Shown one piece after another: positions 1 to 64,000 of a stretch of 64,000 nucleotides of DNA. Made by a program: the position numbers and the translations under genes. Below the pieces are notes generated by a model, which saw nothing but the letters and a program-made list of their open reading frames with translations, was not told the DNA's origin and ran no database searches. Position 1 is the first letter of the stretch, and each line of letters opens with the position of its first letter. This stretch comes from Dehalococcoidia bacterium (GTDB lineage Bacteria > Chloroflexota > Dehalococcoidia > UBA2979), in the NCBI GenBank assembly GCA_050250415.1, contig JBFWOO010000003.1, forward strand, positions 67,491 to 131,490, read 5' to 3'.

Positions 1-189
<189 letters not shown>

Positions 190-349
190 TCAGTCCCTTC
201 GGCTGTCCGCCCCGGCCCGGAAGCGTCCGGTGGCGTGGGGGGCGGGGTGGATTCGACGTGCCGCACCGGAGGGGTGGTGCGGCACGCCGGCGGTCAGTGG
301 GGCCGGCGGCGGGCCGGCGACGGACGGGCGCGACGAGCCTGCGGGGAGG

Positions 350-676
350 CTACTTCTTGCCCTTCTTGGCGGGAGCGGCGGCCTCGTCCAGCTTCGCGAG
401 GACGTCCTGGAAGCGGATGATGATGTACTCGGTGCCGTCCACGGTGACTTCCTGGCCGGTGTACTTCTGGTACAGGATGCGGTCGCCCGAGGCGAGGTCG
501 ATGGTGTCGAGATCGCCCTTGTCGTTGCGCTTGCCGGGGCCGACGGCGACGACGTGGCCGTGCTGCGGCTTCTCCTTGGCGGAGTCCGGGATGACGAGGC
601 CGGAGGCGGAGATCTCCTCCTGCTCCACCGGGCTGAGGACGATGTGGTCGGTCATCGGGACAACGTTCGTGGCCAA
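350..676 (-). CDS. groS: Co-chaperonin GroES (10 kDa chaperonin)
   Basis: 108-aa ORF MATNVVPMTDHIVLSPVEQEE...GDRILYQKYTGQEVTVDGTEYIIIRFQDVLA with the typical GroES length and motifs. It sits upstream of groEL on the minus strand. Confidence 0.95.
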   Translation of the reverse strand: MATNVVPMTDHIVLSPVEQEEISASGLVIPDSAKEKPQHGHVVAVGPGKRNDKGDLDTIDLASGDRILYQKYTGQEVTVDGTEYIIIRFQDVLAKLDEAAAPAKKGKK

Positions 677-919
677 GGCACCAGTCTCCTTCTACAGCGT
701 TCGGCCCCGGATCCGGCGTCCGCGCCGGCGTCCCGCGGGACGTCCGGTTCGGACCCTCGCGCGCTCCGGGAGTTCGCGCTCGTCCAGCCGTGTCGATGTG
801 CGGTGCGCGGGTCGCGCGTCCGTGGCGACCGCTGAGCGGCGGCGCGATGCCGTCCGCAGCGAGCCGAAGATGCGTTCCCCGTCGCAGAGACCGCCTCGCG
901 GCGGCCTCCGGGCGGGATG

Positions 920-946
920 TTAGCACTCACCCCATGAGAGTGCTAG
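920..946. promoter_or_regulatory. CIRCE inverted repeat (HrcA operator) upstream of groES-groEL
   Basis: TTAGCACTC-accccatga-GAGTGCTAG matches the CIRCE consensus TTAGCACTC-N9-GAGTGCTAA with one mismatch. It is about 245 bp upstream of the groES start, on the groES side of the divergent region. Confidence 0.8.
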
Positions 947-1039
947 CCCCCGCCGGCAGTTCCTCGAGAACTCTCCGTCGCCCCGCCGTCACCCGGCTGG
1001 GCCTGAACCGACCCCGCCCGCGGTGGGGCCGCGGGGGGC

Positions 1040-1129
1040 GGCAGGTCGTGATCGCAGGGTGTGATGGCAGGGTGTGACGGCAGGGTGTGACGGCAGGGTG
1101 CGATGGCAGGGTGACGGGCAGGGTGTGAC
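1040..1129. repeat. 13-bp direct tandem repeat, about 6-7 copies (GGCAGGGTGTGAC variants)
   Basis: Direct reading: cgcagggtgtgat ggcagggtgtgac ggcagggtgtgac ggcagggtgcgat ggcagggtgacg ggcagggtgtgac, preceded by a degenerate copy ggcaggtcgtgat. The array is intergenic, between CIRCE and the divergent + strand ORF. Confidence 0.8.
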
Positions 1130-1144
1130 AGATGCGCCTCCGGC

Positions 1145-2380
1145 GTGCGGGGCGGATCCCCCATGCTTCCACGCATGTATGCCCGCGCCCCGAGAGCCCT
1201 CGCGGCGACGCCCGTCCCCGGTGCGGCGCGCCCGCCGGACGCGCCCGAGCGTCCCACCCTCCGCGAGCGTCCCGCCCTCCGGGAGCGTCCCGAGACGTAC
1301 GTCGCCGGGGACCCGGCCCCCTTCCCCGAGTCAACGCTCACGGCGCTGTGGCTGCTCGGGCGCGTCCCGGGCGGGGCGCTGCCGTGGCCGCTCCTGCACG
1401 CCGGGCGCGCGGGGCGTGGGCCCGGCCCGGACGTGCGCGACGCGACCTTCCTCGGACCGTCCGGCGCCACGCTCGCCGGGGACGTGGAGGTGCACCTCCG
1501 CGCCACCGACTTCGCCCGCCACGGCCACGCGGAGGACCCGGGGTACGCGGGCGTGGTGCTGCACCTCTGCTGGGAGGACGACCGCGCGGCGCCGGGCACG
1601 CCGACGCCGCTGCCCGGCGGCGGCGCTGCGCCGACCGTGGCGTTACGTGGGGTGCTCACCGCCCGCGACGTCGAGCGGCTGGTCACCCTCGGGCCGGACG
1701 TGGCGACGACGGCGCCGCCCTGTGCGGACACCGGGCGCGAGGAGGGGCACGGGGCCGCGGAGTCCGTGGTGGACGCGGTGCGCGCCGAGGGCCGGCGGCG
1801 ACTGGCGGAGCGGACGTGGCGCGCCTGGCGGCTCGCGGACCGTTACGGCTTCGACGGCGCGTTCACGATGCTCCTCGACCGGGCGCTCGCTTCGACGGCG
1901 GGACGCGTGCACGAGTCCGAGGAGCGGCGGGCCACCCTGTCGGCGGCGATCCTCGCGGCGCTGGGCCCGGACGCGGTGGAGGCGCTCGCGGAGCACGCGC
2001 TCGCGTCTCGCACGCGCCCGGGGGGGATGCCGGGGGGACGCGCGGGGTTCGCCGAGGTGCTCCGGGTGGAGGGAGTCGGCGCGGCGCGCGCGGCGGAGCT
2101 GGCGTGGAACGCGGCGCTGCCGCTGGTGGCGGCGCTTGCCGCGGCCTACGACGACATCGGCCTCGCACGCGCCACGGCGGCCCTGGCCGAGGGCTGGCCG
2201 GCGCCGCGTCCCTACGGGCGGACGCGCGCGCTCGCGTCGGCGCTCGGGGCGACGCCGGCACGCGGGCGGGCGGGGGCGCTGTACGCGCAGGGGTTGCTCC
2301 ATCTGCAGGACCTCTGGTGTTCGCGCGGTGGCTGTGGGGTGTGCCCGCTCTCGCCGAGGGCGACCCCGGGTGAGGCCTAG
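1145..2380 (+). CDS. Conserved hypothetical protein (possibly DUF2851-like; His-rich motif DFARHGHAEDPGYAGVVLHLCWED)
   Basis: Long ORF with strong GC3 bias in this frame, sitting between groES and tsaD. The exact start is uncertain (in-frame Met codons at 1145, 1163 and 1175). The family assignment is from memory of a motif only. Confidence 0.5.
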   Translation: MRGGSPMLPRMYARAPRALAATPVPGAARPPDAPERPTLRERPALRERPETYVAGDPAPFPESTLTALWLLGRVPGGALPWPLLHAGRAGRGPGPDVRDATFLGPSGATLAGDVEVHLRATDFARHGHAEDPGYAGVVLHLCWEDDRAAPGTPTPLPGGGAAPTVALRGVLTARDVERLVTLGPDVATTAPPCADTGREEGHGAAESVVDAVRAEGRRRLAERTWRAWRLADRYGFDGAFTMLLDRALASTAGRVHESEERRATLSAAILAALGPDAVEALAEHALASRTRPGGMPGGRAGFAEVLRVEGVGAARAAELAWNAALPLVAALAAAYDDIGLARATAALAEGWPAPRPYGRTRALASALGATPARGRAGALYAQGLLHLQDLWCSRGGCGVCPLSPRATPGEA

Positions 2381-2517
2381 GGCGGGGCGCCTCGCCGCCG
2401 GTGACGCCGGCCGCCCGGGTGCTGACCGTCCCGTCTCCGTCTGGGGTGGGGTCCTCGGGCGGAACCTCGGGCAGGGCGCCACGGGCCGGTGCTTCAGGCG
2501 TGGGTGCCCGGGCAGCC

Positions 2518-3564
2518 TCAGGCGGTGCGGGCGGCGCGCTTGACGGCCGCGCGACGGACGGCGGTGCTGAAGATGTCCAGCGGGGTCTCTGCCGGGACGG
2601 CGGCGTCCAGGTGGCGGAAGGCGGCGGCGGCGATCATCGCGCCGTTGTCCGTACAGAGCACCGGGGGCGGGATGTGCACGGGCACCGGTGACTCCTCGCG
2701 GATGCGCTCGCGGAGGCGGCGGTTCGCGGCGACGCCGCCCGCGACGAGGAGGCTCGCGACGCCCTCGCGCTCGGCGGCGCGCGCCGCCTTCTTCGCCAGC
2801 ACGTCGCAGACTGACTCCTCGAACGCCCAGGCGATCTCGGCCGGCGCCGGCGCGTCCGGGGAGGCGACGAGGTTGGCGACGGCGGTCTTGAGGCCGGAGA
2901 ACGAGAAGTCGTCGCTGCCGCGGAGCCAGGCGCGCGGGAGGCGCGTGCGCCGCGCCTCGGCGGTCGCCGCGAGCCGGGAGATCGGCGGGCCGCCCGGGTA
3001 GGGGAGGTCGAGCAGGCGCGCGACCTTGTCGAAGGCTTCACCGGCGGCGTCGTCGCGGGTGCCGCCGAGGCGCTGGAACTGGCCGTGCTCCTCCATGAGG
3101 AGCAGCTCGCTGTGGCCACCGGAGACGACGAGGGCGAGCGCCGGCAGCTCCGGCTGGACCTCCGCCGTCTGCCCGACCGCGGTCGGGAGCCAGTTCGCGG
3201 CGACGTGGCCTTCGATGTGGTCGACGGGGATCAGCGGCAGGCCGCGGGCGAAGGCGAGGCCGCGCGCCGCGTTGAAGCCGATGAGCAGGGCGCCGGGCAG
3301 GCCGGGGCCGGCGGTGACGGCGATCGCGTCGAGGTCGTCCCACCTGCACTCAGCATCGGCGAGGGCGCGGCGGACGACGGGGACGAGCGCGGCGAGGTGG
3401 GCGCGCGCGGCGACCTCCGGCACGACGCCGCCGGTGGCGGCGTGGAGGTCGCCCTGGCTGGCGACGACGTTGCTTTCGAGGCGGAGCGGGCCGTCCTCGC
3501 CGACGCGGGAGACGACGGCGGCGGCGGTCTCGTCGCAGGAGGTCTCGATGCCGAGGATGCGCAT
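2518..3564 (-). CDS. tsaD: tRNA N6-adenosine threonylcarbamoyltransferase TsaD (Kae1/Gcp family)
   Basis: MRILGIETSCDETAAAVV... N-terminus and overall Kae1/TsaD similarity across the 348-aa ORF. ATG start at 3564-3562. Confidence 0.95.
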   Translation of the reverse strand: MRILGIETSCDETAAAVVSRVGEDGPLRLESNVVASQGDLHAATGGVVPEVAARAHLAALVPVVRRALADAECRWDDLDAIAVTAGPGLPGALLIGFNAARGLAFARGLPLIPVDHIEGHVAANWLPTAVGQTAEVQPELPALALVVSGGHSELLLMEEHGQFQRLGGTRDDAAGEAFDKVARLLDLPYPGGPPISRLAATAEARRTRLPRAWLRGSDDFSFSGLKTAVANLVASPDAPAPAEIAWAFEESVCDVLAKKAARAAEREGVASLLVAGGVAANRRLRERIREESPVPVHIPPPVLCTDNGAMIAAAAFRHLDAAVPAETPLDIFSTAVRRAAVKRAARTA

Positions 3565-3573
3565 ACGGCCAGT

Positions 3574-4137
3574 CTAGCGGTCGCCGGCGTCGGTGGCCGA
3601 TCGCCAGGAGGCGTCCTCGGCGCCGGGGTCCGGGACGAGGCGCTGGGCGGCCGCCATGAACTCCTCGAACAGGTCGGCGAGCAGCAGCTGGCGGTCGGGG
3701 GCGAGCTGAGCGAGGACGGCGGCGAAGTCGGGCTCGCGCTGGGATTCGACCTCGGCGAGGACGGTGGCGCCGGCCTCGGTGAGCGAGAGGCGGGTGACGC
3801 GGCGGTCCTGCGGGTCCGCCTCGCGACGGACGAAGCCGAGCGCGGCCACGCGGTCCACGAGCCCGGTGAGCGAGGAGCCGCCGAGGCCGATCGCCTGCCC
3901 GACTTCGCCCGTGGCGGCGCCGGCGGCGTCACGGACGGCGAAGAGGAGGCGCAGCTGCGGGAGGGTGAGGCCGCGGCGCTCCCAGAGGTCGAGGCGCAGC
4001 GGCTCCACGAGCGCGAGGAAGCGGACAAGCGCGTCCTTCAGGCGGAAGGACGCGTCCGCGAGCTGGGCGTCCGTCGGGTGGGCGTCCGTCGGGTGGGCGT
4101 CGGTCGGGTGGGCGTCCGTGGGGTGGTCGCGGTGCAC
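3574..4137 (-). CDS. MarR-family transcriptional regulator with an N-terminal (HPTDA)x4 peptide repeat
   Basis: Core ...LTLPQLRLLFAVRDAAGATGEVGQAIGLGGSSLTGLVDRVAALGFVRREADPQDRRVTRLSLTEAG... is a typical MarR wHTH. GTG start at 4137 is preceded by GAAGGGAGG about 9 nt upstream, so the repeat tract is probably translated. Confidence 0.8.
   Translation of the reverse strand: MHRDHPTDAHPTDAHPTDAHPTDAQLADASFRLKDALVRFLALVEPLRLDLWERRGLTLPQLRLLFAVRDAAGAATGEVGQAIGLGGSSLTGLVDRVAALGFVRREADPQDRRVTRLSLTEAGATVLAEVESQREPDFAAVLAQLAPDRQLLLADLFEEFMAAAQRLVPDPGAEDASWRSATDAGDR
4065..4124. repeat. 15-nt in-frame tandem repeat x4 (gggcgtccgtcgggt) encoding HPTDA repeats in the MarR N-terminus
   Basis: Four near-identical 15-mers on the + strand; the minus-strand translation is HPTDAHPTDAHPTDAHPTDA. 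Confidence 0.85.
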
Positions 4138-4269
4138 GGCGGGCGGCCTCCCTTCAGCCTCATCCTACGTGGCGCGGGGAGTGTGGCGCGTCCGCGATTG
4201 AGCCTCCGCCCTCGGCCCGTATACTGGCTCGACGGGCCCGCGCTGTGTTGCGTCGGCCTGCCCCAGTCC

Positions 4270-4344
4270 GCCGCTGTAGCTCAGGGGCAGAGCAGCTGTT
4301 TCGTAAACAGCAGGTCGTGGGTTCGAATCCCACCGGCGGCTCCA
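4270..4344 (+). tRNA. tRNA-Thr (anticodon CGT)
   Basis: 75-nt cloverleaf. Acceptor stem GCCGCTG/CGGCGGC with one G-U pair. Anticodon stem GCTGT/ACAGC with loop TTCGTAA (anticodon CGT). T-arm GTGGG-TTCGAAT-CCCAC. 3' CCA is encoded. Confidence 0.9.
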
Positions 4345-4437
4345 CTCCAACCGATCACCACGCGAACCACGTCCTGGCCCGCCGCCGTCCGCACTGGCGC
4401 GATGCACCCGGCGGGCCCCCAGCGATCGAGGCCGACG

Positions 4438-5154
4438 ATGAGCAAGTTCCGCACGCGCATCCGTGACATCGGCCGGGCGCCGGGCGGCATGGGCTTCGCC
4501 GCGATCGCCCGTCAGGAGCGACCGCGCTACGTGATCGTGGTCGCCGAGGCGGCGAACGCCGACGAGGCGAACGCGGCAGCCGAGGCCGGCGCGGACGCCG
4601 TGGTCTTCGCGGGCGCGATGCCGGCGGGTGCGCCAGGACGCCTCCCCGCGGGGGTGCGGCTGGAGGATGCGACGCGCGACGAGGTGCGCGCGGCGCGCGA
4701 GGCGGGCGCGGACTTCTTCCTCTTCGACGATGGGCGCACGCACGCGGCGGCGCTGACCGTGGAGGAGATGGGCGCCGTGCTGCTGCTGGGCGCGGACCAG
4801 GACGAGCAGCGGCTGCGCTCGGTCGCCGCGATCGAGCTGGACGCGGTGCTCGTCGAGGCGGAGGCGGACCTGATCACGGTGCGCGAGCAGATCGAGCTCC
4901 GGCGCGTCGCGGCGCTGACCGGCGCGCCGATCCTGCTGCGCTCACTGGGACGCCCGGACGCGGCGATCCTCGAGGCGTGGCGGGACGCGGGCGCTCCGGC
5001 GGTGCTGGTGCCGGCGGCGGACGTGGCGGCGACGCTGGAGGCGGCGCGCGCGGTGCCCGCGCCGCGGCGGGCGGCCGAGCGCCGTCTGCCGATCCTCGGC
5101 GGTCCTGCCCGCGAGGCGGACGGCCACGATCACGACGACGACGACGACGATTAG
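4438..5154 (+). CDS. Hypothetical protein with a C-terminal poly-Asp/His tail (…ADGHDHDDDDDD)
   Basis: GC3-biased frame after the tRNA. The upstream part of the 689-aa six-frame ORF runs through the tRNA and is rejected. An alternative ATG lies at 4402. Confidence 0.5.
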   Translation: MSKFRTRIRDIGRAPGGMGFAAIARQERPRYVIVVAEAANADEANAAAEAGADAVVFAGAMPAGAPGRLPAGVRLEDATRDEVRAAREAGADFFLFDDGRTHAAALTVEEMGAVLLLGADQDEQRLRSVAAIELDAVLVEAEADLITVREQIELRRVAALTGAPILLRSLGRPDAAILEAWRDAGAPAVLVPAADVAATLEAARAVPAPRRAAERRLPILGGPAREADGHDHDDDDDD

Positions 5155-5253
5155 CCGTCCGCGCCGCTTCTTCCGTGGGGCCGGCGCGTCACACGCGTCT
5201 CCGTAGCCCGAGGCGCAAACACACTCATCATTAACGTACACGTCATAGTTGGT

Positions 5254-5283
5254 TTGACGGCCTCGATTCGCCGTCCATAGGAT
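5254..5283 (+). promoter_or_regulatory. Candidate sigma-A-type promoter for merR (TTGACG-18 bp-TAGGAT), implying a leaderless transcript
   Basis: TTGACG at 5254-5259, an 18-nt spacer, and TAGGAT at 5278-5283. The ATG of the MerR gene is at 5290, so the transcript would be leaderless, which is common in actinobacteria. Confidence 0.3.
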
Positions 5284-5289
5284 CACGGC

Positions 5290-5784
5290 ATGACGACGCC
5301 CGCTTCGGAAGACCAGGCGCAGGCGAAGGCCGCGCGGTACCAGATCGGCGAGGTCGCCGAGCGGACCGGCGTGACGCAGCGCACCCTCCGCTTCTACGAG
5401 GAGAAGGGGTTGCTGCGTCCACCCGAGCGGATGGACGGCGGCTTCCGCCTCTACTCCGACGACGACGTGCAGCGGATCGAGTACATCCGCCGGCTCCAGC
5501 AGTACCTGGGGTTCACGCTCGCCGAGATCAAGGAGATGGTGGAGGCGGAGGATCTGCGTCAGCAGATCATCGCGACGTTCCGCCCGGACCGTGAGCTGCC
5601 CGCGCGGCTGGAGCGGGTGAACCGCATCATCGGCGCGCTGGAGCGGCAGCTCGAGGTGGTGGACCACAAGGTGGAGGCGCTGGCGGAGATGCAGGGGGAC
5701 CTGCGCGGGAAGCTGGATCGTGTGACGACGCGGAAGCACGAGCTGGAGGAGGCGATCGCGGCGGATCAGGCCGAGCGGTCGTAG
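5290..5784 (+). CDS. MerR-family transcriptional regulator
   Basis: YQIGEVAERTGVTQRTLRFYEEKGLL is a MerR HTH signature, followed by a coiled-coil dimerisation region. 164 aa. Confidence 0.85.
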   Translation: MTTPASEDQAQAKAARYQIGEVAERTGVTQRTLRFYEEKGLLRPPERMDGGFRLYSDDDVQRIEYIRRLQQYLGFTLAEIKEMVEAEDLRQQIIATFRPDRELPARLERVNRIIGALERQLEVVDHKVEALAEMQGDLRGKLDRVTTRKHELEEAIAADQAERS

Positions 5785-5847
5785 CCGGAGTCGTCCGTGC
5801 GGAGGCGTGACGCCCTCGGGAGACCGAGGGCGTTGTTGTGTCTGCCG

Positions 5848-6430
5848 GCTGGGGCGGCGTCGATGGTCGTGCGGGGCGCCCTCCCCCGGCCCCCTCGCTG
5901 CGCGGGAGGGGGAGAAGGGAGAGGGTGAAACCCCTCCCCCGACGCCCTCCCCTTGCCGGGGGACGGGGCTTCGGACTCGTCGGTGCGAGGGCGGCGTCGA
6001 TGGTCGTGCGGGGCGTCCTCCCCCGACGCCCTCCCCTTGCCGGGGGACGGGGCTTCGGACTCGTCGGTGCGAGGGCGGCGTCGGTGCGAGGGCGGCGTCG
6101 ATGCTGGTGCGGGGCGAGTCCCCCTGCCCCCTCGCTGCGCGGGAGGGGAGAAGGGAGAGGGTGAAACCCCTCCCCCACCCCCCTCCCCTTTCCGGGGGAG
6201 GGGGCTTCGGATCTCGTCGGTGCGAGGGCGGCGTCGATGCCGGTGCGGGGCGCCCTCCCCCCGGCCCCCTCGCTGCGCGGGAGGGGGAGAAGGGAGAGGG
6301 TGAAACCCCTCCCCCGACGCCCTCCCCTTGCCGGGGGACGGGGCTTCGGATCGGTCGGTGCCAGGGCGGGTGTTGCCCCTCCCCCTGGGAGGGGGAGGGT
6401 GGGGAGACGGCGTCTCCTCCGACGAGCTTT
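5848..6430. repeat. Array of about 135-bp GC-rich palindromic repeat units (3 full copies, 1 truncated 83-bp copy, degenerate ends)
   Basis: Repeated unit GGCGGCGTCGATGGTCGTGCGGGGCGCCCTCCCCCGGCCCCCTCGCTGCGCGGGAGGGGGAGAAGGGAGAGGGTGAAACCCCTCCCCCGACGCCCTCCCCTTGCCGGGGGACGGGGCTTCGGACTCGTCGGTGCGAG. Copies at about 5848-5990, 5991-6073 (lacks the GGGAGGGGGAG...CCCCTCCCC module), 6091-6226 and 6227-6364, then a degenerate tail to about 6430. Each unit carries two G/C-run inverted-repeat hairpins. Confidence 0.85.
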
Positions 6431-6433
6431 GAG

Positions 6434-8731
6434 CTATCGCGCCTGGCGGGCGGCCCAGAGCTTGAGGAGGGCGGGCTGGACGAAGGTGGCGGCGATGAGG
6501 GCGTATGCGATCGAGAGGGCGGTGATGGTGCCGAACTGCTGGATCGGGGCGAGCGAGGAGAAGGCCAGCGTGCCGAAGCCGGCAACGGTGGTGGCGGCGG
6601 AGCCGAGGAGGGCGCCGCCGGTGTGGGTGACCACCTCGCTGAGCGCAGCGTCCGGGTCAGAGCGGCCGTCCCACTCGTGGCGGAAGCGGTGGGTGATGTG
6701 GATGCCGTAGGGGACGCCGATGCCGATCGCGAGCGAGGCGACCATCGCGGTGAGGACGTTGAACGACAGGCCGAGCGCCCACATCGATCCGATGATCCAC
6801 GCCGTGACCAGCGTCGAGGGCGTCATGGTGATCAGGCCGAGCAGCGGCTGCCGCCCGACGTACCAGTAGTAGCCGACGAGCAGGATGGCGGAGGCGACGA
6901 GGGTGATGATGATGCCCCGCACCTGTGAGGCCTGGAGCGCGTCCAGGATCTCGTCGATGACGATGACCTGGGAGGTGGCGATCGCCTCGGCGCCGGTCTC
7001 GTCGATCGCGTCGGCGAGCGGGCGGAAGGTGTCGTCGATCGCGTCGGCGCCGTCCTGGCCGGCGGTGGTGGCGGCGGCGATGAGGGCGAGGTCATCCGCG
7101 AGGACGCCGGCCATCGCGGCGGGGTCGGCGTCGCGGGCGGCGTCGTACAGCGCATCGAGGTCGGCGCCCGGGGCGAAGCGCGCGCCGTCCCAACCGTAGC
7201 CGGTGGCCTCGTCGCCGAGGGCCGCGACGGCCACGCTCGGGGGCGAACTGACGTCTGGTTCACCGTCCTGGCCGGTGCGCACGAGCGGGGATGCGCCCAG
7301 GGCGTCCTCCGCGGCGAGCATGGCGTTCGCGACGGCGGGGTCGGAGGCGTCGCCGCGGACGGCGATGTAGGAGCGCTCGCCGAGGTCGCCGCCGAAGTAG
7401 TCCTCCAGCGCCGTGATCGCGCGGTCGGCGAGTGATCCCTCCGGGATGAACTCGTCCTGGCTGAACGTGGTCTCGACCTGCGTGGCCGCGCCGACGGCGA
7501 GCGCGGTCACGATCCCGGCGACGGCGATCACCGCGAGCGGGAAGTGCTTCGAGACGGCGGCGGCGCGCTGCATCAGCCGGGAGAGGCCGACGACGTCGCC
7601 GTCGCCGAGGAGCTGCTCGTCCTCGTCGGGGTGCTCGGCGGTGGCGGGGTCCTCCTTGCGGCGGTCCAGGACGTGGCGCGCGGAGGGGATGAGCACGAGG
7701 AAGACGATGAAGGCGGAGATGACGCCGGCGGCGGTGAAAATGCCGAAGTCAGTGATCGGCGGGAGCGGCGAGGAGATGTTGGTGAGGAAGCCCACGACGG
7801 TGGTGGCGGTGGCGAGCACGAGCGCGCCGCCGACGGTCATGACGGCCGTCGAGGCCGCGCCGCGCGCGGAGGCGCCGCGCCGCTGCTGCTCGCGGTACCG
7901 CCCCGTGAGGTGGATCGCGTAGTCGATGCCGAGGCCGACGAGGAGCACCGGGACGATCGTCGAGATCTGCGAGAGCGGGCCAGTGATGCCGAGGTAGCTC
8001 GGTCCGAGGAGGGCGGCGAGGCCGTAGGTCCAGAGGATCGTGACGATGAGCCCGACGAAACCGAGGACGAGGTCCGTCACGGAGCGGTAGGTGTAGGCGA
8101 GGATCGCGAGCACGAGCAGCAGCGAGATGCCGAGCAGCCGCGGCAGGTCCTCGTTCATGCCCTCCTCGAGCGAGGCGTTGAGGATGCCCTGGCTGAACGG
8201 GATTAGCTCGATGCCGGCGGGCGCGTCGAGCGCCTCCACCGCCGCGCGGATGCCGACGGCGACGTCCTGCGCGTCGAGCGGGGCGAGGGCGGGGTCGAGC
8301 GGGGCGACGACGAGGCCGGCGGTCGCGGTCTCCGCGGTGGCGTCGTAGTCCTGGGAGAGCAGGGCGCCGCCGGTGTCGCGGTCTGCGAAGGAGCTGACGT
8401 CGCCGGCGAGGTGCTCGCCCGCGGCGGTGCGGACGGCCGCGGCGACCTGCTCGGCGAAGGCGATGCCCTCGGCGTCCAGGATGTTGCCATCGCTGTCCGG
8501 CGTCGCCTCGAGGATGACCTGGACGACCTCGCTCTGCCCGCCAAACGCCTCCGCAATGTCATCCAGGGCGACAGCACGCTCGGTCGAGGGGGAGAACGAG
8601 GTGAGGTCGGTCTCGGAGGAGAGGCTCCCGGAGAGGCCGGCGAAGACGACGGTGACGAGGAGCAGCCCGATGAGCGCGAGGCCGGGGCGGCGCGCGACGA
8701 GGGTCGCGAGGATGTCGAGGACGTGGTTCAC
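6434..8731 (-). CDS. MMPL-family (RND superfamily) membrane exporter
   Basis: 765 aa with two blocks of transmembrane helices separated by large periplasmic domains. Typical MMPL motifs (…GIDYAIHL…, …LGVPYGIHITHRFRHE…). GTG start preceded by GAGGTAG. Confidence 0.85.
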   Translation of the reverse strand: MNHVLDILATLVARRPGLALIGLLLVTVVFAGLSGSLSSETDLTSFSPSTERAVALDDIAEAFGGQSEVVQVILEATPDSDGNILDAEGIAFAEQVAAAVRTAAGEHLAGDVSSFADRDTGGALLSQDYDATAETATAGLVVAPLDPALAPLDAQDVAVGIRAAVEALDAPAGIELIPFSQGILNASLEEGMNEDLPRLLGISLLLVLAILAYTYRSVTDLVLGFVGLIVTILWTYGLAALLGPSYLGITGPLSQISTIVPVLLVGLGIDYAIHLTGRYREQQRRGASARGAASTAVMTVGGALVLATATTVVGFLTNISSPLPPITDFGIFTAAGVISAFIVFLVLIPSARHVLDRRKEDPATAEHPDEDEQLLGDGDVVGLSRLMQRAAAVSKHFPLAVIAVAGIVTALAVGAATQVETTFSQDEFIPEGSLADRAITALEDYFGGDLGERSYIAVRGDASDPAVANAMLAAEDALGASPLVRTGQDGEPDVSSPPSVAVAALGDEATGYGWDGARFAPGADLDALYDAARDADPAAMAGVLADDLALIAAATTAGQDGADAIDDTFRPLADAIDETGAEAIATSQVIVIDEILDALQASQVRGIIITLVASAILLVGYYWYVGRQPLLGLITMTPSTLVTAWIIGSMWALGLSFNVLTAMVASLAIGIGVPYGIHITHRFRHEWDGRSDPDAALSEVVTHTGGALLGSAATTVAGFGTLAFSSLAPIQQFGTITALSIAYALIAATFVQPALLKLWAARQAR

Positions 8732-8941
8732 GGTCTACCTCGAAGGGGGCGGCGGCGCGCCGCTGATGGGACGCGGGGATGCGTCGCGTGCGCTTGTGAC
8801 GGGAGGAACAAGACACTTCGCATGATACGAAGTAAGTCAGTCCGCGCAATCGGGGCGCTCCCGGGGGGCCCCGGCGCGCGGGTCCTGCCCGCTCCGGTAC
8901 ACTCACGCCTCGTAAGCAGCCCCACACCGGAGGAGCACCCG

Positions 8942-9493
8942 ATGTCCGCGATCAACGAGATCCCCGTCACCACCATCGACGGCGCCCCGGCGAGCCTCGG
9001 CGACTACCAGGGCAAGGTGCGGCTGGTGGTGAACGTGGCGTCGAAGTGTGGTCACACGCCGCAGTACGAGGGGTTGCAGAAGGTCTACGAGCAGTACCGC
9101 GAGCGCGGCTTCGAGATCCTCGGGTTCCCGGCCAACAACTTCATGGGCCAGGAGCCGGGCACCGAGGAGGAGATCAAGGAGTTCTGCACGCTGAACTACG
9201 GCGTGACGTTCCCGATGTTCTCGAAGATCTCGGTGGACGGGGAGGACCGCCATCCGCTGTACGAGGCGCTGATCGCCGAGCGGCCGACGCACACGGAGCA
9301 CGAGGGCGGCTCGCCGATGATGAAGCGCTGGGCGGAGCGGGGCCGCGAGATCGCGGACCCGACGGCGGTGCGCTGGAACTTCGAGAAGTTCCTCGTCGAC
9401 CGCGAGGGGAACGTCGTCGACCGCTTCATCACTGACCTCGCCCCGGAGGACCCGATCGTCACGAAGGCGATCGAGGACGCGCTGGCGAAGTAG
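8942..9493 (+). CDS. Glutathione peroxidase (Cys-type, not Sec)
   Basis: VNVASKCGHTPQYEGLQ...LGFPANNFMGQEPG...WNFEKFLVDREGNVV are GPx signatures. The active-site residue is TGT (Cys), not TGA. Confidence 0.9.
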   Translation: MSAINEIPVTTIDGAPASLGDYQGKVRLVVNVASKCGHTPQYEGLQKVYEQYRERGFEILGFPANNFMGQEPGTEEEIKEFCTLNYGVTFPMFSKISVDGEDRHPLYEALIAERPTHTEHEGGSPMMKRWAERGREIADPTAVRWNFEKFLVDREGNVVDRFITDLAPEDPIVTKAIEDALAK

Positions 9494-9515
9494 GCATCCG
9501 GACCGGTGGAAACGA

Positions 9516-9541
9516 GGAAGCCCGCCGCGAGGCGGGCTTCC
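9516..9541. terminator. Bidirectional hairpin terminator between the convergent GPx and gltD-like genes
   Basis: GGAAGCCCGCC-gcga-GGCGGGCTTCC is a perfect 11-bp stem. It is followed by TGTCGCTTCG on the + side. Confidence 0.5.
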
Positions 9542-9564
9542 TGTCGCTTCGAGCCTGCGAGGAC

Positions 9565-11076
9565 CTACTCCGTCTTCGGGCCCATCTGCGTCAGGTACTG
9601 GTGGAGCCACGTGGAGGCGCGCTTGCCGTCCGCGATCGCGGTGACGACAAGGTCCGCGCCGTTGACGACGTCGCCGCCGGCGAAGATGTACGGGACGTTG
9701 GTCTGCCCCGTGCGCTCGTCGACGGAGATGAGGCCCCAGCGGTTGGCCTGGACCGGCGCGGTCTCCGCGAACTCCGGGTCGGCGCCGTAGCCCACGGCGA
9801 CGACGACGGCGGTGGCCGGGACGGTGTATTCCGAGCCCTTGACGGGGACGGGGCGGCGGCGGCCGCTCTCGTCCGGCTCGGTGAGCTCCATCTGCACCAT
9901 CTCGACGCCGGTGACGTTGCCGTCCGAGTCGCCGACGAAGCGCAGCGGCGTGGTGAGGTAGGCGAAGTTCACGCCTTCCTCGCGCGCGTGGTTGCGCTCC
10001 TCGGCGCGGCCGAGCATCTCCTTCTCGGTGCGGCGGTAGACGCAGGTGACGTTCTCGGCGCCGAGGCGGATGGCGGTGCGGACGCAGTCCATCGAGGTGT
10101 CCCCGCCGCCGACGACCACCACGTCCGTGCCGACGTACGGCTTGTCGCGCTGGCCCTCCGGGAGCTCCTCGGGGCGGAGGTTGCCGCGGACGAGGAAGTC
10201 AGTGGCCTGGTAGACGTTGGTGAGGTCTTCGCCCTCGAGGCGGAGCTGGTTGCCGACGCCGGCGCCGGTGCCGATGAAGATGGCGTCGAAGCCGTCTTGG
10301 TCGTGGAGGTCGGTGAGCGAGACGTCCTTGCCGACGCGGGTGTTGTTGACGAAGCGGACACCCATGTCGCGGAGCGCCTGGAGCTTCCCCTCGAGGATCT
10401 CCTTGCTCATCTTGAAGTTCGGGATGCCGTAGCGGAGGACGCCGCCCGGCTCCGGCCACATGTCGTAGACGGTGCAGGAGTGGCCGCGCGCCTGGAGCTC
10501 CTCGGCGACGGTGATGCCGGCGGGGCCGGAACCGACGATCGCGACGGTGCGGCCGGTGGACGGTGCGGCGAAGCGCACGGGGAAGCGGCCGATCTCCTGG
10601 CGTTCCGAGTCCGTGATGAAGGACTCGAGGCGGCCGATGGCGACCGGCGGGTGGTTCGAGCCGTCCGGGCGGATGGCGAAGCCGACCACGCAGGCGCCCT
10701 CGCAGAGCGACTCCTGCGGGCAGAGGCGGCCGCACATCTCCGGGAGCGTGCTGGTCTGGCGGAAGACGCCGGCCGCGCCCAGGACGTCGCCGTCCTCGAG
10801 CAGCTTCAGCGCCGTGGGAATGTCGTTGTGCACCGGGCACGCCTGGGTGCAGGGCGCGGACGGGCAGTCGATGCAGCGCGCGGCCTCGATGAGCGCGGCG
10901 TCCATGTCCATCCGGAGATAGGTCTCGTCGAAGTTCTTGACCCGATCGCCCGGCTTCTGCTTCGGCACGGGCTGGCGCGGGATGTTGAGGCGGTCGCGGA
11001 TGACCTGCGTCTGCGCGTTGGTCTGGTCGTTCGTGGTCATACAGTCGGCCGCCGCGGAATTCGCACCGTTGAGCAC
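9565..11076 (-). CDS. GltD-family NADPH-dependent oxidoreductase (glutamate synthase small-subunit-like, Fe-S plus FAD/NAD binding)
   Basis: Cys-rich N-terminus (CIDCPSAPCTQACPVHNDIP, CGRLCPQESLCEGAC), then two Rossmann motifs (VAIVGSGPAG; VVVVGGGDTSMD) as in GltD/PreT. GTG start at 11076; an alternative ATG lies at 11040. Confidence 0.85.
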   Translation of the reverse strand: MLNGANSAAADCMTTNDQTNAQTQVIRDRLNIPRQPVPKQKPGDRVKNFDETYLRMDMDAALIEAARCIDCPSAPCTQACPVHNDIPTALKLLEDGDVLGAAGVFRQTSTLPEMCGRLCPQESLCEGACVVGFAIRPDGSNHPPVAIGRLESFITDSERQEIGRFPVRFAAPSTGRTVAIVGSGPAGITVAEELQARGHSCTVYDMWPEPGGVLRYGIPNFKMSKEILEGKLQALRDMGVRFVNNTRVGKDVSLTDLHDQDGFDAIFIGTGAGVGNQLRLEGEDLTNVYQATDFLVRGNLRPEELPEGQRDKPYVGTDVVVVGGGDTSMDCVRTAIRLGAENVTCVYRRTEKEMLGRAEERNHAREEGVNFAYLTTPLRFVGDSDGNVTGVEMVQMELTEPDESGRRRPVPVKGSEYTVPATAVVVAVGYGADPEFAETAPVQANRWGLISVDERTGQTNVPYIFAGGDVVNGADLVVTAIADGKRASTWLHQYLTQMGPKTE

Positions 11077-11222
11077 TCAGGCGCGGCGGCCCCCTCCCAA
11101 TGGCCGAAGGTTATCAGAACGGGTGCGGCGCTATCGGGTGGCGTGATGAGCGGGCGATGAGGGCCCGTGGAGTAGTGGCGCGTCGCTGGCCGCGGCGGAG
11201 GGCCGATTCACCGGCGAGGTGG

Positions 11223-11705
11223 CTAGCCGCCGAGGTGGTGCTGGAAGAGCGCGACGCTCTGGCGGGCGCGCTCCAGCCGCTCGCGGGCGAGCTGGGCGAC
11301 GGAGGCCGCCTCCGATTCCGCGATGCGCACGGAGGCGCCCAGGGCGTCCCCCGCTTCCTCGAGCGCCTGCGCGGTCGCCTCGCCAGCGGCGGCGAGGTGC
11401 TCGCGCAGCCGTCCGAGGCGCATCTCCTGGGCGGCGTGCATCGCCTGGCCTCGGCGGCGGCGGAGGCCGGCGAGCTGGTGATCGGACCAGCCGGCGCGGG
11501 CGGACTGGACGAGGTGGCGCAGCTCGTCGTCGAGCCCCGCGATGTGCGACAGCTCGTGCTTCAGCGTCCAGCCGGCGCGGTCGGTGTTGCGGTAGGCGCG
11601 GGTCTCCGGCAGCTTCGCGGCGAGTTCGAGCAGCGCCTCGCGCGCCTCGCGCCACTCGCGGGCCAGGGTCGAGCCGTCGTGCTGGTCGCTCATCGGGTGC
11701 TCCAT
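11223..11705 (-). CDS. Hypothetical protein (possibly a DinB-like helical bundle)
   Basis: 160-aa ORF with GC3 bias, divergent from the ECF sigma gene. No confident family call. Confidence 0.45.
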   Translation of the reverse strand: MEHPMSDQHDGSTLAREWREAREALLELAAKLPETRAYRNTDRAGWTLKHELSHIAGLDDELRHLVQSARAGWSDHQLAGLRRRRGQAMHAAQEMRLGRLREHLAAAGEATAQALEEAGDALGASVRIAESEAASVAQLARERLERARQSVALFQHHLGG

Positions 11706-11902
11706 CAGCGCCCGTCCCGCGGGCGTGTCCGCGCGGCATGATAGCCCTCCGGCCGTCCCGGGGGCGGCTTGCGCCGCTGCCGCCCGCGCTGGTTACGCTG
11801 GATGGCACGACATTCCTCCACGGCCGGCGCCGCTGCGTGACGCGCGCTTCGACGCGCTCCCGGTGACGCGGGCCGGGTGATCCACGAGGCGCTCCGCGAC
11901 GA

Positions 11903-12484
11903 ATGACTGACAGCGTGACCGGCAACCTGCTGGATCGGTTCCGCGCCCGGGACGAGGGCGCGCTGGCGACCCTGTACGACCAGCTGGGCGGACGGGCGTA
12001 CGGCCTCGCCCTGCGCGTCCTCCGTGATGGCGCGGCGGCGGAGGATGTGGTGCAGCAGGCGTTCGCGACGCTCTGGGAGCAGGCCGACCGGCTCGACGCC
12101 GCCCGCGGCAGCGTGGAGGGGCTCCTGCTCACGATCGTGCATCGGCGCGCGGTGGATGCTGCCCGCGCCCGCCAGCGCCGCCTCGGCCGCGACGCCGCGC
12201 TTGACGTCGATCCTGCCGACACGGAGCCGGGGCCGGCGGAGCGCATGGCCGCCGACGACGAGGCCGCCGAGCGCGCCCGCGAGGTGCGGGCGGCGCTGGC
12301 GGTGCTGCCGGCGCCGCAGCGCGAGGTGGTGCTGCTCGCGTACTTCGGCGGGCTGTCCCAGCAGGAGATCGCGACGCGGCTGGACGTGCCGCTGGGGACG
12401 GTGAAGAGCCGGTTGAGGCTGGCGATGCAGCGGCTGCGCTACGAGTTCATCGCGACGGGGACGGGGACGCTCGATGGCGACTGA
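11903..12484 (+). CDS. RNA polymerase ECF-type sigma-70 factor
   Basis: The sigma-2 region (LYDQLGGRAYGLALRVLRDGAAAEDVVQQAF) and sigma-4 region (EVVLLAYFGGLSQQEIATRLDVPLGTVKSRL) are recognisable. Confidence 0.85.
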   Translation: MTDSVTGNLLDRFRARDEGALATLYDQLGGRAYGLALRVLRDGAAAEDVVQQAFATLWEQADRLDAARGSVEGLLLTIVHRRAVDAARARQRRLGRDAALDVDPADTEPGPAERMAADDEAAERAREVRAALAVLPAPQREVVLLAYFGGLSQQEIATRLDVPLGTVKSRLRLAMQRLRYEFIATGTGTLDGD

Positions 12485-13235
12485 GCACCTCGACTGTGCC
12501 GCCATCGACGAGATGCTCCCCGCGTACGCGGTGGACGCGCTGGACGACGCCGACCGCGCGGTCGTGGAGAGGCACTTCGCGGGGTGCGAGCGGCACGAGG
12601 ACGTGGGGGCCTGGAACGAGGTGGCGCTGCGCCTGGCGGACCTCGCGCCGGCGGTGACGCCGCCGGAGGGGCTCCGCGGCCGCGTCGTCGCGATCCCGAG
12701 CGGGCCGCCCGTGCCGGCGGAGGACGCAGCGCCCGTGGAGATCGTCGCGCCGGTGGAGCTGGGGCCCGTGCCGCTGGAGGCGATCCCGGGGCTGCCGCCC
12801 ACGCGGGTGGGATCGTCGAGGCTCCCATACGCGCTCGCGGCGGCGTTCGCGGCGATCGCCGTGTTCTTCGCCGCCTGGACGGCGGTGCTGCTGACCGGCG
12901 CCGAGGAGGAGAGCGCCCCCCGGCTCGCCGCGACGACCTCGGCGGACGGGATCGACGCGAGCGCCACGTTCATCGAGGAGGAGGGCGTCGCGCTCGTGCG
13001 CTTCGATGGTCTGACGCCGCTCCCGGCGGGGAGCGACTACCAGCTCTGGGCGATCGGTCCCGGCGCGGATCCGGCGCCGGCGGGCATCCTCGCGGTCGTG
13101 GGGAGCCACGCGCTCGCTTCGGTGGAGGGTGAGTTCGCGGCGGGGTGGACGTTCGCCGTCACGATCGAGCCGGCGGGCGGGAGCGCCGTGCCGAGCTCGG
13201 ACCCGATCGTGGCCGTGCAGTTCCCGGGGTCCTGA
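12474..13235 (+). CDS. Anti-sigma factor (zinc-finger N-domain plus RskA-like C-terminal domain)
   Basis: Its ATG overlaps the sigma gene stop (ATGGCGACTGA). N-terminus has the H(x3)C(x2)C motif (ERHFAGCERHED). A single TM helix precedes the C-terminal RskA-like DYQLWAIGPGADP...WTFAVTIEPAGGS. Confidence 0.75.
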   Translation: MATEHLDCAAIDEMLPAYAVDALDDADRAVVERHFAGCERHEDVGAWNEVALRLADLAPAVTPPEGLRGRVVAIPSGPPVPAEDAAPVEIVAPVELGPVPLEAIPGLPPTRVGSSRLPYALAAAFAAIAVFFAAWTAVLLTGAEEESAPRLAATTSADGIDASATFIEEEGVALVRFDGLTPLPAGSDYQLWAIGPGADPAPAGILAVVGSHALASVEGEFAAGWTFAVTIEPAGGSAVPSSDPIVAVQFPGS

Positions 13236-13400
13236 GCTGCTGCCGATCGGCGCCTGACCCGGAGGGGGAGGGACGCCCTTCCACATCCCCGCCCCGTACC
13301 AGGGGGCTTCCGAACTCGCTGGCGTGAGCCGGGAGGCGGCAGCGCGGTCCGAGTCCGACCGTGCTAGGTTCCGCCCACGACCGGGATCACGGGCGCTCCG

Positions 13401-14762
13401 ATGACGTCTTCGGGGTGTGCTCCCGGTGCAGGGAGCGTGACCCCAGTGGCAACCGACTCCGCACCCAACCGACCCTTCTACGGCTGGTACGTGGTCGGCG
13501 CGCTCTTCTTCGCGACGTTCCTCGTGGTGGGCACGCGCCAGGGGTTCGGCGTGTTCGTGGAGACGTGGGAGCAGGAGTGGGGCGTCTCGGTGGGGGCGAT
13601 CTCCATCGCGGCGTCCGTGGGGTGGCTGCTCAACGGTCTCGTCCAGCCCTTCTTCGGGCGAGCCATGGACCGCATCGGCGGGCGGCCGGTGGTGGTCGGG
13701 AGCATGGCGGTGATGGGCCTCGCGTTCATCGCGATGGCGTTCGTCACCAACGTGTGGGCGTTGACCGTCCTGTACGGCTTCGTGATCTCATCGGCCGCGG
13801 GTGGGATCTCGCCGAGCATGACCGGTGTGTTCGTGGTGCGCTGGTTCCAGCGCAAGCGAGGCACGGCGATGAGCCTGCTCGTGTCCGGTGGCTCGGTGGG
13901 CGGGCTCGTCCTCGTGCCGTTCCTCACGTACCTCTTCGTCGCGACGAACTGGCAGACGGCGTGGATTGCCGCTGGCGTGATCTCGCTCGCGCTCGGCCTT
14001 CCGCTGCTGTGGTTGGTCGTGCGCAGCGATCCCGGCGACATGGGGCTGCATCCCGACGGCGACTCCAACGAGGTCGTGGCCGAACGCCTCGCGAGCGGCG
14101 CCCACGTGCTGCCGGTCGGGCCTCTGACCGCCGACCGCTGGCAGACGTCGTTCCGCTCGGCGCCGATCTGGCAGCTGTCACTGGCCTACTGGGTCTGCGG
14201 CGTCACGACCGCCAGCATCTCCGTCCACTTCGTGCGGTGGGCGGGCGCCGAGGGCATCTCGCCGGGCACCGCGGCGCTCGCGTTCGGACTGCTCAGCGGC
14301 ATCAACGCGGCGAGCGTGATCTTCATCGGCTCGATCTCGGACCGGATGCAGCGGAAGACGCTACTCACGCTCGTGTACCTCGTGCGCGCTGTGGCGTTCG
14401 CCGCGCTGATCGTCCTGCCCGGCGACGCCGCGCTCTGGACGTTCGCCGTCGTGGGCGGGGGGTCGTGGCTGGCGACCGTTCCGCTGACCAACTCGCTGAC
14501 CGCCGATGTGTACGGCATCCGCCACGTGGGCGTCCTCGGTGGGTTGATCCTGATGGCCCATCAGCTCGGCGGCGCCCTGGCCGTGTTCCTGTTCGGCGTG
14601 GCGTTCGACCGCTGGGGCAGCTACGACGGCGCGTTCGCAGCGGGTGCGATCGCGCTGGTGGTGGCGGCCGTGCTGGCGTTCACGATCCAGGAGAAGGCGG
14701 TCTCGGCGCGCTACGCTGTGACGCGGGTCGAGCGCCCGATCGAGGTCGCGGCGGGAGGCTGA
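13401..14762 (+). CDS. MFS transporter
   Basis: 453 aa with 12 predicted TM helices. MFS motif ...GRAMDRIGGRPVVV... between TM2 and TM3. Confidence 0.85.
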   Translation: MTSSGCAPGAGSVTPVATDSAPNRPFYGWYVVGALFFATFLVVGTRQGFGVFVETWEQEWGVSVGAISIAASVGWLLNGLVQPFFGRAMDRIGGRPVVVGSMAVMGLAFIAMAFVTNVWALTVLYGFVISSAAGGISPSMTGVFVVRWFQRKRGTAMSLLVSGGSVGGLVLVPFLTYLFVATNWQTAWIAAGVISLALGLPLLWLVVRSDPGDMGLHPDGDSNEVVAERLASGAHVLPVGPLTADRWQTSFRSAPIWQLSLAYWVCGVTTASISVHFVRWAGAEGISPGTAALAFGLLSGINAASVIFIGSISDRMQRKTLLTLVYLVRAVAFAALIVLPGDAALWTFAVVGGGSWLATVPLTNSLTADVYGIRHVGVLGGLILMAHQLGGALAVFLFGVAFDRWGSYDGAFAAGAIALVVAAVLAFTIQEKAVSARYAVTRVERPIEVAAGG

Positions 14763-14765
14763 GGC

Positions 14766-15041
14766 ATGCTGCCGTTGCTGCGTAGCCCACTCCACCACTC
14801 CGAGGCGATCGATCCGACGCTCGCGGGCTGGATCCGCGACGAGATCGACCGGCTGCTGGGCCTCGAGCCGGCCGCCATCGCCACCCTGCTCGGGCTCCTC
14901 ATCCTCGCGTTCCCCGTCTGGCTGGGGGTCAGCGCCTCACGCCACCGGCATGAGGCGGAGCCCGACGCGTCGGTGGACGGCGCGCACGACCGCGCGCTGA
15001 TGGAGCGGCAGCCCCCGCCGCGGGTCGGTGCTCGGGACTGA
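14766..15041 (+). CDS. Small hypothetical membrane protein
   Basis: 91 aa with GC3 bias and one hydrophobic helix. Starts 4 nt after the MFS stop. Confidence 0.35.
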   Translation: MLPLLRSPLHHSEAIDPTLAGWIRDEIDRLLGLEPAAIATLLGLLILAFPVWLGVSASRHRHEAEPDASVDGAHDRALMERQPPPRVGARD

Positions 15042-15226
15042 ACACCGGACGCCGGTCACCCTCCTGAGCGCCGGACCTGGCCGCGCCTTGCCGCTGGGGC
15101 CGCTCTGACCTCGTCGGGGCGTCCGCTGGTTCTGCTATCGTGCGCCGGCCCGCTTCCACCTTCGATCGACCGATCTCCCTGGAACGCTCGCCGCCGGCGG
15201 CGATCGCCCGGGGAATTCAGCATCCG

Positions 15227-16237
15227 ATGCCGCCCTCGTTGAGCGCGGGCAGGGAGGACACCGTGCAGGAGCGACCGGGGACGGACGCGGCGCGCGCGAT
15301 CCATGACGTGGCGGCGCGCATCCGGGAGAACGTGGCGCGCGTGATCGTGGGGGCCGAGGAGCCGGTCGACCTCGTGCTCGTCGCGCTGCTCGCGGGCGGA
15401 CACGTGCTGCTCGAGGACGTGCCCGGCACCGGCAAGACGACGATGGCGCGGGCGTTCGCGAAGTCGATCGGCGGCGAGTTCCGGCGCATCCAGTTCACGC
15501 CGGACCTGATGCCCACGGACGTGCTCGGCCTCAACTACTACTCGCAGCGCAGCGGGGAGTTCGAGTTCCGGCCCGGTCCGATCCACGCGAACGTGGTGCT
15601 GGCCGACGAGATCAACCGCGCGACGCCCCGCACGCAGTCGGCGCTCCTCGAGGCGATGGAGGAGCGCACCGCCTCCGTGGACGGCGAGACGCGCGCGCTG
15701 CCTCGGCCGTTCGTGGTGCTCGCGACGCAGAACCCGGTGGAGCTGGAGGGCACCTTCCCGCTCCCGGAGGCGCAGCTGGACCGCTTCCTGCTGCGGCTGA
15801 AGGTGGGCTATCCGACGGCGGAGCGCGAGGTGGAGATCGTGCGGCGGTTCGAGCGCGCCTCGCCGCTGGACGAGCTCACGCCGGTGGTGAGCGCGCAGGA
15901 GCTGGTGGACCTGGCGGCGCGGGTGGGCGAGGTCCACGTGGAGGACGCCGTGGTGGAGTACGCCGTCGCGGTGGTGCAGGCGACGCGACAGCACGGGGCG
16001 TTCGAGCTGGGGGCGTCGCCACGCGCGACGCTGGCGCTCTTCCGCGCCGCGCGTGTGCACGCGGCGATCGAGGGCCGTGACTACGTCCGTCCGGACGACG
16101 TGAAGGCGCTCGTCCACCCGGTGCTCGCGCACCGGCTCCAGCTCAACAGCGCCTCCCGGCTGCGCGGGCGCGACGCCGACGAGGTGCTGGACGAGATCCT
16201 CGCGTCCGTCGAGGTGCCGATCGCCGACCCCGCGTAG
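15227..16237 (+). CDS. MoxR-family AAA+ ATPase
   Basis: Walker A (LLEDVPGTGKTTMARAF), Walker B (VVLADEINRATPRTQSALLEAMEE) and a MoxR-type C-terminus. Start taken at the internal ATG at 15227; the ORF opens at 15140. Confidence 0.9.
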   Translation: MPPSLSAGREDTVQERPGTDAARAIHDVAARIRENVARVIVGAEEPVDLVLVALLAGGHVLLEDVPGTGKTTMARAFAKSIGGEFRRIQFTPDLMPTDVLGLNYYSQRSGEFEFRPGPIHANVVLADEINRATPRTQSALLEAMEERTASVDGETRALPRPFVVLATQNPVELEGTFPLPEAQLDRFLLRLKVGYPTAEREVEIVRRFERASPLDELTPVVSAQELVDLAARVGEVHVEDAVVEYAVAVVQATRQHGAFELGASPRATLALFRAARVHAAIEGRDYVRPDDVKALVHPVLAHRLQLNSASRLRGRDADEVLDEILASVEVPIADPA

Positions 16238-16282
16238 GAGGCGCTCCGCCGGGCGGGCGCCCCGCGGGAAGCCGGAGGTTGC

Positions 16283-17542
16283 GTGCGCGCCATCATCAGC
16301 GAAGCGTGGATCGTGGCGGCGGTCGTCCTCGGATGGCTGGGCTTCGCCACGGGGTCGACGGCGCTCATCCTCATCGCGGCGATGGTGTTCGGCGCCGGCG
16401 GGTTGGCGCGCCTGTGGGCGCGGCTCTCCCTCGACCGGGTCAGCTACTCGCGACGCCTCTCCGATCGCCGGGTGTTCGTGGGCGAGGCGGTCGACCTTGA
16501 GATCGCGGTGGACAACGACAAGGTCGTCCCGGTGCCGTGGATCGAGGTGCGCGAGACGCTGCCGCGCGGGATGCCGGCGGACGTGAAGACCTCGATCGGT
16601 GGGGCGGCCGGGACGCAGTACCTGACCCGCTCGACCTCGATGGCCGGGAACGACCACCTGACCTGGCCGGTGCAGCTGAAGGCGGTGCGGCGCGGCTACT
16701 TCCGTGTTGGCCCCACGCGGCTGCGCTCGGGGGACCTCTTCGGGTTCTTCGACCGGGAGGAGCACACGGGACGGCCGACGGACGGGATCATCGTCTACCC
16801 GCACACCTACGACCTGGCGCAACTGGGGTTCGACTCCACGCGTCCGTTCGGGGACCTGCGCGGCGGCAACCGGATCTTCGAGGATCCGACGCGCGTGGTC
16901 GGTGTCCGCGACTACGCGCCCGGGGACACCCTCCGCCGCATCGACTGGTACGCGACGGCGCGGGTGGGTCGGCTGCAGTCCCGCATCTATGAGCCCAGCC
17001 GCTCGCAGGCGCTGATCATCGCGCTGAACATCCCGACGGAGCCCGAGATCTGGCGCGGGCCGGAGCCGGTGCTGCTGGAACGCGGCGTCTCGATCGCGGC
17101 GTCGGTCGCGCGGTGGGCCGCGGAGCATCACTTCGCGGTCGGGCTCGTCGCGACCGGGTCGTTCCCGGACGCGCCGCGCACGATCCGGATCGGGGCGGGC
17201 AACCGCCCGGACCAGCTCAACGTGATCCTCGAAGCGCTGGCCGTGGTCTCCGCCTTCACGACGATCGACATGGCGACGGCGCTGGAGGATCCCCGCCATC
17301 CGCTGCCTTCGGGCGCGACGGTGGTGCTGATCACGGCGCTGCTCACGGAGAGCACGGAGGCGGCGCTGCGCCGCATCCGCGCGGCGGGCCACGCCGTGCA
17401 CATCCTCAAGACCGACCGGCGCGACTGGGGCCGCGACCTGGGCGGCATCCCGGTGCGGGAGATGGCGGACGTCATGGAGCCGCTGGAGGCGGCGGCGATC
17501 GCAGCCGGCCTGACGGCGGACCCGATGGAGCCGATCCTGTGA
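16283..17542 (+). CDS. DUF58 domain protein (MoxR partner, vWA-like)
   Basis: N-terminal TM helices followed by the DUF58 signature (…RDYAPGDTLRRIDWYATARVGRLQSRIYEPSRSQALIIALN…). GTG start with GGAGG 5 nt upstream. Confidence 0.85.
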   Translation: MRAIISEAWIVAAVVLGWLGFATGSTALILIAAMVFGAGGLARLWARLSLDRVSYSRRLSDRRVFVGEAVDLEIAVDNDKVVPVPWIEVRETLPRGMPADVKTSIGGAAGTQYLTRSTSMAGNDHLTWPVQLKAVRRGYFRVGPTRLRSGDLFGFFDREEHTGRPTDGIIVYPHTYDLAQLGFDSTRPFGDLRGGNRIFEDPTRVVGVRDYAPGDTLRRIDWYATARVGRLQSRIYEPSRSQALIIALNIPTEPEIWRGPEPVLLERGVSIAASVARWAAEHHFAVGLVATGSFPDAPRTIRIGAGNRPDQLNVILEALAVVSAFTTIDMATALEDPRHPLPSGATVVLITALLTESTEAALRRIRAAGHAVHILKTDRRDWGRDLGGIPVREMADVMEPLEAAAIAAGLTADPMEPIL

Positions 17543-17544
17543 CG

Positions 17545-19221
17545 ATGCTCGCCCACCGCCGCGCGGTCCTCGAGGGGATCTACATCGCCGCCGAGGCGAT
17601 CGCGTGGTTCCTCGTGATCGCGGTGGTCGCGTCGCTGATCGAGCGATCGTTCCTCGAAGCGCTGGCGCAGCGGCTTCAGCTCGACCTCGGCGTGGGGGAG
17701 GTGGCCGATCCCACCGCCGCCGAAGCCGTCCTCGCGCAGCTGGAGGCGGCGACCGCGAGCATCCGGTCCGGTCCGCCGCTGCTCGTCGTGTTCGCGGCGG
17801 CGGCGGGCGGGTTCCTGCTCATGCGCCTGGTGCCGCGGCTCGACCTGGGGCCGGGGCTGAGCTCGGCGGTGCTCGTCGCGGCGACGCTGCTCGGGGTGAA
17901 CCTGCTGCTGCACCTCGCGATCGGGGACCTCCGCCTGTGGGACCCGTCGGGCGTGGTGCGGCTGCTGGACGATCCGGCGTCGCAGGTCGCGAGCGGCGTG
18001 GACCTCGATGCGTTCGTGGCCGACCCGGACATCGATGGTCCGCACGCCGGAGCGCTGGGCGTGACCCTGCTGGGCCTCACGCTGGTGTGGTTCCGCTTCA
18101 TGCTCGCCGCGCGCTCGCGCGTGGGGATGGACCGGATGGCGCGCTCGTTCACGATCTCGTTCATCGCGGTGCTCGTGGCGCTGTTCGTGGGGCGGATCGG
18201 TGGGGCGGCCGTGGCCGGCGCCTACGCCGTCCCGCAGTTCGTGCTGGCGATGCTGGGGCTGGCGGTGGCGAATCACGAGCGGGCCGTGCCGGCGGCGGAC
18301 GCCGAGGACCGCGCGACGCCGTGGGTGACCTCGGTCGGCGGGACGCTCGGACTGCTGCTGGCCGCCGCCGGCGTGATCGCGCTGCTCGCCTACCTCGACT
18401 TCGGCGTGGTGCTGTCGGCGGCGGGGGACGTGTTCCTCGTCCTGCTGGAGTTCGCCGTCATCATCATCGTGACGCCGATCTACTGGATCGTGTCGAACGC
18501 GATCGCCGGGGTGCTCGCGCTGCTCGCGTTCGTGTTCGGGACGCCCGAGGAGCTCCCGGAGATCCTGCGGGAGCCGCTGACCCCGGCCGACCTGGGCCTC
18601 GAGGAAGGGCAGGACGGCGCCCTGGGCGCCCCCGGCTGGGTCGTGGACAGCCTCAAGTTCTTCGCGTTCGTCGGCGTCGTGTACGCGATGTACCTCGTGG
18701 GGCGGCGGATCCTCGTCTCGCGCCAGCGCGAGCCCGTAGCCGTGATGGAGCAGCGCGTGCGGCGGGCGGGGGGCGCGAGCTTCGGGCAACTGCTGCAGGA
18801 CCTCGTGAGCTTCCGCCGCGCGCCGGACGCCGACCGCTGGATGAACGCACGGCCGGCCTATCGCCTGTTCGGGCGGGCGCTCGCGATCTCACGAGAGCGC
18901 GGGCTGACGATGCTTCCCTCCGAGACGCCGGACGAGTTCGCCCACTCGGCGATCGTGCACCTCGGGTCGCCGCCGGTGGCGGACGTGGCGCGGCTGTTCG
19001 AGCGAGCGCGGTTCGGGCGTCACGACCCGGAGGATGCCGAGCTGCGGAACGCGGCGCGGGCGCTGGACCAGTGGGACGCGTCCAACCCGCCGACCGAGGA
19101 GCTGCGCGCGCGCATCCGGGGGCACCGGCCGATCTCTGAGGTGGACAGCATCCGCCTCAAGCTCTCGATGGCGAAGCGCGGCCTGAACGCGACGGACGAG
19201 GGCATCCTCCGCGGCGAGTAG
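17545..19221 (+). CDS. Membrane protein with a C-terminal DUF4129 domain
   Basis: Starts 3 nt after the DUF58 stop. Multiple TM helices, and the C-terminus (...ARPAYRLFGRALAISRERGLTMLPSETPDEFAHSAI...ARLFERARFGRHDP...) resembles DUF4129. The upstream 17113-17544 part of the six-frame ORF overlaps DUF58 and is rejected. Confidence 0.7.
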   Translation: MLAHRRAVLEGIYIAAEAIAWFLVIAVVASLIERSFLEALAQRLQLDLGVGEVADPTAAEAVLAQLEAATASIRSGPPLLVVFAAAAGGFLLMRLVPRLDLGPGLSSAVLVAATLLGVNLLLHLAIGDLRLWDPSGVVRLLDDPASQVASGVDLDAFVADPDIDGPHAGALGVTLLGLTLVWFRFMLAARSRVGMDRMARSFTISFIAVLVALFVGRIGGAAVAGAYAVPQFVLAMLGLAVANHERAVPAADAEDRATPWVTSVGGTLGLLLAAAGVIALLAYLDFGVVLSAAGDVFLVLLEFAVIIIVTPIYWIVSNAIAGVLALLAFVFGTPEELPEILREPLTPADLGLEEGQDGALGAPGWVVDSLKFFAFVGVVYAMYLVGRRILVSRQREPVAVMEQRVRRAGGASFGQLLQDLVSFRRAPDADRWMNARPAYRLFGRALAISRERGLTMLPSETPDEFAHSAIVHLGSPPVADVARLFERARFGRHDPEDAELRNAARALDQWDASNPPTEELRARIRGHRPISEVDSIRLKLSMAKRGLNATDEGILRGE

Positions 19222-19318
19222 CGGTGAAGCGGCCGCCGCCGCGAGTAGCGGACGAGCAGCGCGCGACGTAGCCTGATCGGGCGGTCCACCCGGCGGGGTT
19301 CCCGCGGAGGCGCAGCGC

Positions 19319-20134
19319 ATGGCAGCCCGCGTCGGCATCTTCGACTCAGGCGTCGGAGGCCTCTCCGTCGTCGCCGCCCTCCACCGTCACCAGCCGTCCC
19401 TGGACATCACCTACGTCGCCGACACGGCGTTCTTCCCGTATGGCGGGCGGGACGCGAGCGAGGTCGCCGAGCGCGCCCGCGCGCTCACGCAGATGCTCGT
19501 CGCCCGGAACATCGACGCGCTGGTCGTGGCGTGCAACACGGCGTCCTCGGCCGCGCTCGAGCTGCTCCGGGAGGAGTTCGACCTGCCGATCATCGGCATG
19601 GAGCCGCCGCTGAAGCCCGCCGTGGAGGCGAGCCGGAGCGGCGTCGTCGCGGTCCTCGCCACGCCGGGGACGGCCGCCGGGCAACGCATGGCACGGCTGC
19701 ACGAGCGATTCGGCACGGAGAAGCGGGTGCACATCCTCCCCATGCCCGGCCTCGCGGACCTCGTCGAGGCGGGCGAGGTGGAGGGCGCTCGGGTGGAGGC
19801 GATGATCCGCGAGGCGCTCGTCGAGCCGCTGGACGCCGGCCTGGACGCGCTGGCGCTCGGCTGCACCCACTACGGGTTCCTCCGCCCGGTGCTGTCGCGC
19901 CTGCTGCCGGAGGAGGTGCGCGTGATCGACGCTGCCGATCCGGTGGCGCGGCGGACGCGCGCCGTCCTCGCGGAGCTGGGGTTCGACCCCGACGCGGCGG
20001 GGGAGCCGCGCGAAGTGCTCTGTTACGCTACCGGCGACCCCGCCGGGCTGGAGGCGACCATCGAAGGCCTCCGCCGCGGGGGAGCGGCGCTCCCCCCGCT
20101 GAACGTTGGACGGCCCGAGCTGGAGACCGCCTGA
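19319..20134 (+). CDS. murI: Glutamate racemase
   Basis: VGIFDSGVGGLSV...VVACNTASS...LGCTHYGF are MurI signatures. Confidence 0.9.
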   Translation: MAARVGIFDSGVGGLSVVAALHRHQPSLDITYVADTAFFPYGGRDASEVAERARALTQMLVARNIDALVVACNTASSAALELLREEFDLPIIGMEPPLKPAVEASRSGVVAVLATPGTAAGQRMARLHERFGTEKRVHILPMPGLADLVEAGEVEGARVEAMIREALVEPLDAGLDALALGCTHYGFLRPVLSRLLPEEVRVIDAADPVARRTRAVLAELGFDPDAAGEPREVLCYATGDPAGLEATIEGLRRGGAALPPLNVGRPELETA

Positions 20135-20155
20135 GCGGCCTCGCCCGAGGGAGAG

Positions 20156-20974
20156 ATGACCACCACGAACGCCACCTTCACCGACAAGTTCCGGGGCGCC
20201 GCCGCCCGGAACCACTCGCTCCTCTGCGTCGGGCTCGACCCGGACGCGTCGAAGATCCCAGCCGGGGTCTCCGCGCGGGACTTTCTCTTCGGGCTCGTCG
20301 ACGCGACCCACGACACGGTCTGCGCCTACAAGCCGAACATAGCCTTCTTCGAGCCCGACCTGGCGGAGGGGATCACGCTGCTGCGTGACCTGATCGCCTA
20401 CATCCAGCGCCACGAGGTGCCGGTGCTGCTGGACGCGAAGCGTGGCGACGTGGGCCACACCGCGGAGGCGTACGCCCGCGCGATCTACGACTCGCTGGGC
20501 GCGGACGCGGTCACGCTCAACGCGTACCTCGGACGCGACAGCCTGGAGCCGTTCCTGCGGAGGCCGGACCGGATGGCGTTCCTGCTGTGCCGGACCTCGA
20601 ATCCCGGGGCGGTGGACGTGCAGGACCTGCAGGTGGAGGGCCACCCGCTCTACGAGCACGTCGCTTACCTGGCGAACGAGTGGAACGAGCACGCGAACAT
20701 CGGCCTCGTCGTGGGGGCGACCTACCCGACGGAGGCGCGCCGGATCCGCGAGATCTGCCCCGCGCTGCCGTTCCTGATGCCCGGCGTCGGGGCGCAGTCG
20801 GCGGAGGTCGAAGCCGCGGTGCAGGCCGCCCTCGATGCGGACGGTGGCGGGATCCTGGTGAACGCGTCGCGGGGGGTGATGTACGCGCCGGCAGAGGATG
20901 GCCGCTGGGCGGACGCTTCGCGGCGCGCGGCGGAGTCGCTGCGCGACGAGATCAACGCCGCCGCCGCCCGCTAG
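20156..20974 (+). CDS. pyrF: Orotidine 5'-phosphate decarboxylase (type 2)
   Basis: LCVGLDPD...LLDAKRGDVGHTAEAYA...FLLCRTSNPG motifs. Confidence 0.9.
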   Translation: MTTTNATFTDKFRGAAARNHSLLCVGLDPDASKIPAGVSARDFLFGLVDATHDTVCAYKPNIAFFEPDLAEGITLLRDLIAYIQRHEVPVLLDAKRGDVGHTAEAYARAIYDSLGADAVTLNAYLGRDSLEPFLRRPDRMAFLLCRTSNPGAVDVQDLQVEGHPLYEHVAYLANEWNEHANIGLVVGATYPTEARRIREICPALPFLMPGVGAQSAEVEAAVQAALDADGGGILVNASRGVMYAPAEDGRWADASRRAAESLRDEINAAAAR

Positions 20975-20984
20975 GTCGACCTCG

Positions 20985-21284
20985 ATGCCCGAGCCGCCCG
21001 CGGACCCGATGGACCTGCGGATGGGCGACGTCGTGCGTCTCCGGAAGCCGCACCCGTGTGGTGGGACGGACTGGGAGGTGGTAAGGCTCGGTGGCGACAT
21101 CGGGCTGCGCTGTCTCACGTGCGACCGCCGCGTGATCCTCGAGCGCCCGGTGTTACGGCGGCGGATCAAGCAGTTCGTCTCCCGCGGCGAGGCGCTCGCG
21201 CCCGAGGTGGAGCGGGCGCTCTACGGGGCGGGCGCGGACGCGGACGACAGCGAGGCGGCCCACGGGGGGATCGGGCAAACGTAA
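20985..21284 (+). CDS. DUF951-like small protein
   Basis: MGDVVRLRKPHPCGGTDWEVVRLGGDIGLRCLTCDRRVILERPVLRRRIK fits the DUF951 pattern. The ATG at 20985 follows pyrF. Confidence 0.55.
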   Translation: MPEPPADPMDLRMGDVVRLRKPHPCGGTDWEVVRLGGDIGLRCLTCDRRVILERPVLRRRIKQFVSRGEALAPEVERALYGAGADADDSEAAHGGIGQT

Positions 21285-21408
21285 CGGGAGCGACACGCCC
21301 CGCCTCGTCGGATTCGTTGACCGGGCCTCCGGGCGATTCCTACACTCGACTCACGGTCCTCGCCTCGTGACACCGCACGAACGGCTCGAGGACTGACGGG
21401 GGTTCTCG

Positions 21409-21942
21409 TTGCGCGAACTCATCATCGACTCGATCCGCGTTGGGCTCCGGCACTACCGCCGCGTGGTGGTGCTGAAGGAGAAGGACGCCGACCGCTACAT
21501 CACGATCTGGATCGGCTCCGACGTCGCGGACGCGATCGCGGTGAAGTTGCAGGACGTCGCCGTCCCGCGCCCGCAGTCGCATGACCTGATGCTGACGCTG
21601 GTGACGGAGCTGGGCGGACGCCTCACGAAGGTGAGCGTGACCGACCTCCGCGAGGACACCTTCTTCGCCACCCTGCACATCGAGGTGGACGGCCGGGAGA
21701 TCGAGGTCGACTCGCGGCCCTCGGACGCGATCGCCCTGGCGGTGCGCGCCGAGGTGCCGATCTACGCGAGCGAGGACGTCCTCGACCGCGCCGGGATCAT
21801 CCTCGACGAGGTGGACGAGGACGAGGCGCCGGAGGGCGGCGACCAGCCGACCCCACCGACGCAGGAGGAGCTGGAGAAGCTCGCCGTGTTCCGGGACTTC
21901 GTCGCCGGGCTGGACCTCGACGACCTCGGCAAGTCCGAGTAA
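21409..21942 (+). CDS. Bifunctional nuclease (BFN/DUF151) family protein
   Basis: The N-terminal domain (...YITIWIGSDVADAIAVKLQDVAVPRPQSHDLMLTLVTELGGRL...DTFFATLHIEVDGREIEVDSRPSDAIALAVRAEVPIY) matches DUF151. TTG start with ACGGGGG upstream. Confidence 0.7.
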   Translation: MRELIIDSIRVGLRHYRRVVVLKEKDADRYITIWIGSDVADAIAVKLQDVAVPRPQSHDLMLTLVTELGGRLTKVSVTDLREDTFFATLHIEVDGREIEVDSRPSDAIALAVRAEVPIYASEDVLDRAGIILDEVDEDEAPEGGDQPTPPTQEELEKLAVFRDFVAGLDLDDLGKSE

Positions 21943-22031
21943 CGCCCCTCGAACCGCAGGCGATCCGCGCCGGGACGGTGCTTCGAGGCTGTGCGGGAAT
22001 ACCCTGTTTCGTGCATTCACTCACAAGTCAG

Positions 22032-22060
22032 TTGATCCACTGATCCCGGTCTGATAGGGT
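22032..22060 (+). promoter_or_regulatory. Candidate promoter of the ATP synthase operon (TTGATC-17 bp-TAGGGT)
   Basis: TTGATC at 22032-22037, a 17-nt spacer, and TAGGGT at 22055-22060. This lies about 45 bp upstream of atpZ. Confidence 0.35.
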
Positions 22061-22102
22061 TCCGCTCGGCCTCGAACCGGGCAGGCTCGGTGAGGTGAGG
22101 CC

Positions 22103-22330
22103 ATGCTCAGGTCGCCGGCACTCAGATTGATCGGTATCGGCTTCTCCCTCGCCTTCTGGATCGTGGGGGGAGCGCTTCTGGGTGACTGGCTGGACGGAAA
22201 ATTCGAAACGACGCCAGTGATCACGCTGGCGTTGCTCATGCTCGGGATGCTGATCGGCTTCTATGACGCGTACCGCCGCCTGCGGGAAGTCATCGAGCTG
22301 ACCAGCCGGAGTAACCGGAAGGGTCGCTGA
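22103..22330 (+). CDS. atpZ: AtpZ/AtpI-family small membrane protein
   Basis: 75 aa with two TM helices. Its stop overlaps the atpB start (TGATGA). Confidence 0.6.
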   Translation: MLRSPALRLIGIGFSLAFWIVGGALLGDWLDGKFETTPVITLALLMLGMLIGFYDAYRRLREVIELTSRSNRKGR

Positions 22331-23553
22331 TGAAGGGGCTGCTCATCGCTGCCGGAGTCATCGCACTCATGGCCCTGGGCTTCATCTTCCTCAAGCTGCC
22401 GCCCCCGGTGATCATCGTGGCGCCGGAGACGGTGTTCCACGCTCCGGGCCTGGACATCACCAACACCATGTTCACCTCCTGGATCGTGGTGACGATCCTG
22501 GTGGTGACCGCGATCCTCGTCGGCCCGAAGGCGAGCGTGGTGCCGTCCGGCTTCTACGGGTACATCGAAGCCGCCGTGATGGCGCTCTACAACATCGTGG
22601 AGCAGGTGGCCGGCCCGGAGAACGGGCGCCGCTTCTTCCCGCTGGTCGGCACGATCTTCTTCTACATCCTGGTCTCCAACTACTTCGGCCTGCTGCCGAT
22701 GAACGCCGTGATCGGCGTCCCGGAGCCGAACCACGGCGACACGCAGGCGGTCTTCTCCCAGACGACCGTCGCGGGCATCGACCTGGCCTACCTCCCGCTG
22801 CAGGTCGACACGGTGGACATCGCCGCCGGTGAGCACCCGCTGCTCCCGGAGGGCGTGGAGCTGAGCCACGGCGACGAGAGCCACGCCGAGGAAGGCGAGC
22901 ACTCCGAGGGCGCCGAGGGCGAAGCCACCGGCACGTCCGAGAGCCACGGCGCGGTCATCGGCGCGACGAGCGCGTCGCTGGTGTCCGCGGTCCCGGGTGG
23001 CGTGGACGGCAGCCTGGCGGTCTCCGCCGAGGCGGAGGAGTTCGAGCGCACGACGGACGGCCGGTTCTCCGGCATCCTGGCGCCGTACTTCCGCTCGGTG
23101 ATGACGGACATCACCGCGCCGCTCGCGATCGCGATCTTCTCGTTCATCTTCGTGGAGTTCTGGGGCCTGCAGACGCTGGGCCTCGGCTACCTCGGCAAGT
23201 TCTTCGCGTTCGGCGCCATCAAGAAGGGCCCGCTGGGGATCATCGACATCTTCGTCGGCATCCTCGAGCTGGTGTCGGAGTTCAGCCGGATCGTGTCGTT
23301 CACGTTCCGTCTCTTCGGCAACATCTTCGCCGGCGAAGTGCTGCTGCTGATGATGACGTTCCTGGTGCCGTTCCTCCTGGTGGACGTGTTCTACGGCCTG
23401 GAACTGTTCGTCGGCCTCATCCAGGCGTTCGTGTTCGCCATGCTGACCACGGTGTTCGCGGTCACGGCGGTGTCGCACCACGGCGGCGAGCACGATGAGC
23501 ACGGCGAGCACGGGGGAGACCCCTCGCATGCAGGGCACGCACCCGCGCACTAG
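22330..23553 (+). CDS. atpB: F0F1 ATP synthase subunit a, unusually long with an internal acidic/His-rich insertion and a His-rich C-terminal tail
   Basis: Conserved a-subunit segments (…SFTFRLFGNIFAGEVLL…, …LIQAFVFAMLTTVF…). There is an insertion of about 130 aa (HGDTQAVF…ELSHGDESHAEEGEHSEGAEGEATGTSESHG…AEEFERTTDGRF) and a tail HHGGEHDEHGEHGGDPSHAGHAPAH. 407 aa against the usual 230-270. Confidence 0.9.
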   Translation: MKGLLIAAGVIALMALGFIFLKLPPPVIIVAPETVFHAPGLDITNTMFTSWIVVTILVVTAILVGPKASVVPSGFYGYIEAAVMALYNIVEQVAGPENGRRFFPLVGTIFFYILVSNYFGLLPMNAVIGVPEPNHGDTQAVFSQTTVAGIDLAYLPLQVDTVDIAAGEHPLLPEGVELSHGDESHAEEGEHSEGAEGEATGTSESHGAVIGATSASLVSAVPGGVDGSLAVSAEAEEFERTTDGRFSGILAPYFRSVMTDITAPLAIAIFSFIFVEFWGLQTLGLGYLGKFFAFGAIKKGPLGIIDIFVGILELVSEFSRIVSFTFRLFGNIFAGEVLLLMMTFLVPFLLVDVFYGLELFVGLIQAFVFAMLTTVFAVTAVSHHGGEHDEHGEHGGDPSHAGHAPAH

Positions 23554-23590
23554 GCATCAAGCAGGGCGCCAGGGTTCGTCAAAGTAGTGA

Positions 23591-23995
<405 letters not shown>

Positions 23996-24102
23996 GAGAC
24001 GGACCGAGACCAATCGCGGATGACCGTCCGTCCGCCGGCGGTCCGCCTGCTCCGGCAGGCGCCGCCGGCGGCACGGGAACCATCCCGGCGAGGAGCGAGC
24101 CA

Positions 24103-24717
24103 GTGAAGACGCTGCAGACGATGAGCCGAAGGTGGGCAGCTGCCCTGGGCGTTGGCGCCCTGCTGGCAGTGGCGCCTGCGTCCGCGCACGCGGCCGAGGA
24201 GGCCAGCGGCATTGCCGCGCTGGGCCTCAACCTGCCCGGCCTGATCGCCCAGCTGGTCAACTTCACGATCCTCCTGATCGTCCTGCGGCTGTTCCTGTTC
24301 AAGCCGATCATGAAGGTGGTCGACGAACGGAAGCGCCGCATTGAGGAAGGCCTGCAGGCCTCCGAGCAGGCGGCCCACGCCGCCGAGCAGAGCCAGGAAG
24401 AGTCCCGCCGCGCGCTTGAAGAGGCGCGTGCCGAGGGGCGCGAACTGATTCAGCGCGCTCAGGAGACCTCCGCCCGGCTCCGCGAGGAGCTGGAGACGCA
24501 GGCCCGCCGTGACGCCCAGCAGATCGTGGACCGTGCCCGGGCGGAGATGGAGCTGGAGAGCCAGCGCGCCATCCAGGCCCTCCGCGCCGAGTTCGCCGAC
24601 CTGACGGTCCGCGCCGCCGAGCGCGTCGTGGGCCAGTCGCTCGACCGAGACGCGCACCAGCGCCTGATCGACGAGGTCCTCGTGAACTCGTCGTTCGGCC
24701 GGGACGGGAACAACTAA
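24103..24717 (+). CDS. atpF: F0F1 ATP synthase subunit b
   Basis: Single N-terminal TM helix (…LVNFTILLIVLRLFLFKPIMKVVDERKRRIEEGL…) followed by a long coiled coil. GTG at 24103 with GAGGAG upstream. The upstream part of the six-frame ORF overlaps atpE and is rejected. Confidence 0.85.
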   Translation: MKTLQTMSRRWAAALGVGALLAVAPASAHAAEEASGIAALGLNLPGLIAQLVNFTILLIVLRLFLFKPIMKVVDERKRRIEEGLQASEQAAHAAEQSQEESRRALEEARAEGRELIQRAQETSARLREELETQARRDAQQIVDRARAEMELESQRAIQALRAEFADLTVRAAERVVGQSLDRDAHQRLIDEVLVNSSFGRDGNN

Positions 24718-25266
24718 ATGCCCGCCCCGCGTGACGTCGCCGGCCGCCGCTACGCCCTGGCGATCATGGACATCGCCCGGGCGGAGGGAAACCTCGACGC
24801 GTGGCTCGAGGCCGCGGACGCCCTGGAGGCGCTCACGGCAGAGCCGCGGTTCGTCGCGGCGCTGCAGGCGGACGGCATGACCGATGACAAGTTCATCGGG
24901 ATCGTCCGTCGCGTCCTGCCGAACGCGACGGAGAAGCAGTTGAACGTCTTCCGCCTGCTGCGGCGGAAGTCGCGGTTGTCGCTCGGGCCGTCCATCGCTT
25001 CCTACCTCCGCGACCTGGCGGACGAGGAGCGAGGCGTGCTCCGCGCCGTGGTGACCACGGCGGTGGAGCTGGACCCGCAGCGGATCGAGGCCGTGCGCCA
25101 GCGGATCGTCCAGACGACGGGCCGCACGCAGGTCGAGCTGGAAGCGCGCGTGGATCCGTCCATCCTGGGTGGGATGGTGATCCGCATCGGCGACCAGCTG
25201 CTGGATGGCTCCACCCGGGCGCGGCTGCAGGAGCTGCGTTCGTCGCTGGAGCGAGCGGCTTCCTAG
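24718..25266 (+). CDS. atpH: F0F1 ATP synthase subunit delta
   Basis: OSCP/delta-like: …RYALAIMDIARAEGNLDAWLEA…; C-terminus …GGMVIRIGDQLLDGSTRARLQELR. Confidence 0.85.
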   Translation: MPAPRDVAGRRYALAIMDIARAEGNLDAWLEAADALEALTAEPRFVAALQADGMTDDKFIGIVRRVLPNATEKQLNVFRLLRRKSRLSLGPSIASYLRDLADEERGVLRAVVTTAVELDPQRIEAVRQRIVQTTGRTQVELEARVDPSILGGMVIRIGDQLLDGSTRARLQELRSSLERAAS

Positions 25267-25396
25267 CCACCGTCGCCCCGCAGGCGGGGCAACGGCAGAC
25301 TGCCTCCCAGGTGGGCGCATACTGGGAGCAACGAAACACAGACGCCGTCCCGCCCCTCGGTTCGAGGCAGGCGGGCGACGGGAACGAGGGTGACCG

Positions 25397-26926
<1,530 letters not shown>

Positions 26927-26978
26927 GCGCGCAAGCGTCCAGGCGAATACCGGCGACGGGTAGAGGAAGAGACACGAC

Positions 26979-27881
26979 ATGGCGGGCGGCGGCAGCGTAC
27001 GAGCCATCCGCGACCGCATTCGGTCGGTCCGGAGCACAGCCAAGGTCACGCGGGCGATGGAGCTCGTCGCGGCCTCGAAGATGCGCCGCGCGCAGGACAA
27101 CGCCCTGCGGGCGCGTCCGTACGCGGAGCAGATGGTGAGCGTCCTGTCGCGCCTCGCGGCCGGGGCGGGGGAGGGCGCGGCTTCGACCGCGCACCCGCTG
27201 CTGGAGAACCGCGAGGTGAAGTCGGTCCTGTACGTGCACATCACGGCGGACCGCGGCCTCGCGGGCGGCCTCAACGGCAACATGAACCGCGCGGGCGCGG
27301 CGCTGCTCCTGCAGTACCAGCCGGACGTGGAGCGCGTGGCCGTGCTGCCGGTGGGCCGCAAGGGCCGCGACTTCTTCCGCCGGTCCGGCATGGAGATCGT
27401 CGCTGACTTCTCGGAGCTGGGTGACTTCCCGAACTTCGAGGATGTCCGGCCGATCGCCCGGATCATCATGGACGACTTCCTGTCCGGGAAGGTCGACAAG
27501 GTGATCATCGGCTACCAGCGGTTCGTGAACGCCGCCATCCAGCGGCCGACGACGCTGCAGATCCTGCCCATCGAGCCGCCGGCCGCCGCGCAGGCGGACG
27601 AGTCGATGAAGAACGTCGAGTTCATCATCGAGCCGTCGCCCCAGGCGCTGCTGGACACGCTGCTTCCGCGGTTCGTGGAGATGCAGGTGTACGCGGCGGT
27701 GCTCGAGGCGCGCGCCTCCGAGCAGTCCGCCCGCATGGTCGCCATGCGGCAGGCGACGGATGCCGCGAACGAGATGGCTGCGGACCTCACGCTTGCCTAC
27801 AACAAGGCCCGCCAGGAGAGCATCACCGCCGAGCTCCTCGACCTCGTCGGGGGCGTGGCGGCGCTCGAATCGGCGAGTTAG
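26979..27881 (+). CDS. atpG: F0F1 ATP synthase subunit gamma
   Basis: IRDRIRSVRSTAKVTRAMELVAASKMRRAQ N-terminus and a gamma-subunit C-terminal helix. Confidence 0.95.
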   Translation: MAGGGSVRAIRDRIRSVRSTAKVTRAMELVAASKMRRAQDNALRARPYAEQMVSVLSRLAAGAGEGAASTAHPLLENREVKSVLYVHITADRGLAGGLNGNMNRAGAALLLQYQPDVERVAVLPVGRKGRDFFRRSGMEIVADFSELGDFPNFEDVRPIARIIMDDFLSGKVDKVIIGYQRFVNAAIQRPTTLQILPIEPPAAAQADESMKNVEFIIEPSPQALLDTLLPRFVEMQVYAAVLEARASEQSARMVAMRQATDAANEMAADLTLAYNKARQESITAELLDLVGGVAALESAS

Positions 27882-29342
<1,461 letters not shown>

Positions 29343-29383
29343 GCAGCCCCGCCAAGCCAGCGAGCGGACGGTAGGAGAACGAC

Positions 29384-29824
29384 ATGCCCCTGAGCCTGAA
29401 CATCGTGACGGCCCAGCGCTCGGTCCTGGAGCGGGACGACGTGACGAAGCTCGTCGTGCCCGCGGCCGAGGGGCAGATCACCATCCTGCCGAAGCACGCG
29501 GCGCTGCTCTCCGCGCTCGGCATCGGTGAGATGCTCGTCTTCCGCGGCAACACGGTGGAGCCGTACGTGATCCACGGCGGCTTCATCCAGGTCCTCAACG
29601 ACCAGGTCTCCGTCCTCGCCGACGCAGCCGAGCACGCCGAGGAGATCGACCTCGCGCGCGCCGAGGCGGCCCGCGACCGTGCGCAGCGGCGGCTGGCTGG
29701 CCAGGACAACGAGATCGCCCGGAGTGGCGTCGACGTCCTCCGTGCGCGTCTGGCGCTCTCGCGCGCGATGGCGCGCGTACGCGTCGCCCGCCGGCACCGC
29801 ACCGGCCAGCCCTCGATGCGCTAG
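29384..29824 (+). CDS. atpC: F0F1 ATP synthase subunit epsilon
   Basis: LNIVTAQRSVLERDDVTKLVVPAAEGQITILPKHAALLSAL is a typical epsilon beta-sandwich N-domain. Confidence 0.9.
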   Translation: MPLSLNIVTAQRSVLERDDVTKLVVPAAEGQITILPKHAALLSALGIGEMLVFRGNTVEPYVIHGGFIQVLNDQVSVLADAAEHAEEIDLARAEAARDRAQRRLAGQDNEIARSGVDVLRARLALSRAMARVRVARRHRTGQPSMR

Positions 29825-29865
29825 GCGTCCACGGGACGCATCCCGTTCAGGCACCGACACACGAA

Positions 29866-29892
29866 GGCCCGGCAGACGCCGGGCCTTTGTGT
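29866..29892 (+). terminator. Rho-independent terminator after the atp operon
   Basis: GGCCCGGC-agac-GCCGGGCC stem-loop followed by TTTGTGT. Confidence 0.6.
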
Positions 29893-30064
29893 CGCCTCCG
29901 ACCAGCGGCGTCCGAGGGCCCCCGGCACGTCACGGCTCCGCACGGGACGGGACCATCGGTCCCCTGCGGTCAGGACGTTCGCATCGCAACTACCTGTGGC
30001 CAGTGTGGCATCTTGCGCATGTCAGAGTTGTTCAGGCGTCGGGCGGCATGCTGGAGGTCATCTC

Positions 30065-30271
30065 ATGAGCGCACTGGTTGGTTTCATGAACGGTCCCGTC
30101 GGCCGGCTGGCGCGCGTCGCCCTCGGCGTCGCGATCATCATCACCGCCTTCACGGCGATGTCCGGCACCGCCGGCTGGATCGTCGCGGCCGTCGGCCTCG
30201 TGCCGATCGCGCTTGGCGTTTCGGGCCGTTGTCTGATCGAGGTGCTGCCAGGCGCCCGGAGTTCGCGCTGA
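30065..30271 (+). CDS. DUF2892-like small membrane protein (YgaP-like)
   Basis: MSALVGFMNGPVGRLARVALGVAIIITAF…GLVPIALGVSGRCL fits the DUF2892 two-helix pattern. Confidence 0.5.
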   Translation: MSALVGFMNGPVGRLARVALGVAIIITAFTAMSGTAGWIVAAVGLVPIALGVSGRCLIEVLPGARSSR

Positions 30272-30374
30272 CGCCTACGCGCGAGCGCCACGGCGCTGTG
30301 ACGCGGGCCGGCAGGGGGACCACGCGTCGGCGAGGTTCGTGCGGGTAGCCTCCTCCCACCGGGAGGAGGTCCGC

Positions 30375-30623
30375 ATGGGAGGCGTTCGACAGTTCCTGGT
30401 CACTCCGCTGGGGCGCGCGGCGCTCGTCGCGCTCGGGTTCCTGATCTTCCTCGTGACCTACGTCTTCTGGACGAGCGGTCCGGGCCTCTGGCTCGGGTTC
30501 GGCATCGGCCTCGCGGTCATGGTGATCCCGTTCGGCTTCGGCCGCGACGCCGCCGCGCGTAGCGAGGGCGGGCCGCGGAACCGCCCGACGGACGAGCCCG
30601 GCAGGCGCGGACGCCCGCGCTAA
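30375..30623 (+). CDS. Small hypothetical membrane protein
   Basis: Two hydrophobic helices. Start uncertain (ATG at 30339 or 30375). Confidence 0.3.
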   Translation: MGGVRQFLVTPLGRAALVALGFLIFLVTYVFWTSGPGLWLGFGIGLAVMVIPFGFGRDAAARSEGGPRNRPTDEPGRRGRPR

Positions 30624-31416
30624 CGCGCGGGCTGCCAGACGCGCCGGCCCTCGACACGGACGACCCGCCCGAACCCCGGCGCGCGCAGATGCGCCGGCGC
30701 CACCAGCTCGCCGCTCGCCTCGAGGCGTTCGAGGATCGCGTGGCGAGTCCGACGCGCGACCTCCATGTCGCTATCGAACGTGCTCGACCAGTCCGGCGCT
30801 TCCACGTCGATCGTCGTGAGGAACACGTCCCCGAGGACGAGCGCCTGCTCGCCGGCCGAGGTGACCGCGATGCTCGTGTGCCCCGGCGTGTGGCCGGGCG
30901 TGTGGACCGCCGTCAGCGAGGGGCCGAGCACGTAGCCGTCGTCGATGAGCTCCATGCGGTCGAGCACGCGCAGGGGCGCCACGTCGCGCGTGAACGATGC
31001 GGCTGGCTGTGACGCTGCCGTCTGCTCGTCCCAGTCACCGCGCGGTACGAGGTAGGTCGCGCGGGGGAAGAGCGGCTGCCCGGTGGCCCGGTCCAGGTTC
31101 CAGCCGGTGTGGTCACCGTGGAGGTGCGTGAACACCACCCGGTCGACCTCTTCGGGCGCGACGCCGGCGGCGCGCAGCTCCGCCATCAGCTGGCCGTCCG
31201 CCTCCGGCCCGAGGCCCGTGTCGACGAGGACGGTGCGGCCGTCAGCACGGACGAGGAAGCAGAGGCAGTCCATGCCGATGTCGCCGTTCGGCTCCAGCCG
31301 CTCGCGGTACGCCTCGAGGCCCGCGCCGGCGTCCGGCCAGACGCGGTGTGCGTCGAAGCCGAAGTAGACATCGAAGAGCGAGACGATCTCGGCGTCGCCG
31401 ACCGCGATCCGGTGCA
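30620..31416 (-). CDS. MBL-fold metallo-hydrolase
   Basis: HLHGDHTGW (HxHxDH) and …HTPGHTPGH… motifs. ATG at 31416 with GGAGG 8 nt upstream. The longer six-frame ORF running up to 31894 is rejected. Confidence 0.85.
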
Positions 31417-31535
31417 TGGCGATCCTCCGTTCCTTCCGTTGTTCCCGTTGCTCGCGCAGCGCACGGTAGCACCCACCGCCTGATTCGGCTGATAGCGAGG
31501 TGATATCATGGCGATAGCGGGGGAGGAGTGAACAG

Positions 31536-32465
31536 ATGACCGCGAATGAGTCCAATCCACGAGGTGTCCGGGAGGTCGTATCGGACCGGCCGGGGACGGC
31601 GATGCCGGGCATCATCGGCGTGATCGTGACGCTGGGGTTCCTCGCCGGGGCCGCGGCGCTGTTCTGGCTCGCCGTCGTCGAGGAAAGCGCGGTGCTCGCG
31701 ATCGCGGGCGGCGTGCCGGCGGTGCTCGGGCTGGTGTGGCTGGGCGGATTCCTGGTCATCCAGCCGAACCAGGCGGTCGTCCTGATCGTGCTCGGGTCGT
31801 ACCAGGGCACGCTCACGCAGGCGGGATTCTGGTGGGCCAACCCACTGTCCGCCATCGAGCGGCGGACGCTCTCGCTGCGTGCGAGGAACTTCAACAGTCA
31901 CACCTCGAAGGTGAACGACGCGAACGGCAACCCGATCAACATCGCCGCTGTCGTCGTCTGGCAGGTGGTCGACTCGGCCCGGGCGACGTTCGACGTCGAC
32001 GACTACGAGGACTTCGTCGTCGTGCAGAGCGAGACGGCGGTCCGGCACCTCGCGCGTTCGTACCCGTACGACTCGTACGGGGAGGGGCCGGGTGACGAGA
32101 ACGAGCTCACGCTCATCGGCGACGCCGAGGAGATCGCGGCGACGCTCCAGCAGGAGCTGCAGGACCGGCTGGACACGGCCGGGGTGCGCGTCATCGAAGC
32201 GCGGCTCACGGACCTCGCGTACGCGCCGGAGATCGCCGAGGCGATGCTGCGCCGCCAGCAGGCCGGCGCGATCGTCGCCGCGCGGCGGCGGATCGTGGAC
32301 GGCGCGGTGGGGATGGTGCGCATGGCGCTTGAGGAGATCGAGGCGGGGCACATCGTCGAGCTGGACGACGAGCGGAAGGCGACGATGGTGTCGAACCTGC
32401 TGACCGTGCTCACGAGCGACCACCCGACGAGCCCGGTGGTCAACGTGGGCACGCTGAGCCGCTGA
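31536..32465 (+). CDS. SPFH/band-7 domain membrane protein
   Basis: N-terminal TM helices, then an SPFH domain (…[20 protein letters not shown]…[42 protein letters not shown]…). Confidence 0.85.
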
Positions 32466-32475
32466 CGGCACGCGC

Positions 32476-32661
32476 GTGACGGAGCGCAAGCGCTTCCTGC
32501 TGAGGCTGGACCCGGCGCTGTACGACGCCCTCGAACGCTGGGCCGGCGACGAACTGCGCAGCGTGAACGGGCAGATCGAGTATCTCCTCGCTGACGCGGT
32601 GCGGCGGGCCGGGCGCCAGCCGCGCCGGCGCCCGCGCGACGAGGCGGCGGCGGATGAGTAG
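32476..32661 (+). CDS. Arc/ribbon-helix-helix-like small DNA-binding protein
   Basis: [40 protein letters not shown] is the conserved Arc-like small protein often found downstream of SPFH genes. GTG start. Confidence 0.55.
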
Positions 32662-32712
32662 CGTCCTCCGGCGATCATCGCCCGAGAGGGAGGCGATCCG
32701 TATGATGCCCCT

Positions 32713-33963
32713 GTGAGCACGTACTACGTCATCCAGGGCGGGCGACCCCTCACGGGTGACGTCACCGTCTCCGGGTCGAAGAACGCGGCCCTCTACACGC
32801 TGCCAGCCGCCCTGCTCACCTCCGACCCCGTCACGATCCGCAACGTCCCCCGGATCGCGGACATCCGCGAGATGGCGGAGATCTGTGAGGCCGTCGGCTC
32901 CACCGTGGAGATCGAGGGCGAGACGGTGCGGATGGTGACCCCGGCGATCACCTCGGTCGCGCCGCCCACCGAGCTGGTCTCGAAGCTGCGCGCTTCCTTC
33001 CTGCTGATGGGGGCGCTGCTGGGGCGCGTCGGTGAGGCGGAGTGCCCGCCCCCCGGCGGCGACGTGATCGGCTCGCGTCCCCTGGACGTTCACTTCGTCG
33101 GCTTCCGCGCGCTGGGCGCGACCGTGGAGCGTCACGGCACCTCCTGGCGCGTGACGGCGTCTTCGCTCTCGGGTGCGCGGATCTTCTTCGACTACCCGAG
33201 TGTGCTTGGCACGGTGAACGTGCTGTTCTCCGCCGTGAAGGCGCAGGGGACGACGACGATCGTGAACGCCGCCGCCGAGCCCGAGGTGGAGATGCTCGCC
33301 GACATGATGGTGAGCATGGGCGCGCGGATCACCGGGCAGGGCACGCCCGTGATCACCGTGGAAGGCGTCGACGCCCTCCACGGCACGGACTTCACGGTCA
33401 TCCCTGACCGGCTCGAGGTGGGGACGTACCTCCTCGCCGGTGTGGCGACGCACGGCGACGTGCGCGTGACGAACGCCGAGCCGGCGCACCTCGACAGCCT
33501 GCTCGCGAAGCTGCGCGGCATGAACGCGCGGGTCGAGGTGGACGGGACGAGCGTCCGCGCGTGCAGCCCGGGCGAGCTGCTGCCCGTGCACGTGCAGGCC
33601 GTGCCGTATCCGGGCTTCGCGACCGACCTGCACCCACCGATGGCCGCGGCGCTGACGCAGGCGTCGGGCGTCTCGCTGGTGCACGAGCGCGTGTACGACA
33701 ACCGGACGCTGTACGTGAACGAGCTGCGGAAGCTCGGCGCGCGCATCACCACCGCCGGCGACACGGTGCTCATCGAGGGCCCCACGAAGCTGGGCGGATC
33801 GACGGTGCGCGCGCTGGACATTCGCGCCGGCGCGGCGGTGGTCGTGGCCGCGCTGGCGGCCGAGGGCGAGACGCGCATCCTGGACATCCACCACCTGGAC
33901 CGCGGGTACGCCGACCTGCAGGAACGCCTCGGGGCACTGGGGGCAGTGGTCGAGCGCCGGTAG
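32713..33963 (+). CDS. murA: UDP-N-acetylglucosamine 1-carboxyvinyltransferase
   Basis: Full-length MurA/EPT family similarity, including …GSRPLDVHF… and the …LVHERVYDNR… region. GTG start. Confidence 0.95.
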   Translation: MSTYYVIQGGRPLTGDVTVSGSKNAALYTLPAALLTSDPVTIRNVPRIADIREMAEICEAVGSTVEIEGETVRMVTPAITSVAPPTELVSKLRASFLLMGALLGRVGEAECPPPGGDVIGSRPLDVHFVGFRALGATVERHGTSWRVTASSLSGARIFFDYPSVLGTVNVLFSAVKAQGTTTIVNAAAEPEVEMLADMMVSMGARITGQGTPVITVEGVDALHGTDFTVIPDRLEVGTYLLAGVATHGDVRVTNAEPAHLDSLLAKLRGMNARVEVDGTSVRACSPGELLPVHVQAVPYPGFATDLHPPMAAALTQASGVSLVHERVYDNRTLYVNELRKLGARITTAGDTVLIEGPTKLGGSTVRALDIRAGAAVVVAALAAEGETRILDIHHLDRGYADLQERLGALGAVVERR

Positions 33964-34083
33964 CCCTCGCCGCATCGTGCGGAATCATCACGCCCGCGCT
34001 AACCTCGGGCGTGCGACCCGCGCTCTCGACTTATCCACAAGCGCCCAGGGAGGCGCGCTGCGTTCCGCGGCGTGGCGTCTCGC

Positions 34084-35127
34084 ATGCTCTCGCTCAGTAA
34101 GCGCATCGGCATCGACCTGGGGACGGCGAACGTCGTCGTCTATGACCACGACCGCGGCATCGTGCTGGACGAGCCCTCGGTGGTCGCGATCGCGGAGCGG
34201 GACAACACGGTCGTCGCCGTCGGCTCGGAGGCGCGTGCGATGATCGGCCGCCACCCGGGCGCGATCCAGGTCATCCGTCCGATGCGGGACGGAGTGATCG
34301 CGGACTACCTGATCACGGAGGCGATGCTCCGCTACTTCATCGCCAGCGTCGTGGGCCGGTTCAACATCGTGCGCCCCGAGGTGATGATCTCGGTCCCGGT
34401 CGGCGTCACCGGCGTCGAGCAGCGCGCGGTGCGCGACGCCGCCGAGGCGGCCGGGGCGCGCCGCCCGGCGCACCTCATCCCGGAGCCGCTGGCCGCGGCG
34501 ATCGGGGCGGAGATCCCGGTGGGGTCGGCGCGCGGCCACATGGTGATCGACATCGGCGGCGGCCGGTCCGAGGCGGCGGTGATTTCGATGTTCGGGATCG
34601 TCGCGAGCGAGTCCGTGCGGATCGCCGGCGACCGGCTGGACGACGCGATCGCGCAGTACATCAAGCGCCGCCACAACCTCGTCATCGGCGAACGCACTGC
34701 CGAGGAGGTGAAGCGCGCGATCGGCTCCGCGATCCCGCTGGAGGAGGATCTGACCGCCGGGGTGCGTGGGCGCGACCAGATCACGGGCCTCCCGAGGACG
34801 GTCACGGTCCGGTCGTCCGAGATCACGCAGGCGATCCAGGACCACCTCGTCACGATCGTGCAGACGGCGCGACGGGTGCTGGAGCGCACGCCCCCGGAGC
34901 TGGCCTCGGACGTCATCGACCACGGGATCGTGCTGACGGGCGGCGGCGCGCTGCTGCGCGGCATCGACGAGCTGATCCTCCACGAGACCGGCGTCCCCGT
35001 GCACATCGCGGAGGATCCGCTGCGCTGCGTCGCGCGTGGCGCGGGGATGGCGCTCGACTACATCGAGGTCATCGAGCGGACGCTGCCGACGGAGGAAGAG
35101 ACGATGATCACGGAGGCGGCGCGGTAG
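34084..35127 (+). CDS. mreB: Rod shape-determining protein MreB
   Basis: IGIDLGTANVVVY…, …PEPLAAAIGAE…, …VIDIGGGRSEAAVIS… are actin-like ATPase motifs. Confidence 0.9.
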   Translation: MLSLSKRIGIDLGTANVVVYDHDRGIVLDEPSVVAIAERDNTVVAVGSEARAMIGRHPGAIQVIRPMRDGVIADYLITEAMLRYFIASVVGRFNIVRPEVMISVPVGVTGVEQRAVRDAAEAAGARRPAHLIPEPLAAAIGAEIPVGSARGHMVIDIGGGRSEAAVISMFGIVASESVRIAGDRLDDAIAQYIKRRHNLVIGERTAEEVKRAIGSAIPLEEDLTAGVRGRDQITGLPRTVTVRSSEITQAIQDHLVTIVQTARRVLERTPPELASDVIDHGIVLTGGGALLRGIDELILHETGVPVHIAEDPLRCVARGAGMALDYIEVIERTLPTEEETMITEAAR

Positions 35128-35172
35128 GAGGCGAAGTAGGCGGCGTAGCCCGGGTCCGTGCCGCCCTCGGCG

Positions 35173-35805
35173 CTATCCCTCGCGGATGCGCTTCAGGTGG
35201 TACGTCATGCTCTGCAGGAAGAGCACCGGGTTGATGTGGCGAAGCTCCACCTCGGGCGGCGCCTGCACGCGGTTTGGCGTGTAGTTCAGGATCGCCCCGA
35301 CGTGCGCGTCGACGAGCGTGTCGACGACATCCTGGGCGACGTCGCCAGGGACGGCGACGATGCCGATGTCCACGTGCTGCTGCTTCAGGTCGTCCTCGAG
35401 CTCGGAGACATCGCGGACCTGGCGGCCTTCGATCTCGGAGCCGACGAGCGACGGGCTCGCGTCGTACAGCGCGATGATGTCGAAACCCTGGCCCTCAAAG
35501 CCGGGGTAGGAGGCGATGGCGCGGCCGAGGCGGCCGATGCCGATGACGGCGACCCGCCAGCGCTGATCGAGGCCGAGGATCTGTCGCAACTCCGCGGCGA
35601 GGCGATGGACGGAGTAGCCACGCCCCTGCTTGCCGAAGCGTCCGAAGTAGGAGAGGTCCTTACGGATCTGGGCCGGCGTCACACCGAGCTCGGCGCCCAG
35701 CTCCTGCGAGGAGACGACCGCGCGCCCTTCGCCCTCAAGCCGTGACAGCAGCCGGTAGTAGAGCGGCAGCCGGTCGATCACGACTTCGGGGATCTCGATA
35801 GGCAA
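35173..35805 (-). CDS. rex: Redox-sensing transcriptional repressor Rex
   Basis: IPEVVIDRLPLYYRLLSRLEGEG…SSQELGAELGVTPAQIRKDLSYFG… plus a Rossmann GIGRLG motif. Probable TTG start at 35805. The longer six-frame ORF is rejected. Confidence 0.85.
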   Translation of the reverse strand: MPIEIPEVVIDRLPLYYRLLSRLEGEGRAVVSSQELGAELGVTPAQIRKDLSYFGRFGKQGRGYSVHRLAAELRQILGLDQRWRVAVIGIGRLGRAIASYPGFEGQGFDIIALYDASPSLVGSEIEGRQVRDVSELEDDLKQQHVDIGIVAVPGDVAQDVVDTLVDAHVGAILNYTPNRVQAPPEVELRHINPVLFLQSMTYHLKRIREG

Positions 35806-35984
35806 GAGGCAACGTCCCGGGGTTGAGCGGCGTGCGCTGGGCGGGGAGGGCGAACCTGTCACTCGATGATACGCCCTGTCTCGGTGTGTGCAATTTCGCA
35901 CAATCGAGACTGCGTGATCTCCGAGGGCCGTGGGCGCCGGAAGACGCCCGTGGAGGCCCTCCAGGCCGCCGAGGATGCCGCTCT

Positions 35985-36359
35985 TCAGTCGCGGCGCGCG
36001 CGCCCGGCGGCCCAGCCGCCGATGAGGAGCCCGACGCCGACGCCGAGCCCGTCCGCGAAGAAGTCGTTGAGCGAGGGCGATCGGCCCTCGATCGGGCCCT
36101 GCGCAATCTCGGTAGCGGCAGCGAAGAAGAGGGCGACGAGCAGCAGCCCGAGGCGCGCCTTCCGCTGCAGGGCGGGATCGAGCTGCGCCATCCACAGCGC
36201 GGCGCCCGCGCCGAGCGGGAGGAACAGCAGGAAGTGGAGGTAGCTGTCGCTCGCGATGTCCGTGCTGAGGTTCGGGCGGAGCGTGGCGTACACGATGACG
36301 CCCGCGCTGAGCGCGGTGATCGCCTGCCCGATGCGACGGAGGAAGGCGGCTCGCATCAT
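35985..36359 (-). CDS. VanZ-like family membrane protein
   Basis: …LRPNLSTDIASDSYLHFLLFLPLGAGAAL… matches the VanZ pattern. Start taken at the internal ATG. Confidence 0.5.
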   Translation of the reverse strand: MMRAAFLRRIGQAITALSAGVIVYATLRPNLSTDIASDSYLHFLLFLPLGAGAALWMAQLDPALQRKARLGLLLVALFFAAATEIAQGPIEGRSPSLNDFFADGLGVGVGLLIGGWAAGRARRD

Positions 36360-36449
36360 CGAAGCGTAGTGGCTCGCCCCCGTACCGTCTGACGCTCCCG
36401 GCTCGGCGCCGTCCGCCCGTACCCGGCCGCGACCGTACAATTCAGCCCC

Positions 36450-37949
36450 ATGCCGGTTGCCGTCGCCCCGCGTCCCCTCGCCCGTCCCTGGCCGCTGACC
36501 GTGGAGCCGTGGGAGGGCGCCTCCCCCGCCGACGCCGTCGCCGCGCTGCGCGGTCGTCCGGGGCTTGCCTGGCTCGATTCTGCGCTGCCGGGCGAGCGCC
36601 TGGGACGCTGGTCGATCGTCGCTTCGGACCCACGCTGGACGTTGACCGCCTACGGCTCCGATGTGCTCTACGACGGCGCGTGTGGTCCGCGCCGGCTGCG
36701 CCCGGGCGCCCTGCGCGCGTTCGCGCGCGCAGTGGAGGCGGAGCCGGCGCCAGAGGCCGCCGGCGACCTCGCGCTCCCGTTGATCGGAGACCTGCCGTTC
36801 GTCGGTGGCGCGATCGGGTACCTCGGGTTCGAGCTGGGGCGCGAGGTCGAGCGGCTGCCGGCAACGACGCTCGACGACGTCGGCGCGCCGGACCTCGCCG
36901 TCGGCTGGTACGACGCCGCGCTCGTGTGGGACGAGGTGGCGCGGCGGGGGTGGCTCGTCGGCCGCGCGGAGGCGGTCGCCCCGCTGCGCTCGCGGCTCGA
37001 AGCGCCCGCGATGGCGCCGGGGCCGGTCACGGCGGGGGCCCTCCGTCCGAACATGACGCGCGAGGCGTACCTCGCGGCGGTGGAGCGCGCCCTGGCCTAC
37101 GTCCGCGCGGGCGACATCTACCAGGTCAACTTCGCGCAGCGGCTCTCCGCGCCCCTCGCAGGCGACGGGATCGACGCCTACCTCCGGCTCCGCGCGAGCA
37201 GTCCCGCGCCGTTCGCCGCCTATCTCGACACGCGCGGCGCGTCGGGGGGCGTCGAGGTGTTGTCGTCGTCACCGGAGCGGTTCCTGCTGCTCGACCGCGA
37301 CGTCCTTGAGACCCGCCCGATCAAGGGGACGCGGCCCCGCGGCGCCACGCCGGAGGCGGACGCGGCGCTGGCGGCCGAGCTGCGCGCGAGCAGCAAGGAC
37401 CTCGCCGAGCACGTGATGATCGTGGACCTGGAACGGAACGACCTCGGGCGGGTCGCCGTCGTGGGGAGCGTGCAGGTCCCCGAGTTCGCGACGCTGGAGT
37501 CGTTCCGACAGGTGCACCACCTGACGTCGACGGTCCGCGCGACGCGCCGGCCCGGCGCGGGCCTGGAGGCGATCCTGCGCGCGACGTTCCCCGGCGGATC
37601 GATCACCGGCGCGCCGAAGGTGCGGGCGCTGGAGATCATCGATGAGCTCGAGCCGACGGTCCGCGGCGCCTACACGGGGTCGATCGGATACGTGTCGGCG
37701 CACGGGCGGATGGACTTCAACATCGCCATCCGCACGATCACCCTCGCGGATGGGGTCGCGCATCTACACGTCGGCGGCGCGATCGTGCACGACTCCGACC
37801 CCGCCCTGGAGTACGCGGAGACGATGCACAAGGCGCGCGGCATGGCTCGGGCGCTGGGTGTGACCCTGCCAGACGAGATGCCAGACGAGATGCTAGACGA
37901 GACGCCAGACGAGACGCCAGACGAGATGCAGGACGAGACAGGCGCGTGA
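36450..37949 (+). CDS. pabB: Aminodeoxychorismate synthase component I (chorismate-binding enzyme), with a C-terminal (M/L)PDE(M/T) repeat tail
   Basis: …FPGGSITGAPKVRALEIIDELEPTVRGAYTGSIGYVS… is the chorismate-binding family. It is followed by an overlapping class IV aminotransferase, which favours PabB over TrpE. Confidence 0.8.
   Translation: MPVAVAPRPLARPWPLTVEPWEGASPADAVAALRGRPGLAWLDSALPGERLGRWSIVASDPRWTLTAYGSDVLYDGACGPRRLRPGALRAFARAVEAEPAPEAAGDLALPLIGDLPFVGGAIGYLGFELGREVERLPATTLDDVGAPDLAVGWYDAALVWDEVARRGWLVGRAEAVAPLRSRLEAPAMAPGPVTAGALRPNMTREAYLAAVERALAYVRAGDIYQVNFAQRLSAPLAGDGIDAYLRLRASSPAPFAAYLDTRGASGGVEVLSSSPERFLLLDRDVLETRPIKGTRPRGATPEADAALAAELRASSKDLAEHVMIVDLERNDLGRVAVVGSVQVPEFATLESFRQVHHLTSTVRATRRPGAGLEAILRATFPGGSITGAPKVRALEIIDELEPTVRGAYTGSIGYVSAHGRMDFNIAIRTITLADGVAHLHVGGAIVHDSDPALEYAETMHKARGMARALGVTLPDEMPDEMLDETPDETPDEMQDETGA
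37869..37940. repeat. 12-nt in-frame tandem repeat x6 (ccagacgagatg variants) encoding a PDEM/PDET peptide repeat
   Basis: ccagacgagatg ccagacgagatg ctagacgagacg ccagacgagacg ccagacgagatg caggacgagaca lies at the 3' end of pabB. Confidence 0.85.
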
Positions 37950-38812
37950 GCGCCCCGGGCGGCGTCGCGTGGGTGGACGGGGAGCTCGTGCCGCGTGAGC
38001 GTGCGAGCGTCTCCATCGATGACTTCGGGTTCCGGTACGGCCTGACCTGCTTCGAGACGATGCTCGCGCGGAACGGCCGGGTGTTCCGGCTCGCGCAGCA
38101 CCTCGATCGGCTCGAGGCGAGCGTGCAGTTGTTCCTCGCGACGCCGCCGCCGCGTGGCGAGCTTGAGCGAGCCGTGGCCGCGGCGCTGGAGGCGAACGCG
38201 TTGACGGAGGCGTCCGTCCGGCTCTCGGTCACACCGGGGAACGGGACGCGGCCGGCGCTGCCGGCGACGGGCACGCCGCACGTCATCGTGACCGCCGAGC
38301 CGCTCGGCGCGCTCCCGGCTCGCGGCCGGCTGTGGGTCAGCTCCGTGCGGCTCGACGCTGCGCGGCCGTGGCGCGCGGCGAAGGTGGGCCAGTACGCGAC
38401 GTCCCTCCTCGCCCGCGCCGAGGCCGAGGCGCAGGGGTACGAGGACGCGCTGCTCCTCGACCACGCGGGGCGCATCGCCGAGGCGGCAACGGCCAACGTG
38501 TTCTTCGAGGTCGACGGTGCGATCGTGACGCCCTCGCTGGGGACGGGGGCGCTCCCGGGCGTGACGCGGGGGTGCGTGATGGAGGTCGCGGCGTCGCTCG
38601 GGCGACCGGTGCGCGAGGTCGAGCTGACGCTCGCGGACCTACCGCTCGCCACGGGCGCGTTCGTCACGAGCAGCATCGCGGGCGTGGCGCCCGTCACCTC
38701 GGTGGCATGGGATGCCACGGGCGGGCGCATCTCGTGGGAGTCGAGCGCGAGCGCGGCGCTGGTTGAGATCGAGCGCGCGTACGCGGACGTGGTGCTGACA
38801 GAGACCCGCTAG
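37946..38812 (+). CDS. pabC: Aminodeoxychorismate lyase / class IV aminotransferase
   Basis: Fold-type IV PLP enzyme pattern (…FGFRYGLTCFETM…, …AKVGQYATSL…, …EAATANVFF…). GTG start overlaps the pabB stop (GTGA). Confidence 0.75.
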   Translation: MSAPGGVAWVDGELVPRERASVSIDDFGFRYGLTCFETMLARNGRVFRLAQHLDRLEASVQLFLATPPPRGELERAVAAALEANALTEASVRLSVTPGNGTRPALPATGTPHVIVTAEPLGALPARGRLWVSSVRLDAARPWRAAKVGQYATSLLARAEAEAQGYEDALLLDHAGRIAEAATANVFFEVDGAIVTPSLGTGALPGVTRGCVMEVAASLGRPVREVELTLADLPLATGAFVTSSIAGVAPVTSVAWDATGGRISWESSASAALVEIERAYADVVLTETR

Positions 38813-39117
38813 GGGCGTAGAGCCCGATTTCCGGCGGCCGGTCTCATCCGATCCATCTGTGCACCATTTTTCTACCGAGTGTTCTCTTTGGCGTCAGCGT
38901 TCCGTCAGATAGCGTTCCCTGACCAATGACATCAGATTGTTATTCTCGCTCCGTTACCAGTGCCTCCAACTGGAGGACACGGGCGGCTGGTACACGACCC
39001 AGCGTCCCCGGCCCAACGGGCGGCTTGCCGGCAATGGGCCCGGTGAGCGCCTGGCGAGCGCCGGCGAGGGTCGGGACACGGAGGATCCGCGCCTCGCGCG
39101 TGCGAGCTGCGTCGACA

Positions 39118-39824
39118 TGAACGGGACGAACCACCACTCCGGACCCTGGGGCCAGGCTCGCATTCTGCTGGTCGAGGACGACCGCGATGTCCGCGATGTC
39201 GTCGCGACTTCGCTGCGGCAGCTCGGCTGGGAGACGGACGCCGTGGCGTCCGGTGAGGACGCCCTCACCGCCTTCGCCCGCGCCCACTTCGACCTCGTCG
39301 TCCTCGACCTCGGCCTTCCCGGGATGCCCGGCATCGACGTCCTTCGCCAGCTCCGCAGCCGGAGCGAGATCCCCGTCCTGGTGATGACCGCGGCCGGCGG
39401 CCTCGACGATCGCGTCATCGGGTTCGACCTCGGCGCGGACGACTACGTGGTCAAGCCGTTCGAGGTGGCCGAGCTGGAGCGACGCGTCCGGGCGATCCTC
39501 CGCCGCACTACCGGGCCTCGGCCGGACGACGTGCTGCATGGCCCGCAGGAGATCCGCCTGCTGCTCCGCGCGCACGAGGCGTACGTCGGCGAGCAGCAGG
39601 TACACCTCACGCCCAAGGAGTTCGAGGTGCTGCGCGTGCTCCTCGCGCGGCGCGGCGAGGTGGTGGCGCCGGATGACCTCTCGGTGCAGATCTGGGGCTA
39701 CGAGACCTTCGGCTCCCGCAACTACGTGGAGGCGCACGTCTCGCGCCTGCGCGGGAAGCTCGCCGACGTCGGCGCGGACGGGGTGATCGGCACCGTCCGC
39801 GGCGTCGGCTACATGGTCCGCTAG
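39118..39824 (+). CDS. OmpR-family response regulator (no adjacent histidine kinase)
   Basis: Receiver domain (ILLVEDDRDVRDV…DLVVLDLGLPGMPGIDV…) plus winged-helix output (…LTPKEFEVLRVLLARRGEVV…YVEAHVSRLRGKL…). Confidence 0.85.
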
Positions 39825-39912
39825 CCGCCCACTCCCCCGCACCGACGGCTCGGCAGCGGCCCGAGGGCACGCCCGCGGGACGCTGGCGCGCGCGGTGTAT
39901 GCTCGCCGCGCC

Positions 39913-40920
39913 ATGAGTACTACTCCGTTCCTCGCCGTCCAGACCGAGTCCAGCGACCCTGCGTGGTTCGAGGTGGAACGCTCGATCGTCGAGCCCGTCG
40001 GGGGACGGGTCGTCGTCCAGCGCGCGGCGGACCAGGACGAGCGCGCTGAGCTGCTGAAGGACGCGCAGTGCGTCCTCGTGGGCGGCGCGACGATCGACGG
40101 CGCGTTGCTGGAGCGGCTGCCGAAGCTCGAGCTGATCATCCGCTACGGCGTCGGGATCGACTCACTCGACATCCCCGAGGCGACGAAGCACGGCGTGGTC
40201 GTGGCGCACTACCCGGACTTCTGCCAGCCCGAGGTCGCGAACCACGCGCTGATGCTGCTGCTCGCGGTTGCGAGGAAGCTCGTGCCGCACGACCGCGCGA
40301 TGCGCGCGGGGGCGTACCGCAGCGTGCCGCTGCCGGTGTCGCCGCCCCTGACCAACGAGACGCTTGGGATCGTCGCCTTCGGGAACATCGGCCAGCAGAT
40401 GGCGAAGCGCGCCCGCGCGCTCGACATGGAGATCCTCGCGTACGACCCGTACCTGGACGACGCGACGATCGCGGCCGCGGGGGCGCGTCGGGCGTCGTCG
40501 TTCGAGCAGCTGCTCGCGGAGTCGGACCACATCTCGATCCACGCGCCGCTGACGCCGGAGACACGCGGCATGTTCGGCATCGAGCAGTTCCGCGCGATGA
40601 AGCCCACCGCCATCCTCGTGAACACCGCGCGCGGGCCGATCGTGAAGCTGGACGACCTCGTGCAGGCGCTCCGCGACCGCGAGATCGCGGGGGCCGGGCT
40701 GGACGTGTTCGAGCACGAGCCGATGCCCGCGACGCACCCGCTGTACGAGTTCGACAACGTCGCGCTGACGCCGCACTCCGCCTTCTACTCCGAGTACTCC
40801 AACCGTCACATCAAGGAGCGGATCGGCCAGACGATCGTCGAGTACATGAATGGGACGTGGCCGACGGCGGCGACTATCCCGAACCGTGACGAGGTCACGC
40901 CGAAGCGGCCGCTCTCCTAA
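39913..40920 (+). CDS. D-isomer-specific 2-hydroxyacid dehydrogenase family
   Basis: GIVAFGNIGQQMAKRA NAD-binding motif and catalytic …ARGPIVK…HSAFYS… motifs. Confidence 0.85.
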   Translation: MSTTPFLAVQTESSDPAWFEVERSIVEPVGGRVVVQRAADQDERAELLKDAQCVLVGGATIDGALLERLPKLELIIRYGVGIDSLDIPEATKHGVVVAHYPDFCQPEVANHALMLLLAVARKLVPHDRAMRAGAYRSVPLPVSPPLTNETLGIVAFGNIGQQMAKRARALDMEILAYDPYLDDATIAAAGARRASSFEQLLAESDHISIHAPLTPETRGMFGIEQFRAMKPTAILVNTARGPIVKLDDLVQALRDREIAGAGLDVFEHEPMPATHPLYEFDNVALTPHSAFYSEYSNRHIKERIGQTIVEYMNGTWPTAATIPNRDEVTPKRPLS

Positions 40921-41005
40921 GCCAGTCCACACACGGCCGGCGGACGATCGCCGGGTTCTCGACAGGGCCGCCCGGCGCGGCGGCACCAGCGCGAAGGGAT
41001 CCTCC

Positions 41006-41797
41006 ATGCGACCGAACACCACCCTGCGGGCGTGGCGGGCCGGACAGAAGACGATCGGCGCGTGGCTGAGCGCGCCCAGCGCTCACACCACCGAGGTGAT
41101 GGCGCACGCCGGCTTTGACTGGCTCTGCGTCGACATGCAGCACGGGCTGATCGGCGACGCGGACGCGATGAACATGCTCCGCGCGATCTCGACCACGGAG
41201 ACGATCCCGTTCGTCCGGGTCCCCTGGAACGAGCCGTGGATCATCATGAAGGTGCTGGACGCCGGCGCGTACGGGGTCGTGGTGCCGCTGGTGAACAACC
41301 GCGAAGAGGCCGAGCGCGCGGTGTGGGCGGCGAAGTACCCGCCGGCGGGCGGCCGCTCGTCCGGCCCGGCGCGCGCCACGCTGTACGCCGGCTCCGACTA
41401 CCAGACCCACGCGAACGACGAGATCGCCGTCGTGGTGATGATCGAGACGCCCGAGGGCATCGCGAACCTCGACGAGATCCTCTCGGTGCCGGGCGTCGAC
41501 GCGGCGTACGTCGGCCCCTCGGACCTGGCGTACGCCCTCGGGATGCAGCCGACGGGCGACAACGCGGACCCGAAGCACCGGCAGGTCTGCCTCGACATCA
41601 TGGCGGCGTGCAAGCGCCACAACGTGGCGCCCGGCATGCACACCGGCTCGCTGGAGTACACGAAGATGTGGCTCGAGGCGGGCTTCCAGATGGTCACACT
41701 CGGCTCGGAGGTCGGCTTCATGCGTGCCAAGGCGGCGTCCGACCTCGCGGCCGCGCGCGGTGACACCGGCACCCCGAAGGTCGAGCCCGAGGCGTAG
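41006..41797 (+). CDS. HpcH/HpaI-family aldolase
   Basis: …LRAWRAGQKTIGAWLS…FDWLCVDMQHGL…IMKVLDAGAYGVVVPLVNN…VMIETPEG… HpcH/HpaI pattern. Confidence 0.8.
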   Translation: MRPNTTLRAWRAGQKTIGAWLSAPSAHTTEVMAHAGFDWLCVDMQHGLIGDADAMNMLRAISTTETIPFVRVPWNEPWIIMKVLDAGAYGVVVPLVNNREEAERAVWAAKYPPAGGRSSGPARATLYAGSDYQTHANDEIAVVVMIETPEGIANLDEILSVPGVDAAYVGPSDLAYALGMQPTGDNADPKHRQVCLDIMAACKRHNVAPGMHTGSLEYTKMWLEAGFQMVTLGSEVGFMRAKAASDLAAARGDTGTPKVEPEA

Positions 41798-41803
41798 CCG
41801 TCG

Positions 41804-42880
41804 ATGACGATCACCGTCCCGGCCGCCGAGCTCACGGCCTTCGTCCAGCGCATCTTCGAGGACGTCGGCAGTCCGCCGACGGAGGCCGCGCAGATCGCGG
41901 AGCACCTCGTCGGCTCCAACCTGCGCGGGCACGACTCGCACGGCGTCATCCGCACCTTCGGCTACGTGCAGCAGGTGCGGAACGGCGTGCTCAAGCCGGG
42001 CGCGCCGATGACCATCGAGCGGGAGACGGTCTCGACGGCGCTCGTGAGCGGCGGGTGGAACCTCGGCATGCCGGTCGCGATCGAGGCGATGGACCTCGCG
42101 ATCCGCAAGGCGAAGGAGACCGGTGTCGCCTTCGTCTCGATGCACGAGGTGGGGCACATCGGCCGCGTCGGCGCCTACGGCGACCAGGCGCAGCGCGAGG
42201 GGCTGATCGCGATGGGGGGCGTGAATTCGCCAGGCGGCCGCCTCGTCGCCGCCTTTGGTGGTTCGCACCGCCGCACCGGGACGAGCCCGCTCATGATCGC
42301 GATGCCGACCGGCGACCCGGACGAGCCGTTCATCCTCGACATGGCGACCTCCGTCGTCGCGGAGGGGAAGCTCAAGGTCGCCGTGAACGCGCAGAAGCCC
42401 GTCCCGGACGGGTGGATCCTCGACGGCGATGGGAACGCCTCGAACGACGCGCGCGACTTCTACGGCACCGGCGGCAACGAACGGCAGGGCACGCTGCTCC
42501 CCGTCGGCGGGCCGGACGGCGGCTACAAGGGGTTCGGGCTGAACCTCGCCGTGGAGACGCTTTCGGGCGTCCTCTCCGGCGCCGGCACCTCGATCGAGGG
42601 GGTGCGTGGCACCAACGGCGTGTGGTTCATGGCCCTCGACCCGTCGCGCTTCCTGCCGCTGGAGGCGTTCACGGGCGGCCTCGACGACCTCCTCGCGTTC
42701 GCGAAGGAGCCCCCGCTCGCCCCCGGCTTCGGCGAGATCCTCGTGGCCGGCGAGCCGGAGCGCCGGCGCATGGCCCAGCGCCTCGCGCAGGGCATCGAGC
42801 TCGACGACGAGACCTGGCGGCAGATCAACGCCGCCGCCGAGGAGACCGGCACGGCCGCGCCGGAGATGGGCTGGAGCTAG
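41804..42880 (+). CDS. Ldh_2-family (malate/L-lactate dehydrogenase type 2) oxidoreductase
   Basis: …LRGHDSHGV…, …GHIGRVGAYGD…, …GGYKGFGL… are Ldh_2 motifs. Confidence 0.85.
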   Translation: MTITVPAAELTAFVQRIFEDVGSPPTEAAQIAEHLVGSNLRGHDSHGVIRTFGYVQQVRNGVLKPGAPMTIERETVSTALVSGGWNLGMPVAIEAMDLAIRKAKETGVAFVSMHEVGHIGRVGAYGDQAQREGLIAMGGVNSPGGRLVAAFGGSHRRTGTSPLMIAMPTGDPDEPFILDMATSVVAEGKLKVAVNAQKPVPDGWILDGDGNASNDARDFYGTGGNERQGTLLPVGGPDGGYKGFGLNLAVETLSGVLSGAGTSIEGVRGTNGVWFMALDPSRFLPLEAFTGGLDDLLAFAKEPPLAPGFGEILVAGEPERRRMAQRLAQGIELDDETWRQINAAAEETGTAAPEMGWS

Positions 42881-42884
42881 CTAG

Positions 42885-43550
42885 CTACTCGCCGTCCTCG
42901 GCTGGAGTCTCGGTCGGAGCTGCATCGGCGCCGCAGTCCATCGGCATCGAGGCGCCCAACTCGCCGGCGGTCTCCGCGTCGATCACGGACGAGGAGATCG
43001 CGAAGGTGATTTCGCAGGCGTGCCACTGGATCTGGATGGCGTCCGTGTCCGCGAACGGCATCACCAGCGCCTCGCCGCCGTCACCGACGTCGACGGTCTC
43101 GAGGTCGAGCGCGCTGAGGTCCGGCATCGGCTGCATTTGCTCGGTGAGCTGGATCGTGTCGTCCTCGGTCGCGCCCTGGTAGACGAGGACGAGCGTGGCG
43201 CCCTCGTCGTTCTTCCCGCGTCCGCGCGGGGAGGGGACGATCGTGGCGGAGACCAGCTCGCGGTCGCCGGGCACCATCGTCGGCAGCACCGGGTCGAAGG
43301 CGAGGACCGCGAGGTACTGCGCCGCGTCGCCGTCGAAGGGGCGGGTGAGGGCGGCGTAGGCGAAGAGGCGCGCCTCCGGTGGCAGGTCCTCGATGCGGGT
43401 GGGGCCGCCGTCCTCGGTGGTACCCGTGCCCTGCGGCTCGGCGTCGGAGCCGTCGTCGTCTGAGTCTCCGCCGCAGCCCACCGCGACCAGGCCGACGGCC
43501 AGGCCGAGGATAGACAGCAGCGCGAACCGGGGCAGTCGCCCAAGCGTCAT
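42885..43550 (-). CDS. Hypothetical lipoprotein
   Basis: Signal peptide plus lipobox (LVAVGCGG) and an acidic low-complexity linker. Confidence 0.6.
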   Translation of the reverse strand: MTLGRLPRFALLSILGLAVGLVAVGCGGDSDDDGSDAEPQGTGTTEDGGPTRIEDLPPEARLFAYAALTRPFDGDAAQYLAVLAFDPVLPTMVPGDRELVSATIVPSPRGRGKNDEGATLVLVYQGATEDDTIQLTEQMQPMPDLSALDLETVDVGDGGEALVMPFADTDAIQIQWHACEITFAISSSVIDAETAGELGASMPMDCGADAAPTETPAEDGE

Positions 43551-43623
43551 GTGAGTTCCCTCCTTCAGGCGGAACGAGCGCGGCCCTCCGTGCGTTCGGA
43601 GCGCCCGCGCGGTGTGGCGTCGG

Positions 43624-44613
43624 TCAGCGGTCGCGGACGGCGCGCTCCGACGGCTCCCCGCGCAGCCAGCGGGCGACCTCCTCGAGGAAGATCGCGTCGA
43701 TGCGCGGCCACGCGCCGGCGGACCGCGCGGAGTCGTGCGGGCTGAGGATCACGTTCGGCAGGTCCCAGAGCGGCGAGTCCGCGGGGAGCGGTTCCGGGTC
43801 GGTGACGTCGAGGTAGGCGCCCGCGATTCGTCCGGAGGCGAGCCGTTCGATCAGCGCGCCCTGGTCGACGATCTCGCCGCGCGAGACGTTGATAAAGACC
43901 GCGCCGGCCGGGAGCAGGTCGAGCGCGGCAGCGTCGAGCAGCCCTCGGGTCTCCCCGGTCAGCGGAATCGTGCTCACGAGGATGCCGGTGCGCGGCAGCA
44001 CCTCGGCGAGGCGGCCGGGTGGCAGCCACTCGTCCACGCCGTCCTCGGGGCCGGCGGGCGAGCGGCGCACGCCGACGACGTGGATGCCGAACGTGCGCGC
44101 GTATCGTGCGACGAAGCCGCCGATCGCGCCGAGACCGAGGATCACCATCGTCTGCTCGCCGAGGACGGGCGGCTGCTGGTCCGGCGGCAGCTCGCGCGGC
44201 GTCTGCTCCCAGGCGTGGCGGCGCTGCGCCTCCAGCCAGGCGGGGATGCCTCGGTTGAGCGCGAGCAGCCCGGCGATCGCGCTCTGCGCGATCGGCTCGG
44301 CGGCGAGGCCGGCGGAGTTCGTCACGGTGACCCCGCGGTCCATGAGCTCCTGGAAGATCGGGTCGTCGGCGCCGGAGTGGCCCATGTGCAGCCAGCGCAG
44401 GTTCGGCGCGCGTCGCGCCGCGCCGAGGATCCGCCGCGAGGCGACCGGCCCGGATGCGACGTTGAAGAACGCCGCCTCGAGCCGTTCCATCACGTCCGGC
44501 GGGAGAACGGCGCCGTCTCCCTCGGGCGAGGCGATGACCTCGAGGCCATCGAAGGCGGCGAGCTGGTCGTGGAGGCGGGCGGCGATGTCGGCAGGGACGA
44601 GGATCGTGGGCAT
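43624..44613 (-). CDS. D-2-hydroxyacid dehydrogenase (NAD-binding) family
   Basis: GLGAIGGFVARYA Rossmann motif and …SRGEIVD…SPHDSA… catalytic motifs. Confidence 0.85.
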   Translation of the reverse strand: MPTILVPADIAARLHDQLAAFDGLEVIASPEGDGAVLPPDVMERLEAAFFNVASGPVASRRILGAARRAPNLRWLHMGHSGADDPIFQELMDRGVTVTNSAGLAAEPIAQSAIAGLLALNRGIPAWLEAQRRHAWEQTPRELPPDQQPPVLGEQTMVILGLGAIGGFVARYARTFGIHVVGVRRSPAGPEDGVDEWLPPGRLAEVLPRTGILVSTIPLTGETRGLLDAAALDLLPAGAVFINVSRGEIVDQGALIERLASGRIAGAYLDVTDPEPLPADSPLWDLPNVILSPHDSARSAGAWPRIDAIFLEEVARWLRGEPSERAVRDR

Positions 44614-44669
44614 CGTCCGAGGATACCGGGCGTCGTGTCCGCGGCGCCCGGCGGCGGTATCGTGCCGCC

Positions 44670-45116
44670 ATGGCGCGAGCGACCACGCGGGATCAGGGCA
44701 ACTTCTTCGAGCCGACCTCCTGGCAGGAGATGGTGTCGGCGTGCGCGCAGACGGCGCTCGACCTCGGACTCGACGTGGAGACCGAGGTGTACGTGGGGCG
44801 CCGGATCTGGGGCGCGCGACGTCGCATCGACCTCGTCGTGACCGACCTCGGGGAGCGGCGTTCGCTCGGGATCGAGGTGAAGTACCAGTCCTCGCGCGGA
44901 TCGGCGGAGGAGAAGATCCCGAGCACGATCGACGACATCGCCGCGTGGCCGATCCCCGGGATCGTGGTCTTCCACGGCCCCGGCTTCAGCGGTCACATGC
45001 GGTCGTTCCTGAGCGCGTCCGGGAAGGCCGTCGAGCTGAGCGAGCTGGAGACGTGGCTGCGGCTCTACTTCGTGATCCCCGTGCGTCGCTCCGGGTTCGC
45101 GGAGGCCGAGGGCTAG
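44670..45116 (+). CDS. Small PD-(D/E)xK nuclease-fold protein (candidate restriction endonuclease)
   Basis: 148 aa. …RRIDLVVTDLGERRSLGIEVKYQ… fits the D…(D/E)xK catalytic core. Strong GC3 bias. It converges on a Dam-class methyltransferase gene with a 11-bp gap. Confidence 0.5.
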   Translation: MARATTRDQGNFFEPTSWQEMVSACAQTALDLGLDVETEVYVGRRIWGARRRIDLVVTDLGERRSLGIEVKYQSSRGSAEEKIPSTIDDIAAWPIPGIVVFHGPGFSGHMRSFLSASGKAVELSELETWLRLYFVIPVRRSGFAEAEG

Positions 45117-45127
45117 CGTCGGAACGG

Positions 45128-46036
45128 CTACTTCGCGCGGGCGGACTCGAGGGCGCGGCGCTCTTCCTCGGGCGGGTAGTTCATCGCGATCAGCTCGTCG
45201 ATCGCGCCGCGGCGGTCGCCGCGCGAGTTGATCGCGCGGCGGGCGAGTGTTGTCTCGAGGCGGTAGCGGGTGCCGCGGCGGCCGAGCGTGCCGCGGTCGG
45301 CGGAGTAGAGGCCGAGGATGTAGTCCTGCGCGGAGTTCGAGAGCATCACGCGGACGCCCCGCTCCGTGAGGTCATCGATCGCCCATTTGAGGCGCTGTTG
45401 CTCGTCGCGGTCGAAGGCGCCCTGCGTGTAGCCGGTGAACGACGAGGTCTTCGAGAGCGGCTCGAACGGTGGGTCGAGGTAGACGAAGTCGCCGGCCTGA
45501 GGCGCGCGGAGCGCCTCGGCGAAGTCGGCGCACGTGAGTTCCACCTCGCGGAGGGCGTCAGAGGCATCGCGCAGGCCCTGCGGGTCGAGGATGCGTGGCG
45601 AGCGGTACTTGCCGTGGGGGACGTTGAACTCGCCGCGGCGGTTCACCCGGTAGAGCCCGTTGAAGCAGGTCTTGTTCAGGAAGATGAACCGCGCGGCGAG
45701 GTCCACGCGGCCGCCCGGCTGGCGGCTGCGCTCCGCGTAGTAGAACTCCGACCGCTGCTCCTCGCCCGCCTCGAGGTACGCCTCGGAGAGCGCGCCGAGC
45801 GCTTCGATCAGCGCAGCGACGTCATCACGGACAACCTCGTACACGGTGACGAGGTGGCGGTTGAGGTCGTTGAGGACGGCGCGCTTCGGGGCCAGCTCGG
45901 GGTTCGCGAGGAGCCCGAAGAACATCGCGCCGCCGCCGAGGAAGGTCTCGTAGTAGGTGCCGATCTCGCGCGGCGCGCGGGCGATCAACGGCTCCAGGAT
46001 CTGGGACTTGCCGCCGGCCCACTTCAGGAACGGCCG
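45128..46036 (-). CDS. Dam-family (D12 class) N6-adenine DNA methyltransferase; 5' end and start codon unresolved
   Basis: …FVYLDPPFEP (the DPPY-type motif IV), …FFLNKTCFNGLYRVNRRGEFNVP…, and upstream in the same frame RPFLKWAGGKSQILEPLIARAPREIGTYYETFLGGGAMFFGL (motifs X and I). The six-frame ORF begins only at TTG 45988, but the FLKWAGGK motif lies in-frame further upstream with no ATG/GTG/TTG before the TGA at about 46187. Confidence 0.8.
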   Translation of the reverse strand, partial: RPFLKWAGGKSQILEPLIARAPREIGTYYETFLGGGAMFFGLLANPELAPKRAVLNDLNRHLVTVYEVVRDDVAALIEALGALSEAYLEAGEEQRSEFYYAERSRQPGGRVDLAARFIFLNKTCFNGLYRVNRRGEFNVPHGKYRSPRILDPQGLRDASDALREVELTCADFAEALRAPQAGDFVYLDPPFEPLSKTSSFTGYTQGAFDRDEQQRLKWAIDDLTERGVRVMLSNSAQDYILGLYSADRGTLGRRGTRYRLETTLARRAINSRGDRRGAIDELIAMNYPPEEERRALESARAK

Positions 46037-46416
46037 AGCGGACGCCGCGCGGCCCCCGGCGCCGTCCTCGACGCCTGCGCCAGCTCCCGGGCGCTCGGGG
46101 CGCTCGGGCTCGTCGGACGCCTGGGCGGCGTGAGCGGTGGCAGGCCGGGCAGCGATGGTGGCGCGCTCCGAGTCCGTTGGGCGTGGTCATCGAGTGGGTC
46201 GAGGGGAGTGCGCCGATTCTACCGGGCGGGATCCTTCACCGCGAACCGTGCGGCGGCAGCCTCGGGGCGCGGGAGGCGGGCCTGACCACGAAACATGGAA
46301 GTAACACAGGCGACACTCCGACGACATTGAGCGCAGACATTCTCGCCACGCGGACGAAATGCAGCGCGATCGACGCGCGCGCACACCGGGAGGCCGTCCG
46401 CGAGGGAGGAGTCGGG

Positions 46417-47634
46417 ATGGATAGCGGACACACCGCGTGGCTGTTGATGAGCTGCGCCCTGGTGCTGTTCATGACGCCGGGGCTGGCGTTCTTCTACGGC
46501 GGCATGGTCCGCGCGAGGAACGTGCTGGCGATGCTCATGAAGAACTACGTCGCGATGGGCGTGGTCACGGTGCTGTGGGTGCTCGTCGGCGCCTCGCTCG
46601 CGTTCAGCGGCAACACGATGCTGGGCGACTACAGCGTCATCGGGAACTTCGACCTCTGGGGCCTGCGCGACCTGGGGCTGAGCAACGACCACTTCGGTCT
46701 GCCCTACCCGGACAACGTCCAGATGATGTTCCAGCTCACGTTCGCCATCATTACCCCGGCGCTGATCTCGGGCGCGATCGCTGAGCGCATGAAGTTCACC
46801 GCGTGGGCGGTGTTCGTCGCGATCTGGTCGCTGCTGGTCTACGTCCCGGTGGCGCACTGGGTCTGGGGCGGCGGGTTCGTGGGCGCCGACATCGAGGCGC
46901 TCGACTTCGCGGGCGGGCTGGTGGTGCATGTGAACGCGGGCGCCGCGGCGCTGGCGCTGATCATGGTGCTGGGCCCCCGCGTCGGTTTCCGCAAAGAGAT
47001 CATCCGGCCGCACTCGCTGCCGCTGACCGTCCTCGGCGCGGGCATCCTCTGGTTCGGCTGGTTCGGGTTCAACGGCGGCTCGGCGTTCGCGGCGGACGCT
47101 GCGGCGGGCAACGCCTTCCTCACCACGCAGGTCGCCGCGGCCACAGCCGCGACGGCGTGGATCATCGCGGAGGGCTTCACGCACGGGAAGCCGACGACGC
47201 TGGGGTTCGTCTCCGGCGCGGTCGCCGGCCTCGTGGCGATCACCCCGGCCGCCGGCTTCGTCGGGCCGCTGGGCGCGATGCTGCTGGGGCTGGTCGCCGG
47301 CGTGGTCTGCTTCTACGCGCTGCGGCTGAAGTTCATGTTCAACTTCGACGACTCGCTGGACGTGGTGGCGGTCCACCTCGTCGGCGGGATCATCGGCTCG
47401 CTGCTGCTCGGCATCCTGGCAGAGGAGGCCTACGGTGGCGTGGCGGGTAGCGTGGAGCAGTTCGGGCGGCAGGCGCTGAGCGTCGTGATCGCCCTGGTCT
47501 ACTCGTTCGTCGTGACCTTCGTCATCGCGAAGGCGCTGGACGCCGTCATGGGCATCCGCGCCTCCGAGGAGGACGAGCGCAGGGGTCTCGACCTGGCGCT
47601 CCACGAGGAGCAGTCCTACGTGATCGTGGAGTAG
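46417..47634 (+). CDS. amt: Ammonium transporter
   Basis: MDSGHTAWLLMSCALVLFMTPGLAFFYGGMVR… Amt/MEP signature and 11 TM helices. ATG at 46417 with GGGAGGA upstream. Confidence 0.9.
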   Translation: MDSGHTAWLLMSCALVLFMTPGLAFFYGGMVRARNVLAMLMKNYVAMGVVTVLWVLVGASLAFSGNTMLGDYSVIGNFDLWGLRDLGLSNDHFGLPYPDNVQMMFQLTFAIITPALISGAIAERMKFTAWAVFVAIWSLLVYVPVAHWVWGGGFVGADIEALDFAGGLVVHVNAGAAALALIMVLGPRVGFRKEIIRPHSLPLTVLGAGILWFGWFGFNGGSAFAADAAAGNAFLTTQVAAATAATAWIIAEGFTHGKPTTLGFVSGAVAGLVAITPAAGFVGPLGAMLLGLVAGVVCFYALRLKFMFNFDDSLDVVAVHLVGGIIGSLLLGILAEEAYGGVAGSVEQFGRQALSVVIALVYSFVVTFVIAKALDAVMGIRASEEDERRGLDLALHEEQSYVIVE

Positions 47635-47982
<348 letters not shown>

Positions 47983-48009
47983 GGTCGTGACCGGACGGAA
48001 GGGCCCGAG

Positions 48010-50367
48010 GTGAGCGTCCCCGCGCCACTGGCTCGATTCCTGGAGGCGCGCTCGGCGGTAGCCGGGCGCGCCTCTCTCACGTCCCCGGGCCATGCGGGGG
48101 AGCCGCGCGGGGCGGCGGTCAGCGCCTACCTGGCGGAGCGCCTCGACGCTGCCATCGTCGACCTCGCGGCCGGGCTGGATCACGTCACGTTCGTCGCCGT
48201 CGGCGGCTACGGGCGAGGCGAGCTGGCGCGGCACTCGGATGTCGACCTCATGGTCCTGGTGGCGGAGGGCGCCCCGAAGGAGGCCGGCGAGCGCGCGGTG
48301 CGCGCGCTCTACCCGCTGTGGGATGCCTCGCTGAAGGTGGGGCACTCGGTCCGCAGCGTGGCCGACGTGCTGGAGGCGGCGAAGGCGAACGTCGAGTCGT
48401 ACACCGCGATCCTCGACGCGCGCCCGCTCGCCGGCGACCTCGACCTGTACGCGGCATTCCTGGAGGCGCGGCGGAAGCTCGTGCGTAGCACCCGGCCGTG
48501 GCTGCGGGCCCAGCTCGCGGCGCTGCGCGAGGCGCGGCTGAGCGCGGAGCCCTGGCAGCTGCTGGCGGTGGACGTGAAGACGAGCCGCGGGGGGCTGCGG
48601 GGCCTGCACACCCTCCACTGGCTCGCGGCGGCGGACGCGATCGCCGACGCGGGCGAGGAGCCGCCGCGAGCGCCGGAACTCGTCGAGGCGCACGAGACGC
48701 TGACGCTCACTCGCCACGCGGTCCACGCCCTGGTCGACCGCCCCAATGACGTCTACCGCCCCGAGTACGCGAACGAGGTAGGCGCGTGGCTCGGCGTCGA
48801 CGCGTTCGAGTGGGGGTGGCGGCTCTATCGCCAGATGCGCGTCGTCGACGCCGCCGTCGCCGCTGCGTTCGCCGGGGAGGAGCCACCGCGGTCGCGCTGG
48901 TGGCGCCGGCCGGCGCGGACGGAGCGCCCGCGGTCGGAGCCGGACGACCGGAGCAATGTCGCCGCGCTGCAGCGGTCGCTCGAGACGATCGAAGCAGGCG
49001 GCCTCCTCGAGCCGCTGGGTGAGCCGGCCTGGCTCGCGTCGCTGCTCCCGGAGTGGGAGGCGCTGCGCGCGCGCCCGCACATCGCGCCGTTCCACATCCA
49101 TCCGGTCGATGTGCACGCGGCGCGGACGGTCGCGGAGGCGCGTCACGTCATGGACGAGGACGAGTTCCGCGCCGGCACCCCGGAGGTGGGGCGCGCATTC
49201 GGCAAGCCCGAGGAGGTGCTCCTCGCGGCGCTGCTGCATGACATCGGCAAGGGGCACGCCGGGGTGGAGCATCCCGCCGCGGGGGCGGTGATCGCGGAGC
49301 GCTTCGCGGCCCGCGCCGGGCTCGGCGCCGCGGCGGCACAGCGGCTCGTCGCGGCGGTGCGCCACCACTTGCTGCTGCCTGCCGTCGCTACCCGGCGCGA
49401 CATCGCGGATCCGCAGGTGATCCGAGAGACTGCCGAGGTCGTGGGCGACCTCGACACGCTGCGGCTGCTCTATCTGCTGTCGGTCGCGGATGCGCGGGCG
49501 AGCGGGCCGAACGTGTGGAATCAGTGGAAGGCGCAGCTGATGCGCGCGCTCTTCGACCGCGTCAGCGCCGTCCTCGAGGAGCGTCCGGGCGCGCCGAGCT
49601 TCGATGCGGTGGCGGAAGCGCTCGCCGGCCGGTTCCCGCCGGATGTCGTGCGGGCGCACCTCGCCGGCCTCGATGCGACCTATCTGCTCTCGACGCCGCC
49701 GGAGACGGTGGGCGACCAGATCGCGCTGATCGAGGAGGCCGCGGCCGCCGAGGGGCGGTCCGCGGCCCGGCGCGAGACGCTGGGGGAGATCGACCGCGTG
49801 ACGCTGGTCTCGCCGGACCGGCCGGGGCTCCTCCAGGACATCGCCGGGACGCTCGCCGGGTTCAACGCGAGCATGCTCGGCGGCGTGGCGTACACGCGCG
49901 CCGATGGCGTCGCGATCCAGGTGTGGCACGTGGGGGACGCCCTCAACCGCGACGGGCACGCGGGGGGCGGGATCGACGACCGGCGCTGGGCGCGCATCCT
50001 CGATGCGCTGCCGCGGGCCGCGTGCGGGCAGTTCGACATCGAGGAGCGGCTGGCCGAGGTGCGGCGGAGCTATCCGCAGCCACCGCGCCGCGCCGACATC
50101 GGGACGAAGGTGTCGGTCGACAACGCGGCCTCCCGGGAATACTCGGTGCTGGAGGTCTCGGCGCCGGACCGTCGGGGGCTGCTCTACGCCGTGACCAAGG
50201 CGCTCCACGACCTGCGGATCGACATCCACCTGGCGAAGGTGGACACGATCGGGCCCGAGGTCTTCGACGCGTTCTACATCCGCCGCGAGAGTGGCTCACG
50301 CGTCGAGGAGCCTGACGAGATCGCTCGCCTCGTCGCGCGGATCGAGGCGGTCCTCGCGGAGCTGTAA
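48010..50367 (+). CDS. glnD: [Protein-PII] uridylyltransferase/uridylyl-removing enzyme
   Basis: Nucleotidyltransferase N-domain ([16 protein letters not shown]), HD domain (LLHDIGKG), and two C-terminal ACT-like domains. It follows amt-glnK. Confidence 0.9.
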
Positions 50368-50551
50368 GGGGTGCGACCGGGGCTCGCACGCCGAGGTGTG
50401 CGCGCTGTCGCGCGGACGTAGCTCTGATAGGATTCCGGGAGCCTCGCGGGAGGACGGATCGCGGCCTCGATGCCCTCCGTCGACGCGAGCGGAAACCGGC
50501 CCGAAACGCGCGCACGATCGCGCGATCGAGACCACGATCGGGGGACTCAGC

Positions 50552-51817
50552 ATGCCCGAGAAGAAGGACCTGTACGAACTCGGCGAGACGCCGCCGCTCG
50601 GCCACGTGCCGAAGCAGATGTACGCGTCGCTCATCCGCCAGGAGCGCTTCGGCCAGCCGAAGGACGCGTTCAAGACCGAGGTCATCGACGTACCCGAGAT
50701 CGGCCCCAAGGAGGTGCTGGTCTGGGTGATGGCCGCGGGGGTGAACTACAACAACGTGTGGGCCGCCCTCGGCACGCCGGTGAACGTCATCGCCGCGCGG
50801 CAGAAGGCCGGCCAGACCGAGGACTTCCACATCGGCGGCTCTGACGCCTCCGGCATCGTGTGGGCGAAGGGTTCCGAGGTCACCAACGTCGACATCGGCG
50901 ACGAGGTCGTGCTGTCCTGCGGCATGTGGGACGACAACGCGGCCGACATCCAGGCCGGCGCCGACCCGATCACCTCCAGCTCCAACAAGATCTGGGGCTA
51001 CGAGGAGAACTGGGGCTCCTTCGCCCAGTTCTGCAAGGTCCAGTACCACCAGTGCTTCCCGAAGCCGAAGCAGCTGACGTGGGAGGCCGCGAGCGCCTAC
51101 ATGCTTGTCGGCGCCACCGCCTACCGCATGCTCATGGGCTGGGAGCCGAACGTCGTCCACGAGGGCGATCCGGTGCTCGTCTGGGGCGCCACCGGCGGCC
51201 TGGGCGTGATGGCGACGCAGATCGTGAAGGCGAAGGGTGGCATCCCGATCGCCGTCGTCTCGGACGAGTCGAAGTTCGAGATGTGCTACGAGCTGGGCGC
51301 GAAGGGCGTCATCAACCGCAAGGACCCGGCGTTCACCCACTGGGGCCGGCTGCCGGACCTGGACGACCAGGCCGCCTTCGGTGAGTGGATGAAGGGCGCC
51401 CGCGCGTTCGGCGCGAAGTTCTGGGAGGTCCTTGGCGAGCGGCGGAGCCCGAAGATCGTCTTCGAGCATCCCGGCGAGTCGACGGTGCCGACCTCGGTCT
51501 TCCTGGCTGACAACGCCGGGATGGTCGTGATCTGCGCGGGCACGTCCGGCTACAACGCGGACGTGGATCTGCGCTACCTGTGGATGCGCCAGAAGCGCCT
51601 GCAAGGCTCGCACTTCGCGAACACCGAGCAGTGCGCGGCTCTGAATGACATGGTCGCGTCCGGCGAGGTGGACCCGGTGCTCTCTCGCGTGTTCCCGTTC
51701 GAGGGCGGCGTGGGCGACTGCCACCAGCTGATGTACGAGAACCGCCACCCGGCCGGGAACATGGCGATCCTCGTGAACGCGACGAAGGAAGGCGAGAAGA
51801 CCCTCAAGGTCGAGTAG
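50552..51817 (+). CDS. ccr: Crotonyl-CoA carboxylase/reductase family enoyl reductase
   Basis: …[14 protein letters not shown]…[38 protein letters not shown]… and …[23 protein letters not shown]… are characteristic of the Ccr/MDR family. Confidence 0.85.
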
Positions 51818-52026
51818 CCTCCGCCGGAGCAACTCCCACCGAGGGCGTCCCGCAGGGGGCGCCCTCGATGCTTCTCAGCTGTCGGTGAGCGCTCCGGCGT
51901 GGCACGACCATTGCAGACCTCCCCGCGCACACGACGCTGCAACGGACGAGGGCACACCGTTCACCACGCGTCCACGGGCGATGCGCTCTCCTCCGGAGGC
52001 GCGGGGCGGATCCGAGGAGGTCGCGC

Positions 52027-52173
52027 ATGGCTGGACTGCTGATCCTGCTGTTGCTGCTCGCCCTGCTGTTTGGCGGGCTCGGCGTGGCGATGAGCCCGCT
52101 GTTCTTCATCCTGCTGGCCGTGGTGCTGGTGCTCGCGCTGGGAGGTGGCGTCTACGGACGCGGACGCTGGTGA
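52027..52173 (+). CDS. Tiny hydrophobic ORF (48 aa, two predicted TM helices)
   Basis: MAGLLILLLLLALLFGGLGVAMSPLFFILLAVVLVLALGGGVYGRGRW. It is below the ORF-track length cutoff and was found by reading the sequence. Confidence 0.3.
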   Translation: MAGLLILLLLLALLFGGLGVAMSPLFFILLAVVLVLALGGGVYGRGRW

Positions 52174-52344
52174 CGCGCAGCCGCCGCACATGCGAAAGGC
52201 GAGGCCGCGGCCTCGCCTTCTTCGTGCGCCTGGCATGGACGGATCGACGAGCCGCCACCGTCGCGAGCCCACGACGAGGGGGGCCGGGTTCGCCCGGCCC
52301 CCCTCGTCGTCGCCCTCAGCGAGGAGGGCGATCGTCGCGCGCCG

Positions 52345-52533
52345 CTACGGCGCGGATCCTCTGAACGCGCGCGCGGCCGCGGCCACCACGAGCAGCACGA
52401 GGAAGACGACGAACAGGATCTGAGCGATTCCGGCCGCCGCACCGGCGATGCCCCCGAAGCCGAGGAGCGCCGCGACGATGGCCAGCAGGAAGAAGAGCAG
52501 GGCCCATCCAAGCACGGTGTCCATCCTTTCCAT
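52345..52533 (-). CDS. DUF1328-like small membrane protein
   Basis: [50 protein letters not shown] matches the DUF1328 pattern. Confidence 0.6.
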
Positions 52534-52735
52534 CCGAGGCGCCCGGCCACGGGCGGCCCCAAACGACGGACTGACTGTCGCCGGAGGGCAGTAACAAAGG
52601 CGTGCTCAGTGCGCGGGGTTCACCGCTGGATCCGTCGTCCGGCTGGAAGCTGACACCGCTCCACGGCCGCGGGACCCGCGCCGTGCGACGGTTTCGTCAC
52701 CTGCCCAGCAAGAGGAGTCCTCGGGCCAGAACCGG

Positions 52736-53764
52736 CTAGAACCCGCACCCCTCGAACTGGTTGGGGAGCGGCTCGATGCCGGCTGCCTGGATGCGGGCCT
52801 TGAACGCGGCAAGGTAGGGGTCGGCGTCCATGAACTCGTACTTCGCGATCAGGCCCGGGTCCTCCACCGGCACGGAGAAGACGTAGGCGGAGAAGGTCTC
52901 CGCGAAGTCCTCCTCCGGGTTGGTGGCGGCGTAGGAGCCGAGGAAGGACGGGTCCACCAGGCAGCGGTCGTAGGCAGCGTCGTCGTCCGGGTTCGTGGGG
53001 TCGATGTCCTCGATCCAGTCGCCCCAGAACTCCTCGATCCAGCGCGCGATGTAGGAGTCGTCGGCGTAGCAGCCCTCACCCTCGAAGTAGGTGAAGCACT
53101 GGCTCTCGTCGACGCCGCGGTCGAGCTGGTCCGGGACGCCGGTGAAGACATGGGTGAGCTCGTGCGCCATTGTCAGGGCGAGCTCGATGTCGTCGCGCTC
53201 GGCCTCGCCGAGGTTCACTGTCATCTGGAAGGCGACGCCGCCATCCGCGGTGCTCAGCGCCTCGACGTAGGCGAGCAGGTCGCTGGGGGCGTCGAAGCCG
53301 GCCAGGAGGATGAGCGGCTCGAGGTCAGCGGGTTCCGCGACGATCCGCAGCCATTCCCAGGCGCGCATCAGGCGGTCGTCCTCGCCGATGCACGACTGGC
53401 CGAGGACGCCGTCCACGACGAAGTGGCCGGAGGTGAAGCCGTCCGCGAAGTCCTCGCCGCCCCCGCTCGAGAGGAACTCCAGCGTGCAGTCGACGTCGTC
53501 GCGGGTGAGCGTCGCGTCGACGAGCGGGATCTCCTCGATCGGCGTCGTCGTCCCCTGGGTGGACTCGGTCGCGGTGGCGACCGTGGTCGCCGGAGGCTCG
53601 GTAGCGGTGGGCGTCGCCGAGGTGACAGCGGCGGCGCCGGTGGGCTCCTCGGTGGCCTGGCTGGAGCACCCGGCCAGCAGCAGCGCCAGCGTGAGCGCGA
53701 GGAGGCCGGCAACGCCGCGGGCGGGGAAGACCGCGCGAGACGCACGGAAGGACGATGGCTGCAC
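52736..53764 (-). CDS. Putative zinc metallopeptidase lipoprotein (HExxH)
   Basis: GTG start at 53764 with GAGAGG upstream. Signal peptide plus lipobox (LLLAGCSS), a Thr/Ala-rich linker, and an HELTH motif (LTMAHELTHVF). Confidence 0.65.
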   Translation of the reverse strand: MQPSSFRASRAVFPARGVAGLLALTLALLLAGCSSQATEEPTGAAAVTSATPTATEPPATTVATATESTQGTTTPIEEIPLVDATLTRDDVDCTLEFLSSGGGEDFADGFTSGHFVVDGVLGQSCIGEDDRLMRAWEWLRIVAEPADLEPLILLAGFDAPSDLLAYVEALSTADGGVAFQMTVNLGEAERDDIELALTMAHELTHVFTGVPDQLDRGVDESQCFTYFEGEGCYADDSYIARWIEEFWGDWIEDIDPTNPDDDAAYDRCLVDPSFLGSYAATNPEEDFAETFSAYVFSVPVEDPGLIAKYEFMDADPYLAAFKARIQAAGIEPLPNQFEGCGF

Positions 53765-54029
53765 GCTGGAACCTCTCACCGGGGACGGGTCGCTCCCCTG
53801 AGTATGCCGGAGGTTCCGCGCTCCGTCCCGCCGCCGTCCGTCAGGCACGGCGATCTCCATGAGCGGTGCTCCGAGCGTGACATTGGTCCCGGGCGGTCCT
53901 GACAACCGTCCCGACTTCTCCTCAAATCTACGCTTCCTTCGAGAGATTCAGAATCGTGGCCGCTGGTGCGATGCGTGCCTCGGGACGATGCTCAGCACGT
54001 CGGTATCCCGTATGTAGTTCGGAGTCTCC

Positions 54030-54500
54030 GTGAACCCCGCGTTCGACGACCAGGTCGGCTCCACGCGCACCCGTCCGGGTGGCGTGCACCTCGTCGAGAA
54101 CCGCCTTGTCCGGTTCGTGTGGGGCGTCATGGGCACGGTTTCGCTCGCGTTCGGACTCATCGGGGTCGTCGTGCCGGGCTGGCCAACAACGATCTTCCTG
54201 ATCATCGCGGCAGCCTGCTACGCGCGCTCCTCGCAGCGGATGTACGACCGGATCCTCGCGAACCCGGTCTTCGGCCCCCACGTGCGCCGGTTCCGCGAGA
54301 CGGGCGGCATGCCGATGCGCGCGAAGGTGGTCGCACTCTCCGTGATGTGGCCGTTCGTCCTCTTCTCGGTGACAGTCGCCATCCCGTGGTCGATGCACTG
54401 GGCGCAGGCGCTGGTCCTCACGGTCGCGCTCGTTGGGACGGCGTACATCATCAGCCGGCCGACGGATCGCCCTACCGAGCGGGCCGCCCGCTCGGCCTAG
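54030..54500 (+). CDS. DUF454/YbaN-family inner-membrane protein
   Basis: …RFVWGVMGTVSLAFGLIGVVVPGWPTTIFLIIAAACYARSS… is the typical YbaN pattern. Confidence 0.7.
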   Translation: MNPAFDDQVGSTRTRPGGVHLVENRLVRFVWGVMGTVSLAFGLIGVVVPGWPTTIFLIIAAACYARSSQRMYDRILANPVFGPHVRRFRETGGMPMRAKVVALSVMWPFVLFSVTVAIPWSMHWAQALVLTVALVGTAYIISRPTDRPTERAARSA

Positions 54501-54590
54501 CTCCCTCATCGAAGCACCGCAGACGCGAAGGAGGCCCGCCACTCGGCGGGCCTCCTCGTGCGTGGCGCTCGCGCGTCACGTCCGGCCGGG

Positions 54591-55235
54591 CTACTCGACC
54601 GTGAACTCGCCGAACATGCCCGCGACGAAGTGCGGCGCACCGCCTTCGACCTGCGGCTGCTGGCCACCCGAGGCGGCCGCCGCCTCGAGGTAGGCCTGCG
54701 GGTCGGCGCCGGTCGGGATGGCGCAGATCACGATGTAGCGGCCGGCCTCGGTGACGGTGCCGTCGCCCACGGCGGGGATGTTCGCGTCCGCGCCCGTGCC
54801 CGGGGCGGCGAGGATCACCGCGGCGGGCTCACCGCCGAAGAGCGCAGCGAGCTCCTCCTCCGGCAGCGCGAGGAGCTCCTCGGCGGAGCGGGTCTCGGCT
54901 GCGGGGACGAGGATGGCGACGAACTCGTGGAGCTCGGCCTCGGAGGAGTTCACCAGGGTGAACTTCGTGCCGGCCTTGACCGTCTCCGGCAGCCCCTCGT
55001 AGCCGTAGTCGATCGCCGTGACCTCCACGATCTCGGCGGCGGCTTCCGTCGCCGCCTCGGTCGCGGTCGCCTCGGTGGTGGCCTCCGTGGTCGCGGTGGC
55101 CTCGCCCGTGGCAGTCGCCTCGGCGGAGGCCGTGGCCTCCTCGGAGCTGGCGTCACCCTCCTCGTCGCTACAGGCGACGAGCAGCGCGCCCGTGACGGCG
55201 AGCGGAATCAGGGCCGCGCGCCCCCAGCGGAACAT
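54591..55235 (-). CDS. Hypothetical lipoprotein (Thr/Ala/Glu-rich linker)
   Basis: ATG at 55235. Signal peptide plus lipobox (LLVACSD). Confidence 0.55.
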   Translation of the reverse strand: MFRWGRAALIPLAVTGALLVACSDEEGDASSEEATASAEATATGEATATTEATTEATATEAATEAAAEIVEVTAIDYGYEGLPETVKAGTKFTLVNSSEAELHEFVAILVPAAETRSAEELLALPEEELAALFGGEPAAVILAAPGTGADANIPAVGDGTVTEAGRYIVICAIPTGADPQAYLEAAAASGGQQPQVEGGAPHFVAGMFGEFTVE

Positions 55236-55527
55236 TCGAACGTCCAATGCATACCTCCCGGGCCGTTGGCCCGCTCTGGCCTCGGAGCGCGCTCCGCCTG
55301 GTTCAGCGTCGAACCGAAGCCAACCCTCTGGATGACGCGGAAGCTTCCCCGTCAGGAACCTTGCGCGCAAGTTACGAAAGCATCACGTGTGCAATCCGCC
55401 GGCAGACCGGCGAGTCCGTCGGTTCACCATCGGATCACAGGTGAGGTTGCCCGGAGCGGAGCCGGGTTCGGATAATCGTTGCTCTGACACCACATCCCGC
55501 TGGGCGGGAGCACCACACGGAGGTCGC

Positions 55528-56352
55528 GTGGGACGAAATCGAAGACAGGATCGCCTGCGCAACCGTCGCGAGCGCGGCGCCCAGGATGGCGCTCCGTCGC
55601 CGTCCCCGGCCTCGCGGTCGGGCGGGGGCGCTCTGAGCAGCAAGCCGAAGCCGCAGTGGCGCGAGACGATCGACTCGTGGGGAGGCTTCACGGTCATCGG
55701 CGCGATCGCTGCCGCGATCGTGATCGCGGGCCTGCTGGTCTTCCTCAACCGCCCGGGCGCCAGCGCGGGCGATGGTGAGTTCGTGGCGCGTGAGCACGAG
55801 GCGCCGGTCAACGGGACCACCATTGGTAACCCGGACGCGCCCGTCCGGATCATCGAGTACGGCGACTACCAGTGCCCCTTCTGCAAGGCGTTCTGGGAGG
55901 ACATCGAGCCCACCCTGCTCGAGGAGTACGTCGAGACGGGGCTCGCGACGTTCGAGTTCCGGAACTACGCGTTCATCGGGCCGGAGTCGCAGCAGGCAGC
56001 CGAGGCCGCCCTGTGCGCCGCCGACCAGGATCACTTCTGGGAGTTCCACGACCTGCTCTACCTGCGCCAGGGCCGGGAGAACTCCGGCGTGTTCTCCGAC
56101 TCCAACCTGAAGTCGTACGCGCGGGAGATCGCGGACGGCGTGGAGGGCTTCGACTTCAACACGTGGGAGTCGTGCTTCGACGCCGATACGTACGAGGCGC
56201 AGGTGACGGAGGAGAACCGCACGGCGACGAACTCCGGCATCGGCTCCACGCCGACGGTGCTCATCAACGGCGAGGCGATCCCGGGCGTCCAGAGCATCGA
56301 GGTCTACCGCAACGCGATCGACGAGCTGCTCCCCGAGGGCGCCGGCAGCTAG
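55528..56352 (+). CDS. DsbA-family thiol:disulfide oxidoreductase (membrane-anchored)
   Basis: TM anchor followed by a thioredoxin fold with a CPFC active site (IIEYGDYQCPFCKAFW). GTG start after GGAGG. Confidence 0.8.
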   Translation: MGRNRRQDRLRNRRERGAQDGAPSPSPASRSGGGALSSKPKPQWRETIDSWGGFTVIGAIAAAIVIAGLLVFLNRPGASAGDGEFVAREHEAPVNGTTIGNPDAPVRIIEYGDYQCPFCKAFWEDIEPTLLEEYVETGLATFEFRNYAFIGPESQQAAEAALCAADQDHFWEFHDLLYLRQGRENSGVFSDSNLKSYAREIADGVEGFDFNTWESCFDADTYEAQVTEENRTATNSGIGSTPTVLINGEAIPGVQSIEVYRNAIDELLPEGAGS

Positions 56353-56427
56353 CGCGCGTCGAGGACGACCGGAAGCAGAACGGCCCCGCGTGAGCGGGGC
56401 CGTTCCGTGTCTGTGACCGGAGGGAGT

Positions 56428-56763
56428 TTACTCCTCGTCCTCGTCCTCGTCCTCGACCGCAGCGGGGTCGTAGGAGTAGGCGAGGAGACGCGTACCGCGC
56501 TCCACGAAGAGGACCAGGTGGCCGGCGGCGTCCTCCGCCTTCACCCAGTCCGGGAGCTCGGCGCCGTAGCCGCGGACGAGGTAGGTCTGGCCGACGAAGG
56601 CGAACTTCTTGCCGTCCACCACCACGTAGAACGGGGGCGGGGCGGGCTGCTCGTTCCAGTCGACGGCGAACGCGTCCACGTCGTCCGCGGTGAGGACGTA
56701 GAAGTCGTCGAACGTCAGCTCGACGGACGTCTCGTGGGCCATCTCCGGAGCTTCGGTGGTCAT
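56428..56763 (-). CDS. Hypothetical acidic protein
   Basis: GC3-biased 111-aa ORF ending in DEDEDEE. Start taken at the internal ATG. Confidence 0.45.
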   Translation of the reverse strand: MTTEAPEMAHETSVELTFDDFYVLTADDVDAFAVDWNEQPAPPPFYVVVDGKKFAFVGQTYLVRGYGAELPDWVKAEDAAGHLVLFVERGTRLLAYSYDPAAVEDEDEDEE

Positions 56764-56900
56764 GGGTACCCGTCCTCGGTGCTCGCTGCGTGCGCGCTCC
56801 TCCGCGGAGCGTCGGGGCGATGATACCCGGGCGCTCGGCGTGCGGGCCAGAGGCGTCCGCTCCGTTGTAAATCGCAACGCACGAGGACTACGCTGGGCTC

Positions 56901-57401
56901 ATGGCGAAGTCCCTGGCCGACCTCCACTGCTCCGTGGCGCGCACGCTGGACGTGGTTGGCGAGCGCTGGACGATGCTCGTCCTGCGCGACGCCTTCAACG
57001 GGCTGAGCCGCTTCGAGGAGTTCGCGGAGAGCCTGCCGATCGCGCGAAACATCCTCGCGGCGCGCCTCAAGACGCTGGTGGACCACGGGGTGCTCGCGCG
57101 GGAGCAGTACCAGGCGCACCCGCCCCGGTACGAGTACCACCTGACGCCAAAGGGCGCGGACCTCTACCCGGTGCTCATCGGGCTGTTCAACTGGGGTGAT
57201 GCCTACCTCGCCGGCGAGGATGGCGCGCCTCTGGAGCTCGCGCACCACGCCTGCGAGTCGGACGCGCCGCGGCCGGAGTCGGTCGTGGTCTGCGGCGGAT
57301 GCGGCGAGCCGCTGCACCCGCGCGACGTCCGCCGCGCTGGCCGTCCCGCCGGCCGATCCACTGGCCGACCGGCGCCTCGAGGGGCGAGCGGCGCGCGCTA
57401 G
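56901..57401 (+). CDS. HxlR-family transcriptional regulator
   Basis: …CSVARTLDVVGERWTMLVLRDAFNGLSRFEEFAESLPIARNILAARLKTLVDHGVL… is the HxlR wHTH pattern. Confidence 0.8.
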   Translation: MAKSLADLHCSVARTLDVVGERWTMLVLRDAFNGLSRFEEFAESLPIARNILAARLKTLVDHGVLAREQYQAHPPRYEYHLTPKGADLYPVLIGLFNWGDAYLAGEDGAPLELAHHACESDAPRPESVVVCGGCGEPLHPRDVRRAGRPAGRSTGRPAPRGASGAR

Positions 57402-57997
57402 TCCTCGAACACGCCGGGGTGGCGCTCGAAGAGGCGCTCGCGGATCGCCGCGATGCGGTCGTGCGCCTGGGCGAGCGCGCCGGAGAGCATCACGATCGCC
57501 GTCTCGTGGTTGTCCTTGTAGTAGTCCTTGAGCTCGCCGGCCTTCCGGAACCCGAACGCCTCGTACATCGCGCGGGCGCGGTCGTTGGAGGCGCGCACCT
57601 CGAGGACGATCTCGTTCAGCTCCGCCTCCATCGCGAGGTCGAAGACCTCGAGGAGGAGTCGTTGGCCGATGCCGCGGCCCTGCTGCGCCGGGTCGACGGC
57701 GATGGTCACGAGGTGGAGCTGGTCGACCATGTACCAGACCCCCATGAACCCGACGATGCGCTCGTGGGTGCCGCCGAACATCGCGCGGCGGAGGGCGGTC
57801 AGCGGGCCGGCCGGCGGCGGGTCAGTGCTCTCCTCGATGGCGACCACGTAGTGCGCGAAGCCGTTGGCGAGCTCCTGCTCGAAGAGCCGGGCGGGCCACG
57901 CGTCCTGGTAGGCGGCGCTCTCGATGCGCTTCACCGCAGCGACGTCGTCGCGAGTCATGTCGCGCAGCGAGATCCGCGCGGCGGCGGTCGTGTCCAT
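57398..57997 (-). CDS. GNAT-family N-acetyltransferase (RimI-like)
   Basis: …VDPAQQGRGIGQRLL…AMYEAFGF… acetyl-CoA-binding motifs. Confidence 0.8.
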   Translation of the reverse strand: MDTTAAARISLRDMTRDDVAAVKRIESAAYQDAWPARLFEQELANGFAHYVVAIEESTDPPPAGPLTALRRAMFGGTHERIVGFMGVWYMVDQLHLVTIAVDPAQQGRGIGQRLLLEVFDLAMEAELNEIVLEVRASNDRARAMYEAFGFRKAGELKDYYKDNHETAIVMLSGALAQAHDRIAAIRERLFERHPGVFED

Positions 57998-58095
57998 CTC
58001 CCCGGCAGTCTACTCGCCGGGCGGTCGCGCGGACCGGTCGCACCGGTCGGGATCGGCTCAGGCGTTCGCCGTGCTCGCCCTAGGCGGGCGCGGCG

Positions 58096-58350
58096 CTAGT
58101 CGTCGCGGGTCTGCTCCGCCTCGGGCGTGGCGCCCTCGGGAAGCGGTCGCTGCAGGATGTAGTAGGCCGTCTCGGGCCGGGCGAGATGCTGGATCCCGGA
58201 GACGGACCACCCGTCCTTGCCCAGTGCCGTGAGGTACCGGGCGAGGAACGACGTGCGATGCTCACCGCTCTTGCGGATGAACTCGACGCCGTCACGACTG
58301 ATGCGGCCACGCGTGTCCACGTAGGCCACCGAATACTCCAACTGGTCCAT
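58096..58350 (-). CDS. DUF4177-like small protein
   Basis: MDQLEYSVAYVD…LTALGKDGWSVSGI…AYYILQRPL fits the DUF4177 pattern (xEYkvv…LG.eGWelv…yy.kRp). Confidence 0.5.
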   Translation of the reverse strand: MDQLEYSVAYVDTRGRISRDGVEFIRKSGEHRTSFLARYLTALGKDGWSVSGIQHLARPETAYYILQRPLPEGATPEAEQTRDD

Positions 58351-58728
58351 GGCTAACCTCCACTGTCGAGGAGTAGCTGGACGCCTGGCTGATCCGCCGC
58401 CCGCCCTCGGTGCGTCCGGCCTCGGTCGGCCCGCGGTCCGTCTTGTCGAACCGGCGCGGGCCGGCAGTCACCGGCAGCACGATCCACCCGCGGGTGGCGA
58501 GGATGAATGCGGCCCGCCCGCTCGGAGGTCCTCGGCCTCGCCGGGGCGGCGACCGGTGCGACCGGCCGTATCCAGTGTGCCACCGTTTGGGCGGCGTGGA
58601 CGTCTCCCACGGGGAGGATTCCCCACGCCCGCCTCGAGGTGCGACAGGCACGGGTCGACAGTGATACGAACATACGTTCTACTCAGGCCAGCGACTGACT
58701 CATCGGGCGCGATTGGGGGAGCGTCGAG

Positions 58729-59259
58729 ATGGTGGATGTGAACGAGCTGGAGCTGGAGGCGCTGGAAGCGAGCGCCCTCGAGGTCGAAGACCCCGAGCCG
58801 GAGCCGGTGGACGGGTTCGCGGAGGACGACTTCGTGACCGACGACGGCGACACACTGCCGGACGAGGTGCAGGCGGAGCTGGAGGCGCTCGCCTCCGCGG
58901 AGTTCGACGACGGGAGCGCGGCGCTGGAGTCCGCCCTGGCCGAGGCCCAGCGCGAGCTGGCACGCCAGCGCACGCTGACCCGCCAGGCCGTCGCCCGGTT
59001 CCGCGACGCCCTGCTCGCCGCCGAGCCGGACCTGCCGCCGGACCTGGTGCGGGGCGACACGCTGGAGGAGGTGGAGGCCGCCGCTGCCTCGGCGCGGCAG
59101 GCGGTGCAGCGCATCCGTGAGCGCGTGGCGACGGAGCGTCCTCGCGGGTTCCCCGTCGGCGCCCCGGCGCGGTCATCGGAGCGCGGCCACGCGCGGGGCC
59201 GGGAGGGGCTCAGCGCCCACGAGAAGATCGCGGCCGGGCTGCAGGAACGCCTGATCTAG
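58729..59259 (+). CDS. Hypothetical acidic protein
   Basis: GC3-biased 176-aa ORF with a highly acidic N-terminus (MVDVNELELEALEASALEVEDPEPEP…). Confidence 0.4.
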   Translation: MVDVNELELEALEASALEVEDPEPEPVDGFAEDDFVTDDGDTLPDEVQAELEALASAEFDDGSAALESALAEAQRELARQRTLTRQAVARFRDALLAAEPDLPPDLVRGDTLEEVEAAAASARQAVQRIRERVATERPRGFPVGAPARSSERGHARGREGLSAHEKIAAGLQERLI

Positions 59260-59413
59260 GCCACACCTGCCGGCGGACGGGGCGCAGCGCCCCGCGCCCT
59301 GGAGGATCGCCCTCGTGGCGACACCGGGTGCGGGGCGCTCCTCGTTGGCCCCTTACCCGAGGCCGCCTACCCGAGCGGCCCCTTACGCGAGCGGCCGCGC
59401 ATCGCGACTCGCT

Positions 59414-59749
59414 TCATGCCTCGGGCCGAGCGACCTTCCAGTAGGCGGAGCCATCCCGCTTCCGGGCGAGGACGCCGAGGTCGACCAGCTCCCGACGGAT
59501 GCGGGCCGGGTCGTTGAAGGCGTGGAGTCCGTCGAGCAGCCGTCCCAGTTCGACCTCGTTCCAGGTGACGCCGTCCTCGATCTGCGCGGCGATGTGGTCG
59601 AGCACGATCAGCTGCTGAGCGCGTCGCACGGGCCAGCGCGTCACGCGGCCACGGTCGTCGAGCAGCCGTTCGAGGATCCTCGAACGCTTGCGAAGCGCGA
59701 GGAGCGGGTCGGGCGGTGCGGCGTCGTCCATGCGTCCAGTGTCGGGCAT
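59414..59749 (-). CDS. DUF2087 domain protein
   Basis: …ILERLLDDRGRVTRWPVRRAQQLIVLDHIAAQIE…EVELGRLLDGLHAFNDPARIRRELVDLGVLARKRDGSAYW… matches the DUF2087 pattern. ATG at 59749. Confidence 0.65.
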   Translation of the reverse strand: MPDTGRMDDAAPPDPLLALRKRSRILERLLDDRGRVTRWPVRRAQQLIVLDHIAAQIEDGVTWNEVELGRLLDGLHAFNDPARIRRELVDLGVLARKRDGSAYWKVARPEA

Positions 59750-59928
59750 GGCGCACGTCAGAACTCGGCCAGTTTGATCTCTGTGCGCGGAGGTGCGAAT
59801 CCAGTAGCTTGTCGGCGCATGGCTCAGCTCGTCCGAGCATTTGGCAGCGGCGGCAGCACGACGAAGAACCCCTGAGGCAGCGCGGGCGGCATCCGTGATG
59901 ACCTCGACGTGCCGAAAGAGGCGCGACG

Positions 59929-60906
59929 ATGAAGCAGCGTGAGCGCATCCACCGAACGGCGGCGTCAACGAAGCCCGGCGCGCCGAACCCGACGAACGGC
60001 GCGTCGAGGGCAGCGGGTGGGGAGAGCGCGCCCGGGACGCAACGCGTCATGGCCTTCCAGCGCACCGCCGGCAACCACGTCACCAGGACGGCGGTGCAGC
60101 GGCAGTACGGCATGAAGCCACAGATGGCGGCCATGCTCGGGAGCAAGGCCACCCAGCAGGCGCAACAAGCCCAGGCAGAGCAGGCCGAGCGCGAGGACGC
60201 CGAGAAGAAGAAGAAGGCCGAGGAGTTCAACGCGGCCAGGGCGACGATCCAGACGGATCCGCGCTACCAGCAGATGCAGGCCGACGCGAGCTCCTACTCC
60301 GCGAAGTTCATCGACGTCCTGTCCAGCGCGCTCAAGGGCGCGATGGCGTCCGCGTGGGAAGAGGGCGACAAGGCCCAGGGCTACGAGGGCGACAGCGCCG
60401 GCATCTTCGCCGGACCGAGCGCCGGACTCGACGCGTACATGGAGGGGAACGACGAGGCGTACAACTTCGCCGTGGAGATGGGCAGCGCGCACCGCGAGAA
60501 GCAGGAAGAGCAGGAGGGCCAGATGGCCCTCGACATGGCGAGCAAGATCCTGCCCAGTGGTGGGGGGATGATCGCCAGCGCCGTGAAGACGGGCGGCAAG
60601 GCCCTCGCCGGGCAGGCGATCAAGGCGAAGCAGGCTACGGAGACGATCAAGGTCAACAAGGTGCTGGTGCGGTACCTCCTCGGCACGCCCGCGCAGGCGC
60701 CCAGCGGACCGCTGCAGGAGAAGTACGAGGCGGCGCGCCTGACGGTCGCCTCCAAGTTTGGCAGACACCTGGCCGAGTTCGCGGCGATCGAGGGGATCGA
60801 TTCCGAGACGCTGCCGGACTTCAAGTTCGCGACCACGGAGCTGCAGACCGAGACCACCGACGACGACGTCGACTGGGACGCGGTCCCGACGCGCGGGCGG
60901 AGCTGA
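59929..60906 (+). CDS. Hypothetical K/E/Q-rich protein with an N-terminal QRTAGN motif
   Basis: 325 aa. AFQRTAGNHVTRTAVQRQ is followed by a charged coiled-coil-like region (…EQAEREDAEKKKKAEEF…). GC3 remains high, so it does not look foreign. No HExxH. Confidence 0.55.
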   Translation: MKQRERIHRTAASTKPGAPNPTNGASRAAGGESAPGTQRVMAFQRTAGNHVTRTAVQRQYGMKPQMAAMLGSKATQQAQQAQAEQAEREDAEKKKKAEEFNAARATIQTDPRYQQMQADASSYSAKFIDVLSSALKGAMASAWEEGDKAQGYEGDSAGIFAGPSAGLDAYMEGNDEAYNFAVEMGSAHREKQEEQEGQMALDMASKILPSGGGMIASAVKTGGKALAGQAIKAKQATETIKVNKVLVRYLLGTPAQAPSGPLQEKYEAARLTVASKFGRHLAEFAAIEGIDSETLPDFKFATTELQTETTDDDVDWDAVPTRGRS

Positions 60907-61174
60907 CTCGGGGCGCCCTGCCCGCATGAGGCGAGACCGGCGTCGCTCGGGCGCTCGCCGGGCTCACCGTCGACGGGCTCTTCGACAGGCTCCCGCCGCT
61001 GGCAGGCTGCCCCGCGTGACAGGCTCAGCGTGAGCGCGGTGGTGCCCTTCCCGGGCTCCCTGCTCCCGTCCTGGGGGAGGAGGGAGCGTCACGATCGCCA
61101 GGGCGTCGCCCCCCGTGTATCGCAGGGCGTCGCCCCCCGTGTCGAGCCTCGCTCCTGGACCCGCTCCTGGTGGT

Positions 61175-61600
61175 CTACTGCCTGAGCTTGAGGGTGACGT
61201 TGGCGCTCAGGAGGCTCCCGAGGCCGGCGCACATCGGTCCGCCACAGGCGCCGATCTCGATCTCCTCGCGGTGATCGAGGAGCTTCGCGTCCGTGACCTC
61301 GATGTCGACCTCTGTGTGGATGTGCGTGACCTGGCGCGGGAACTCCTGCATCGTCGCCTCGACGTTCGCGACGGCCTTCGTGACCTCGGCGTCGGCGAGG
61401 CGGCCGTTGTTCAGTAGCCAGCCGAGCGTGCAGTTGCCGACGGCGATCATCAGCAGGTCGACCGATGTGAAGTCGACCGGGCCGCTGCCGTCCTCGGCGG
61501 GGACGCGGACGTTGGTGAAGGTGCGGGGAGCGCCGTTCTCGCGGGCCACGTCGAAGCGGATCTCGTGGCGGTCAACGAACTCGGCGGTCAGCTTCGGCAT
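61175..61600 (-). CDS. OsmC/Ohr-family peroxiredoxin-like protein
   Basis: …MIAVGNCTLGWLL… and …IEIGACGGPMCAGLG… carry the two conserved OsmC cysteines. ATG at 61600. Confidence 0.85.
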   Translation of the reverse strand: MPKLTAEFVDRHEIRFDVARENGAPRTFTNVRVPAEDGSGPVDFTSVDLLMIAVGNCTLGWLLNNGRLADAEVTKAVANVEATMQEFPRQVTHIHTEVDIEVTDAKLLDHREEIEIGACGGPMCAGLGSLLSANVTLKLRQ

Positions 61601-61766
61601 CGGAACCCCCTTGCGACGCCCGCGCCCTGGCTTCGCGGTGCGAAGCGCCAGGAGGGTCACGAGCGGCGCGGCGAGTGTACGCCGAGAACTGACAGCTCCG
61701 GAGCGGAAGCAAGCCTGCGGAAGCGACGCTGTTTGACGAGGATCACGGCGCGGAGGGAACACGGAC

Positions 61767-62012
61767 GTGGTCGAGGTCTTCGTTGGCCTGGGAATCGGTG
61801 GTCTGCTCGCCTACGTGCTGTCGGGCCCGTCCGTGCCGCGCGCGAAGAATCCGGCGAAGTCGACGAAGGCCACCAAGGCGACGAAGGCCCCCGCCGCCCG
61901 GTCCTCGAGGCCGGCGCCCCCGGCCGCCCCGCGCCCCGCACTCGCGGCAGCGGCGCCCGCTGAGCAACCATCACCGAGGAAGTCGACGCAGACCGTCCGG
62001 AAGTTCAAGTAA
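61767..62012 (+). CDS. Small hypothetical protein (N-terminal TM helix, K/A/P-rich tail)
   Basis: 81-aa ORF with a GTG start. Weak support. Confidence 0.3.
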   Translation: MVEVFVGLGIGGLLAYVLSGPSVPRAKNPAKSTKATKATKAPAARSSRPAPPAAPRPALAAAAPAEQPSPRKSTQTVRKFK

Positions 62013-62065
62013 GACGGCGCCCGCGCGGGCGCCGTCTTCGTTCGCCTGCAGGCGGCGGCGCCTCG

Positions 62066-64000: not shown

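Follow-up and report, generated by a model that had tools for sequence, protein, structure and literature searches.

BoxC or PIT elements reportedly go back to work by Bergler in 1992 and by Hoyne and Maher in 2000. To our knowledge, BoxC, PIT and triplex motifs have been described for some 30 years with no function assigned to them, and only one finding has been consistent, namely that the loci carrying them are unstable. In E. coli, BoxC is 56 bp long and present in 32 copies. The same structural class has been described as TMECO (Holder et al. 2015, PMC4666352) and, independently, as HPGQ, a G-quadruplex-hairpin-duplex switch (Kaplan et al. 2016, PMC5100583). An intrastrand triplex motif is defined as a pyrimidine stem followed by the complementary purine stem and then by a mirror purine stem (PMC4666352). 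Inverted TMECO pairs occur at 5 of 18 E. coli K-12 sites, palindromic pairs in E. coli are prone to lose a part and leave simple stem-loops behind, and 39% of strain comparisons at E. coli TMECO regions show intergenic changes, compared with <1% of control regions (PMC4666352). According to the same source, PIT elements had neither promoter nor terminator activity when tested in E. coli, and stable triplex was not detected in vivo in this species (PMC4666352). HPG1 in E. coli lies between convergent genes at six sites and between divergent genes at one (PMC5100583).

Here we describe an array with the same block grammar (a C-stem, a short loop, the complementary G-stem, a second short loop and a mirror G-stem of 8-10 nt) in an uncultured member of the Dehalococcoidia (Chloroflexota), a group absent from the main text of the published survey. 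As is typical of BoxC/PIT/TMECO/HPGQ elements, the array is intergenic only, is built from inverted pairs, doubles as canonical G4 motifs and occupies a locus that is unstable between close relatives, with no known association with a gene class and no known regulatory role. It differs from BoxC and TMECO in its stems, which read GGGGAGGG(G) instead of GGGAGAGGG/GGGTGAGGG. Its inverted pair is embedded in a 137-bp unit present in four amplified head-to-tail copies, and no dispersed copy occurs within the 64-kb window (the whole stretch of DNA analysed), whereas 23 TMECO copies are scattered over the E. coli K-12 chromosome. Because the strict TMECO pattern CCCTCNCCC-N3-6-GGGNGAGGG-N3-GGGNGAGGG had 0 matches on either strand of the 64-kb window, we class the array, by its sequence, as a sister family within the structural class and not as BoxC itself.

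Two further systems invite comparison. The BIME-2 clusters of E. coli REP sequences are likewise arrays of alternating GC-rich palindromes with short linkers and variable copy number, lying 3' of genes and in many cases in convergent gaps. However, REPs form families of hundreds of copies that are linked to RAYT transposases, carry GTAG/CGTC heads and have stems of mixed composition, whereas the stems described here are homopurine/homopyrimidine and have no dispersed copies within 64 kb. Minisatellites or VNTRs such as the mycobacterial MIRUs resemble the array in having intergenic head-to-tail units of 40-150 bp that are altered by slippage (here by a 53-bp deletion and a 17-bp duplication) and are present or absent between close lineages, but MIRUs are dispersed, are often located inside operons and do not consist of triplex/G4 motifs. 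We propose that the array is probably a lineage-specific tandem amplification (minisatellite/VNTR) of a composite unit of about 137 bp containing an inverted pair of intrastrand triplex motifs, generated by slippage and probably lacking a dedicated function. The features of the locus are as follows.

5290-5784, plus strand: merR-family regulator gene (164 aa; stop TAG at 5782-5784; Pfam MerR_1 1.4e-25, MerR 7.7e-17)
5810-5841, plus strand: terminator-like hairpin of merR, ACGCCCTCGG-gaga-CCGAGGGCGT, then the T-rich tail TGTTGTGT
5852-5988: unit 1, 137 bp, full; linker, inverted pair of triplex motifs, linker
5989-6072: unit 2, 84 bp, lacking 53 bp
6073-6089: extra micro-duplication of the unit junction, 17 bp, GGGCGGCGTCGGTGCGA (TRF 6062-6104, period 17, 2.5 copies, 96% matches)
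6090-6225: unit 3, 136 bp, full; the most diverged copy
6226-6364: unit 4, 139 bp, full
6377-6419: terminal degenerate triplex-type hairpin, CCCTCCCCC-tggga-GGGGGAGGG-T-GGGGAG at 6377-6406, overlapping a second hairpin at 6401-6419
6434-8731, minus strand: MMPL/RND-family transporter gene (765 aa; Pfam MMPL 3.4e-40), its 3' end facing the array

The window has a G+C content of 71.5%. The MMPL protein is 100% identical to the database entry 'MAG: RND family transporter [Dehalococcoidia bacterium]' (P0001), encoded on a 313-kb contig. The original prediction had placed the array beside a divergent MMPL gene; in fact merR (plus strand) and MMPL (minus strand) are convergent, tail to tail, and the array lies 3' of both. 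That it nearly fills the gap was right, with array and terminal hairpins occupying 5848-6419 of the 649 bp between the two genes (5785-6433). Of the 11 convergent gaps that a crude, GC3-based gene calling gives for the 64-kb window, none is larger; the others measure -4 to 268 bp. The region that holds the merR hairpin (5785-5851) folds with z = -4.2, and 0 of 200 shuffles fold equally well; a strict terminator scan misses the hairpin at 5810-5841 because its tail has fewer than five T per eight bases.

Further upstream, the sole sigma-70-like match between 5200 and 7000 (TTGACG-18 nt-TAGGAT, 5254-5283) ends 7 bp 5' of the merR start codon. An ORF at 3085-5154 (plus strand, 689 aa) has no Pfam match, and neither has the gene upstream of merR in a related genome (L001, GCA_009612915.1). 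Since that counterpart is only 239 aa long, the ORF is probably over-extended, with the real gene at about 4435-5154, and this gene is possibly co-transcribed with merR.

The array consists of four head-to-tail units starting at 5852, 5989, 6090 and 6226, a copy number that rests on one MAG assembly. Every unit opens with an invariant 27-mer, GGGCGGCGTCGATG...GTGCGGGGCG, which has four matches against 0 expected, and TRF describes the array with a period of 139, 90% matches and a score of 469. The full copies are mutually 89-94% identical; units 1 and 4 are 94% identical and share the longest exact repeat, of 93 bp. The two hairpins quoted in the original prediction recur as described there, the first three times and the second four times (chance expectation 0 for both). 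The predicted arrangement of four consecutive copies, three of them full, also holds, with the amendment that the short copy measures 84 bp and lacks exactly 53 bp. In unit 1, the 10-bp direct repeat CCCTCCCCCG occurs at 5879 and 5932, a spacing identical to the 53 bp missing from unit 2, and this loss reads as the signature of a slippage deletion. Unit 2 thereby resembles the part-loss products of palindromic TMECO pairs in E. coli. Past unit 4, a unit-like beginning (GGCGGGTGTTG...) leads to a degenerate G/C hairpin at 6377-6399 and then to a second hairpin at 6401-6419; both lie just 3' of the MMPL stop codon, and the minus strand of this terminal element folds with z = -2.7. These two hairpins and the 17-bp duplication at 6073-6089 add to what had been noticed before.

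On the plus strand, each full unit is ordered as C-stem, C-stem, G-stem, G-stem, TGAAA, C-stem, C-stem, G-stem. Every block is a form of the single word GGGGAGGG(G), either its complement or its mirror image, and a linker of about 48 nt flanks each core. Base pairing of the outer C-arm (5876-5890) with the G-arm (5955-5969) makes the units long imperfect palindromes, and pairing between the unit ends depends on G-U/G-T pairs. With one unit repeated head-to-tail and a copy number that differs between related genomes, the array has the properties of a tandem minisatellite or VNTR. It is not a CRISPR array, as had already been recognised: the whole 137-bp period is repeated and nothing unique lies between the units.

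To locate triplex motifs, we reimplemented the published Holder 2015 criteria as an ITxF-like scan (stems ≥8 nt, ≤1 mismatch, loops of 1-6 nt). Across the 64 kb, it returned matches only in the three full units, and it returned none in 30 Markov-1 simulated windows. Canonical G4 motifs were identified with a regular expression (G3+N1-7 x4). The predicted motifs are listed below.

5917-5966 (unit 1), 6153-6204 (unit 3) and 6292-6341 (unit 4), minus strand: overlapping class I and class II intrastrand triplex motifs, ordered C-stem, G-stem, mirror G-stem, C-stem
within 6153-6204, minus strand: perfect 10-nt triplex motif of unit 3, CCCCCTCCCC-cggaaa-GGGGAGGGGG-gt-GGGGGAGGGG
5904-5925 (plus strand) and 5931-5952 (minus strand): G4 motifs, unit 1
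6141-6161 (plus strand) and 6167-6188 (minus strand): G4 motifs, unit 3
6279-6300 (plus strand) and 6306-6327 (minus strand): G4 motifs, unit 4
6387-6404 (plus strand): G4 motif, terminal element

In block order and intergenic location, the three full units agree with the published definition of intrastrand triplex motifs. Unit 2 and the terminal element fail the scan at stems ≥8 nt, and the plus-strand half of each inverted pair has a first loop of 17 nt, beyond the published 1-6 nt. The merR/MMPL gap, which makes up 1% of the window, holds 7 of its 13 G4 motifs, four on the plus and three on the minus strand, all within 5904-6404; a real G-quadruplex/i-motif potential, as originally suggested, is thus predicted for the array. 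The word GGGGAGGGG is a near-mirror of itself, so that any cluster of such hairpins automatically scores as a 'triplex motif', and the biological information content of the triplex label may be low.

Very stable hairpins are predicted on both strands of the array. Folding of the unit, as proposed in the original prediction, gave strong structures (-77 to -86 kcal/mol for the RNA), but these are no better than those of composition-matched dinucleotide shuffles (z of -0.9 to -1.6, not significant); with DNA parameters, the unit cores reach z of -1.2 to -2.0, likewise not significantly better than shuffles. Fold stability therefore largely reflects composition. A scan of 5000-7500 against the structured RNAs of Rfam 15 (E ≤ 1) yielded at best 32 bits against a gathering score of 70, mostly with eukaryotic miRNA models that are composition artefacts. 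A promoter and terminator consensus scan returned nothing inside the array.

Comparison with relatives places three states at one site. In L001, whose MMPL is 82% identical, and in a second genome (L003, 81% identical), the convergent merR/MMPL arrangement is kept, and the genes are separated by 144 and 71 bp, respectively, of unrelated sequence without a triplex motif; blastn-short of the relatives' spacers against the array found only G-run/C-run words of ≤15 nt. In the closest relative (L004, GCA_020432235.1; MMPL 86% identical, with a conserved C-terminus), the MMPL stop codon is immediately followed by one strict triplex motif, CCCTCCCCC-ggatca-GGGGGAGGG-ctg-GGGAGAGGG, and then by a C-stem, in the orientation and position of the terminal element of the window. 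The L004 contig ends 161 bp past this stop, ahead of any merR sequence. The end stretch (2479-2639) has ccttcgacaggctcagggtgagcgg, resembling another interspersed repeat, and a repeat may have broken the assembly of L004 at the same locus. Around the more distant MMPL relatives P0005 and P0006 the neighbouring genes are different, so that these two are uninformative on the ancestral spacer. As read from these sequences, the states of sister lineages at the same site run in order from no motif through one motif to an amplified array. The expectation that copy number varies is supported between lineages, with spacers of 71-144 bp in the relatives compared with 649 bp here.

Amplification in place, as we propose it, builds on how the units are constructed, on their agreement with the published motif definition, on the confinement of the unit to this locus within the sequence searched, on its absence in relatives and on the slippage signatures. 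It would have begun from a single triplex motif just 3' of MMPL, as still found in L004, with the terminal element at 6377-6419 probably being the ancestral element. This element would have been elaborated into an inverted pair, and slipped-strand mispairing or unequal recombination would then have multiplied it head-to-tail; hairpin, triplex or G4 formation by single strands may have helped. The 53-bp deletion and the 17-bp duplication would be later products of the same process, with indels presumably ongoing. The array could persist because it lies in a gap between two gene 3' ends, where there is no promoter to disrupt, and it may have incidental effects, such as stable 3'-end hairpins on read-through transcripts and a structure-prone obstacle to polymerase between convergent genes. 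Amplification in place fits what is known of the class, because instability is the one robust property reported for TMECO. The locus is a clean natural example of triplex-motif instability and adds Chloroflexota to the known range of the class. Arrays of this kind disrupt short-read assemblies; in high-GC genomes they produce spurious ORFs, and they could be used to mark strains. A new mechanism is not revealed; the array is an ordinary type of bacterial non-coding repeat that has been tandemly amplified.

Related elements are widespread in metagenomes. With a pattern derived from the terminal hairpin and common to L004 (CCCTCCCCC-N3-7-GGGGGAGGG-N1-2-GGGGAG), we found at least 120 JGI metagenome loci (L006-L125), on contigs of 45-74% G+C. 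Among the matches listed, 114 of 120 passed the strict triplex scan, with 207 sites in 715 kb; their consensus is a near-identical element, ctCCCTCCCCC-cttgt-GGGGGAGGG-tT-GGGGAGGGGG, often with a matching CCCCCTCCC arm about 30 nt downstream. The element is absent from Rfam. Subsets of these loci have longer conserved flanks, for example ...actcggtctgct ahead of it, a sign that dispersed repeat families may exist in several phyla. The inverted-pair layout of the window units (C-G-G, spacer, C-C-G) recurs in three unrelated loci (L020, L078 and L104), an architecture that matches the 'inverted TMECO pairs' of E. coli K-12. Two unrelated contigs carry tandem clusters of 3-5 triplex-type G/C hairpins directly after stop codons (L119, 395-591; L022, 6477-6680), so local amplification of such elements at gene 3' ends seems to recur. 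As for intergenic context, 13 of the classifiable matches among those listed are convergent, 3 divergent and 23 tandem, the last without strand bias, by crude gene calls; the convergent excess is similar to the E. coli count of Kaplan et al. (6 versus 1).

This dispersal elsewhere raises the possibility that the 137-bp unit is itself a member of a mobile REP/BIME/REPIN- or MITE-like family and the array an insertion cluster comparable to BIME-2 in E. coli. The long imperfect palindromes, the location at gene 3' ends, which is typical of REP/BIME, and the clearly dispersed triplex-type elements with conserved flanks (the 207 strict sites among the matches listed) all point in this direction. 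We nevertheless consider it unlikely, since no other copy of any module is present in the 64-kb window; REP, BIME or REPIN families comprise tens to hundreds of dispersed copies. When genomes were scanned exactly, one for each GTDB species, hairpin 2 plus CTTCGG had 0 matches, and the hairpin-1 22-mer had 0 matches in JGI metagenomes. Translations of both array strands found no homologue or spurious-ORF relative among 5.8 billion proteins. An nhmmer search of 765 kb of fetched loci with a unit profile gave weak matches (E of 2e-4 or worse) to the G/C modules only, never to the linkers. The scans of the genome and metagenome collections relied on exact words or patterns, which diverged copies could escape. 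A scan of GTDB species genomes guided by the MMPL protein had as its sole match a 40%-identical Nitriliruptoria locus, and the literature offered nothing useful on the pseudo-peptide 'GEGWGEG' or the word GGGGAGGG. Moreover, the units abut head-to-tail without the target-site duplications or duplicated flanks that accompany the terminal inverted repeats of MITEs, and the array fades out after its last unit in a degenerate copy, which is what duplication in place would produce. There is thus no evidence, in the 64-kb window and the collections searched, that the 137-bp unit is a dispersed family. The original suggestion of a REP/MITE-like family stands in so far as the G/C modules belong to the known BoxC/PIT/triplex class (PMC4666352, PMC5100583), and finds no support for the unit as a whole, which was found nowhere else in the window and the collections searched.

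Alternatively, the array could be a selected element, acting as a bidirectional terminator or insulator or as an mRNA 3'-end stabiliser for merR and MMPL through repeated RNA hairpins or template G4/triplex structures, with copy number as a possible means of tuning. Its position exactly between two gene 3' ends and the very stable hairpins predicted on both strands are consistent with such a role, as are the convergent excesses among the listed metagenome matches and for HPG1 in E. coli (PMC5100583). This convergent bias is explained equally well by selection against insertion in promoters, however, and the array hairpins lack U-tracts. A dedicated function is unlikely, as an argument from absence, because PIT elements were inactive in the E. 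coli tests of PMC4666352 (PIT/BoxC showing no terminator activity there), because merR and MMPL are each provided with a terminal hairpin that lies outside the array (5810-5841 and 6377-6419) and because the relatives lack the array and manage with unrelated spacers of 71-144 bp. We therefore hold a selected element to be just as improbable as a mobile family.

More speculatively, the array might act as a copy-number-variable 'non-B DNA' device, in which tandem triplex/G4-hairpin switches form a tunable roadblock to transcription or replication or a recombination hotspot. We regard this as very unlikely; if it were true, merR/MMPL expression would be a contingency locus in uncultured high-GC Dehalococcoidia, and the BoxC/PIT/triplex-motif class would gain a testable function.

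It is also very unlikely that the array, or its copy number, is a metagenome assembly artefact produced by repeat expansion or by concatenation of strain variants. The array is known from a single MAG contig (P0001: one member, one contig), and the break in the L004 contig 161 bp past the MMPL stop suggests assembler trouble at this site. However, the copies differ by specific substitutions and indels and are not identical traversals of a loop, the longest exact repeat of 93 bp is resolvable by 150-bp reads or large k-mers, and the flanks are collinear with those of relatives.

The remaining readings put forward originally or suggested by the strong predicted folding and the long ORFs in several frames can be set aside as scarcely credible: a structured small RNA, since Rfam gave only sub-threshold, miRNA-like matches, there is no promoter-like site in the array, the unit fold z is not significant and the sequence is not conserved in relatives; a MerR operator array or an expanded region for regulator binding at merR and MMPL, since the array is downstream of both genes and far from either promoter; and a low-complexity coding region, since unit lengths of 137, 136 and 139 bp are not multiples of 3 and shift the frame and the translations have no homologues, which leaves the ORFs as artefacts of the repeats, as had been proposed.

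Four other tandem repeats were observed in the window. At 1040-1128, a 13-bp unit, GGCAGGGTGTGAT, is repeated about seven times (TRF score 108) within a 468-bp divergent gap at 677-1144, as delimited by crude gene calls; the repeat is probably non-coding, because its period is not a multiple of 3, and is possibly a binding-site array in a promoter region. A 15-bp unit, GCGTCCGTCGGGTGG, occurs five times at 4052-4126 with 90% matches, near the start of an ORF at 3574-4137 (minus strand) and also inside the ORF at 3085-5154 (plus strand); the former ORF occupies the position of the MarR gene of L001. At 37867-37938, six copies of a 12-bp unit, TGCCAGACGAGA, with 90% matches lie at the very end of an ORF at 36450-37949 (plus strand) and either encode a 4-residue repeat at the C-terminus or are intergenic. 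The second-largest convergent gap, at 60907-61174, contains two copies of a 24-bp unit, ATCGCCAGGGCGTCGCCCCCCGTGT, at 61094-61142, with 96% matches.
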